Source: Entomortierella parvispora E1425 (lineage: Eukaryota > Fungi > Mortierellomycota). From it: a stretch of 64,000 nt of DNA. Location: the NCBI GenBank assembly GCA_020891255.1, contig BQFW01000015.1:434001-498000 (forward strand), in the 5' to 3' direction. A program made the translations under genes and the position numbers. The notes beneath the pieces were generated by a model, which did not search any database, was not told the origin of the DNA, and worked only from the letters and a program-made list of their open reading frames with translations. Position 1 is the first letter of the stretch. Every line of letters starts with the position of its first letter. This document shows, piece by piece, positions 1-64,000 of the stretch.

Positions 1-861
1 TCGAACGATCGCCTCCCAGGTCCACACAAACTGGACTTCAGAGGTTTTGAACAGCAGTTGATCTTCTGCGACTTGTTCTTTCAGGTGCTGTCTGCCGTCC
101 GACGCTTTCTTGGCCAGCGTGTGGTCGCTAGCGCTGGTCGTGTTCCGGAGGCCATCGCTCTTTCCCCAGGCATGTGGCGTGGCTACCCTGCGAGAAGTGG
201 CCACCTTCCTCATTAAGCGAGTGTAGTAATATCTGCTGAAATTGGTAATAGATGAGATGGCAGCATCCCGATCCTTGTAGCTGTCGCTCTCAAATCTTCC
301 CCACTTTTCCTCTAGCTGGGCCCTAGAGACATGCGAGACACCTTCACAGGTCAGAAGGGACCTCACCTCCTCCCGCAGAGCCTTGGTCTGTTGAACAAAC
401 CCATTCTCTTCCAGTGCCTGTCGCACAAGATCAGGTGCAAACTTGAGCACATACGGAAGGACAGCCATCATCTTTTCCAATCGTCGAAGGCGGTACCTGA
501 ACAAGAGTTGAGGTTCGCTCTCCTCTGTCCAGGAGATTCTATAGCTATTCGATTCCCAATCTCGCGATTTCTTTTCTTTGGGGGAACGAGATGGCGATGG
601 GCTGCCTTTTTTCTCCTCCTCCTCCTCCTCCTCCTCCTCCTCCTCCTCCTCCTCCTCCTCCTGTTCCTCCTTGGCCCTTTTCCTCTCTTCTTCAACCTCC
701 TTTTCAGTCAAGTAAACAGTCAGGTGGTACTCTTCCTTCATACTCAAAGGCTGGGTCAGCGGCACAAGGATAGGTTCCAGAAGATCGAACGACTCCTTGA
801 CCTCTAGACGGTCGTGAACAAAGTCTCGAACGTTGTCCAGGAGGTCAAGGGTGGATCCCAT
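1..861 (-). CDS. Orphan protein with poly-Glu tract, running off the window start (3' end missing)
   Basis: Manual translation from ATG 861 is stop-free to base 1: MGSTLDLLDNVRDFVHDRLEVKESFDLLEP...E16...KWGRFESDSYKDRDAAISSITNFSRYYYTRL... It is absent from the ORF track, probably because no stop falls in the window. No recognisable domain. Confidence 0.65.
   Translation of the reverse strand, partial: MGSTLDLLDNVRDFVHDRLEVKESFDLLEPILVPLTQPLSMKEEYHLTVYLTEKEVEEERKRAKEEQEEEEEEEEEEEEEEEEKKGSPSPSRSPKEKKSRDWESNSYRISWTEESEPQLLFRYRLRRLEKMMAVLPYVLKFAPDLVRQALEENGFVQQTKALREEVRSLLTCEGVSHVSRAQLEEKWGRFESDSYKDRDAAISSITNFSRYYYTRLMRKVATSRRVATPHAWGKSDGLRNTTSASDHTLAKKASDGRQHLKEQVAEDQLLFKTSEVQFVWTWEAIVR
613..660. 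repeat. (CTC)16 microsatellite encoding poly-Glu on the minus strand
   Basis: Seen directly. Confidence 0.95.
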
Positions 862-888
862 TGTCCAGGAGGTCAAGGGTGGATCCCA
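833..888. repeat. Perfect 28-bp tandem duplication (TTGTCCAGGAGGTCAAGGGTGGATCCCA x2)
   Basis: Seen directly: copies at 833-860 and 861-888. Confidence 0.95.
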
Positions 889-1090
889 AGAGACTTGAGC
901 AGTCAGTGGAGACGACCCGTTCCGAAAATTGACGGAACGCGACCCTCTCTTGCTGCCAGGTTCGCTCCTGGCTATCTTTCCATTCGGCACCAAGGCGATT
1001 GGGGTCGAACCATTGAGATCGAACTGGGCCTGTCAGTGCCTCCACCTCCGGGTCTAAATGAAAGACGCGAGACGGAAGTGAAAGGGACAA
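845..1090 (-). pseudogene. Former 5' part of the 1..861 ORF, cut off by a 28-bp tandem duplication
   Basis: The frame reads ...SSLLGSTLDLLDN|GIHP*. Removing one 28-bp copy joins it in frame to ...LDN-VRDFVHD. Confidence 0.55.
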
Positions 1091-1840
1091 AGCTGTTTAG
1101 GTACTATGACTCGCTCCCTTTCAATAAAACGTGAGAATGTTATCCGATAGACCACATGCCTGACTTGGAGACAAAGTCTTCTAAAGACGATGGATCCACC
1201 ACTGATGTGGGGACAGCGGTTACGGCTGTGCAAAGAATAGCCAGTGAGAGAAACACAATTGGATTCTTGAGAACGGTCATCGCCTTAACGTTGAAAACAA
1301 GAAAAAGGAGAATAAGACTTAAGGGTGAAGGACAAGGTTATGGAAGAAAGGAATCAATGATGACGATTTGCATGAAGGGAGCTAGAGAATGGGCGTCATC
1401 CCATCTCCTCATCTGCTGCGTTCTTTTTGGGGTGGCATGTTTGTTGCACAAACAACAGAAAAGAGTCGACTTTGAACCCGCTCGGTCTCCCTGCTCAAAG
1501 AATCCTGTTGGTGCAGACGAATCGCGCTTGAATGAAACGCGACACCTTCCAGGACGTGCATTTCAGGGGGATCTTGAGCACGAGTGAACTCCGCGAACCC
1601 CCCACCTCACCTCACAAGAGGGCGAGGAGAGGAGCGACATTCTTCACTCGCCTTTCATAACCTGTGTGGCTGGATACAACACGAGTCGGATTTCACCATC
1701 TCAAGATGAGTTTAGTCATGTTATTGTGCAGTAAAAGCTCGGATCGTGTTTTTTTTGCCCAGGTGTTTTTAATAATCTATTGGGGTGAGTAGATACCACT
1801 CATTCCTTCTTCCTCTATCTGGTTTGCTCATAATCCTGAA

Positions 1841-4611
1841 TCACTCTGCGCTTTTGTTGGCACAGCAGAACTCAATGTCGACAACTTCCTTGGGGGCAGT
1901 GACACTCAGAATCTGAGGTACTGTCTTGCCAATCATAACATTATCCTCAATCCGGATACCGATGCCCTGGTATTTCTCTGGGTAGGCAGGGTCTCTTGGG
2001 ATGTAAAGGCCAGGTTCTAAAAGAGCAAATCGGCAGGGGGAGAACTTGTTAGGAGAAAGGAGAAGAAATAGATACTGAAATCACATCTATGCTTTTGAAA
2101 AGAACACTTACCGATGGTAATAACCATGCCCTCCTTTAGTGACCTTGACCTTGAGATATCGCCAGTGTCATGAACATCCAATCCAAGGTAGTGTCCAACA
2201 TGGTGAGGATACAAGCGACGGTCCACGTCCTGTCAAAAAAAAAGATTGATTCTGTCAGGCACTTCATTCACATACAAAAAATAGCCAGATATACAACAAG
2301 TTCCCTTACATGAGGCAGGGGTTTGATGCCAAGATCAGCAAGACCCTCCTTGATCAGGCGCATGGAGACATCATGAATCTGGTTCAAGCTCAATCCATGT
2401 TCCTCTGTGCAGAGCTACGACAAAGCAGAAAGAAAGAGAGGGATGTCAATTAAATACTTGAGCGAAGCAGCTTTATCATCGCAGAGCAAAAGGGCGTGAG
2501 GGTGATTTAAACCACATTTACCTTGATACACTCCTTGTTGGATTTCAAGACAACCTCATAAAGATCCTTTTGGGCGGGAGTAAACTTTCCATTCACGGGC
2601 CAGGTACGGGTGATATCACTTGCATATCCATTGTACTCGCCACCGGCGTCCATCAGCAGCAGATCGCCGTCCTTCAATGGCTGATCATTGTTCACGTAAT
2701 GCATCGTCAACGCGTTCGAACCTCCAGCGACCACGGGGACATAGGCCATCATCTGAGAGCCACGCATCCGGCATTCGAAATCAAACTTTGCATAGACCTG
2801 GTGCTCCAGCCTCTTTGGGCATGTGAATTTCATGGTCTACAGATGCACATGCGTAAAGGGCGAGATGTGAGTTAAACGTGCAGGACTGCAGTTGTTATCT
2901 ATAAATGTTGATTTGAGAAACAGGTGGGGAAAAAATAGTTGGAGACTCTTATGTTTACCTCGATAAATGCCTTTCCACTGATCTCTCCTGCTTGACGCAT
3001 GATTTTAATCTCGGCTTCACTCTTGATAACGCGTTGTTCCTGGATCAGCGGTGAAAGACCCTTGGTGCTGGACATTGCATCGGAATCTGCTTTCAAGGAA
3101 AAGGAAGAAGAATCGGATCCGCCATATTTATGGTTCGTAAAAGCAAACGAAGACGATGAGGATTTAGTGCCTGAAAAGTACTGCGATAAACCCGAAAACA
3201 AAGACGATTCATCTTTTGTTTGGCCAAAGTAATGAAGAGAAAAAAAAGGGATATCGGTCGTTAAATGGAGAGGTGTGCGCTGAATGTCAGTAAAAGATGA
3301 AGACGTTTTCCTTACCTGGCTTGTTGTGGAGTTTCTTGGCAATGTCCATGGGCATGAACATGGAGGGGGATGGGTAATCGAAATAGACGTTCTCATAACG
3401 ACTGGCCATATCCACAATTCTGTAGCGGAACAAATTGGCGTCGATCGCCTACAGCAGGAAAGAATGGAGACCCTTTGGTTAATATGTATGCTGCTCCATA
3501 TTGTTTCTTCAAGAAAGAGATCAGAGGTCTCAATTACCTCATCTGCACCAAAGACTTCCTTGGCTGCCTCAATGCCAGTCCTGGGTCCTTCCCACATCTC
3601 AATGTTGGCATTCTTGGGGGCAACAAACATGGTCATCTTGTAGCCTCGGGGCGAGTTGTCCTTTTCTAATACGAGGGCCGAATCAGGCTCGTTGAATCCT
3701 GGAACATGGAGAATGAACAAAATGGGATGCGTCAGAAAATAGCTCCCTCCTGTATGTCATAATTCCTTGCTTTCCGTCGCCCTTACCACAAAGATAGTAA
3801 AAGTCGGTGTGTTGATGGAAGGGATAGCTAGTTATGACCGGTGAAAGAATGGGGAATATCTCCTGGTTAGCTCCATGCTCCTCATATGCCTTTCAAGCTT
3901 GTTCTTGACGCCATGTGTCGCCATCGCTGTTTCCCTCCAGAGCGCTTACAAGATATTGTTGGTCATGAACCGTGTCTTATGACTGGTGGCGATAACAACA
4001 CTGTTCCTGGGCAAACTCTCCATCAACAAAGTCCTCCGAACTTCGTATTCCAGTGCTGTCAGTCCAGGGGTAACTGTGATGCCACAAGGGGGGAAAGAAG
4101 GTGTTAGTGCTTCCCTAAAGATTGGGGTTCGGATCAGACCATCGCGCCAAGTTTCTATTCGAATTTCTTACTCTCGCCTTCCTTCATCAAGTGGGGGTGG
4201 GTCATCCAAGTCGGTTGTCCATATTGGGCCAGAGCAGCTTCCTTTTCAGACTGAGCCAGAGATGATGTCGAAAAGAAGGATCGTCCAAGATCAAAGTTCC
4301 TGGCAACCACGCCCGCGCAGGCGGCTGTGGTCCTGGTAGAAGCGATCCTGCCGACTGCTGTGGAGGGCTTGAGGATCGACCTCGCTCTGGAGGGCATCAC
4401 ACAAGTAGAAAACGTAGAGGAGCTCAAGAGCCTTCCCGCAAAAGTCCGTGTCGCCTGATATATTATTGTGGTCACAAAGGACGAAAAAAGAGAGAGAAAA
4501 GAATGAAAAGAGCACAGCAGGAATGCATGATTAGCATGTTTCCTCCTCCATGGTTGATCCTGCACTCAGCATTGTCCTCCAGGCTGCATCCAATGACATT
4601 GTCTGTACCAT
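1841..4611 (-). CDS. ICP55: Mitochondrial intermediate cleaving peptidase / Xaa-Pro aminopeptidase 3 (M24B), multi-exon
   Basis: Exons encode [47 protein letters not shown] and GIRIEDN, covering all five M24B metal ligands. The N-terminus is an Arg/Ser/Thr-rich presequence, M|[14 protein letters not shown]. The 5' end is inferred from an ATG-only exon at 4609-4611. Confidence 0.93.
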
Positions 4612-4747
4612 GATGGTCGATTCCTGCGCGAATAAGAGAAAAGGTAGAGAAGAGAAGAAAAGAATGAAACGAAATGAATGCATCAAAGTGACTCCCAAAT
4701 TTTATTTCCCTTTTTGAAGGTCACGGAAAGGCGCTGGTCTTGTCTCT

Positions 4748-6797
4748 TTACAACAGATCGTCGTCACCCTGCAGATCGTCATAGTAGTTCCTGCTGGGTG
4801 GTGCTCCTGGTGCCTGGTTGACCCTGGACTGGGGATGGGGAGGGTGCTGGGGAGCCTGCTGTTGCTGGTATGGGGGCTGGAAGGGCTGGAAGGGCTGCTG
4901 CTGCTGCTGTTGAGGACGAGGCGCTGGCGTTTCCGTCAGTGCACGCCAGTCTGCCTCCTGGCGCTCATTCGAGTAGGGTGGTGGCACTCCAGAAGATGAC
5001 GGAGGAGAGATTTCATATCCTCCACTTGTGTTGTTGGGTCTTCCTTGGTAGACATCCTTCACAGGCTGCTGGTAACCAGGCTGAGGTTGGTGATGAACCG
5101 AGGGAGGCTGTGCCTGGTAAGGGCTTGGCTGTCTTGGAGGTGTTGGGTTTCCTCCTTGACCATAGAAAGGTTGCTCCTGGAATTGACCCTGGCCTGGAGG
5201 GGCGAGGGACTGAGAGGGGTCGACAAATCCACCACCCGAAATAAGATCATTGGAAATGACAATGTTACGAGCAAGTCTGGCAACCTCGTTATCAAGGAAG
5301 CCCACTTGTTGGCGAGCTGCTGTCTGGTTGTAGTATCCTTGGTCGCGATGCTCAAATGCGTCCAACATGGCATGCGCAATCGCTGACTCTTCCGACTGAA
5401 CAAATCCGTCCACACTAGAAATCAAGAAGAGAAAACAGCCTGTCAGCTATAAAAAAAATAAAAAAATAAAAACATGACAAGACTCCATTTCAGGCGTGGC
5501 GGTATGATCCATGTTCAAAGTTTCCTTACGAGCAGAAAGCCTGGAATCTCTTTCCAGCGTCAACCTCATCTCCAGTAGCAAGCTGAACAATGATGATGCT
5601 CAATAGGGTCTTGTAATAAGCATTCTTGTTGGGGGTATCCTTCTGAACATTGCCAAGTCTCTGCAGCACTTCCACGGCCCTTTCATATCTAAGACAGCCC
5701 CCCAAATTCAGCCTGATTAAAAAACAATTTCACAAATGGAAAAGTCAGGTTCGTCATCCAGAAATAGTTGGCATCCATACCTCTTGTGCTTGACCAACAA
5801 TGAAATCGTTCTCTTAAAAGTGTCCGTAGCATATTTGGCCCGGTCCTCGCCCTCGTAAATATTGCATGCTCCGATGTAAAGATCAATTGCTGACTCGATT
5901 GAGATGGATTCCATGGCCCTAAAATGGATGACCGCCCAACGCACAGACAGAGGCAAACGAGGCGGTTAAAATCTCTTGCTATTCTTCGCCCCTTTTTTTT
6001 GGACAGAGAGATGTAATCATTGCTCATCGACACCATACTTGGCAGCCTTCTCCAACATCTCTGCGGCACGATCCGGAGTCATGTTTTGCATGAACAATTC
6101 GCTAGCACGCTTGTACATGTCGGCGGCACGTTCAGGCTGTCCCAAGTTTTGCAGGGCAATGTTGCCTCCGTTCTCCAGTGCACGTCCCGCCATAAACAAG
6201 CTAAAAGAAAAGTGACCAATGGAGGCAAAAGAGTCAGTAAACAAATTTTCATGACCAAAGCTGAGGCGAGGCAGCTTCTCCCGTTACCTAGTCGCAGAGA
6301 TCATAGCGTCTGAGGCCTTCACAAAAGCCTGAATAGCTTGTTCGTATGATTTTCCGGCTTTGAAAGACTGACCTATTGTTTTGGATCGAAAACAGGGGTC
6401 AGTGGAGAGGATGAATGAATGGCTGAATAAAAATAGCGTGTCCCGATCTTCCTGGTTGCACCGTTTTTGACATCAGCCTCTGCGAATAATAGAAAAAAGG
6501 AGCATTCGATGGCGCAGACCATTCAACCACCACAGCCACAAGAACAGATAAGAGACATTACCGGCCTTTTCGTAGTACTGAGCTGCAATATCCCAGTCCG
6601 GTTTCTTGAACCAGCCCTTCTCGGTGCTGAGAGAAAGAATTCATTCAAAAAGACACAAGGGAGGAAGGGAGGGTCTGTCAGTTGTCTGGTTATAACCGCG
6701 TGGTTGCTGTGCGTCGGGGAAGGAGACTCTACTTTTTTTCGGCTTCATGCATGTATTCGATGGCATCCTTGAGACGCGCTTCTTCTGGTCCTGGCAT
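4748..6797 (-). CDS. NAPG: Gamma-soluble NSF attachment protein (gamma-SNAP) with a Pro/Gln-rich tail
   Basis: Spliced reading: MPGPEEARLKDAIEYMHEAEK|..KGWFKKPDWDIAAQYYEKA|..AFVKASDA..|SLFMAGRALENGG..PDRAAEMLEKAAK|..ESAIDLYIGAC. The C-terminus ends DDLQGDDDLL. This pattern matches gamma-SNAP. Confidence 0.85.
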
Positions 6798-6994
6798 GGC
6801 TGGTTGTTTCTCTTCTGAGGGATGTTTGTAGGAGGGAAGGAAAGATGAATGGAATGAATGAATGAAAGAGAGGAAGAAGAAGGCGCGTTGAAATAATGGG
6901 GATGATGCAGAGAGAACAAAAAGACCGGAGACGTTCCAGGGTCACGTGGATTTTTTTCTCTTTTTTTTTTTTTTTTTTATTGCTGCTGAACGGT

Positions 6995-7949
6995 TTAACG
7001 ACGGCGACTGGCAACAGGAGACCATGCCTGGGGCTCGAAGGTATCTCCTTGCTGCACCTGGGGCTTGAATCCAGCTATGTCCCAAGTCATTTGAGACGAA
7101 AGAATGGTGAGTTTTTTTTGGTACTTTTTTTTTTTTTTTTTTGCTCGCGCCAAAATCTTATTGGCGAACAGCTTTGTGCAAAGTCTTTTGTTACCTTTAC
7201 GAGAGGCCTCTCTCTCCTCAATCTGTTTCCGTGCAGCACTCTTTGTCGTATCATCCTCTGCAGAGTCTTTGTGTTCCGCAGATTCTTTCGTCGCTGAGGC
7301 AGCTGTGGTAGCGGCGGAAGAGGAAGCCTGAGCCAAGCCCAGGATCGCCTTTCTGTCCTGAGCCTGCTCCATGGCCAGTTCTGCTTTCCGGTCCTGCCAA
7401 GCCTGATCCAAGGCCTTGGCGCGAGTGATGGTCAACTGTTTCCGTGCCTCGTCCCTTTGAATCTCTGCCAATGTTGGTGGGTTCTGACGAGTATTCCTAA
7501 GCCATGATTGCCATTGGACTAGAAGGGGATATTGATATCAAAAGAAGGGTCAGATCCCAGTAACAAGTTATCAGACTGATCGGTGTTGCATTCAGTCATC
7601 CTTTTTTTTAAAAAAATCTAATCTTTACCAGTGATGTTGGCATCGTCGTAGTTGGCTTCGTTCAATTCGGGGTTGGCGAGTTCCACGGTTCTTCTTGGGT
7701 ACCTTCCACCTGTGTGTTGTCAAAGAGAATAGATCCAGACAGTCAGAACTACTCTGTTCTCCCGTCCATCTGCAGTGTCTTTTCTCGAGCAAGCGAGCAC
7801 GCGAGAGGGTGTATACCGTTAGGGTCTGGCTTCTCAAAGTACAGGTTGCCATCGAGATCTTTTCCAGCGAGTCGTCTTCCTCCGCCGGGGGCAATGGCTT
7901 TAAGCGAGAGCGCGAGTCTTCGCATCAGAGGAATGCTGTTGTTTGCCAT
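6995..7949 (-). CDS. NDUFAF2: Complex I assembly factor NDUFAF2/mimitin-like (NDUFA12 family)
   Basis: GKDLDGNLYFE..|GRYPRRTVE..YDDANIT|VQWQSWLRNTRQNPPTLAEIQRDE..DTFEPQAWSP matches the GxDxxGNxY and WxxWxRxTRxxPPT motifs of the family. Confidence 0.8.
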
Positions 7950-8237
7950 GGTTGCAGTGATGAGTCGTATAGTATAGAGTGATCCTGTTCCTTCCTGAAT
8001 GAATAAAGAATGAATAAAGAATGAATGAAGAGAGAAAGAAAGAAAGAATGAGCGAAACACAAAGCCGATCGCGTTCTCCCCCCGAGAACAAAAGGCAAGA
8101 AAAAGGGTGACTGTCCTTTCTCTCCGCTCGAGCGCCACTGCGCCCGTCTTTCTTTCTTTTATTCGAATAGCCCTTTGCCCATGACTTTGCCCCCTTCTCA
8201 TTCATTGCATTCGCGTCACTCTCTCCATTCAACCACC
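7950..8237. promoter_or_regulatory. Probable bidirectional promoter, NDUFAF2-like / NTA1
   Basis: 288-bp gap between divergent start codons. Confidence 0.5.
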
Positions 8238-9890
8238 ATGAAGATCTGTATGCAACAACAACGCTGGGACATACTCTGAACTAGAGACACTTATGATAGA
8301 CAAGAGGCCTACCACTCAAGAGAAACAGCGCCTCATCACCACTCTTCTCCCCTGTTTTTGATCCTAGGCTGTCTCCAGCTTGAACCCAAGCTGGGTCAAG
8401 TCCAGGAGAACATCAACCATGCTACCGACATGATTGCCCAGTAAGAGAAGATTTGGATATTACTTCTTTTAGATCAAAGCACACACTTCTGGTGGAAAAA
8501 GAAAAACAAGAATCTGATGCTAATCTTTTGATCCTTTATTTCCACGGCAATAGCTTAAAGCCCGAGGACGTGGATGTGCTTGTCCTGCCCGAAATGGCCT
8601 TTACAGGTAAAGATCGCCGACCTCTTGTCTTCATCTTTTTTAAATTCACGGACGTTATCATTTGGAAAACGAGTAGAGAATCCGAATCGGGGCGTTACCA
8701 CTGGTGAAAGCGTTCTCAATAGGTCAAACAAAAGCTGAATTCTAAAACCTCCTTCTTTCTCTTCTTTTCTCCTAAGGCTACGTGTTCAAGAGCAAGGACC
8801 ATATCAGACCTTACCTCGAGGATTCTAAAACTGGACCTAGCGTCACCTGGGCCATGGCTCAAGGTAACTGCACCCTCAATACCTTTGAGATTTAGTTTCG
8901 ACTTTTTTTTTTTTTTTTTGTATCGTTTTTAGATTCTTGATTTCAACATCTGGCGGACCACAATCTTTCTCGCCTCTAACCTATTTCATCCTCTTCTTAA
9001 TCTCTTTAGCCATCCGACTCAATGCTCATGTAGTCGTCGGCTACCCCGAGAGGCGTGTCGTCAACCCCTCTGACCCCACCAAGGAACAATTCTACAACTC
9101 GATCGCCTTTGTCTCCCCCACGGGCCAACTCTTGACCACCTACGCCAAACATTTCCTTTACTACACGGACGAGAACTGGGCGGAAGAAGGTCCCGCTTTC
9201 GAATCGATTCATGTCCCCGGATTAGGACAAGTCGGCTTCGGGATTTGCATGGATGTGAACCCGTACCGGTTCCAAAGTGCGTTCCAGGAAATGGAATTCT
9301 CGACATTTCACTTGAAGCACAAATCCGACTTGATCCTGTGCTCCATGGCTTGGAACAAGGGTGAGGAGGCGCCCAAGAAGGAAAAGGTCCTTCCAAAACC
9401 GAAATCGGAAAAGTCGAAAGCAAGACTTGCAAAAGCAAAAGCGCAAGGGGAACTTGGCGAGGGCGAAGGCGTGGCTGAAGATGAGGATGATGACGAGGAT
9501 TGGGAAGATGAGGAGAGTGATGAAGAGACTACGGAAGAAAAGGCCTTGCGATTGGAAGAAGAGGCACAGAAACTCCGGTACGAGACGATCCAGTACTGGG
9601 CCTTGAGAATGTCGCCCTTTTATGACCAAAAGTCGAAACCGCCCCACAAAGCCCATATTGTCATCGCCAACCGAATCGGCACGGAGGATGGTAAGACAAG
9701 AACCTATTTCCCAGTTCTATGGTTCGTTTATGGCTTTCTCAGATTTTAACCGCCTCTCTCCTGTCTCTCTTCTCCTACAGGAAATTTGTTTGTGGGCAGC
9801 TCGTGTGTCATGCATTTGACTTCAGAAGGACCTCGGCTTTGCGGAGTGCTGTCCGCAAACACAGAGGGCGTCCTGAAGGTTCACACCTGA
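8238..9890 (+). CDS. NTA1: Protein N-terminal amidase (nitrilase / carbon-nitrogen hydrolase fold)
   Basis: The catalytic triad is present in LVLPEMAFTG (E), YAKHFLYYTDENWA (K) and GICMDVNPY (C). Also LCSMAW and IANRIGTEDG|NLFVGSSCV. Confidence 0.9.
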
Positions 9891-9969
9891 ACATAGACCA
9901 TATACCTTTTGCTACTAGCACGTTCTTAATCATGAAAGAAAACATGGATCTCAAAATCAATCCATCGGC

Positions 9970-10001
<32 letters not shown>

Positions 10002-10037
10002 CGCAAATGTTATTAATGTACTGTCGCTACTGCACTT

Positions 10038-13000
10038 CTATGAGGTTCCAGATGGGACAGGGTCAAAGGAAGAGAGAGTGGAGGAAGGTATATTAACACT
10101 CTCAAGGCTCGTGTTATTGTTCTCCCAACCAACAATCAATGGGGTCTCATTCCCAACAACACTTTCGCCTGCACGAGAGACCCGCTCGCCGTCGTGGCCA
10201 GTGACGCTTTGGTCGTCATCCTCGTCGCTATCATCGTCCTCTGTCTCTGTATTTTCGTCCCGGTCATTCGACACAAACGAGGATCCCTCGTCCAAGGCAC
10301 AGCCTACAACGTCGCCACTGATCGAAATCAGGGCATAACCTTGGTTTTTGACGCTCTCTTGGAAAAAACTCTCGTCCACGCGCAGACCTACAATCGCATC
10401 GCCTCCCAAAGCAGCCACATGGGAACGCGCCACGGCCTGGATCTCCATCAGGAACACATGCACAAATCCTCCCATGCCGCTCGACACTGTCGTGTCGTGC
10501 AAAATATGAGTTTCCTTGACAAAGTGAAGGGAGAGCTTGCCCAAGTAACGCGTGGGGGTTCGTCCAGGAATAAACGAGAGTGGGGTCATCTCGATAAAGG
10601 GTCGATCAACCGGCATCATCGGAAGTTGGGCCACTCGAATACTCGATTCATCCATCTGGCCAGATCGACTCATGGCGGAGGACACAGATTGCTGACGGTC
10701 ACGATTGTGCTGGTTCTGGAGTCCCGGCCGCGTCGTCTGAACTGCCAGGACATTGTCACTAATATAGCTGCCGTTGGAGGAGGTGGGTCGATGGACTGGA
10801 CTCTGTGGAGGTACCAGACTAGAACTGGACACGGTAGACGACTGCATATTTTGCTCCTGAGGGCGATATCCCATCTGACGGCTGGCTTGGCTATCCTGCG
10901 GTGTTGTTGGCGCGCTATCTGCCATTCCTAATCGGTTGTAGCGCTCCTTGACAGGGGTCGTAGGTGCAGTAGCAGAAGTTGAGCCAGTGACAGTCTCGCT
11001 CGATTGTTCGGCAGAAAAAGGGTGTGTAGATTGTAACCGGCTATTGATGTCTGTAAGAGTCGTTGCTGGCGTGGTCGATTGTGAAGAAATGGGCGTCTGT
11101 CGTGGCGACTCTGTGACTTGACACTCATCCATCTGGAATACCATTGCATCTTCCACACTTCTTGCTGGTCGCTCAGGTGTAGTGCGTGACTGTGACAAGC
11201 CATTTTCAGACTCTGACCGAGAGTGGCTCGAAGAGAGCGCAGCTGATCCAGGAACAGACCTCCATGGTGAAAGAGTAATGGGAACACCCAGTGGTTCCAA
11301 ACTATCCAGTTGCCTCTGCTGTCCCAGTGCCACAGCTGTAAGCTGGATCTGGACCTCATTGGCGCGAGGAAGTTGAATGTTATAAGTGATACCGGCGAGG
11401 ACACAATCTGTAAAGTATGAGAGTCGGAATCGAAGATCCTCGTAGATAGATCGGAACAAGGCAGCCAGTTGTCGGTTAGGGTGGTGAGAGACAATGTTGA
11501 TGTGGCCCTGCTTGACAGTTGTGATCAAATGGGCATTGTCGGGTATCATTGGGTCCGTGCTCACGAAATACGGGTGGTTCGGCAGCGTTTCTGTGCTGCA
11601 CAGTAAAAAGCCATCCGTGAAGACCGGGTCCAATAAAACCGCCATGAGATCCTCATCCGCATCATCATCAATCTGAATGACAACATTCGTCTGATAATTG
11701 TCCTTCTCTGCCTCGTCTTCGGAATCCGAACTCGATCCAGAACTGTCGTCGTCGGGATTATTGCCGTCAATGAGAGCTGCCATGGATCCTGGGTGGCTCT
11801 CTTCTGATGCACGGATCTTGGCGGCCTCCAGGTTTTGACGATTTGTTTCCGAGAGCTCCATAATCTTGCGCTGCATTTCCAACAACTTCTTATCCTCTTC
11901 ATCAATGACGCCCAAGTTTCGTGAGATTCGTAGTGCTGGGGGGGTTGGGAGGGCTGAGAGATACATGGCAGTACCGCAGGCCACTGCTACAATCAAGGTA
12001 TCGCCAACGGTGAGCTGGAATCGGAGGCCAAAGATGGCATTCAGACCATGGATCTTGAGCTTGTACATTAGCTGTCGGTGCAAATCGTACTCGACGAACG
12101 GGATCGCGTCACTGACAATGGATGCGTTGGATTCTCCATCTTTCCGCTTCTTGGGACGACATACGTGAGCTTCCACGAATGCACTTTGACCAACAACGCC
12201 CAACTCTGCTGGAGGTTCAACCGTGCTAAGCAGAATCTCGGGAACATACTTCTTTTTGCATTTTTGGCATTTGACCAAACTCATTGGGAACGGTGACGAC
12301 TTGCGATGGAAAGGGATATGACACATTCGGCAGGCTAAAAAAATATATGCGAGAATATATGTTAGTATGGAGAATAGATCCAAAGTGAAAATGAGTGATC
12401 AGCCCCCCTTGGGAAAAGTACCTGAAGGCTGCTTCCGTTTGCTCTTCCGTTTGGCGAGCATATCCATCCACTGCTGCTCTTTCAAAGAATTCTGGAAACT
12501 GGCCCTGGTACCACCAATAGACGAAGAAAGGTTGTCGACGGGGTTGTCCACATATGATCGACAGATGCTTCCAGACCTCGACAAGTTTCTGCCTGCTTCA
12601 AAGAACCCAGGTGTAAAGGCCGTCATGTCCAGATTGGCTGCTGTTCCGACCGCAGAGAGGACAATCAACTCGTCATTGATAGTCGCCGCCTCCTGGTATC
12701 CGATAATATGAGAACAGCCCAGCACTCGAGCATGAGACTTGATCTCATCACGCAGCTCATCCCACCACGTCTCTCTGGTCTCGACATCGTCGTTTTCAAT
12801 CAACTTGACAGATCTGGCACTGACAATTCCTCCGAGGTTGAAGACTGTTCCTGGAGGAAACTCGTGTAGCGTAAAAATTTGTTGTTCCAGATATTTGTAG
12901 TTGTTGATGCTGTTCTTGGCGCCGCTGGCTATTGACGGTGCAGAATCCGTGCTGCTGCTGCTCGAGCTCGAGAAACTAGAGCCTCTCCTTCTCGCCGTTG

Positions 13001-14025
13001 ATGCTTGCGCCACATTTTCTGGTCCTGCTCCAACGTTGATGGGGTTTGTGGCTTGCTCTGGGTTCATGACCGATGTGAATATATCCTCCGTGTTCAACTC
13101 GTGCAGCGTAATAGCTTGGGGTCTGTTGTCAGAGAATTGTGGCGGTGAGGTATTTGAAACCATGGCGATCTTGACAGCCGTTCCTACAGCTCTTGCTGTG
13201 ATAGCATGCTCCTCGCTTTCAAGATCGAAACATTGTTGGTATCCCAGGACCGCATTGCCTCCCATGTCCAAGGTCTCCTTGCCCAACAGACGGCGCAGTT
13301 GTCCCGAGAGTCGGAAGAGCAATCTTTGACGGGCCTCATTCGAAGATCGTTGGGTTCTGAAACTGTCACTCCAATGGTACTCTGGATCATCCTCATTGAC
13401 AATCGCATCCACGAATCCATGCATGGCTACAATCTGATATCCTGCTGGCAACGATGTGGTGGAGAAGAACATGATGCCGGCAGAGGAATCCTTGAAAGGG
13501 TTCACATCTCCAAAGAACTGAAGTTTGACCTGAACATTGACTTCGCCTCGTACACCTCGGATCGTGTCGTAGATAGGAAACCACCCAGCAATCTGCCAAG
13601 GCGAGTTCACGGGGAGCAGTGGGTTGAGGTCGATAAAAACAGAGCCAACAGAGTCGTTCGCAGTAATGGCGTCGTAGTCCAGCACCTTGAGTTCTAGGGG
13701 CTCATTTTGCAGATCCGCGTCATCCGTGACCTCGAATCGAAAGTCCTGTAATGAAAGGAGTAGGTCATGAGTTAGTCCAACAAGCGAGGACAAATGCAAA
13801 GAGCCAAGCAAAGGTTCGCATGTTCATGTATGCAGTCCAGCATGAGCATGGTGCTAGACTTGCCTCGTTCCAAACAGGGTTCAATGTCTTGCGGCATACG
13901 GTCGTGCGCTGGGCCTCAAAGTCAGCAAAGCGCACCTCCACATAGGCATCGGTGAGGTCGGAGGCCTTGTCCATGACAGGCAGGTCCCTTGCACCGATGA
14001 CTCTAATCTTTAGGATACATGGCAT
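10038..14025 (-). CDS. C2CD5: C2 domain-containing protein 5-like (N-terminal C2 plus YbjQ-like repeats)
   Basis: MPCILKIRVIGARDLPVMDKASDLTDAYVEVRF..KTLNPVWNE|DFRFEV..LQNEPLELKVLDYD; RQRLLFRLSG; RETWWDELRDEIKSHA; FVEYDLHRQLMYKLKIHGLNAIFGLR. Confidence 0.88.
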
Positions 14026-14350
14026 GTCTGTGTATTGGCCAGTCTGTTTGCCTGGTGGAGCGAGTGGATGTGTGTGGGTAAGGGGACAAAGGCATTATGT
14101 GCATGCGTGCTCTCTTTTGGAAGGACTCGTCACACGTGATCGTTTGCTTTGTGCTTCGAAACCCCCATTTGAGCCAGGCTGGAATAGTCGCATCGACCAA
14201 CCTGCAGCGCATTTGAGGTTCAAGGATAACCAACGCTTCGACTGCTGCAACCAAGGGCAATACTAGATCCGCGAATAGACATCCCAGCGTATCGTCCGTT
14301 TAATATTACCATTTATTTTTCACAAATACAACTCTTTTTATTTTCTTAAT

Positions 14351-18557
<4,207 letters not shown>

Positions 18558-19462
18558 GATGCTTCGGGTTCGGATGAACAGGTGGCTAAACTATAGAACA
18601 GACGTCGTGTTTGCTCGACAAACAGACAGAACAAAAAAAAGTCGAGACTGCGACCAGGAACAAAGTACTGGTCAGAAAAAAATAAAAAATAGAGAGTCGA
18701 GCTCAGTCCTCCTGCTCTGGTCTATTCCTCCTTGAGCAAGACACGACATCCAACGGACAAAACAATTTGATCAACATGGGCCAATCGATGTTCAAAGGAG
18801 AGGAACAGGGAGAAGGAGAGAGAGAGTACTGTCGCTCAACAGGGGCATATCCACAGAGAGGGACTCGGTACGGGCGACAGAAGTGTTGTGAGCATACATT
18901 GGCTGACGGTATCAAGTGTGGGCTGGGTTGGAGAAAGCCGTGGGGTAGTGGTGAAGAGGAGGACAACAGCAGATGAAATCGAGACGTGCGGTGAAGTTGA
19001 AGGTAGCGGTGGTGTTGACCAGAATGGGACAATGTCTTTCTGATAGCGAGATATGCAGCAAGAGGCGAAAGGAGAACAAACGGAAGAAGGAAAAGTGGGC
19101 GAGTGCGACACAGACGAAGGAGGGAATTGTGAGCAGAGCTTCAGCGCAGAAAGGGACGAGACAGCGCAGGGCGAGTGGAGTGAAAGTCGAAGATTTCGGG
19201 GTGACGGGCGCACAGAACAGAGTTCATTACAGCCTGCCTTTGCTCTCTTCGCCTTTTCTGTCGAGTCTCGAGGGGTGGAGAGGGATTGAGCACAGTTCAA
19301 AGAGCGTGTGGTGCAAAGGTGCGCTCTTTTTTTTTCTTCTTTCGCTTTTTTCTACTCTGTCGAGTGGCAGACTGGCTGAATGAGGTTCATGAAGAGGACA
19401 GGGGAGGATGGAGCTCTTACAGGGGACAGGCGTGCTTGCAGGGATGAGGGGTTGTGTGGCAG

Positions 19463-19550
19463 AGTGAAGAGTGAAGAGAGAGAAGAAAGAGAGAAGAGAG
19501 AGAGAAGAGAGAGAGAAGAGAGTGAAGAGAGTGAAGAGAAGAGTGAAGAG
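19463..19550. repeat. GA-rich simple repeat (GAGAAGAGA / GTGAAGAGA units)
   Basis: Seen directly, between the divergent RSP5 and SDR genes. Confidence 0.8.
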
Positions 19551-19938
19551 AACAGGCAGCGGGGGAGCGACGAGACCACAGACGAGACAGGGACAGAGGG
19601 TGAAGAATGGAGAGATGCAACGAACAAAGGGATGCGTGTGTTTTTGCCAGCCATTTTGCATGGAGCAGCCCTCTCTCCTCGCTACGTGACCTGGCGGGAG
19701 AAGTGGCCCTTTTCAATGCTGAATAGTTTATGCAGTGAAATTAAACCTAAAAAAAGTAGTCCAGGTTTCGGGCCATAGTCTCATAGCAGACCATTTCATG
19801 CATTGTCCTTCTTTCCCATCTACTCTCCTTCCTTTCTACTCTCCTTCCTTTCTTTCCTCCATCCTACTGTAGCTTCATTCGATTGCATTCATTCCTTTCC
19901 CTCCCCACATACCAGCAATCCCTCATTCTCCCTCCACC

Positions 19939-21452
19939 ATGATGAGTCGGTACTCTCTCGACTTTGTGCTAGACATGCTCAATGCCTCAGTCTTTCACGT
20001 CTCATTCCCCTTCCTGCTGATCCCCTGTTTAAAGCTCTACCGGTTCTCAAACGAATCCATGGCCTTTATCCTCAGCGCAATCTATGCTGCCGTTCTCTAT
20101 TCTGTAAAGATTGCCTATTGGTTCCATGAGCGCAGCCAACGTAAAGGCGGCAAGGTGGATTGGGAAGACGAAGTTGTCCTGATCACTGGAGGTAAAATAA
20201 CCTGCCTGCCCTCTCAGGAGTGACCAGAAACGCGTTGTCAACCGGATCAACTTTCGCTCTTGCTAAATCTCGATACCACTGCCTTTTTTTTTTAGGTGCG
20301 AGCGGTATTGGCTACTTGTTGGCTGAAATGCTCGCGATCCGACAGATCACCGTCGTTGTCCTAGACATTCACCCTGTCAAGACCGCCTGTAAGAAGAGAA
20401 GCAAGAGTGCAATCTCCACACACATCTTTGTGGAGAAAAAAAAAGTGCCTGTTTTGAGTTGTTCGCCCTCTGTTTTCTACTGAACTGATCATGACTACTC
20501 CAACTTGACCATGGTTCATTCAGTGGATATTGATAGCTATGTGTGCGACGTTTCCGACCCAGAAGATATTGCACGGGTTGCCAAAGAGATTCGCGAGGAT
20601 GTGGGCGAGCCAACGATTCTGGTCAACAATGCAGGCCTTGTCGCGGGCAAATCGATCCTGGAGTTGTCAAATGCTGAAATCAAAAAGTAAGTAGGGGTTT
20701 CGCCCTTTGTTTCGTGTTCCTGTCCTTTTTCGAAATTTCATTTTGCTGTCGTACCTGACGGTCGGTACTGACGCACAAACAATTTAACTTTGTGGACAGA
20801 TCCATGGATGTCAACTTTTTGGGCCAGGCCTACATGATCAAGGAGTTCCTGCCCGATATGATCAAGAACGACCATGGACATATTGTAAGATGAATGCTGC
20901 TTTACTCATAGCCTTTGGTCAAACAGATTGCTCTACCATACTGAATTTTCAATTGAACAATAGATCACCATGTCTTCTGCTATGGGCGTCATGGCTGCAC
21001 CCAGGGTTAGCGACTATGCTGCCTCCAAAGCAGCAGTCAAGTCGTTCCACGAAACACTCGAATCGGAGCTCAAATACGTGCACAAGACTCCTGGAGTTAA
21101 GACCACATTGGTCTGCTGTGGCAAGGTCGAAACGGGCATGTTCAAGGGCGTCCAGGAGCGCATGCCCTTCTTTACCCCAACATTGGAGCCTATCCAGGTT
21201 GTTCGGGCAATCATAGAGTCCATGGAACAGAGGCGCGGTCGGAACCAGATCATGTTGCCATTCTATGCTCATTTTGTTCCACTGGTGTCTATCACACCAG
21301 TTTGGTTTCAGGATCTTGCACGTCGCGTAAGTGGCGCAGACAAGGCCATGGATACCTTTGTGGGCAAGAACGGGAGTAGCAGCAGCGAATCTTTGAGCAG
21401 TACGTCTGCCGTAGCAGTAGAGCAGATTACTAAAGTCAAGAAAGATATCTAG
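19939..21452 (+). CDS. Membrane-anchored short-chain dehydrogenase/reductase (SDR16C / retinol dehydrogenase / Tda5-like)
   Basis: VVLITGG|ASGIG (TGxxxGxG), LVNNAG, I|TMSSAMG and DYAASK (YxxxK), preceded by a hydrophobic N-terminus. Confidence 0.9.
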
Positions 21453-21533
21453 AAGCGATCAACGATCATTTGAAAATAAAATAATGCCATTTTTTTATAG
21501 TATGTATGCAGATGTGGTCTATGCGACCCTCAT

Positions 21534-22211
21534 TTAACGCCTCCTACTCTTGACAACAGTCTCAAAGCCATCCTCATCAATGATGGGTTCGGGCTTTTCT
21601 TTCCGTGGAGCGGGTGCGGAGGAAGATGATCCCTCGTCCATGTCCATGTCCATATCCTCATCGTCCTCCTCATCACTGCTGTCCTCATCATCTTCCTCGC
21701 CGTCGAGCTTCTCCTTCTTGGCCTTGGCACTCTTCATGGCGCCCGAGATCTTTTGCGAGTCTGTCTTGAGGGTCTGCACGAGATCATAGCGGCCTTGGGT
21801 GCACTCCAAAAAGAGTTGCTCCAAGACCTTGGAGATGTGCTGCTCCGATTTGTCCTCGAGCAAGATGGAGAATTCGTCGTTCATGATCTGAATCAGGATG
21901 TCCTCCAAGTCAAAAGTGTCGACGTTCTTGCCGTCTATGGTGAAAGTAAAAAAGAAAAACAAAACAAAAGGATTAGATATGATTAGAAAACATTCCCTCA
22001 GGAAAACAACCAAAAAGTCTCGGTCTGAAAGGTGGCGCTTACTCTCGCTAAAGTAGTCGACGATGGTATCAATGAACCAGTCTCTCTTGGCGGCCGAGTC
22101 ATGTCCGCCCCATTCGCCATCGACGGCGAGCTTGAGCGCGGTCCAGGAATGGAACAGGTAGTTGACGCCCTCACGGAAAGCGACCTGGTTTGGGTGTGGT
22201 GCGGCAGACAT
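21534..22211 (-). CDS. TSR2: Pre-rRNA-processing protein Tsr2 (one 108-nt intron, 21935-22042)
   Basis: FREGVNYLFHSWTALKLAVDGEWGGHDS..KRDWF (WGG domain), LEDILIQIMNDEF, an acidic stretch and the DEDGFETV-SRRR tail. Confidence 0.93.
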   Translation of the reverse strand: MSAAPHPNQVAFREGVNYLFHSWTALKLAVDGEWGGHDSAAKRDWFIDTIVDYFSESKRHLSDRDFLVVFLRECFLIISNPFVLFFFFTFTIDGKNVDTFDLEDILIQIMNDEFSILLEDKSEQHISKVLEQLFLECTQGRYDLVQTLKTDSQKISGAMKSAKAKKEKLDGEEDDEDSSDEEDDEDMDMDMDEGSSSSAPAPRKEKPEPIIDEDGFETVVKSRRR

Positions 22212-22348
22212 TTGTTATATGTGTTGTTTGTTCCTGTGCTGGCTGCGTTGATGTGATCCTGGAGCAATGATCTCTTTGAAGTGAAGTGAAGGAAGGAAGG
22301 AAGAGAATGAAGTCGCGCGATTCGAATCCAGCTTTTGCATCCATCCAC

Positions 22349-22379
<31 letters not shown>

Positions 22380-22531
22380 AAAAAAGGCCAGTCCCTCTCT
22401 CTCCCTCCGTTGGATGTGGCTGAGCCCCCTTTCTGACTGGCTCCCTCAATCTTCTCGTCTCTCCATCCCCACATCTCCCATCCCCAACTCTCTTTTCGTT
22501 CTTCCATTCATCCCTTCTTCCTCATCCAATC
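22212..22531. promoter_or_regulatory. Probable bidirectional promoter, TSR2 / TM orphan, with a central poly(dA) tract (22349-22377)
   Basis: 320-bp divergent gap. Poly(dA:dT) tracts are established nucleosome-excluding elements in fungi. Confidence 0.5.
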
Positions 22532-23386
22532 ATGGTCAACAAGCCCCCAAAGCCCGCAAAAGCCCCAAAGGCCAACAAGCGCGCTGCTGCCAAGGCCGCC
22601 AGCAACCCTTTCATGAGCAGCTTTTCAGAGGACTCGCTCTTTGGTCGTTCTCAAAAGTTTGTCAAGGAGACGGACGCCAAACCCTTCCGTGATTTCGGCT
22701 ACGTCGTCCTCGCCGTCCTGACCTTTTGCATCTGGAGACTTTCGGCCGCTGTTCAGAGTGGACATGGAGGTAAAGACTTTGTGGCATTCTAATTGCTCCG
22801 ATCCGATATATATGTTGTGTTTTGTCCGCAACCAGGTTTTTTTGTCGGGTGCTTCTTTTTGACAGGCAGATCACACGAGCAGATTCTATGGCCGATGGTA
22901 GCAAAGAACAAAAAAAATGCACTACAATTTATTAAATTTCTTTTCCTTTATCCTTCTTCTGATTAGGTGCCAATAGTATCTGGAGTTTCTTTGTCTTTGG
23001 CCTCATCGCCATCTTGAACATCTGGACTTACTTCTTGGTCCTCATCCGCGCCAAACGCGGTGGCGATATTGGTATTGTCACCATCCTGGATGAGGATGTG
23101 ATCCGGTTCATGTGGATGTCGGGACTCTTTGGTGCTTGGGCTGCCATCTTATGTAAGTCACGGTTTGTTTTTTTCCTTCTCTGTATTCCTCACGCAATTT
23201 AGTATATAAGATATATTATCACGTAAGAGGTCGTAACTAACCTCTGATATCACTTTACGCTCTTTCCCTCTCTCTTTCATAGGGTTCCGCTACAGACCAA
23301 CAGAGACAGCCTTTTTCAGAAAGGCTTTCACCTCGACCCTTTTCAATGTCTTCTGGGTCGCCATCTATGTCAAGTTCTACCTTTGA
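22532..23386 (+). CDS. Uncharacterised protein of about 175 aa with about four TM segments (three exons)
   Basis: Canonical GT-AG introns at 22771-22966 and 23153-23282 join a Lys/Ala-rich N-terminus to four hydrophobic segments ending VAIYVKFYL*. Confidence 0.7.
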
Positions 23387-23895
23387 ATGGATGTCTTTAT
23401 TATTTTTGAAGAAAACGCCATCTGGGTGTTTAGGATTTCCCGAGGATTTGATTGCAAAGTCTTGCGGTTTCTCGATTAGTCTAGTCTGACTAAAGCTTTT
23501 GTATCATACCATCATTACCATCCCCTTTATGACTTTTTTACAAGCATTCTTAAAATGGACAGTCCTTGCGCTTTCACGATCTGGAGAGTGGCATAGGAAG
23601 ACAAAATAGGGAGAGAAGGATTAGATCAGGGCTAGATCGCATTCACACTCACAAAAAGCAATTGAGGGGAGGGGAGCTCCCCGGCACATTCGACAACACC
23701 TCAGTTCACTGCACAAAGGAACCTTGACGACAAAAAGTATAGGAGGCGTTCACCCCATCCCCTTTCCAAGCTCAGGTTCAGGGTCGCCTTTCTCTGCACT
23801 ACGATAGTGTGTTTCTTGACAGCCCCACTTCCAGAGGAACCCATTGTCGATATTTCAAACTAATATTCTATGATTTTTATTTCGCAACGGCATAA

Positions 23896-25228
23896 TTACT
23901 CCAATGAAACGGTGGCGCCCAAATCCTCAAGGGTCTTCTTCAACTTCTCGGCATCGGCCTTGTTCAAGCCCTCCTTGACGACCTTTGGTGCGCCCTCGAC
24001 GAACTTCTTGGCCTATGGATGGAAAAGAAAACGAAAACCATTGATCAACAACCATTTCATATACTGCATTTTTTACAAAGCAGGATAACTAGTAAAAGAA
24101 AAGACATATTTACCTCAACCAAGTTAATGCCGGGAATAATGTTCTTGATCTCACGGATCAACTTTGCCTTGGCAGCGGCATCGAACTTCTCGAGCTTGAC
24201 GTTGAACTCGGTCTTCTCAACAACCTTCTCCTCCTCCACGGGAGCAGCAGCAGCAGCCTGACCAGGGGCAGCAGCACCTCCAACGGGCATGGCAATCTCC
24301 TGAATGTTAAGACGGACCTAATGTACAAAAGAAAAAAGTCGTGAGTGAATAAACTACTTGGCCTCTTTTGATCCACTTGCAGACTCTCTTTCTGATAAGC
24401 GAGCTACAGATCAACACAACATGAAAGTGACAAATGCAGGAAGGGAGGAAAGAGATGCTCGACTTGTTTTCTTACCTTCAACAAGGAAACCAAGTCAGCG
24501 GTCTGGAGAAGGGTCAATCCCGAGATCTGATCGACAATGGAGACAATCTTGGGGTCAACATCCTTGCTTGATCCAGGAGCCTCAAGCTTGTCTGATGCTG
24601 TCGAGTAGTTGGCGACTCTGCTAACAGCCACGCGAGGGGCAATTCTAGAAAATCAGGAAGAAAGAAAAAGGAAAAAAGTTCAGATTTCGGTCCATTGATC
24701 CGATATGAAGTACATGCTCGTCTGATCCGCGACAGAAGGAGCAGGGCAATATGTCGCAATTCTGACAAGTGACAACAACACAAATAATCTTACCTGGAGA
24801 CAGTGCGGGGAGCAAGGCGGGCGGAAATGGTACGCAACTAAACAAAGAATGCAATTGTGGTAGGGACAAACGGACGAACAACGGTCAGAGACAAAGAAGA
24901 ACTCAGAGGTTGGAGGTAGGGCGGGAGGGAAGGCTCAGCGCTTGAACAACTGGCTCCGGGTGCAGAAGCGAGGAAGGAGCTCTTCAACGTCAAGTAGTGA
25001 ACGATTCCGAGGCGATTGAAACGCTGACTCCCACACGGCAACCAGCGCACGATGAAAGGAAAGCATCCTGAAGGTCGCTGAGTGAATGGTTGGTGCAACT
25101 GTGGAGCTGATCAGGTCGCCTGGCGACAGAAACCCTTGTCTTTCCTGTTCTGGAGTCAGGTGCGCTGCATCCTATTGGAATCCTGAGCGCAGAGAGGGCG
25201 AGCGGTGCCTTGTCGAGGCCATTACCAT
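23896..25228 (-). CDS. MRPL12: Mitochondrial ribosomal protein bL12m (L7/L12)
   Basis: M|[15 protein letters not shown] presequence; [21 protein letters not shown]; [28 protein letters not shown]|[14 protein letters not shown]. The first exon is inferred as ATG only (CCACC-ATG|GTAATG). Confidence 0.93.
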
Positions 25229-25513
25229 GGTGGGATGTGTCTGTTAGGAGAGAGGTGGATGAATGAATGCAATGCAGCCCGCGGTCTCTTTTGTCCCCTG
25301 GTCTGAGGAGCATGCCTGGCTGGCCCCGGAGTAAACAAATAAAAATCGCAAATGCTGCGTTGATTCTAGAGATCACGTGCTGCTTTTAGCCATGGGTTCG
25401 AGATTATCGACTTCGTACTTTCGTACACTCAGAAAGACGATCCATCCTTCCCCATCTCACCGACCCTTGCTCAAGCACTTGGAACCCCTCACAGGACAGA
25501 CAGATAGACAAAC

Positions 25514-25857
25514 ATGGAAAAGCTTCAGGAAATCATCTACGGCGTGCCCAAGAACCCTCCCAAGAGATCCCCAGACTCAGTACAGCCCCATCGTTGTGCC
25601 AAGCATGTCGAGGATCTCATGGTTGCCATCACCAACTTTGATGTCCAGGATCAGTTCAGCATCACCTGGAAGTGCATGCGCTCAGAGAAAGGGTAAGAGC
25701 CAACAAAAACATGACAGAAGTTGTTCTTCGGATAGTCCAGAATCCAAGTGTGAAGAGATCACTATCAAAGATTGGTTTACTGACCTCTTTTTTGTTGGAT
25801 TAGTGATGAGCCTCCTAGACACTCTCCTCCTGAAGTCCAGCCCGATCACGAAGTCTA
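25514..25857 (+). CDS. Small orphan protein of about 77 aa (two exons), divergent from MRPL12
   Basis: AAAC-ATG start and donor GG|GTAAGA at about 25692. The acceptor TTAG|T near 25803 gives ...WKCMRSEKG|DEPPRHSPPEVQPDHEV*. No known motif. Confidence 0.45.
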
Positions 25858-27811
25858 GAGGAGTGAAGGCACTGAAACTATGGACTGGATCAAGGACCGA
25901 CAGATATTTCTTTGCCGACACCTGGCAGGATACCACACATTTTTGAACGTTCCCCTGTCATCTAAGGCGTACTTAACCGACAACGCATCAGAATCACCAG
26001 GATACATTCGATATTCGTTTTTTGGGAGAAGGAGTTCTTTTTTTTTTTACTCTTTCGCTCCGTCAAGAATATATACCCCTTCTGTGAATCGATCCAGCCA
26101 GAGCGACAATCCTGACTTCAGAGAGTCAGGGAAACTGCCGGCCTCAAACGAAAGTAATAAACTTGTCGTTTATCGTTTGAAGGGAAATTATGACCAGAGT
26201 AGGAATACCAACTGTTGCCTCCCAGGGCGCATTGTGGCTACTAGCAGCAAGGCTGCGTGAGTGGGAAGGAAGCCAAGAAGCTTGTTGGAGCACACGGAAG
26301 ATTGCAGGGCCATGGAAACACCCAAATATTGTTTATGAGAGGGAATCGAGGGTATTGCCGATGTGATGCTAGGTGGGCAACAATTGCGTGGCATCAAAAA
26401 AAAGCATGAGTGCCTTGGCCTCGACCTCATTTGCGCATCAGCCAGGTGGCAACCAAAAACACTGGCTGACAAAAAAGAGCACCGTGCACCGTCACATTTT
26501 TTTCGACCTCCTTGCTGTTGCTGATCTCACCTTTGATGTCTTGCTCATCATTGGAAGCAACAGGACTAGGTCTGGAGGGCGAACGCCGTCATAGACCAAC
26601 GTCCGCTCTTCTTTTTTACACATCACGCTACAAAGCGAGCAAGGATCCTGGACACTGAACAGGAATGTCGGGACAGTCAGCTGGCTGTCCAGAGAAAGCT
26701 AAAGGCGTAACCTAAAGCAACTGCAACACAAATGCTATAATACAGTTATCGGGAAGAGTTTTTGGGAAACCGCGGTCGATAATGGCCCAAAGGTAAAGGA
26801 CTTGTCCGCCCAGGAAACCCCTGCCAACATTGCCCAGAGTCCAGGCCAGAACGATATCTTTCCAAATGTAATCTGACTGTCCTTCCTTTGGGTGTTGCAG
26901 AAACGATCGAGTCAATGGACAAAATTTTACCCAGGCGCTACTGAACAGGGGGGAAGGGCAGAGGCAAAGCACAACGGGAACAGAGAAAAAGGAACGCGAA
27001 CACAACTCTGTCTCGTCATTACTTTCTGTTGACTGATACAAAGACACGTTTTTGATGGTCCCAATCTCCTCCTTGAATAGCATCTATCAAACACGGGTAC
27101 CTTATTTGTTTTCTAGAGAGAAGGACCCAGACCTCCTCGTTTGTGTTTTCTCGACCCCTGTGCCTGTGCCTGGCTCTCAAAGGGCGAAGCGTGGGTCCCC
27201 CTATGGCTATGGAGCGAATGATTGAGCCTGAGGGAAGACCAGAAGAAGGGATGGGAAGAGGGGGGTTCGTCTCCCTAACATGAAGGACTTTTGTGTCAAC
27301 AAAGACAAATTACATAAAAAGTCTAGGGACGAAAGGGGAAACCAGAGATACGTGTGAGCATTCCGCCGCTCTTATTTTTGGGAGGCAAGAGATCGAGGTG
27401 GACACGGTCCACTGGCAAAAAAACATTCTTGGCAACTTGTCCACTCACCCACGCTTGCACGTTTGCATGTTCACACTCACGCCGCGCAGATGGCGGCGAA
27501 TGCTGCTACGGTCCGTTCTTCTCTCTGCGTAAGACTCAAGACAGACAAAAAAAAGTATTTTCCCGAGAGGCCATTTTTTTATTTTTTTTAAAAATTGAAA
27601 GAGCTGTTTTACATGAAGGTAATAGTAGTGTTACAGATACAAGGTGAAGGATATGGTGTTGTGTATAGGAATGTATGTAAGAAAAGCTTCGTAAAATGAA
27701 GGGGTACCATTTGGGATGTGTTTAGAAAACACGGTACTAGGCCGGAACATATTGTACAAAATAATAGAAAGGTACCGGAGAGGCGAGACGAAGGGGAAGG
27801 GGAGGCCGGTT

Positions 27812-28801
27812 TCAAGGTCTCTTGGAGAACGCAGGTTGGCTGGTGTAGAACTTGTGGGTGTAGCCAGAGAACTTGCGACCTTTGCCCACAATCTCCACCT
27901 TGATACGGTACATCTGGATAGGAGTATCCTCAGGCAAGAACACATACATGAATCCTGCCTTGGCATCCACATTCGTGGCCAGGACGCGCACCACTTCGTC
28001 TGACTTGTTGGAGACCAACAGCAGTTGGACGCGTGCATGTCGGGCCTTCTCCAGAGCCTTGGGAATGGTCCAACCGACCGTGTAAGGAGCACGCAAGACC
28101 AAGTTGCCCTTGGTAGGCTGGTGGGTCAAGTGGAGCTCCTCCTTGTCCTCAACCGCAGCGCGAACCTTGCGTCTGAATGCAAACTCGGACATCTCGGAGG
28201 TCTTGTGAGTAGGGGTGGTAAGGACAACATTATCGGAAGGAGGCGTGGACACCTCATGATCTTGCTCAATGAGGTCGAGCGTTGCAGTGGATGGCTCTTG
28301 CACCATTGGATCAACGGTTTCTTGCTGTTCGGGATCAATGGCCTCATCCTCCACCACGATCAAGCTCTGGATCATAGCACGGCCAAGAACAGTAGAAGAG
28401 CGGCCCTTGAAAACAGTAAGCAGCAAAGAGTAGGTACCAGGCAAGATCTCTGGCCTCAAGTTGACCAAAGTGGATCCCACTTGCGTGGGCACGTAACGGC
28501 GGAGGAGGATTGATTGTTTCTTTTCGTGGTGGAGAAGCGCAATGTCCATGGTCGAACCCACGGGCATCGCGCTGGTATCCCAAGAAACGGTCGGGAGTGA
28601 ATCCACGAGCCAAAGCGTATCCATTTCTGGGTTGCTCACGTCAAATCGGAAAATTGTATCTGCAGGAGGACTCGCCGGAGTATTGTCATGTTCAGAGTGT
28701 TGACGCGGTGGTTGAGGCGTAGGGAGGGCATGAACAGTGGCGACGAGGGCGATGAAAAGGATCAGGGCCAAGGAAAGTAGCGATCGCCTTGTTGTTGTCA
28801 T
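27812..28801 (-). CDS. Secreted protein with two predicted beta-sandwich (Kre9/Knh1 N-terminal-like Ig) domains
   Basis: Single 329-aa ORF with a signal peptide (RRSLLSLALILFIALVATVHA|LP). Two similar blocks (TVSWDT..MDIALL..PGTYSLLL; TVGWTI..VQLLLV..PIQMYRIKV) are linked by an acidic Ser/Thr/Pro spacer. The domain label is inference. Confidence 0.75.
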   Translation of the reverse strand: MTTTRRSLLSLALILFIALVATVHALPTPQPPRQHSEHDNTPASPPADTIFRFDVSNPEMDTLWLVDSLPTVSWDTSAMPVGSTMDIALLHHEKKQSILLRRYVPTQVGSTLVNLRPEILPGTYSLLLTVFKGRSSTVLGRAMIQSLIVVEDEAIDPEQQETVDPMVQEPSTATLDLIEQDHEVSTPPSDNVVLTTPTHKTSEMSEFAFRRKVRAAVEDKEELHLTHQPTKGNLVLRAPYTVGWTIPKALEKARHARVQLLLVSNKSDEVVRVLATNVDAKAGFMYVFLPEDTPIQMYRIKVEIVGKGRKFSGYTHKFYTSQPAFSKRP

Positions 28802-30641
28802 TGTGTGAAGGGGTAGAGATGTGTTGTAGATTGGAGAGTGCTTTTGGGAGTTGGGGTTCGTTGCAAAGAGTGCTGTTGGTGTGTGTGCAAGAAGGGGAAT
28901 CGAGATCGACTGAGGAAAGAAAGGAAAAAAAGAAAAAAAGAGGCGAACAGACCACCTTTTATCTAGGGTTTCTTAATTTCAGTAAACCGAGGTGAAGGAA
29001 GGACTGGCTTTGGGGGGGCCAGGCAAAAGAGTGAGCGAACAACCAGAGGATGAGAGCCACAGAGGGTGAAGATGGAAGGGATCAATTGCTCCAGATATGG
29101 AATCTAGGTACTGTACTATGGAGTGTTGTTGAGTACTTGGGTGGCAATTGAGAGCAGTAGGGAAGAGGGGCCGAGATTGTTCAACGGGGAAGTGCTGGCA
29201 AGAAAGAAAAGAAGAAAGAACGAGAAAATGAAAGAGTGCGAACGAGTGCAGTGTCAAGGACGTAGAAAAGGGCCGAGAGGACGGGGGGAGGCTGCCGCTC
29301 TTTATAGCCCCCGCTGACTTGTGGGCGCAGAGAAGGGGAAGGGAACGAGCGAGAGAAGAATAGATTCCTTGGGTCTCCCCCCTGTTGTGCGTCTGTCCGC
29401 CTGCCTGTCTGCCTGTCTGTTTCTGTCCCTCTGTGCGCGCGTGCTGCTATTTTTAAAAATAAAAAAATCTTCAGTCAGTCACTTGTGCTCCGCCCATGTG
29501 CCGGGCTTGCTCACCCGCTCCTTCCGCTCCCCCTCGTTCTGACCTGCCCTGGCCGTGGTTGCGTCTCTCTTTCTCTCTGTCAATGACGAGCTGGGGTGGC
29601 GGCACTGCCGCCCTGGTTTCTTTTTGAATGATGCACTTTGAACTATCAGCATCGCCGCTCTACTTTGCCATCGGTTTGACTGTCTATCTGTCAGGACCGC
29701 AGCAGCACACCATTGTCGTACAGCACCATGTCGCATTCGATCAAAGGTTTTTTTTATCTTTTTTTTTTTTTTTTTTTTTTTCCACACCGATAAACTGTCG
29801 ACTACAGTATGATGCAAACCTCACCGTGAGAACTAGCTCGGCCGCGCCCATTGCAATGGCGCCGCCCTATCTTTTGCATGCAGGTATAGCTAAGTCTATT
29901 CATGCTGAGGTATGATTTTTTTTTTCTCTTGCATCCGCGGGTTTTCTTCTTCCCCTGCCTGCTGGGAAGGAACATGAAAAAGGTGGATAAGGACCTGAGG
30001 AAGGCGCGGACATGGAAAGGAACAAGGGATTCCTCTGCACAGTTCGCCCTTTTTGCATGTCAAGAAATGCAAAAAAAAAAACGCTAGACAGATGTGGTGT
30101 TCGTGCGCACCGACTGTTCACCTCGGCACTCCTCTGCTCTGCTGGCCCCCTATTCCGAAGACTATTCCGGATCAAGCTGGCAATGTCCACCTGTCCAGTT
30201 AAAAGGTATCTCCTTCCATTTTTTCACTTGTTGAATAATGTAGGGGTGTTAGGGGCCTCTCTCTTCTTCCTGGACCCGCGGTAGACAAAAGGGACCTTTC
30301 TCGGAGAGTAAAAAGAGATCTTTCGTCGGCGGGAAAGGTTTCTTTCTCCAGGAATATATGTTGTTCCTTTTTTTTCACACGTAGCAAGGGCTACATTGTC
30401 ATGTATTCTTTTTACATTTCTCAACGATCAACAATTCCGCCGTTCTCATTTGTATCTTTGTCAGTCTGTCCATAAACACTGGCGCTCAGACTACGGACGG
30501 ATATGGACGAACGGAAGCTTTCTGGGTGGTTGTTCCTTTTGGTTTTTTTTTGCCCCCCAACGTGACCATGTCCCAAGAACCTTCAGCTAGACGCAGTAAA
30601 CAGGTCAAGGGACAAACCTGTGTGGCACTGTCCCTTTCTGG

Positions 30642-30675
<34 letters not shown>

Positions 30676-31292
30676 GTTGAGGGCGTCGACCAAAATAGCG
30701 ATCGCCCGCCGCCTCACCACCGCAGGACAGGGTTGCACAAAGTTCAAGCCTGTTTGTAAACAGGGACGCGAACAGAAGTGAGGTTGCAGCGGCGCGTTAT
30801 CGGCGGGCCGCCAAAGATTCTTTTTCCTCCCACGAGTCTCACCCCCAAACTCAATTCCCTCCATGGCATCTGGAACCTGCCGGGAACCACCGAAAAAAAA
30901 GGAAAGAAACTAGAAAAGCACGATGACGAAGTAGCTCTCCTTTTTGAGTTTTTCTTCCGCTGGGCGTCAACAGCCACGGCGGGAAGATTTCTTTGGGATG
31001 TTGCATTGTTCGAGTGCAATCGAATTCGTTTTGTCCGTTACTGCCCCAAGGATTCACTTTAACAGGGCGAGCTGCAGAATCCTCCGTAAAAGAAACTACC
31101 ACAGACGATAGCACAAACTTCACCGACGATGGCACAGACATTTACTTGTTCCGTCACTTTTGATAGCGAGTGGCGGACAACTGAAAATGACCGCAGTTCC
31201 ATATTCAACCTGCAGTTCAATGTCGCCTCGTTTTCACTTCTCCTCGGGTTTTGTCGCCGGCGCCCAGAATGAAGACCGTCACAGTGTGGTAG

Positions 31293-31438
31293 ACAAAGCA
31301 AAAGGCAAAGCAAAGAGACGGAGCAAAAGGCAAAGTAAAAAGACAGAGCAAGGAGACAGAGCAAAAGGTAAGGCAAATGCACAGCAAAAGGACAGCAAAA
31401 GGACAGCAAAAGGCAAAGCGAAAGGCAAAGCAAAAGGG
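31293..31438. repeat. Degenerate GCAAAAGGCAAA-type purine-rich minisatellite
   Basis: Repeated AAAGGCAAAG / CAAAAGGACAG units seen directly. They generate the KAKGKAK ORF 31160..31606. Confidence 0.8.
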
Positions 31439-31830
31439 GAACAGTGCACCTGGTCATACATTACCCCTATCCATCGACTCTTGAATTGTTCCAATTCCCT
31501 CGTCTTTTCCTTTCGCTTTCAAACTTTTGTCTTCATCATCCTGCCCCCCTCCACAGCTGGTTTCGTTTTCATATCAACCCTTTATCTCTCCATATCATTA
31601 TTTTGATAACATTCACTAGTGAAAGGTACAGCGCAATTCTATCATGATTATCTTCTGGCGACAACTCGCACTTTCAATGTGGAGCGGGTCCACCTGTGAA
31701 TTGCAGCCGTCGCTCTTTTTTTTGGGGGGGGCGGGGGGGAACTTCGTAGTCCAACAGCCTCTCTCTGGAGTTGGCCTCTGGTACCAGTAAACTGATAAGC
31801 CGTATTGTTCAATCTGACGTAGACTGCAGC

Positions 31831-34800
31831 ATGTATTCTGCAGAGTTTTATAACTGGTGCAAAATTGAACTGTTGCTTGTAAAGGCGGCAGAATGTCTGA
31901 GAAAGACGTTTGAGCAATGTTGGCAACGCAAGTACAAGGTGGCGTGGAGCAACACGCCTGAGTGTGGACAAAACTTCACGAACAGCGTAGGGTTCAGCGT
32001 ATACCGACACGTAGGCAAGATTCAGAAGGAGTATCTGGAAGGCGGCGACATCAGAAAATGGGACTTGACGATTTTCAACGCTATTTTCATCATGACCGAT
32101 CTCAACAGAGGCGCGGTGTTCCAAGCCAATCTTAAACGCCTGATGCCTATCCGAAATAGCATGGCCCACCATTCAGACAAGAATATCGGTTCTCAAGAGT
32201 ACCAGCAGTATTGGAGTGAGCTGAAAGGCATCTTGTTGGTCCTAGGCGCTACGGAGGAAGAGCTGGACGACATTATACATTCGCGTTCGAGCGACTCCAA
32301 GACATTTATTATGACCGAAAACGTTAAAAGGTCGATCGAACTCAAGCTTGAAGGCAACAAACTGTTGAAAGAGCAGAAGTTCCAAATGGCAGTGACCAAA
32401 TACACCGACGCCATCACCCTGCCGGGCATTTCAGACGCAGACCTTTCGATTTTGTACTCCAACAGGTCGTTTTGCTATCTAAAGCTAGGCCAAAAAACCC
32501 AAGCCCTGGAGGACGCCAAGCTATCTAAACGCCTAAACCCCGAATATGTCAAGGCGCACATCAGGCTCGGAAAGGCGTATGAGGCGCTGGAAAGGTACGA
32601 CAAGGCCATCAAAAGTTTCGACAAAGCACTTGGCCTAGATACGAACAATGACGAAATACGGCAGATGCGATCGGACGCCAGAAAACTACAGGGGCTACGA
32701 GAGCGAGACAACGACGAAACCATCAAAAATCTGAATGTGAAAAGTAGACAACAGTTCAAAGAGTTGAAGAACAGGGACCAACTCAGAAAGATGATGTTCG
32801 ACTACGATCCTGCACTGGAGCATGTCTGGGCCGGCCACGAATACCGCGACGATCAAAATTACCTCAAGGCTGTAGAGTGCTACAAAAAGGCAGCCGCCAT
32901 GCGAAGTGCCGAAGGCATGTACAATCTGGCTCTGCTCATGATCAACGGCCAAGGCATCAACAGAGACTACCAACAGGCGTGCAAACTACTGCTGGAGGTC
33001 TCCAAGTTCGATCCATTCGACAAAAATAAGATTCCTGTCGTTGGCGTGAAGGAGGCCGAACACTCCATTGCATTGGGCTACCATGAAGGCAGCATTATGG
33101 AAAAAAGTGCTGAGATGGCTGTGGTATGGTACGAGAAGGCGATTTCGCACCAAAACGGGATGTCGGCAAACAACCTGGCACTTATGTATTTCAACGGAGA
33201 TGGTGTGACCAAGGACTTCAAACAGGCCGAGAAGCTATTTTTGTGTGCGCTGAACTATGGCGATCCGAACGCCATGGACAACCTTGTCAACCTCTATGTG
33301 GCGTCCGGAAACATCAACAAGGCTGAGAAGTGGAATGAGAAATCCAAAAAGCAGGGCTCGAAGCTTGCACGCGACAGAGAGCACGCAATTGCCCAAATGG
33401 CACTAAAGAGCAATGCGGACATTGCGGAAGTGATTGATTGGGAAAAGGAGCTCAACCTGCCGTTCGAAAACATGACTATCCGTGAGAGAATTTTCCGCAA
33501 ACTTTCATACGAACACCCAGACAAACCGGACATCTTGGAAACGATGAATGATTTGGAGAACCTCAAAAACAAATCAGAACGTGTGTCGCCCACCACAATC
33601 ACAAATGGGTACAGGTACGATCTGGAGGTGCTGGCCAAGCGCAAAGACAAGTCAGAGTTTAGCAACCGGATGTACCGAGCTGTGCGGAGCTTTATGGAGG
33701 CCCTGGACATATTTCAAAGCTTTAAAAGGCGCGCCGTTGTTGTTCTCGACAACGATTCAAGGCTGTTCATTAGCCGGCTGGCCATGTGCTACAAGCTAGA
33801 GCACTTTGTCGGCTCCATGCCGATGGAAATCCGCGAGGTCATCCGAAAGCACGTTCTTCTACTTTTGTCATATAGCGACCGCGCTGTAAAAAACAGCGAA
33901 AACATCGACGAGCTGGAGTTTAACCAGGACTGCAGAATCTGCCACGCGGTCCTGAATATGCAGTCCGACGAAAACATCAACTTTCTGACAGAATGCATCA
34001 AGAAGTATCCCAACAACAAGTTCTTCTTCGAGATTCGGGGGTGTCTGTACAACTTCAAGGACAAAAACGAAGATGCATTGCGAGACTTCAATCGTATTGA
34101 TGAGATTTCGAAAAACGATGTGGACAACGTATATCACAAAGCCGCCACGTTCAAGCTTATGAACCGGATGAACCAAGCGACAGACGCATACAACAAATTC
34201 CTATCTATTGCGTCTGAGGACCACAGAAAGGTGCCCGAAACCCATTACTCATTGGGGGTTTGTAGCATGATGAGTAGAAACAAGGACACCATCGCGCAGC
34301 AGGACACCATCGCGCAGCACTATGAACGGGGGTTGAAAGCAGAAGAAAAGCAGATTCCGTTCCTGTTGCCGTACGAGTCGACGAGCAAAGAGATGCTTGA
34401 GCTGATGTTGCGCACTCTTGGAGGGCGCAGTAAGGGCAAGCAAAATCCAGTCTTCAAAAAGCCTGTCGTTAAGCTGGTTGATCCGTTTAGGAAAGACCTG
34501 ATTGTGAGCCACAGACGAGGCATCAACGACTTCAGCAAGATCATGAGCAGCCAAGGAGACTTCCAGGTCAATTTCACAGCAAAGCCTTCGAAAAGCCAGA
34601 GCGTGCCACTGTCGTTGGTTGGACTGAAACCCATATATCTGAGCGACATCGACCCCACTGCAGACCATGTGCTGGACGGTTTTGTGCTGGAGCTCACACT
34701 TATCACGGCGCCATTCAACAACAACATGTCGATTTCCTTTGTTGCAGAAGATAACAACTCGAATGTGCAGCGGGTCAGTCTGTACAACTGCGAAAAACAC

Positions 34801-35058
34801 ACCCTGGCGATTGGATCAAAGATTAGCGTCATCAATCCATATCTTCGAACCGCCATGGACGGCAAACCCCTCATCAGAGTCGACGATCCAAACTCTGTCA
34901 TTGTCTCTCCGCACCAAATCGTGGACATGTGTCACAATTGCGGAAAAGGTGGATCCAAGTTTTCTTGCGCGAAGTGCAAACGGGCTAAATACTGTTCGAA
35001 GGAGTGCCAGGTCTTGGACTGGAAGGAATATAGTCACAAACTGATTTGCGATTCGTAG
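31831..35058 (+). CDS. Intronless multidomain protein: DZIP3-type HEPN, TPR x3, SEL1 repeats, TPR, beta-rich (OB-like) domain, MYND zinc finger
   Basis: 1,095-codon ORF (first ATG 31831). HEPN-like: GDIRKWDLTIF..IRNSMAH..QEYQQYWSELKGILLVLG. TPR: KLEGNKLL..LYSNRSFCYLKL..YVKAHIRLGKAY. SEL1: AEGMYNLALLMINGQGINRDYQQA, MSANNLALMYFNGDGVTKDFKQA. MYND: CHNC..CAKCKRAKYCSKECQVLDWKEYSHKLIC. Confidence 0.9.
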   Translation: MYSAEFYNWCKIELLLVKAAECLRKTFEQCWQRKYKVAWSNTPECGQNFTNSVGFSVYRHVGKIQKEYLEGGDIRKWDLTIFNAIFIMTDLNRGAVFQANLKRLMPIRNSMAHHSDKNIGSQEYQQYWSELKGILLVLGATEEELDDIIHSRSSDSKTFIMTENVKRSIELKLEGNKLLKEQKFQMAVTKYTDAITLPGISDADLSILYSNRSFCYLKLGQKTQALEDAKLSKRLNPEYVKAHIRLGKAYEALERYDKAIKSFDKALGLDTNNDEIRQMRSDARKLQGLRERDNDETIKNLNVKSRQQFKELKNRDQLRKMMFDYDPALEHVWAGHEYRDDQNYLKAVECYKKAAAMRSAEGMYNLALLMINGQGINRDYQQACKLLLEVSKFDPFDKNKIPVVGVKEAEHSIALGYHEGSIMEKSAEMAVVWYEKAISHQNGMSANNLALMYFNGDGVTKDFKQAEKLFLCALNYGDPNAMDNLVNLYVASGNINKAEKWNEKSKKQGSKLARDREHAIAQMALKSNADIAEVIDWEKELNLPFENMTIRERIFRKLSYEHPDKPDILETMNDLENLKNKSERVSPTTITNGYRYDLEVLAKRKDKSEFSNRMYRAVRSFMEALDIFQSFKRRAVVVLDNDSRLFISRLAMCYKLEHFVGSMPMEIREVIRKHVLLLLSYSDRAVKNSENIDELEFNQDCRICHAVLNMQSDENINFLTECIKKYPNNKFFFEIRGCLYNFKDKNEDALRDFNRIDEISKNDVDNVYHKAATFKLMNRMNQATDAYNKFLSIASEDHRKVPETHYSLGVCSMMSRNKDTIAQQDTIAQHYERGLKAEEKQIPFLLPYESTSKEMLELMLRTLGGRSKGKQNPVFKKPVVKLVDPFRKDLIVSHRRGINDFSKIMSSQGDFQVNFTAKPSKSQSVPLSLVGLKPIYLSDIDPTADHVLDGFVLELTLITAPFNNNMSISFVAEDNNSNVQRVSLYNCEKHTLAIGSKISVINPYLRTAMDGKPLIRVDDPNSVIVSPHQIVDMCHNCGKGGSKFSCAKCKRAKYCSKECQVLDWKEYSHKLICDS
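34283..34318 (+). repeat. In-frame 18-bp tandem duplication (AGGACACCATCGCGCAGC x2) giving DTIAQQDTIAQH
   Basis: Seen directly. Confidence 0.95.
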
Positions 35059-35989
35059 TGACCAGACATGGTGCTCCGAAGCATGTTGGTTCAAAGTTGA
35101 TGGCGGGGCAAGTTGGGGAAGAATAAATAGCAGTATACTCGTTAACAGGGCACGAACGCGAGCTCTAGTTGGTTTCCAACTATGGAGTCGACCATGACAA
35201 TCTTGCACATTTGATGAAGGGCTGGACATGCTATGCAGGTAGATACACGGGATGGGGTAAAATGGTCACAGAAAAAAAAAGTGCAAGCTGATCAACAAGT
35301 CTGATCCGAGGAAACGGAAACACACTGGAATCACCACAATGGATGCTGCAGGACTTTCCATTGTTGACAGAGCCCCCTCCATTGAACGTAGGCAGCCGGC
35401 CAATGGTGCCTAATGTGACTGATAAGGGAATGGTAGACGAAAGAAGCTTTCCAACAGCAGCGAGGAAAACTGTGGCTGATGACAGGAGGCATCTAAAAGA
35501 TATAGAAGAGCAAAGCCAGTCGCCGCCCTCACCATCACTGCTGCTACCTCACAAGAGAGCTCCTCACCCTTCAAGAAGAAAAAAAAATCACCCCTTGTCA
35601 CCTTAATGCAAATAAACGTGCGGATTAAGAATCAGTTCCAACCCCACACGGGCGGAGCCACGCGGTCTGAGCGCACTCGTTTGGGCGAAGTCGCTTGTCT
35701 CGGAATGGAAGTGCCTGTGCCTGTTCCTATTCCTGGGACAGACATGAATGAATGAATGCATGAATGCCGCAGCCTCGGGGGGAATCTCCATTCAGACGAG
35801 GCAATGCAGTGCACTCTTGTCATTCTTTCGACATGTCGGCTTTCACAGGGCGTGGGAAAATGGCTTTTCAGCTTATGCGTGCGTGCGAAATGGAGCTGAT
35901 CCCACATGAACATTGACCTTCATGTCGCCATTGTTGTTGCTCATTGACAGCGGGTGCATTCTTTGGGACCAAGAGTAGTTTCATTGTTC

Positions 35990-38350
35990 AACTGTCTGTA
36001 TGTTTATTGTATTTGTCATTTCTATCTAGAGGCCTGCTCTCAGTCAACCCCAGTTCTTTTGATCAAAGAACCGAAGCTGTGCAGGATGCGCCAACGAGCA
36101 GGCGGCAGACCTTTCGCATCCCAAAAAATGTGGGGTGGCAACCCATCATCGTGAGGAACATCAAGGACGTGTCTTGTTCAGACGATTCATCTCCTTCATG
36201 AACTTACGAGGCTCCTTCTGGAACCGTTTGACCGGTATCCTTCTCAGAGAACTGATCTCGCCGACAACCTTGCCACCTTATACCCGACCTTCCCCTAAGT
36301 CAAGTAGAGATCCGGCGGACGTAGCGCCTTCATGTCAATAGTGCATAGGTCATTTGTATCATCGACCAAGGAGGGAGGTTTACGTCCTTGTTCAGGTAAC
36401 TCCCCTGACAATCGGCAGTGGTGATCGGGTCCGAAGCCTCAATAATAAAGTGAGCTGCCCTTCGAGAGGAACATACTACACTGGCAACTAGCACACCGCA
36501 CTCCTCTCGTCAGCTCGGCTGGGATACGAGGATGCTCGTTTCAGCGCCGCTATGCAGTGGCCGTGAAAGAACTCGCCGACAATGCAAACTCTTCCCTCAA
36601 GACATACCTTCTGACCGCACTAATGAAGTCCTCATACTCCCTCATGTGAAAAGGGAATCCTCAAAAAGTCCACGGTCAGCCACACAGAGCTGTCACCCTT
36701 ACTTTGTATTGGAGAGAAGAGAGCTCGTCCTCAAAAAAGCACAACAAAAAAGGACAAGAGCTCCCTTCAACTCACACCGGTGAACTTCAGGTCAAAGTAG
36801 ATACTCACACATCTACTTGGGCCTTGCGACTCTCAACCAGACAAAGACTTGGGTATTATCCTCAAAGATCTAAACTGGCCCCGAGTAGAAGATCACTGGG
36901 CTTGGGCATCACCCCAGAGCCGTTGACTTTCAACAAGGGACCAGCCCACACTTCCCGCCACGCTCAAAGGAAGAGCTACCGACCAAAGGTTGTGACAGAG
37001 AAGGGTGTTGTCCGGGGTAGGGTAGAGAGGGGAGCGTGAAGTTATCTTTGGTGCTTCCCTGAAGGCTTTCTTGCCGAGTCTTGGAGCATGGCGGTGAACG
37101 AACCCAGTATCGCGAGAACAGGGTAAGGACAGAGACAAGGATCTCCAAGACGGAACAGACAGTATGTGCAAGCAGAGAACTTAAAGTATAAGTGAAGATG
37201 TGTGGTAGGTAGTTGGGAAGTGGAAGGTGGGATGGGTGAAGAAAGAAGGAAAAGAAGGAAAAGGAAGGAAAGAAAAAAAACGGCTTTTTATGATGACCAT
37301 GCAAGCAGGGTGCAAGGGTCCAGCGCTCCTTAATTGTCAACAACGCGTGCCAGGTTCATTCCACGAGCCCACGGCCTCGGTGTGGATATCCCTGTGCTGC
37401 ATGACCGTCGCATCAACGCAACCAGCCACATCGATGGTGGACTGACATGTTGGCGTGCGATTCTCTTACTCTCTGGGCTAATGCGTGTTGTCCTGCAGAA
37501 TGGCCACAGAGTCAAGACTGTTGCGGAGCTCGTGAGGGACGTCTCCACTTTATCTTTCTATCGCTCCTCGCTGGGATCCGATCTGTGCAGCCACTCGCCC
37601 TCCCATGGCTGACATAGATGCACTCTCCACTCGTTTCTCCTTTTGGCCATCGTCATTGACAATCAGCCGCCAGCATGGGTTCATGCGAACATGCTTCATT
37701 TCGTGAGACCGCCATGCGCAATGCTGTCTCTCACCAGGAGACATGCTGTCTCTCACCAGGAGACAACGCTGCGTCTTTAATGTCCTTCCAAATTTCCATT
37801 CAACGCTCATGTCGCGTCCCACAGGAGTGCGTGCCCATTTTGCCACCAATTTCGCTTATTCCGATTTTTTAATGTATTCGCTTCTCACCCAATGTTTTCT
37901 TGCTTGCCCTTGGCTTCGAGGTTTACGCGAACGGTGCGAGAAAATGTCGCTGTGGAGTTTCTTCATGGCCTTGATCGCGGTCTTGAAGGATGTTCTTCCA
38001 ACACTAGAATCTAGTCCTTGCTCATTCACATAGGCAATTTGCCGAATGAGGCAATATCGCAATTCGTTAAAAGACCAAAGTAAGAAACTTTCTTGATGTT
38101 GTCTACCGTTGTGAAGACACAAGCTAGCTGCACGCTTTGAAGGTCCATGCGCTTCAGTAGTTTGCTCCTAGTCTTCTGACAGGCGTTTTCAAGCTTTGGG
38201 CTCCTTCGTATACCATCTCGCTATCGGAGTAACGATGATGATGCGTTTGGGAGCACTCTACTGGCTTTCCTCTGCGAGAGAAGCGTCAACTTAGTAGAGA
38301 CAACGGTGGATGGACCATCCAAGTTCTTTGAGAACGGAATTCATTACTAA
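35990..38350. pseudogene. Probable decayed coding remnants of unidentified gene(s)
   Basis: Short protein-like frames broken by stops or frameshifts: + QRRYAVAVKELADNANSSLKTYLLTALMK, + DKDLGIILKDLNWPRVEDHW, - VPHELRNSLDSVAILQDNTH*, - SFNELRYCLIRQIAYVNEQG. No family recognised. Confidence 0.3.
37721..37764. repeat. Perfect 22-bp tandem duplication (ATGCTGTCTCTCACCAGGAGAC x2)
   Basis: Seen directly. Confidence 0.95.
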
Positions 38351-38431
38351 CGGTAACACGAGCGAGTGAGTAGCTAAATCGGATAGCATTCCTTTGTAAC
38401 AATCATTGAAGTGCAGTTGACCACTCTGTCT

Positions 38432-38595
38432 CACTCCACCCTCCGTCTACCCCCAGCGGCGCACTGACACTGGGATGTGCTAAAAGGGCATCAGTGAAGA
38501 CGAGTTCCACCACATACTAAGACATCCGACCACACTCCACCTTCCGTCTACCCCCAGCCGCGCACTGACACTGGGGTGTGCTAAAAAAGCATCAG
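38432..38595. repeat. Two 63-bp direct repeats (58/63 identical) separated by a 38-bp spacer
   Basis: Copies at 38432-38494 and 38533-38595, aligned by hand with 5 mismatches. Confidence 0.9.
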
Positions 38596-38830
38596 CGTAT
38601 ATCGGACAGATGTCTTTTCTGGGTCTGCGGAGATGAAGAGGCATGTATGGATTGATGCAGACGCAGAGGTATCGATGGAGACGAAGAGGGGCTGACCTTG
38701 AATGGCGTCATGAAGTAGTCACGTTCCCAAAAAATCCGGTGACGTATATGGTTGGCCCGCAAGTCGGGCCATTGGCAGACATTGCTGCATGTGTCTTACT
38801 TCCAGCATCGACACCCCAAGACAGGACCCC

Positions 38831-41328
38831 CATGCAAGACAAGGACAGCATTCCCAGGTCAACGACAGAACAAACTAGGACACACTCTGTTCGTTCAGAC
38901 GACAGAAGCAGTGAAAGAATGACAAACTACAAAAGTCGCAGTAGGAGCATGAGCCGGGACCGTTCCCCGTCTTCAGGCTCCTCGTCCTCGCGCCGTCGCA
39001 GAGACAGCCCCGACTATACCACAGGATCCAACACTAGATCTCGCGAAAGTCGCAGTCCATCACCAATAAGGGATTCCCATAATCGCCATCACCGTGAATA
39101 TCATGACCGGGATACAGCCCCTCCACGAGCCTTTGGAGGTGAAAACAATAACCGCAGCAACCACCATTGGCGAAAGAATCATGAGGTATACTGGATAGCC
39201 AGGAAAGATAATCGCCTTTTTGCCTCAGCCATGTTATGTCAAGGTTTCGGGAGCACCATTTTTTTATACAGAGTCGATCCTAATTCCTGCAACCCTTCGT
39301 TTACTTTCTTTCCATGGATTCTTCTATTTAGAATGACACGATGGATGTCGAGCCCCAACTAGAAATCATTCTCCAGGGATTGCCTCTGGATTGTCTGGAA
39401 GATGATGTAAGGAAAAATGGGCGTAGGAAAGCATGAATGATCCGCTGCTGTAGACTATCTCGACTGACGGAGCAACAAAAATCCACGTGGGAAACTTAGA
39501 TTCGCCGCACGATAGCCGACTATGACGTTGGGGTAGAAACTGTTCGCATTGCTCGGGATCGGCGCACTGGTAAGATGGGGCATCATAACAACTCAAGATA
39601 TTAAGGAGCAAGCATGCGGAGACTATTTGTTGTATGCACTTAGAAACTGATGCCTTTATTGTATGTCGGGATATGCAGGGGAACCGAGAGGATTCGGCTT
39701 TCTGAGGTTTTCCTCGCTTCAGCACTCCCAAGACTTTATGAAAGAATGGGGTCCATCAATCCGTTTTGGTCAGAGCAGAGCCAGGATCGCCTACAGTAAC
39801 AACCCTGGCAATCTGCGGGAAACTCATCATCCCCGGTGCTTTGAGGTAACGAATTTTATTCCGCGTCTTGACTGGGGTACATGTCTGAACGAATGGTTGC
39901 TAAGGCGCTATGTCATGAACACCACTTTCTATCCCTGCAGTGCGGAATGACAGGCGACAATCACCATAAGAGCTGCCCACGCTCTTCACCGAGCAAGCAA
40001 GGTTTGACAGTCTTTTGGAGAATCTTGCCACCAAATTTATCCTATCACCCAGCTGTTCCCCTACTCAATGACGACCAAGATGCTGATTCCCCTGAGGGAT
40101 ATCACGCTCTTGTCATTCAATGCTGCGGATGATGGATTTTTTTTTCTTTTTTGTCATTGCTTCTTGATTCTGACCCGAGTCCTTCCCCTACGCCGGATCA
40201 AACACCTGCTCCACCTACCTGCCCTTCTACGGACGATTCTTTTCAAATGGTTTTCTCAGGCGGACATCACGACACTGGATACAGGATGACCCAGCATTCC
40301 CCAAACAACATCCGCCAACAAGGACGCGCACCCTCTCAACAACAACAAGGAGGGTTTTCCTACAAACAAACCCCGAGCCACAATGTCGGAATGCAGGACA
40401 TTGGTCAGGTCCCCAACGCCATCCTGATAGCGACAGATCTCCCAATAATGGTCAATGAGATGGGTCTATGGGATGCGTTCAAGACTTTAGGGCCCTTGCG
40501 GAGGATCATGATGGCGAAAGATAGGCTATCACGGATCGCATGGGGATTCTGCTTTGCAGAGTACGAAAACCCAGAGGTAAGGAACGCGTTCTTGATGAAA
40601 TATCTGAGGTTTGTTTCCAGATATCAACATCTCATCCCTAATATCAACTCCATTCTGTTGACTGTGATATGACGTTAGAGTGCCACGGCAGCTTTGAAGA
40701 AGGCACACGAGACCGAATTTGCTATTCAAACGCAACCTATAGATGTTCACTTTGCCCATCTTGGATCCTTCATCCCAGCCTACGCCCCAACAAAGTGGAC
40801 GATTGATTTCGCAAATGAGAGTCAGTTGGCAATCTATTGGGATGAGCAGGCGTTCCTCTCTGTTTATGTGGACCCTTCGGCAAAACAACTAGCTCCGGGT
40901 AAGTAGCTTTTGTATCAGTATTAACCTTGCTAAATTACAAGTCTGTATTGGCGCTGACCGACTAGTCTTATACTTATTTTCTTATAGCAGTGAAAATGGC
41001 TCCGAAAGCACCTGTGGATGAACTGGACGCGTTCTATGCGGCCCTGGGTGATGTTTCCAAGGCAGGACCTGCACAGGGGGATCGAGCATCCATCTTCTCA
41101 ATTCCCAACTCTTCAGAACCTACGACTGCCCCTGTTGTGATCCAGGAACTACCATCACTCCCAACCGCTCCCAAACTGGATGATGTGCAGCTAGCAGGTA
41201 TTGCGGCTGCCCGTGCTGCCGAACAATTAGCAAAGTCTGAGGATCGGAAACGGAAAGCAGCTCCACCTAGCATTGGAATCGGAGGCGGAGGAAAGAAGGT
41301 ATGCAGCGCCCCAGAACGCTTTTTTGGC

Positions 41329-41365
<37 letters not shown>

Positions 41366-42344
41366 CAGTCTTGCTAGAGCACCCTGTCTGATTAATTCTT
41401 CATGCTTGAATATCTAGGTCTCAAACAATTTGCAAAAATGGTCTACAAAACAAGTGGAGTTACACTCTGATGGTACGGGGGTCGCTGCAGCATCTGTGAG
41501 TGCTACAGCGACGGTCACACCTGGTACTGCTGGATTTACGGGCTTTGTACCGTCTTCGACCCGAAAATTGGAACAGCCCACAGGATTTGTTCCCGTATCG
41601 GCGCCCAATGAACAGGAGACTGTCCAGGAGTCCAACGACTCAACGTATGACCCTGATGAGTTGCTTGATTTGAAGCTGCTGGCGTGTCTCCTCTGCAAGC
41701 GTAAGTTCAACTCTGTGGCAGAATTGAGAAAGCATCAGTCTCTCTCAGATTTGCACAAGAAGAATCTTTTGGATACGCAGGCTATTCAAACGGCACTCAA
41801 GAAGTCGAGGGGTACGAAGGAAGGTCATACCAGCGCAGGAAGTCCCAGCAAGGCTGCCGCAACGGCCGTCCCCGTTACTGCCGCTGCCGTAGAAGAAGAG
41901 CCCAAGTATAGAGATCGGGCGGCCGAGAGACGACAGATTTTTGGACAGCCCGATTACCCTCTGCCGCCTACACCCGGGACAATGGGTCATCACAACAACA
42001 ACCACGGACGTGGTAGAGGAAGCGGAGTCAACTTTGAAGATGTGGCTGTCCCTGAACAGCCGACCAAGGATGGTATCAAGGAAGATAACATTGGTAACCG
42101 GTTGTTAAAGTCGATGGGATGGAAAGAAGGTCAGGGCCTTGGAAAGGATGGGGAGGGCATCAAGGACCCGATCCAGGCCAGTGGCTATTCTAGAGGCGTT
42201 GGCATTGGTGCCGGCGTGGTAGGACCCAACCCCGGTGGTGCCTCAAATAATGCCGGAGGTGGAAGGAAAGGAGGTGGTGGATACCAGGCTCTGTCAGCCA
42301 AAGAAGTTGCACGTCGACGATATGAGCAATCAGGGCAACAATAG
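38831..42344 (+). CDS. RBM5/RBM10-like splicing factor (RS-rich, RRM, Zn finger, RRM, C2H2, G-patch)
   Basis: RRM1: IILQGLP..|GEPRGFGFLRF. RRM2: IMMAKDRLSRIAWGFCFAEY. C2H2: CLLCKRKF..LRKHQSLSDLHKKNL. Also KYRDRAAERRQ and the G-patch NIGNRLLKSMGWKEGQGLGKDGEGI. Confidence 0.9.
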
Positions 42345-42529
42345 CCGTATTTTCTATACCTCTTCGTTGAAACATAAAAACCCCTCGCATCAATCCAAAA
42401 CGCTCCGTGTTTTTTTGTCCTGTCAATCATCAAATTTATTAATGAAAATGGTTGGAGTGTAGGGTGGGATCATCTTGACATTCATAAAAAAAAAAGGAAG
42501 GGTTTGTTGTTTCTGTTTTGATCTATGGT

Positions 42530-45446
42530 TCAAAACAGATAGAACATCATTCCAGCACTCATCAGCGTCATGGCCACACATGCGACCGCGTACTGGACGG
42601 CGATGACGGCCGCCATCTCACCGCCGGCATTGACAGTTCTGCGGTCCCAGACTTGGGCCAGGACAAAGCAAGTAATACTGGTAGGACTACCGGACATCAA
42701 CATGAGGGTAAATTGAAGCATATGGTTCTTGGCATCGACCCATCCCCAGGTCCTGATCAGGACGGTTTGCATGAACAGGATGCCGAGGGCAGGGGACAAG
42801 AACAGTTTCACAAACGTGATCATGGTCAAGGTCGGGATCAGAGGACGCATCCGGCCCGGTTTGAGTCGCGAGAGCGAGGCGCCCAAAACGGTCAGGCCCA
42901 AGGGGACGCAGCAGCCACCCAGGAGGAGTGTGATCTCGTAAATGAAACTGAGCGGGGGCAATTCATCAAAAGACGGGGCAGGGGCGAGGTTCGAGCCGGG
43001 TGTAGGGAGGACAAAGAGGATTCTGAGGTGAGGGGTCAGGGCCACGATGAGTCCCAAGATGAGGCCGATGGTAGGGGGGGTCAAGTACTCGCGAACACTG
43101 TGGAAGATCCGCCAGAACCAGTGCCAGCCCAGAACGATGTACTCTTTCCAAGACGAAGGCGGCGAGCCCGCTGAGGAAGACGTGACCGATTGCAGGGTCT
43201 TTTTGCTTTGGTAAGACCGCGCAAGCGCTGGGGGTACTTTGGGCAACGGCTCGATGGTCGCAGCGCCGTTGGCGGTGGCGGCTGCAGGGGGAGGCGTGAC
43301 AGTTACGATGGGCTCCAGGGGAATGTTAGACAGTTCATCGGAGGCAAAGGACTGCTGCTTGTTATTGGGGCTGCCAGTCCGAGTGCTAGAACCGGAACTG
43401 CTGCTTCCTTCTGGAGGCGTCAACGATATGTAAGGTGAGATTGATCCCCCATTCGCATCCTCACTCTCCTGTCCGTTATCAAACTCACTGTAGCCCAAGG
43501 CCTGGCCAGAGGGTCGTCGCGTCAAGAAGGCGGGCGGTTGATAGTTTTTGAAAAGAGGCGATCGCATCGATCGACTCTTTGTCAACATACCGCCACCCTG
43601 ATACTCGCTCTGTCCACCGTTGCCTCTGGCAGGATCGCCATTGGATTGTGCCGATCGCATGATCAACTCATGGTCATCCGACTCTACAGTAGAACCACCA
43701 TGCCCATGTCCGTGATGACGCGTCGTACCCGTACCATTGCTGGCAAAGCTCTCCACACTGAACCGTGGCCCATGCTGCCCTTCAGACCGGAGGGCCTGTA
43801 CAGTTGGAAAAGAAGGTCTTGTGCCAGAGTACGGTCCATGCTCGGGCTGATCCAATGGGTGTTGGGGCAAGAATGGGTTTCTTCGGAACCCTTCCACAAA
43901 AGTCGCTGGGGAAGGGTGCGTGGACATCGAAGAGGACTGAGGCGAGGAAGACAAAAGAGGGGGTGAGGGTTCTCCCAAGATGAACGGTGATGAATGCGAG
44001 AAGGCAGGGGACTGTGAGGCAGAGGAGGTCGATCCTTGCTGGGAATCATACGGATGATGGTGATGTTCATCATGAGGTCGGTACCTCATCTCCTTACCCC
44101 CGTCTTCCATCGTGTAGTCCACACTGATCATGGTTGACGTGGCCGAGAAAGAGGACGACTGGGGGGCTCCTTGTGGAGAAGAGCCCTTGCCACCGAGCTG
44201 TTGCCGCGGCTGTTGTGGTTGTGTGAACGGACGTGGGTTCTGTTGTTGCTGTTCCTGTTGATATTGGCAGCGCTGACTGGGATCTGGATGTGATGTCAAT
44301 GTGTCCCCACAGAGGGTGGCTTCACTAAGATTCGTCAGTGAGTTGTTGTTGTCTGGATGCTGGATATACGATGCCCCCATTGTGGTGGAAGCACCATTCA
44401 CTCCTCCGTTAGCGATCGCGTCCGTCAAGGACCCGAGCCGTTTGGATTCCTTGACGTGATCATAACGGATCAACCGGTAGCCACCCAGGGGGAAGAGAAA
44501 GATGTAAAAGACTGCAATGAACACGGATGAATAGGCCGTGCCCCTTGCGCCGTCTCCGACCAGAAACGGCGGGTGATCCGACACAGCCAAGATGATGGAG
44601 ATTGGCAAATCACCCTGAAGGTACCCGAAAGGTTTAGAAGGGAGAGAGCAAAGGTTAGGAACGAGAGACAAAGAAACAGGGGCCTGATTTGCAGATGAGC
44701 GAAAGATGACTTACGAAGTTCGTGAACATAGTAGCAGCAATGATGCCCCTGTAAAGTCGTTTGGGCACCAAGCCCGTCCTTTGGATCAGAAACCCCATGA
44801 TGGCTCCAAAAACGATGTACATTACAGCCACCACGGCCACGTACCTGGGAGATAGAATAATAAAAGATATATGCAGTGGTCAGATCATGTTATCTCTCCG
44901 TCTCTTGCTGGAGCCGAGCCTAGCTCATTCGCCTTCGTCTTGAACAGAACGTTTCTTGCATTCTTTTTTCGGTCTACGTACCCAAGCTCGACCGCATTCT
45001 CATTCGTGACACAGGCCAACATCTTTGCAAAGAGAAGGGCTGGTAGAGTGTAGTTGAGGATCAAGCCTGCGACCACCTTGGATCCAGCAGGACTTAGCAA
45101 GCCGTGCTTGGCCATAATGGCGCCACATCCTCCCATACATATGAACTTGATGATCGGTCTACAGCATTCAGACAAGGGGTTTTGTAGTATAGAGAATGAA
45201 AGGGGGAATGGAAGGATAGAAGAAACACAGCAGGACGAGATGCATGCATGGAAACCGTTAGTTTTCTTTGTAGCTGCTGTGCTGTCGGTGTGAACGGTGT
45301 GAATGGAGATGGTGTGGATGGTGTGTGACTGTGTGCCAAGAGCTTATCAGCCATTATCCTTTGGGCGAAGTCAAAAAAAAGGTCCTTGGAAAAGGGAGTA
45401 CTACTCACTTTGCGCTCGTCCAGAGTAGTGTCGATGCCGCAACCAT
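42530..45446 (-). CDS. Auxin efflux carrier-like / PILS (Mem_trans) transporter with a long disordered central loop
   Basis: MVAASTLLWTSAK|PIIKFIC..LNYTLPALLF..FTNF|GDLPISII..; C-terminal half TPPTIGLILG, LGGCCVPLGLTVLGASL, VKLFLSP, MLMSGSPTS..IAVQY. This is the two 5-TM repeat pattern with P-containing crossover motifs. Confidence 0.88.
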
Positions 45447-45937
45447 TAGCAGTTATGTTTACTTGTTGTCCGAGATGTGTTGTTCTCCAATGGTATAGGA
45501 TACGGCTATCCGCGTCGACCGATGTCGCGAAAAATAAACCAAGAATTGTTCTGATGGTTGTTAATTTTTTTCCCTTTCTTTTTGGGTTGGTATTGAATGT
45601 CTTTTGTTGTGGCTTTCTGAGGTATGTCTGTGGTGATGGATGGGTTGGATGAGCGTTTAGGTGGGTGTGGGTTCTCTCAAGGAGGTTTGGCTTTGGTGAA
45701 GAGAGGCCCTAGAAGGTCGTAGCGAAAGAGGGACCGAATGATGGGATGGCAGAGGGGTATAAAATCTGTGCAGACGCGCTTCTAGCAAAAAGATTGTTGC
45801 TTCCGAGAGAGAGGGGGGCGGGTATATAGGGTCCACGAAGTCCTGTTGTCGTTTTATATTTTGAATGAAAAACCCTATTCGTGTGGAGGGCGTTGGAGTA
45901 TTGTTCGGGGGGGAAGAGCAAGGGAAAGAGAGAGAGC

Positions 45938-45968
<31 letters not shown>

Positions 45969-48900
45969 TTATCAGCTGATTAGGTACAAGAAGGCATGCA
46001 TTAGACCGGAGAGGAACAATGGGTTGGACAAGGGCGTAAAAAAAGACTCGGTTCACCCCGGCAGATCATGGCTCCATCGTGCTGAGAAGACCCCACCCTT
46101 TGGTGGTCGTCACCAAAGGTTACTGGGCTCTGAATGAATGGAATGAATGGACAGGTTGAGGAGGTTTGCACAAACAAAAAGCCCGCGGTGGTTGTTCGAA
46201 GAGTGAACGGGAAGAACTAGCCCAGAGCCCGAACGCACTCATTCCATGGAGGGACGTGAAGTGAGCTCTGCTTGCCTTTCTCTCTCTCTCTCTCTCTTAG
46301 CCAGGTTATCCCAAAGGCAGCTCCTTTTGTCTCTAAAGGAGAAACGGATCTGCCCGAGTCATTGACTTTCCCCCTTCCTTTTTTCTTTTCCTACTTTGAC
46401 CCTTTTGTCCTCCTCCTCGAGATTATATAAACAGTTGTCAACAAAGGGGGTTTGCGTGAACATGGTATATTGAAGGAGGGGCACACAAGAGGGGGTCAAG
46501 GTTTGTAGACGATGAAAGAGCAAAAAAATAAAATCAAAACAGCCAGTTTTCTTTGTGGGATGAGAATCAAGTCCTTGATGGGTGACAGGCATGGCCAGCA
46601 ACCATGGATCGCTGGTAAACCCAATTCATCCCTTCAGGAACCGAGGGCGAGGGAGGGCTGAAAAGTGGGGTTGGAACAAGAAATTATTGACACAAAAAAA
46701 AAAATTGCAGATCTCCATGCTGTCTGCCCTGTCTGAATGCCAATATAGGTCCGACAAAATAAATCGCCGCGCCAATGACGACGACCATGCATTCGGGACA
46801 GCTCGGAAAGGGAAGGGTATCTGAACCAGAGTATGTCTGTCGACAAGGTGTTTGCAGAATGGTCGACGGTGGGACAAGAGACAGAGAGAGAGAGAGATCA
46901 CAAAGGAAAAGAATGGCTGAGAATTTGGTGTGGTGATTGGGCTTACGCTGTGGATCGACTGTGTCGGCGGGTGATAGGCGGGCCCTACTGGTGACAAGGC
47001 AGAAGACAGGGGATCGATAGAGGAGAGGAAAAACTGGGGGAGAAGAGGGGGGACGTGCCAGTGAAGACAATCGTGCAAGTGAGCAAAAGTGGAAACGAAG
47101 GCAAAGAGTTTCTGAAGGAGAAAACGATGGACAAATTCGTGCAGCAATGGATATAGTTAGGTGCGGCTTTTCAGTACGAAATCTGATGAGAAAGGAAGAA
47201 AAGGGGGAGTGAGACAAGGATTAGAAAAGGGAACCAGCGTGGATGCTATGTGGATAAAGAGACAAGGGCTGGGAGAGTCGATAAGGAAAGGACAGTCCAG
47301 CTGTACCGTTTGGGCGAAAAGGGATGGAGAGAGAGAGAGAAAAGGGTAGAGAAACAAAAGAGAGTGAAGCCAAAAGGACAGCGGCGGTACAAAGTGCAAG
47401 ATGGCGGTGGGGCGGAGAGACACAACGATCGGGGATTCTATGGTTGAACGAGCGAGTGAACGGACAGATGAGCGGATGGACGCGTGCTCGCTGAAAGAAG
47501 TTCGAGTTTTTCCGTATCTTGGGTGCTTTGTACACTTTCTTGACCTCCAGCATTGTTTCGAGGCTCCTGCGTGGTTGCTTTTGGACGTCCTTGAGCGCGT
47601 TGGGGCTGGCGACGAGGATGCACCCGTTCAACTTCTACATTACCTCGAAATCCTTGTGGACTCCTCCTTTTTGCCTCCGTCTCTTTGTTGCAAGCACCCG
47701 TCTCCTCTACTTCCCTTGCTCTCCTTCTCTCCCTCTCTCTCCCTTTTCTTCATAGAAGACCATGCGTGCCTGTTTGACCCTTTTCCGCTGTATTAATACC
47801 TGTCCAACTTTCTCTCTTAAAATGTCCAGCATCCTACTCCTCCTTGATTTCCGCTCTGTCCAACTCTCACGCTTTGCTGCCTACCCTTCCTTCACACGCT
47901 GCACCCCGTCTGCTCTCTTGTTTGCCTTTTCTTTTCTTTTCACGATAAACATTGCCTGCCTCCTGGCCCTTTATTATTTTTTTGGCTGACGGATACGGTT
48001 GTTTGGCCCCCTTTCCTCTCTTTTCTGGTACAATTAACAACGGGTCCAAGGAATGATAGCAAACCATGCCCTCTGTTTACAACCCACAATTGGACGCGCT
48101 TTGTATCACGCTACCCACAAGAGCACAGACCTGGAAGGAAAATGAGTTTGGATCGACAATTTTTTCTCCCTTTTTTTTTATGAACCTGCTTGCTGCTCCT
48201 TCTTTGAGCTCTGCGGTCACAGCAATTGTGCTTAGACAAATATCCCAATATCCCCAAGGTCGAGCCACCTAACCATGGCTCCCCTTTCCTGCTGTGTCCA
48301 GCTGGTGAGGTTACTCCACATCAATGGTAGGCTCGGCTAAACCAACAGCCATTTCCCGCCCGATTACAGAGCTACACAGCTTTTAAGACGAAAGATAGCC
48401 TCGAGCTACTATCGGACGGAAGAGAAACTGTCAAAGGTGCTGATCTTGGATATTCCAACATCACTGAAATAAAATGAATCGATGCTTAATGGTATGAAAA
48501 ATACATGTATTGCAGTTTGGGTTGTCTAAAATGAGATGGGATCGTATTGGTAACATCCCAGGCTCGTCTCCTCCTCTCCTCGATTCTCCTTAATGGCTGA
48601 GGTACTTGCGACCCTTCTGGAGTCTGCTCAAGATAACCTTGCGTCCTCCCCTTGACTTCATTCTAGCCAAGAAACCGTGGCGACGCTTACGAACACGCTG
48701 TGATGGCTGGTACTCACGACCGTATGTGACAAAGCGAGCTTGACTTGATCTAAACGCATGTTCAAAACGTTGATTCCATCGTTAGCTTTGAGTTTTGAAC
48801 AATCAAGCGAACGAGGGAGAAAGAGAGTGGCGAGAGATGGGCTAATCATTGCGATGCACTGCGTCTGTGTTGCTCCCTCAATCTTGACCACTTGTCCAGC

Positions 48901-50214
48901 AAAAATCCTTGAGCCGATCTCCATATTCGTCGTGACCTCCATGATCTTCTGTGCAGATCTGCGAAAGAGCCAGTGCGGATGGAAGTCTGAACGCTCTCCT
49001 TTGAGCAAGATCCATATCAAATGCAGAATACTCCGTCATTCACTGCTGCGATAATTCCTGCGTCCATGATAGTCTTCCCACCCGGAATGCTCCCGGGTCT
49101 ACTCCTCTGCTCCTGTATTTGTCCTTGGCCGTGTCCGTGTCCGTCCGTAGGCATAGCATCCTATGAAAGTGTCTTACCCAAAGACGTTGGGAAGACGGAA
49201 TCCGGTCAAGGTAGCAAAGATGGAGCTGGGGGTTGTGCAGGAGAGGGCGACAGCGGGCGAAGGCGCAGCGGCCATGGCTGTGAACTGCGTCCTATTTACA
49301 TGTAAAGAGCAAAGCATGCGATGGATTGGTTAGCTCCGAGATGGAATATTCAAGATGCTGCTTCCTATCGAATTGGATGTGTTGGCAGAGTGGGGGTTAG
49401 GGTTATTTACCTGGCAACGGGGGCCAGCTTTGTGCGGAGGGAGGTGAATGCGGCGAACATGTCGTGTAAGTGAGGAGCAATGGATGGATGGATGCCTCTG
49501 CCTTCTTCAATGCAATGGGTGGCCCCCCGTTCCTGTGTTGTGTTCGCCACCAAATCAGGGACAGTCACCGCGGACAAGCCACTCGGAGGAAGACAAGTAG
49601 ATCGCAGTTGCTGTGCTGGAGATCAAATTCAAGATAAGGTCAAATTTCCTGTATCAAAATAAATTGTTATCTATCCTCTATCCAAAGTGTCTTGAGTTGT
49701 GCACGTAACATGAGTGGGGCTGCTTGCACTTCGTACGATGGAAATCGATCGAATCAAACTAAACTCAAAGAGGACTGGCACCGGCAGGGCTGCTGGTAAA
49801 CAGACTGGTTTTTGTATGCTTGGGCTGGGCAGCTCGTTTTTATCTTGATTTTTTTGGGGGGGAAGAGAAGTTGTGGGGGCGAGCTCGAAAAAATTTCCCA
49901 ATTGGCCAGAGCGATGAGAGCGGGCACGTCCGCACACAGAGCAAAGCGAACACAGGAACAGAGACGCCAAGGGAGGGCACACGCTCGCTCGGATGGAGGC
50001 GAATGATGGGGGAAGCAAGTGGAGGTGGGGGAGAGAGGACCCTTCTTTGAGGATTCATTCTCCTTCGATCCTTCGTTTCTCTGTTCCTCCTTCACTTTCT
50101 TTTCCGTGCACAACCTGTTATCTTTCCTTCCTTCCTTCCTTCCTGTCTCACACTCCCTTTTTCCCTGCACACGCACATACTCGCATACTCACATACTTGC
50201 ATACTTGCACAACA

Positions 50215-53200
50215 ATGCCACCGACAATCTCGCTTGCATTGCAGCCACCGTCCTGCCATGCTGTCCTCGCTTTCTCCTCTTCCTCCTCTTCCGCTTCTTC
50301 CTTCCGTACACGCCATTCTTCCTCCTCCACCTCCTCACTCCAGTCGGCCTCCTCCTCGGCCCCGGCAAGACCGACAACCGACGCTCCATTGTCTCTCCAT
50401 TCTGGAACATGCCCCTCTGCCTGCCCTGCCCTGGTCCGTTCCCCGCTCTCCCGCTCGGTCTCTCTCTCAACAAACTTGTCTGCATTGGCAGCCTCTTCTC
50501 CCTCCACCAATCCTTCGTCCACTTCTGCACAAATTGGATCCTCCTCCCAATCGCCTGCATCGAGCAACTCGAACATTACTGCGTCTTCAGGTACAGTTGG
50601 TTCTACATTCATCTCGCCTCCTTTGTGTCACAAACCCGTCGTCCTTTCGCCAAACCACACAGCTCGATCTCTCTTTGGAATGGCGGCAACTTTACTGTGA
50701 ATGTCAAAAGTGCAATCTCGATTGAAAAAAAGAAAAGGAAAACTACAACGTTCGCTCTCTGTGAAAAATCAAGGACACAGCACAACCTGTTCGTCTTCTC
50801 GGAGGGACAATGTTTGTCCAGCCATCCCACAAGTCCACCTTCGCTTGAACTATTGCACAGAAGTAACGGGAAAAGGAAAAAGGACGAAATCATATCAACA
50901 GCGCGAGCCCACAGCTTGCAATGCTCTCTTCCTCCACATCATCCGGACACTGCCTGTACATAACCTGCTTCGGGAGGGGGGCCAACGCAACAAACAGCCT
51001 TCGGGGGATGGGCGTATTGGTTGATATTTTGGCCGCGGAAGGCCATGCAAGCAACAAACAGGCACGATGATGATACTCACCAATGCTTCCTCTCTCTGTT
51101 CTCTCTCTCTGCTTTCCTCCGTTCCTTTTCTTCTTCTGCCCATGCCTTCCTCTTCGCTCCTGTCGCTCCTCATTGCATTTCTCTTTTCCCTCCCCTCGTT
51201 TGCTTCCCAATCATCATTATCAAATCAATTCCGATCCACACTCTATCCGTCTGCCGTAACAGATACAGGCGCCTCCGCTGCCTCCACTACTACCCCCAAT
51301 ATCAACAGCAGCAGTGTTATCTGGAAAGGTAAAAGAAAAATCATTCCAGTCCCTCACCTGTTTCGATTGTTCCGCTCGCCACTTGTGGTTCTCGATTTCT
51401 TCATACTATGGATATTTGTCGAGCAATGGTAAAACTGACTAGACTGCCGTTCTTTTTGTCATTATCTCTTTCTCTCTCTCCGCTCCCCTCGCCTTATTTA
51501 GCGTACTCGCGGGTGAAGCAGACCATTGCCGATAATCAGCCCAAGCCCCTCGAGACCATGAGCGAATATTGGCACTCGTTGAGTTCACCCAGGCCGCAGG
51601 ACCTGTTACTGCAGCAATCTGACTCGACTCCTGATGTGCCACCCTCCGTCCTTGCATCATCTTCCGACCTGTCCAGTGGACGGACCAACAACTGCAATAT
51701 CAGCATCTCTGAAATGGAGCCTGATAGCAGCAATAGCCCCTGCAGCACCCCATCACCCGTCTTATCGCAGTCCACCTCCACCTCCACTTCCACTAGGAAG
51801 CCGCCAACATCCACCCTCCCCTCTCTTTCTTCCGCATCACCTTCCACTTCACAACCATCATCATCATTATCACCAACAACACTATCATCATCATCATCAC
51901 CATTATCGCCCGCATCCTTATCCGCCACCTCTACCATCATGCCCCGGATATCCCTCCCCTCTCAGGCTTATAACTACTATGCCGCCTCGACCTTGCAAAC
52001 GACAACTCTGGTCCGATCTGCGAGTGAACAGGGCAGATTATTGGCACAACGCTCCAAAACTTCTCTGAATCGATTGTTGGACACCGTCATGGACAATGCT
52101 ACCAGTCTCGCAGAGTCGAGCGCTGCCCACGAGTCTTATTCCGAGGGAGATGATGAAGTGCGTCCCCTCCGGAGGACTGTTCAGGCCGCTACCGCTGCCA
52201 CCACCACCGCCACTACCTCTGTCCCTTCCCGTCGTCCGGCTTTGCAGCGCCAGAGCACATCAAGGGCAAAGTTCTTTGTCTGTGAAGACAGTGATGAGGA
52301 CGACGACGACGAGGCAGCAGAGGAGGCTATATTCAGGATCAGGATCGCACAGGCCAGGTCAAAACAACAGCAGCAACAACAGCAACAACAAGCATCTCGG
52401 TCTAATTCGTCCCCCAAATTCCCTTTGGGGAACAACAACCAGGAGGAGGTGGATGGCGCTGACGGTGATAATGAACGTGAGGAACCCATTGACGAGGACG
52501 AAGAAGAGGAAGAGGAAGAAGAGTCCTACTTCACCCCCAAAAAGCCCGCCCTCTCACCGTCCGTGGAACGTCGCCGCAAGTCCTCCTCCCTTCTGTCAGA
52601 CCTGTTGATGGCCGAAAAGCAGCAGCAGCTTCAGCTTCAAAATCAACTGGGCATGACACCCTCGAGCCCAACCTGCACCAGGACCAGCACCGACATGGAT
52701 TGCAATCACGACGGCTGCCTTTCGGGCTCGCCTTGTCCGAGCGCCACCAATTCCGATGGCGAGACGATGATGATGGGCATGGGCCCACATACTGGCGTCC
52801 AAGGTGGTGGAGGTGGCCTTGCCAGGACCACCTCGTTCACAAGCAACCTTCACCAGCTTCAACATCATCAGCAAGCGAACGGCACCTCTTCCCCATCGGC
52901 CTTGATGGCTGATGGCCCTCAAAAGGCCAAATCGCCTTTGGTCCGCACCAAGAAGGTGTTCAAGAACTTGGACGGACTTGCCATCACCACCCTGAACGCA
53001 GCCCACCACCACCCCAATAACAACAACAACAACACTCCACTCACCTCTAATTGTACAGTATCATCCCCTTCTTCCATCTCTGCATCTTCATCCCCTTGCT
53101 CATCTTCATCCTCCTCGCCCTTGTCTCCCGCACCCACCGCATCGAATGCTCTCCCCTCCACCAAGCCTGCCGCAAACCCTTCCGCGGGCTGGACCCGAGC

Positions 53201-53336
53201 CACGACACTGCAGGTGCAACAACAAGTGCAGGTTCAAATCCAAAACCTGGTCGTGCAATCCACCTCGACCGCCCATCGCGCCTTTCGTAGTGCCTCCTCT
53301 ACCCTAAACGAGGTGCTCTTCCGCGCTAAAAAGTAA
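50215..53336 (+). CDS. Ser/Gln/Glu-rich low-complexity protein of about 758 aa, DUF1752/DUF3295-like (three exons)
   Basis: Exons 50215-50590, 51263-51328 and 51502-53336 join in phase through canonical GT-AG sites. The junction yields VIWK|AYSRVKQTIADNQPKPLETMSEYW; further motifs are KFFVCEDSDEDDD and RRKSSSLLSDLL. The family label is tentative. Confidence 0.75.
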
Positions 53337-53882
53337 AACAAAAACAATAAATAAAAAGTTTTGCTTTGTTTTCTTTTGAAAAAAAACAACGCTTGAAAAA
53401 AAAAATAGTCCAGTAATGTTGTGCATCTTGCGACGACGATGACACGCGAACGCGACGCGACTGCACGGACATCTCCCACTTCCTTTCTTTCTTTCTTCCT
53501 TCTCCATGGGAGGGTGGCATTGACAAAAGGTTCGTTCTGGAGAAACCTCCGCCGATATCCACTGGGAAAATACAAACGTCCCATTTGATGAAACTGAAGC
53601 AGAAGTGATGGATTTATTTGGATGGCAACTCAACTATGTATATGCTTGATGACGGCCAAAGAGGTATAAGTACACATGCAAGAGGATGGTGGGGGATGCA
53701 ATGCCAGAAATGAAAAGCAAAAGAGTTGAAGGGAGGGGGAAAGGGCAACCGAAGCTAGATACAAAAACAACGCTCCCACTCCTTGAGCCGCTGCAGAAGG
53801 TGGTTGCCCAACAAGAAAGGAAAAAAATATGGACAAGAAAAAAAAAGTAAAAGAAAAAACACAAGGAAAAAGGACCACTTTT

Positions 53883-56800
53883 TTAGTCTGATCCAATGTC
53901 TTCGACCAAGGTCCTTGTGCGAACCCAAGCGTTCAGTCCAACCACAGTAGCCAAACACACAAAAGTGAGCGTGGGCATCAATCGGGTTCGTACCCATTGA
54001 CCTTGGTGTGCAGCATGGTCAAATTGGCTCGCATGACTGCCCAACAACAACCCGGTTCTTTCGTCGGCAGTCTTGATGTTGTAAGGAGAAGAAACCTCAT
54101 CTCCATCCTCTTCGTCGGGATGTGCGCCGTCCATGCGGATCAAATGCGCCCAGACGGTCGAGCCCATGCAAAGACAACTGACTACCAAGAACAAGCTTGC
54201 GACCTCCAATCCAACACCGTCTCCCAAGTTCATCAGCGCTAAAACGAGGCCCATAAACAACAGACTGATGTTCACACCATCCAATCCAGTCCAGAACCAA
54301 CGGGCCAATCTTCTGCGGCGGGCCTGCTGCAGTCGCTTGCGCTCTTGTTCAGACGCATAGGTAGAGTCTGTGGAGGTGGACGACAAATTGGAGAGTGTTC
54401 TTGGTAGGACACGACGGGATTGTTGTTCAAGCTCTCCAACATAAGAAGGAAGCACAGAGTCTTCCTCCTCCTCCTGTTCTCTTGAGAATAGGAGCATGGA
54501 CTTGAAAGGCACCACAGGAACCCAAGCCGTACACTTGTCCCACCAGATACTTGCTGGAGACTTTTTGAACGTAACCTTCTTTCTGGGTCTGCGACTCTCT
54601 GAGACAGGCGAAGATTGAGTCGACGAGGATGCTGACCCATAACAGGACGAAGCCGCGGATGTCCGGCCACGCTCCATAGCGGGTGACAAAGGCGACAACG
54701 GACTCGTCAGGCTGGACTGAGAGCCATACTTTTTCAAACAGCTGACGACAGGCTTTTTCTTGGGGTGATGAGGATGCTTCTTTTTGAAAGCAGAGTCCAA
54801 GGAAGTATCGCCCTGCTGTTGAATCATCATCCGGTTGACAGCGACAAGATCCTGGACCTCCTCATGGAATGTAACTGAAGGTGGAGGGGATGCTCTGACT
54901 CTGGTCTCAGAAGACGATGAGGTGGTAGAGGTGGAGGCGGAGGCCTCGAGCTGAGTGAACTGGAAAGGGTTATCCAGGATCGACTTTCGCCTCTTGCTTT
55001 GCTCCTGCTTCGACTTTGAGGACTTCAACAACTCTCCAAGACCACCCTTGCCCTTGCCCTTCATGCTATTCACAATGTTGAGGGGGTTGGATGAAGAGGA
55101 GGAGAGAGAAGAGGCAGTTGAGCCCGTGCCAGAGACTGGGGACGAGCCACCAGTGTCAGACATGGTTGTGGCGGAAGTGGTGCTCGACTGGATGGTGTCA
55201 TTGGAAGACGAGACCTGGGAGGAGTTGGAGCCCGAGTCCTCGCGGCCAGTGAGCATTGCGGGCTTGCGGATATCGCGGTCCATGTCCGAGAGCTAAAAGC
55301 AGAGGTAGGAAAAAAGGAACAATGTGAGAAAGCGAACGAACGAACGTGGGAACCTTCCATCAACCTCAGCAAGCCAAAAAAAAAAAAAAAACAAAAACAA
55401 AAACAAAAAAGCAAATCAAGTCAAGCTCATCCATACCCAGAAAGGAAGCAGACCGACCCGGGATTCGTACAGCGTTGCAATCGCGTGCTGGTCCTTGGTG
55501 AAGTGGGGCACCATCTCGACCAGATGGCTTTGCGCGATGCGGTCCACCCAACTCATCGCCTGTCGGGCTGCCTCGATCCGCTCGTCCTCGTCATCATCCT
55601 CGGCCTCTCCTTCGCTCTTCCTGCGTGGGACCTCGGTCAAGGTGCGGATCTGCATGATGGCGTAGGGGAATCGGACGATCTGCTCCGAATCGTCCTCGCC
55701 CAGCTCCATGAATGGATACTCTTCTGCCTTCAGATCTCTCGTTGGGGCCCATGTCGCTGGTCGCTCCAAGAGATCCCCGCCCTCCTCCTCTGTTGCACTT
55801 GAATTTGGTGGCGATGCCTTGGAGACGGCGCGCTCACGCACCATCACGACATCTGTATCAATCGTGATCCGCACACGAGCATCCCCGGGGACCTGGAATG
55901 CCGTCCTGTTGAAAAAGGTCTGAATCACGGGCTGAAGACCCTGTTGGTGGATCCGGGACTGGATGCGCTCAGTCGATTGCTTGAATTGCTCAATCTCCTC
56001 CTCTGTCTTTTGGCCAGATCGCCGCATCTGGTCTACAATCTTGTCAATCTTGGCAGACCCTTGCAAAAGCCGGGGCACATTTTTGGACTTGATCTGAAAC
56101 CGGTGCTTGGTCACAATAGGATCCTGTTGCTCTTGCTGCGCATCCGCCAACCCTGACGAAGACGACGTGGAGGAAGGGACGCTGTCTTTTTGTTGGTGCT
56201 CAACCCAGATATGCTTACGCTCAGATCCATACCATCTCAGCCTGACCGTCTCAGTCCTGTCCCGATGTTCGACCTGGCCCATGTAGAGCTCCAGATCTTG
56301 GTTATCCAGATAAATAGTCGATACTGGACTCTCGCTCGTTAGACAACCGATCAGTTGGGAGGTGGAACGATGGGACGAATTCAACGCCGGCGTTGGTTCA
56401 TACACCACCAAGGGCAAGTACTTCAGGATTAACATCTTCAAATCCATCAACGAATCTGGGTGTACCCAGAATGTCGTCTTGTTGGCCTTGAATGATCCGT
56501 GACCGTGTTCTTGTTGACTTAGCTTCAGTCTCATCTGCAGCTCCTCCTCTTCCTCATCTTGTGATGAATCGATCGATCGTGCTTTTGAAACCGCCGGTGC
56601 AGTTCCTGTCCGGACAATGTTGTAGAGAGTCGAAAGTCTACCAACCAAAGGATCAAATCTTTGCTTGTGGAACGGCTGTTGCTTCAACTGAGCATTCATG
56701 AACGAAGGCCTCAGACTAGGGAAACCAGAGTGTTTGTCATGCTTCTTGATAATCTTGAGGAAGGCAGTGTAGTTCAACCGCTGAAATCGGGCCAGGTCCT

Positions 56801-57256
56801 GGAGATCCTGCGTGATCTTGTTGATCTCAGATTCCGTCACAACAAATGATGACAAGGTGAGCTTCTCTGAAGATGCTGACAGTCTTGTGGATGAGGTCGA
56901 GGCAGAGGCAATTTGATGCTGTTGAATTGTAAACTCGCAGTGCTCTGTCCGCCGTTGGACCTCGCCAAGTTTGAGGGCTTGAAACGAAGCAACCTATCCC
57001 AAAAAAAACGTCAGGGTAGGTTTGGTGAGTTTAGTAGGCACTAGAAAAAAATAATTCGCCTCTCACTCGTAAATAACAAAGACAATACCTTATCAAGCTC
57101 TGCCTTTAGCAAATTAACAAACTGAGCTTCGTCCTCCTCTGTGAACTCGCGCTCATGACTTCTCGACTTGAGGTGGGCCTTGAGTCCATCATAGTCAACA
57201 AAGTGGTATTTCCAGTGTGGCGCTCGATGTGCCTTGAGTTGTGTGCCGAATTTCAT
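53883..57256 (-). CDS. SPX-VTC-TM protein (vacuolar transporter chaperone Vtc2/3/4 family), diverged
   Basis: SPX: MKFGTQLK..FVDYDGLK..LNYTAFLKIIKKHDK. VTC domain: FWVHPD..LILKYLP, STIYLDN, VRLRWYG, FFNRTAFQVPGDARVRITIDTD, FPYAI. Three C-terminal hydrophobic helices. Introns 56994-57088 and 55293-55436. Confidence 0.9.
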
Positions 57257-59900
57257 TTCTCTGGTAAGGGTATGTGTTGAATGGGAAGGGTATATGTAAA
57301 GAGGAGGGGACTGCGATAAACCACCCACGTAGGAATGACGAGTGATAGAAAAAGAGACAAGGACGAAGAAAGAAAGAGGAAAGAAAGAAGAAAGGTCAGT
57401 TTGAGACAAGGTACAATGGCAACGACTTCAGGGAGAGGGTGAAGTAATCCTTCTCCCGAATAGGCCATGGAATATGAAAAATTGCTTCTAGTCTTTCCAT
57501 GCGAGGAAAATGATTGAAAGACAGAAGGGGGAGCACGATCGATTCCCTCCCCTCACTTTTTCCTTCTTCCCGTCGGCCGAGGGACAGGGGTTCAAGGCTT
57601 ACCTGTGTCCGTGCTGCTGTATTTTTTTTTTTTCACTTTTGGTACCACCACGAATGCTGATCAATGATAGGGAAATGAGGTGCAGGCTAGCAATGGAGAG
57701 AGAAGGAAAGTTAGTGAACTCTCTTGGTTTGCCTGCAAACCGCCTCTCCAAAACTCCATCCGCCACACAGGATGATTGCAATGGGAACATTGGGGTCGTA
57801 AAAGAAATCATGTACGTATGAAGTTGTGAGCACTCCAGTGGGTAATAATAAAGTAAAAAGAAAAAAATAAAGAGCCAGGTAAAATTCAACCCCGATGTTC
57901 CATGTTTGGCTGTACCCTTCGTTTTTGTGGTTTTTTTGTCAGCCGAGGATTGGTAGAAATTCAGGGCACAAGTGGGAAAAGAAGCAGGCACCGGAAAAAA
58001 AACAGCGGGGAAGTATGAGGAGAAGAGTGGAAAAAAAATGAAATGGGAAGATGAAGGATGAAAAGACGGAAGAACACCACAGTCAGCAAAGCTCAGCCCA
58101 AAGGGCTTTCAAAAGAGAAAATTATGGAAACAGTCTAGCAAGGAAAGAAAAAAGGGAGAAGGGAGCTCTTTGGCACGCGGAAGGAACTCAACTACCGTTT
58201 CCCTCTGCCTCGATCTCTTTTTGTCCCCTGGATACTGGTGCGAACTAGAAAAGGGTCAAGCATAGTAGAAACAGGAGAGGTGGGGGGGGGGAGGTTGCTA
58301 AGCTGCAAGCAGGGACGAGCTTGTGGCATTTCCGCGCTACAACCACACACACTCACACATACATTCGCATGCACGCACACACACTCTCTCTCCCTCGGAA
58401 ACTCGCACACACGTTGATAGATACAAAAGACATGCCTACAGTCACCATTGGTTCCAATTGTTCCTTGACTTGTTAAGGCGTAGATGCTGTTTCAAGAAGT
58501 TTCGCTCCCATTGCTCTTCCTCTCACTTTTTTTTGCTCACTTCACTCCTCAGTGCTCCTTCTTGGATGCTCTGCGGTCAAACAACCTCTCCTTGTTCTTT
58601 GTTTGATCGTATGAGTTGACAAAGGAATTGATATTTTCTTCCCAGACAGTCTTCTCTTTTATCATTCTAGTTTCTCGGTCTTTGTTGATTTGTTTTGCAT
58701 GCATGCTCTCATCATTTTCTAGGTCTTTGCACCACCACCACACGATCAAAAACTCGAGCACAAACACAGGAGGCGGGGCTGGGGAAGTGAAGAAGGGGGG
58801 ACACAAATGCAAAAAAGATGAATTGAATTCCTCTCCCCCCAAAGAAGAACACACAGGCCACGATGCGTGGACGACTCGAGATATGCAGATATGCAGAACC
58901 CTGCGTCTCGACTCCGGAGCTTTCTTCGTCCACCCTTCCCTTCTTCTCCGACAGCGTTACTGTCTTTCTTACAGCCCGGCCTAACTAAGCCCGCTCTATT
59001 TTCCTCCCGTGGGATGGTGGCGTTTACTATGACAGTCCTTACCGTAGAAAGTCCTCGATGATTTGCTGCTACAAGGGGGCTGGAAACCTGATCCAAGGAG
59101 ATATCAGAGAACGGTCGAGTTGCAAGGAGAATACAGAAGAACGAAGTTAATCATCTATCGCTGTGTGAAGGGATGGATCCCTCTCGAGTTTCAACCGTTT
59201 TTTTTTCCTTTGGTGTGGTGTATGCAATGTCGAAGGGGAAGGAGTCGTGCTAAGAGCAGGGGCCACAAACCCGTCCGTCTCCTCGTCACTATCATCAACC
59301 ACACCTTGCTGATGACGCGGGCGATACTGTTTCTAACAAACAACCCATCCCATTCCCTGGCACAAAGTTCAGCTCGCTGCGCCAGGACCAGAGGAAAGAG
59401 CGAATAGGAAATGATTAAGAGTATTTTTTTTGGTTTTTGGGAGGCGGAGACTGGGACAGGAGAATAAACATGTAGGGCAACCATGGCCGGCTGTCTTTTG
59501 AACCCCCAGGCCATGGCCTCTGCTGCTCCAGTAATACGAAATGAAAAAAAGCGTAGAAGCATGGCACATAAAAATATAAAAAGGAGAAAAGTGACGATCA
59601 AGAACGACACATCATCGACGGCCATAGGTTGTCGGCAGACTAGAGCAATTGCGTTCGAGCCTTTGCGACTTACAACAACGAGGGCAAACGAGTGGCTGGT
59701 GATGAAGAAGGAGGAAAGACTGGGTTGCACAGAGACGCTCTAACGTTTTCAGTAGGGTCGAGGAGAGTGGTGCAACCAAGGGTCGAAGGAAGGAGCGTAA
59801 TAGTGAACAGGGTGCGAGAAGGAAAGGAATAAGTGAGTGAAGGGGAAGCGTTAAACGAGTTGAATGGTTCAATGAGAGAAGGGGAGGAGAGGAGGTGATG

Positions 59901-59940
59901 GAATGAAGGGGAATGAAGGGGAATGAAGGGGAATGAAGGA
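59901..59940. repeat. 10-bp minisatellite (GAATGAAGGG)x4
   Basis: Seen directly; the last unit ends GGA. Confidence 0.9.
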
Positions 59941-62900
59941 AATAAACAATGCCAACGAGTCAATGAATGCACACTGAGGGAAAGAACGAAGAAGAGAAGA
60001 GGCGAGAGTCAAACAAGCGGGAGGACGGGTGAAACGAGGCGAAGGCGCAACGAGGCCTGGATCCACGAATCTGACAGGGAGGAACAGAGAGCCAACCAGA
60101 GAGGGCGGAAATGAAGCGATCGAAACCGGTGACAGGGCAATTGACCGACTGGATGAGTTGAACCTGACCATACCTTTGGGAGGAGCAGATAGATAGCAAA
60201 CGATCGATGTGATTGTGGTGCGATCCAAGGAGCGTGGCTGGTTGGTTGGATGGGAGGATTGCCGTGGGATAGAAAGGAGGGGGGAAGGACTTGGGCGTGA
60301 GAGGTAGAGAGATAGAGAAACAGAGAAACAGAGATAGAGAGATAGAGAAAGAGACAGGGTAGGAAGGAGCAGTGCACAAGGTGGGAAGGCAGCAAGAGAG
60401 AAACAGAAAAGACCGGGCACCAGCGCCTTGCTTTTATATGAAAAAGTGCCTCTTCGGACCTGCAAGCAGGCAAGCCAGCAAGCAATCCAGCAGCAAGCAT
60501 GCTCGCACGAACACCCCCGCTGCGGCCACAATCGACCGCTATTCAGTCGCGGAGTCTGCTGATTCAATTGCTTCTTGCCAGTTGCCAGGCTTTCGCGCTG
60601 TGGGCGCTCGATGGCGAGCAGGAGTGCTGGAGTTGAATTCAACGGATGCACCACTCGCAGTGCTGCCCAAACCTCTGCTGCTGCTCCTGCCTCTCTTGCG
60701 TGCTGCTGCTGTTACTCTCTCCAGGCTGGCTCTCAATTGAGGGGAGGGGGAGAGAGAGTAGAGTATGGTGCATAGCAACCTCCCATCTACCCCAACCCCA
60801 AGACTCCCCTGTCTTCATCTCGCTCTCGGTCTCTCTCAAATCCAGCATCAGACTGCAGAGGCGAGACTCGATCCCACTCCAACTCAGAGAGAGACCTTCT
60901 CCACTCCCCACCTTTGCTTCTCCTCCTGGCGATCCCTTATCAGTCTCACCGTTAGTCGATCTCACAGACTCTTCTTGCCATGCAACTGAAATGGTTACTC
61001 TAGCTTTTGGGGGGCAGCTCTCCTTCCTGTTCTCTCCGCCCTCGATCTCGCCATGGTTTTCTCGCTGGCTTCTTGTGCAACCACCACACGACCAAGAATT
61101 CGCCAACAGCTGAGCTTCTCGCCCTCCCTCCATGTGTAAACTAAATTCTGCGATCACGCCAATTGAGTCTATAGCCCAGCAGGTCCCTGGCTTTTTGCAA
61201 TTCCAAGGGTCGACAACAAAAGAAAAAAGTTGCTAGAAACGACCTGCAGAATGGACTAGATGCTCTCACAGACACACCGCGTGTGCATGCTTTCCTTGTG
61301 TAGTCTTGTACTCGCTCGCCTGTTCACCCCAGTTGGAGCTCACGCCATGAATCATGTTTTTGTTGCTGCCGTTCGTCGTTGGTTCAGTGCCGTATCCGAT
61401 TAGTGGTATGTATGTTGGCAAACATGCACATACACATTTGTCGCGTATCGGTCGGTTTTGAGCACTCATCCCCATCCGGATGTTTGAATGTGGTCCCTTT
61501 TCGGATCCCTTTTTGACTCGTGATTGAACCAGAACCATTCGAAAAAAAAAAAAGATACAATGCTACTTTTCTTGTGTCCGCTATTTCCAAGTCGAGTATT
61601 ATTGCGAATCTCTCTGCCTCCCCTATCTTTCTCACACACGTACACGCACCCTCCCCCCATGTCGCCCCAGGGGTGTAGATTATCCGGGTCCTGACCCACT
61701 CGCCACTAGAAACGAAAAAATGACTAACTTTTTCTGTTCTGATTGATGTTTATTGGCGTTAAGATTCTCTCCTCTTTTGCGGGCACCACAACTCGAGTCA
61801 TCAGAATGTTGCTGAACAACCTAAAAAGGGCTTCATCGTCCAACAATGATTCGTGTTATACTTTACAGTGGCAACGTCCTCGTCTATTTTTCTATGGGTT
61901 CAACAACTGGTGAGTAGGGTTCTTTGAAAATGATTATCACTAATGAGGAAGAGCAAAAAGAGTTCCTGTCTGCTGATCAGCCAATTTCGCTCCGAAGGGG
62001 AAGTCCAGTCCATCGGGCTTGAGGCTAAATGAAATGTTACTGTGTAACGGACATGCACCTCCATCGATGTGAGGATTGTTCTGGGGGGATTGATTATTCC
62101 TCCCCTCCCTCTTCTTCGAGCAGAAGCACGAGCTTGTATGGGCAAAAACGGCCATACCACTATGAAAGGTGGAAAAGGACACCATCCGTGCTAAAAAGGG
62201 CGGGAACCCAAGTTTGGCGGTCCCCTGTTCTTTCTCCTCTTCAACTCCATCTCAGATTGTGGAACCCTGAAGGCCCCATCTCGTCGTTGTCAGATCGTGA
62301 GAATAAGGCACGATAGCAAAAAGAACAGAAAAGATTATCTCCAAGTCAAAAAGAGAATGACATCGATGTTTGCTACTGCCTCTCCGGCTCGTGGCATGCT
62401 TTTCCTTATCCTTCCTTTCTTGTGCAACTGCAGTGTCAAAAAAATCTGTTGCGCCATGCGGCTGACAGATTGGAACAGAGAGCGAGAATGAGAGCTGAGC
62501 AAGCGAGTAAAAAGGAAGGGTTCCATGGATGCTGCAAGGACATTCGCCCCTCCCCATTTCTTCGGTAACGAACTCGTGGGCTTTTTTTTTATCCCAATTC
62601 GCTTTATCTGCTCTCCTGCGCCTCAAACACAGCCGATCCGGTCCATCATACGCGATTCTCTCGACAAAGGTCTGTCTGTTTCAACGATACCACTCTGAAT
62701 TCTCTTTCTGTCTTTCCCTGTCTCCCGGCGCCTTCCCTGAGCGAAAACGGTTCTAGTTTCTGTGATTTTATTTCTCTGGTACATTTGGATGCATCCCGAG
62801 GTCTCAAGAACAGCCTTCGAGACGTTCATTCACAGCCAGAGAAGAGAGTACATACACCAGCCAGACTACGTACTGTAAAAATGCCTTTTCTCGGGTACCA

Positions 62901-64000
62901 TAGGGCGCAAGGACAACTGCAGGACACCACACGATCAATTACGATTTTAGAATCCGCTGCTTGGAGTCCATTGCAATTGAAGCTCAGGAGTCAAAGAACT
63001 AAAAAGTCCGTGAATTGTGTGATTTGTGGATCCTCTTTGGGCCTTTGGGCATTTTTTTTGAACTCTTTTTGACTTCCTCATGTTTCCCCAGTTTTTTTTT
63101 CTTTTATCGATCGACGGGTCTCACCTCCATCTCCATTTTTAAGGTCATATGCTAAAAAAAAAATAAAAAAAAAAATGGAAAAGCTTTTCTATATCTCTGG
63201 GATGAACTGGCTGACCGACCAGTAGAGGGTCACTCCTCCTGCTCGTCTGTATTTGTCTCTTGGGCACGTTTCTTTCCATGTGCATCCCAGGGCCCTCAAC
63301 GTATGAAGCACATGAAGATCTCTGTCACCACTTGGTTTGCAGCTCTGGAGCTACGGATCTGTTGGAGCTACAGGGGATCATCTCCGTATTCACTGTTCAG
63401 TGCTTTGATTTGAAGGACCGCTGTTGAACCCTTTCGGGTTCTCCTTGGGAAAGGAAGAAGAGAGGATCGGTTGGTGCAGTGCCTATATCGATTAATGACC
63501 GACTCTTGCGCCCGACCCCTGCTCGTCCCGACCGCGCACAGGGAATTCGACACCCGCTCTCCGTTTTCGTCCCTGGCAGACCCTGGTGGACAAGGTTGAT
63601 CTCCAATATGGACCAATCACAGCCGCACGTGGACCCCACGGTTGGACACAAATCTCTTTTTGTTTGCTCTGACTGCCTGTGGGTGCTCTTCAACGGCCCT
63701 CTGAACCTTAGTGCGGGTCTGTGCAACCCTCCCAAATGAGGAACGTACTCAAGAAGGCGAGAGCATCGTTTAGACTACCCTTTGTTCTTGGTTCAGAAGG
63801 GGAGGGATGCACGAAATGGAGGGACGGGAACAACATTTGCATGGCTCAGGGATCCTTGCAAGGTTTGCTCGTGTGATACCTTTTTTTTTGTTTTTCTGGG
63901 GTCCAGATGCTGGATGGCGTTGGATCGGCAAACTCTTACCGACAATTTCCCGTTTGAAGGACTCAGGCTGAAATAGGGCTGAGGGCTGGTGCAGTGTGGA

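Follow-up and report, generated by a model that had tools for sequence, protein, structure and literature searches.

Related systems

HEPN domains of the DZIP3 type are widespread in invertebrate immune-like gene families. In DZIP3/hRUL138-type proteins (PF18738; human DZIP3 and TTC3) an N-terminal HEPN domain with an Rx4H signature stands directly before TPR repeats, so that a predicted RNase or RNA-binding effector is joined to protein-interaction modules. To our knowledge, RNase activity has been demonstrated for no DZIP3-type HEPN protein. In the prokaryotic defence proteins Csm6, AbiD/AbiF, Cas13 and HepS, HEPN RNase activity is licensed by dimerisation or by a ligand. The HEPN_DZIP3 family has been called 'mainly animal lineage', with expansions in cnidarians, molluscs and Capsaspora (PMC3710099), and the HEPN domains of Cas13an are structurally similar to those of DZIP3 and AbiD/F (PMC12165695). 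A second point of comparison is TTC5 (Strap), which reads the nascent tubulin chain at the ribosome (PMC10403363).

The gene described here lies on the forward strand of a 64,000-nucleotide stretch of the genome of the soil fungus Entomortierella parvispora, referred to below as the window. Its product belongs to the DZIP3-HEPN-TPR proteins but has a variant layout: RING, ankyrin, CARD, NACHT, Death and LRR modules are lacking and, instead, Sel1 repeats, a TTC5-like TPR-OB module and a MYND finger are found, all in a fungal host. With the prokaryotic HEPN RNases it has in common the fold and the R-N-x3-H signature. Unlike them it is a single eukaryotic chain, with protein-binding repeats as the presumed sensor and without a CARF domain, guide RNA or operon partner. 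Taken as a whole, the most probable account is that positions 31831-35058 form a functional single-exon gene whose product would act in the cytosol as a multi-domain protein, one of a eukaryotic family not yet characterised. Its HEPN effector may be gated by protein-binding modules, and the gene itself probably forms part of a horizontally moving cassette.

Gene and domain architecture

The open reading frame spans 31771-35058 on the forward strand and its first ATG, at 31831, gives a single-exon coding sequence (31831-35058) of 1075 codons plus stop, in which neither an internal stop nor any sign of an intron was found. The predicted protein is 100% identical to P0001, and orthologues from other Mortierellaceae are 65-79% identical to it over 100% of its length. 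Its own genome contains one copy of the gene, and six-frame profile searches there revealed no paralogues of either the N-terminal or the C-terminal modules. Upstream, a conserved non-coding region (31291-31830), recognised by alignment with the upstream regions of orthologues, contains a (GCAAAAG/GCAAAGG)n microsatellite at around 31291-31440, after which the presumed promoter and 5' UTR follow. Downstream, blastn shows conservation of the 3' UTR (35059-35145), which includes an AATAAA signal. A reading of the locus as an artefact, or as not a gene at all, was ruled out by the intact 3.2-kb reading frame in all species and a dN/dS below 1.

Pfam matches cover all of the modules and bear out the domain order HEPN, TPR, Sel1, TPR, OB and MYND put forward in the preliminary description, which had been made from the DNA sequence without database searches. 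The DZIP3-type HEPN domain (aa 1-152; 31831-32286) is followed by a three-repeat TPR domain of the carboxylate-clamp type (aa 166-290; 32326-32700), seen in PDB sequence matches, with TPR_1, TPR_2 and TPR_8 matches in Pfam at aa 160-290. Next comes a block of Sel1 repeats (aa 336-515; 32836-33375), detected at 60.4 bits in three stretches by Pfam and also matched by the PDB Sel1-repeat proteins 6ok3 and 4bwr. A second, TPR-like helical solenoid (aa 598-862; 33622-34416), defined by AlphaFold and Foldseek, and an OB-fold beta domain resembling TTC5_OB (aa 931-1030; 34621-34920) make up the TTC5-like module. The chain ends in a MYND zinc finger (aa 1034-1073; 34930-35049), where zf-MYND (PF01753) scores 37.8 bits against a cut-off of 22.7. 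Its ligands C1034, C1037, C1046, C1049, C1055, C1059, H1069 and C1073 are each at least 90% conserved, and profile matches in the PDB are to the MYND fingers of SMYD2, DEAF1 and CBFA2T1. We found no paper characterising a protein with this HEPN-TPR-Sel1-TPR-OB-MYND architecture, in agreement with what had been supposed.

The HEPN domain

All of the N-terminal motifs on which the original assignment was based are present: WSNTPECGQNF at aa 39-49, GGDIRKWDLT at aa 71-80, IRNSMAH at aa 107-113 (32149-32169) and EYQQYWSELKGILLVLG at aa 123-139. The third of these holds R108-N-S-M-A-H113 (32152-32169), the Rx4H catalytic signature of HEPN RNases. Pfam, AlphaFold and structural matches together support the assignment of the domain to the DZIP3-type HEPN domains, its R-N-x3-H being intact. 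With the whole protein, the HEPN_DZIP3 match at aa 98-149 reaches E = 8.7e-6 and 26.0 bits, against a gathering score of 27; the six-frame search of the genome gives 28.6 bits for this region, which exceeds that threshold. The 12 full-length relatives (30-79% identity) all match HEPN_DZIP3 at E ≤ 0.01, with a best E-value of 1e-8, and several lie well above the cut-off (for example 62.7, 35.9 and 35.3 bits). R108, N109, H113, W77 and D78 are invariant in all 12 and, since this invariance is maintained at such identities, the motif match goes beyond chance. In a broader set of homologous domains RNxxxH is kept in 119 of 147 (81%).

The AlphaFold model of the N-terminal domain (pLDDT 88.8, pTM 0.83) is a helical up-down bundle of the HEPN fold, in which R108-H113 spans the junction between helix 95-112 and the loop after it. 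This matches the position at the end of helix 3 described for the motif in HEPN domains (PMC3710099). The best PDB matches with VIA-align are Csm6 (4rgp_B, Z = 8.9) and AbiF (8vz6_B, Z = 7.8), and the HEPN domains of sacsin, MtlR, HepS and 1wwp are also listed; for a helical bundle, Z-scores of this order (8-9) are only moderate. In the ESM Atlas, the domain aligns with DZIP3-like HEPN clusters at TM 0.76-0.84 over 156-166 residues, PF18738 being carried by 78-95% of the members of the matched clusters. A Foldseek search of the PDB with this domain gave nothing significant, HEPN folds being recovered only by the exhaustive VIA and Atlas searches. Judged from sequence, we lean slightly towards a HEPN domain with RNase activity. 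The domain would be the effector of the protein and, if it works like other HEPN enzymes, its metal-independent cleavage of RNA would begin when two HEPN domains come together.

The TPR carboxylate clamp

The clamp-type TPR domain matches SPAG1, STIP1/Hop, RPAP3, CHIP, SGT and Tom70 among PDB sequences at E-values from 1e-32 to 1e-10. K172, N176, N211, K241 and R245 align with residues 8, 12, 43, 73 and 77 of human STIP1 TPR1, positions that we take to form the clamp of five residues (Lys, Asn, Asn, Lys, Arg) in the structure of Hop TPR1. The window protein therefore resembles Hop/STIP1, CHIP, SGT, RPAP3 and SPAG1 in having a three-repeat TPR with all five clamp residues, and we think it probable that the clamp binds chaperone tails, predicted to be the EEVD tails of Hsp70 and Hsp90. 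The resemblance ends there. Hop/STIP1 combines TPR1, TPR2A and TPR2B with DP/STI1 domains; in the window protein Pfam finds one clamp-type TPR and no STI1/DP, and a U-box and other co-chaperone modules are likewise lacking. Databases already list relatives, under names such as 'Stress-induced-phosphoprotein 1' or 'MYND-type domain-containing protein'; given the single clamp domain without DP/STI1 or U-box, the former name is a mislabel.

Could the protein nevertheless be a non-catalytic co-chaperone or adaptor, whose clamp docks Hsp70 or Hsp90, whose repeats and MYND finger recruit clients, and whose HEPN domain only binds RNA or protein? The strong likeness of the TPR block to Hop, CHIP, SGT and RPAP3, complete with clamp residues, speaks for such a role, which the database name also implies, as does the presence of the gene in every Mortierellaceae species that turned up in the search; moreover, some HEPN families are non-catalytic (PMC3710099). 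Against this, the invariance of R-N-x3-H among relatives at 30-79% identity argues for catalysis, the single clamp lacks an accompanying STI1/DP domain, and homology searches did not find the gene in fungi outside the Mortierellaceae. A dN/dS of 0.3-0.55 and a shifting genomic location (see below) are also unlike a core chaperone cofactor. We regard this explanation as unlikely and retain the preferred one, in which the HEPN domain would be an effector and the clamp one of the modules that place it.

The TTC5-like module

The AlphaFold model of aa 560-1075 (pLDDT 78.9) consists of helices followed by a beta domain and has in common with TTC5 a TPR solenoid and then a C-terminal OB fold. Its four best Foldseek matches are full-length TTC5/Strap, at E-values from 3e-9 to 6e-7 over 468-498 columns; the full-length entries are 4abn, 8bpo and 6t59, the latter two being ribosome-bound structures. 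An entry holding only the OB domain of TTC5 (2xvs) matches the window OB domain at E = 7e-5, and the Atlas search also recovers TTC5 clusters. In Pfam, TTC5_OB (PF16669) matches aa 963-1029 at E = 1.5e-5 but at 25.1 bits, under the cut-off of 30; the genome search gives 29.0 bits, still below 30, and this is the sole TTC5_OB match in the genome. Seven of 12 relatives match TTC5_OB at E ≤ 0.01. As the score falls under the cut-off, we call the module TTC5-like and do not place the protein among TTC5 members. A profile search of PDB sequences with the C-terminal half returns generic TPR and MYND proteins, TTC5 being absent among the best 60 matches, and VIA fills its list for the C-terminal model with generic TPR proteins at Z = 13-15, so that TTC5 is not set apart from the rest of the TPR proteins. 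Identity to TTC5 is around 13%, too low for a reliable alignment of its functional residues, and the module is embedded in a 1075-residue protein with HEPN, clamp TPR, Sel1 and MYND domains.

These results bear on a second alternative, a co-translational regulator of the TTC5 type, in which the TTC5-like module reads a specific nascent chain at the ribosome exit, as TTC5 does with tubulin, and the HEPN domain itself cuts the translated mRNA, replacing SCAPER/CCR4-NOT. The Foldseek matches, including ribosome-bound 6t59 and 8bpo, the Atlas clusters and the sole TTC5_OB match of the genome are all in its favour, and the mechanism of TTC5 itself is known (PMC10403363). It is weakened by the low identity, the sub-threshold Pfam score, the absence of TTC5 from the best PDB profile matches and the generic TPR proteins of the VIA list, while a gene that moves horizontally and occurs patchily is unlikely to serve as a core regulator of tubulin. 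We consider this reading very unlikely, and again prefer a gated HEPN effector. HEPN is here fused to a predicted chaperone-tail clamp and a TTC5-like module, an arrangement that points to a possible coupling of RNA cleavage to the state of protein folding or translation.

Genomic location, divergence and selection

The neighbours of the gene differ in all five Mortierellaceae compared, and no gene order is common to the window and M. alpina, L. zychae, L. gamsii or M. claussenii. Between Mortierellaceae, the synonymous divergence of the gene is low (dS 0.12-0.53) against a saturated dS in four control genes from the same species. Genes neighbouring the M. alpina copy were also tried as rate controls but were unusable, since one was not found in the window genome and the other is a member of a large F-box/LRR family. 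An explanation of the low dS by extreme codon bias was rejected, since third-position GC in the gene (0.64) is within the host range (0.50-0.64). The gene tree is star-like within the Mortierellaceae.

Conservation extends beyond the coding sequence. At 70-93% identity, the upstream region can still be aligned with its counterparts in M. alpina, L. gamsii, M. claussenii and L. zychae, even though the control genes are saturated at synonymous sites between them. The 3' UTR is 82-87% identical to that of four other species by blastn, homology stopping at its end, just past the AATAAA signal. In three other species the gene is bracketed by inverted 28S rRNA fragments; these had the appearance of terminal inverted repeats, an interpretation that was rejected once they proved to be 28S rRNA. 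The window has no inverted repeats except A/T runs. No transposase or terminal repeats accompany its copy of the gene, and no target-site duplication or poly(A) was found where homology stops.

The differing neighbours, the low dS against saturated controls, the single exon and the 28S flanks together make the gene look like a horizontally spreading cassette. From these sequence comparisons, horizontal spread among the Mortierellaceae appears likely, and as a candidate for recent eukaryote-to-eukaryote transfer the gene is a strong one. The cassette would consist of the gene with around 0.5 kb upstream and around 90 nt downstream, and would have spread between lineages long after their divergence, landing at different loci. 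In every folded domain dN/dS is 0.26-0.41, compared with 0.75-1.4 in linkers, and we therefore conclude that all modules have been kept by selection.

Spread of this kind might also be expected of the payload of a selfish element, whether a single-protein toxin/antidote, a drive gene or a retro-copied cassette, that persists by spreading and not by host benefit. To the low dS and the different locus in each species may be added, on this side, the single exon in fungi, Rotaria, Hydra and Orchesella, the inverted 28S rRNA fragments in three species and the abrupt end of homology beyond AATAAA. Nevertheless, E. parvispora has one copy per genome, Pfam detects no transposase, reverse transcriptase or recombinase encoded by the gene, and the window copy lacks the terminal repeats, target-site duplication and poly(A) remnant by which a transposon or retro-copy would be recognised. 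The purifying selection on all folded domains is compatible with a useful host gene too. On this evidence a selfish payload seems decidedly unlikely. An analogy may be drawn with the Spok elements of Podospora, single-gene killer/resistance elements consisting of a large single-protein gene with a nuclease-type domain. These likewise occupy different loci and have unexpectedly similar copies across species, but there is no sequence or domain relationship, and drive or killing by the window gene would be hypothetical. Sexual cycles are rarely seen in the Mortierellaceae.

Distribution and possible role

The protein is no isolated fungal invention: database searches yielded orthologues from about 20 Mortierellaceae, and full-length relatives were recovered among animals from rotifers, Hydra, springtails, a fungus gnat and a centipede, as well as from an amoeba. 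No relatives were found in viral contigs scanned with the family alignment. Returning to the preferred reading, the clamp, Sel1, TTC5-like and MYND modules would position the protein on its partners, the clamp holding the EEVD tails, and these protein-binding modules would gate HEPN pairing and hence RNA cleavage. We put forward gating by partners only tentatively. A role in defence or conflict is similarly speculative, though the cassette-like behaviour fits a conflict/defence-type or selfish gene better than a housekeeping gene. The gene is not expanded in E. parvispora and is not fused to NACHT, Death or another classic immune module. The preliminary description is partly supported, namely in its HEPN assignment and its domain order, whereas the immune- or stress-response protein that it envisaged, with RNA cleavage licensed by ligand sensing in the repeats, would be conjectural. 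It missed the predicted EEVD clamp, the TTC5-like TPR and OB domains and the apparent horizontal movement.

A bolder and rather doubtful version would have a single-exon family moving horizontally among eukaryotes of soil and fresh water (Mortierellaceae, rotifers, springtails, Hydra and amoebae) and encoding a self-contained effector, docked on chaperones or, by its TTC5-like module, on ribosome-nascent-chain complexes, whose HEPN domain cuts RNA directly. If true, eukaryotes would have their own equivalent of the mobile single-gene HEPN systems that serve bacteria in defence or abortive infection; otherwise the family would be a selfish element of the toxin type. Being single-copy and intron-free, the fungal member offers a simple entry point for testing the activity of DZIP3-type HEPN domains. 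The springtail Orchesella carries at least nine divergent copies.

The gene and its HEPN domain

The gene lies in an open frame that, in the ORF list, runs uninterrupted from 31771 to 35058 (+) of the window; the first ATG of the frame, at 31831, gives a product of 1075 residues. The sequence motifs of the preliminary description were all found, at the positions it gave, and each of the modules it named was recovered, so that gene and domains are confirmed as observations. Antisense and overlapping ORFs in that list are mechanical.

At the N-terminus, the Pfam HEPN_DZIP3 entry matches residues 98-149 (E 8.7e-6; 26.0 bits against a cut-off of 27). AlphaFold modelling and a Foldseek comparison were proposed in the preliminary description; run on residues 1-170 with 15 relatives as input, the former gave a confident all-helical model (pLDDT 88.8, pTM 0.83), and the latter found no match in the PDB. 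The best match in an exhaustive VIA comparison was the HEPN domain of Csm6 (4rgp_B; Z 8.9, 117 residues, rmsd 3.5), followed by an AbiF dimer (8vz6_B; Z 7.8, 142 residues), with other HEPN proteins also present (Csm6 6tug, sacsin 3o10, MtlR 6kcr, HepS 9oik and 1wwp), although for a helical bundle such Z values are modest if taken by themselves. A search of the ESM Atlas yielded clusters named DZIP3-like HEPN (TM 0.76-0.84 across 156-166 residues), 78-95% of whose members carry PF18738. In the AlphaFold model R108-N109-x3-H113 occupies the last part of helix 95-112 and the beginning of the loop after it, exactly the placement described for the Rx4-6H motif in a survey of HEPN domains (PMC3710099). 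No substitution of R108, N109, H113, W77 or D78 occurs among 12 full-length relatives (30-79% identical), and of 147 homologous domains retrieved by searching 1.84 billion representatives, 119 retain RNxxxH. Pfam, AlphaFold, VIA, Atlas and the invariant R-N-x3-H together bear out the original HEPN_DZIP3 assignment. Judged by sequence and model, this is a HEPN domain of the DZIP3 type whose catalytic signature is intact and whose activity is predicted. The HEPN domains of DZIP3, Swt1 and AbiD/F have independently been found structurally similar to the ancestral Cas13 HEPN domains (PMC12165695, from 2024).

TPR, Sel1 and TTC5-like regions

The HEPN domain is followed by a TPR block (residues 160-290 in Pfam) and by Sel1 repeats (60.4 bits in Pfam). 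The first TPR block matches SPAG1, STIP1/Hop, RPAP3, CHIP, SGT, Tom70 and PP5 with E-values from 1e-32 to 1e-10. When aligned with full-length human STIP1, residues K172, N176, N211, K241 and R245 pair with TPR1 residues 8, 12, 43, 73 and 77, which form the two-carboxylate clamp in the Hop TPR1 structure. That clamp grips the EEVD tails of Hsp70 and Hsp90. The Hop-like block explains the database name 'Stress-induced-phosphoprotein 1', which is nevertheless a mislabel, since the protein has only one clamp-type TPR domain and no DP/STI1 domain. The clamp would also suit a rival reading, a non-catalytic chaperone adaptor, against which the invariant R-N-x3-H argues.

In the C-terminal half, Pfam matches TTC5_OB at residues 963-1029 (E 1.5e-5; 25.1 bits against a cut-off of 30) and zf-MYND at residues 1034-1073 (37.8 bits). 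The model of residues 560-1075 (pLDDT 78.9) comprises a helical solenoid, a beta domain and a zinc finger. Its best four Foldseek matches are full-length TTC5/Strap, ribosome-bound forms included (4abn, 8bpo, 6t59; E 3e-9 to 6e-7, 468-498 columns); a match to the TTC5 OB domain on its own, 2xvs, was also found (E 7e-5), and TTC5 clusters figure in the Atlas results. Since a sequence profile of this half did not reach TTC5, and a second look with VIA filled the list with generic TPR proteins, we speak of a TTC5-like module and refrain from classing the protein as a TTC5. The gene provides the sole HEPN_DZIP3 and the sole TTC5_OB match in the 38.9-Mb genome, where the C-terminal module has no paralogue. 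An Atlas cluster of Mucoromycota MYND-type proteins of 447 residues has a predicted shape like that of residues 564-949 (TM 0.47 and 0.53); by this model comparison they may be stand-alone relatives of the module.

TTC5 binds the ribosome-nascent-chain complex (PMC10403363), and by analogy the same complex could be a partner of the TTC5-like module. In the mechanism that we infer, the HEPN domain would cleave RNA when paired, as in Csm6, AbiF and Cas13, the TPR clamp would bind chaperone tails, the TTC5-like module and MYND finger would bind protein partners, and these contacts would gate the nuclease. A rival reading is a TTC5-type co-translational regulator carrying its own nuclease.

Phyletic distribution

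A full-length search finds orthologues, 65-79% identical with 100% coverage, in around 20 Mortierellaceae, of the genera Mortierella, Linnemannia, Podila, Entomortierella, Dissophora, Gryganskiella, Modicella and Actinomortierella. Rotaria, Hydra and environmental contigs supply relatives that are 29-35% identical across 94-100% of the length; the match to a Brachionus protein, which is shorter, covers 60% of the length. Searching with the N-terminal domain retrieved 177 representatives at E <= 0.001, named ones being from Adineta, Bradysia, Orchesella, Strigamia and Echinamoeba; those examined share the HEPN-TPR-Sel1-...-MYND layout. The springtail Orchesella dallaii has at least nine divergent copies (P0149, P0163, P0164, P0185, P0210, P0223, P0241, P0257 and P0259; locus L017), less than 50% identical to each other, and the presence of several on one 7.5-Mb contig indicates lineage-specific expansion. 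A 515-residue MYND protein adjoins one of them.

In the tree, separate supported groups are formed by the arthropods, by the rotifers, by Hydra together with environmental sequences, and by Mortierellaceae plus a single environmental sequence. Given these separate animal and Mortierellaceae groups, the architecture is old or widely exchanged and not a fungal invention. We found no paper on the HEPN-TPR-Sel1-TPR-OB-MYND architecture, so the family is, as first supposed, uncharacterised; its supposed novelty holds only to that extent, since animals and an amoeba have it too. A 2013 survey placed the DZIP3 HEPN family in a 'mainly animal lineage', with TPR, RING, ankyrin, CARD, NACHT, Death and LRR modules as partners (PMC3710099), and the present protein is a variant of already known DZIP3-HEPN-TPR proteins.

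Divergence and probable mobility

The distribution of the family is patchy and its divergence anomalous. Across 10 pairs from five species, the HEPN gene has amino acid identities of 73-87%, dS of 0.12-0.53 and dN/dS of 0.30-0.55, and between the window and L. gamsii the third base is identical in 88% of conserved codons. For Mito_carr, HlyIII and DnaJ, compared between the same two genomes, dS is 1.4-1.8 or not computable and the third base is shared in 41-60%. As a rate control we used the C2CD5-like gene at 10041-13823 (-) of the window (EMPS_10810; C2 and several YbjQ-like domains), which is kept across early-diverging fungi and animals; the product of this neighbouring gene matches EMPS_10810 of Entomortierella parvispora at 100% identity. 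Its exon of about 750 codons, compared in six pairs between the window, M. alpina, M. claussenii and L. zychae (for M. claussenii and L. zychae, in the assemblies that also supplied the HEPN loci), shows 72-77% amino acid identity, 43-45% shared third bases and a dS not computable in any pair. Codon bias is ruled out as the cause of the low dS, since third-position GC (0.64) is inside the host range.

Non-coding DNA flanking the HEPN gene is still alignable between species, over about 540 nt upstream in the window, a stretch that takes in a shared microsatellite, and over 88 nt downstream, where homology passes the AATAAA signal and then ends. The Mortierellaceae gene tree is star-like with scattered genus labels, but we give this little weight because identities of the control gene also ignore genus names. 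Values of dN/dS of 0.26-0.41 in folded domains against 0.75-1.4 in linkers show that the whole protein, HEPN included, is maintained by selection, though its rate of evolution exceeds that of a typical housekeeping protein.

The gene is single-exon in all five Mortierellaceae compared (the window, M. alpina, L. zychae, L. gamsii and M. claussenii) and also in Rotaria, Hydra, Orchesella and one environmental contig; the Bradysia gene has some 70 extra bases. Its neighbours differ at all five loci: within around 20 kb in the window they are ordinary fungal genes (TSR2, WW, G-patch, a membrane transporter, C2CD5-like and VTC), and orthologues of the L. gamsii neighbours map to contig 2 in the window genome, the HEPN gene being on contig 15. 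The segment held in common extends to about 5 kb in M. alpina, L. gamsii and M. claussenii, where it is enclosed by inverted repeats. Rfam recognises these repeats as fragments of 28S rRNA from its 3' part: 8434-9013 (-) and 13388-13519 (+) of the M. alpina locus L003, 13393-13538 (+) of L007 from L. gamsii, and 8217-8766 (-) of L008 from M. claussenii. These bracketing fragments are degraded, inverted in orientation and distant from any rDNA array; none surrounds the gene in the window or L. zychae. The simplest reading of these comparisons is that a cassette would have spread between Mortierellaceae lineages well after their divergence, inserting at different places. Such spread would also suit a selfish element, another rival reading; the window copy is without transposase, terminal repeats, target-site duplication or poly(A) remnant, the gene is single-copy in its genome, and no relatives were found on viral contigs. 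Horizontal spread, the springtail expansion and, by analogy, what is known of HEPN families suggest a possible role in defence or conflict. How the gene behaves in evolution is a finding in its own right and merits separate follow-up.

Six-frame matches to the L. gamsii neighbour genes DnaJ and HlyIII on contig 2 of the window genome (2059286-2060176 and 2062382-2062919) contain in-frame TGA codons, and HlyIII has a second and better copy at 650 kb on contig 15; pseudogenes, introns or duplication of a segment may explain this. The F-box/LRR protein adjoining the gene in M. alpina has at least 53 six-frame matches in the window genome, indicating a large family there. The (GCAAAAG/GCAAAGG)n microsatellite at 31291-31440, about 400-540 nt 5' of the start codon, is common to at least three of the four other orthologous loci at differing lengths, and gives rise to spurious low-complexity ORFs on both strands. 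Farther upstream, two long homopolymer runs, of T at 29741-29784 and of A at 30639-30680, form an inverted pair about 860 nt apart, which may be low-complexity chance; a comparable A/T run lies 5' of the M. claussenii gene (7562-7588 of L008).
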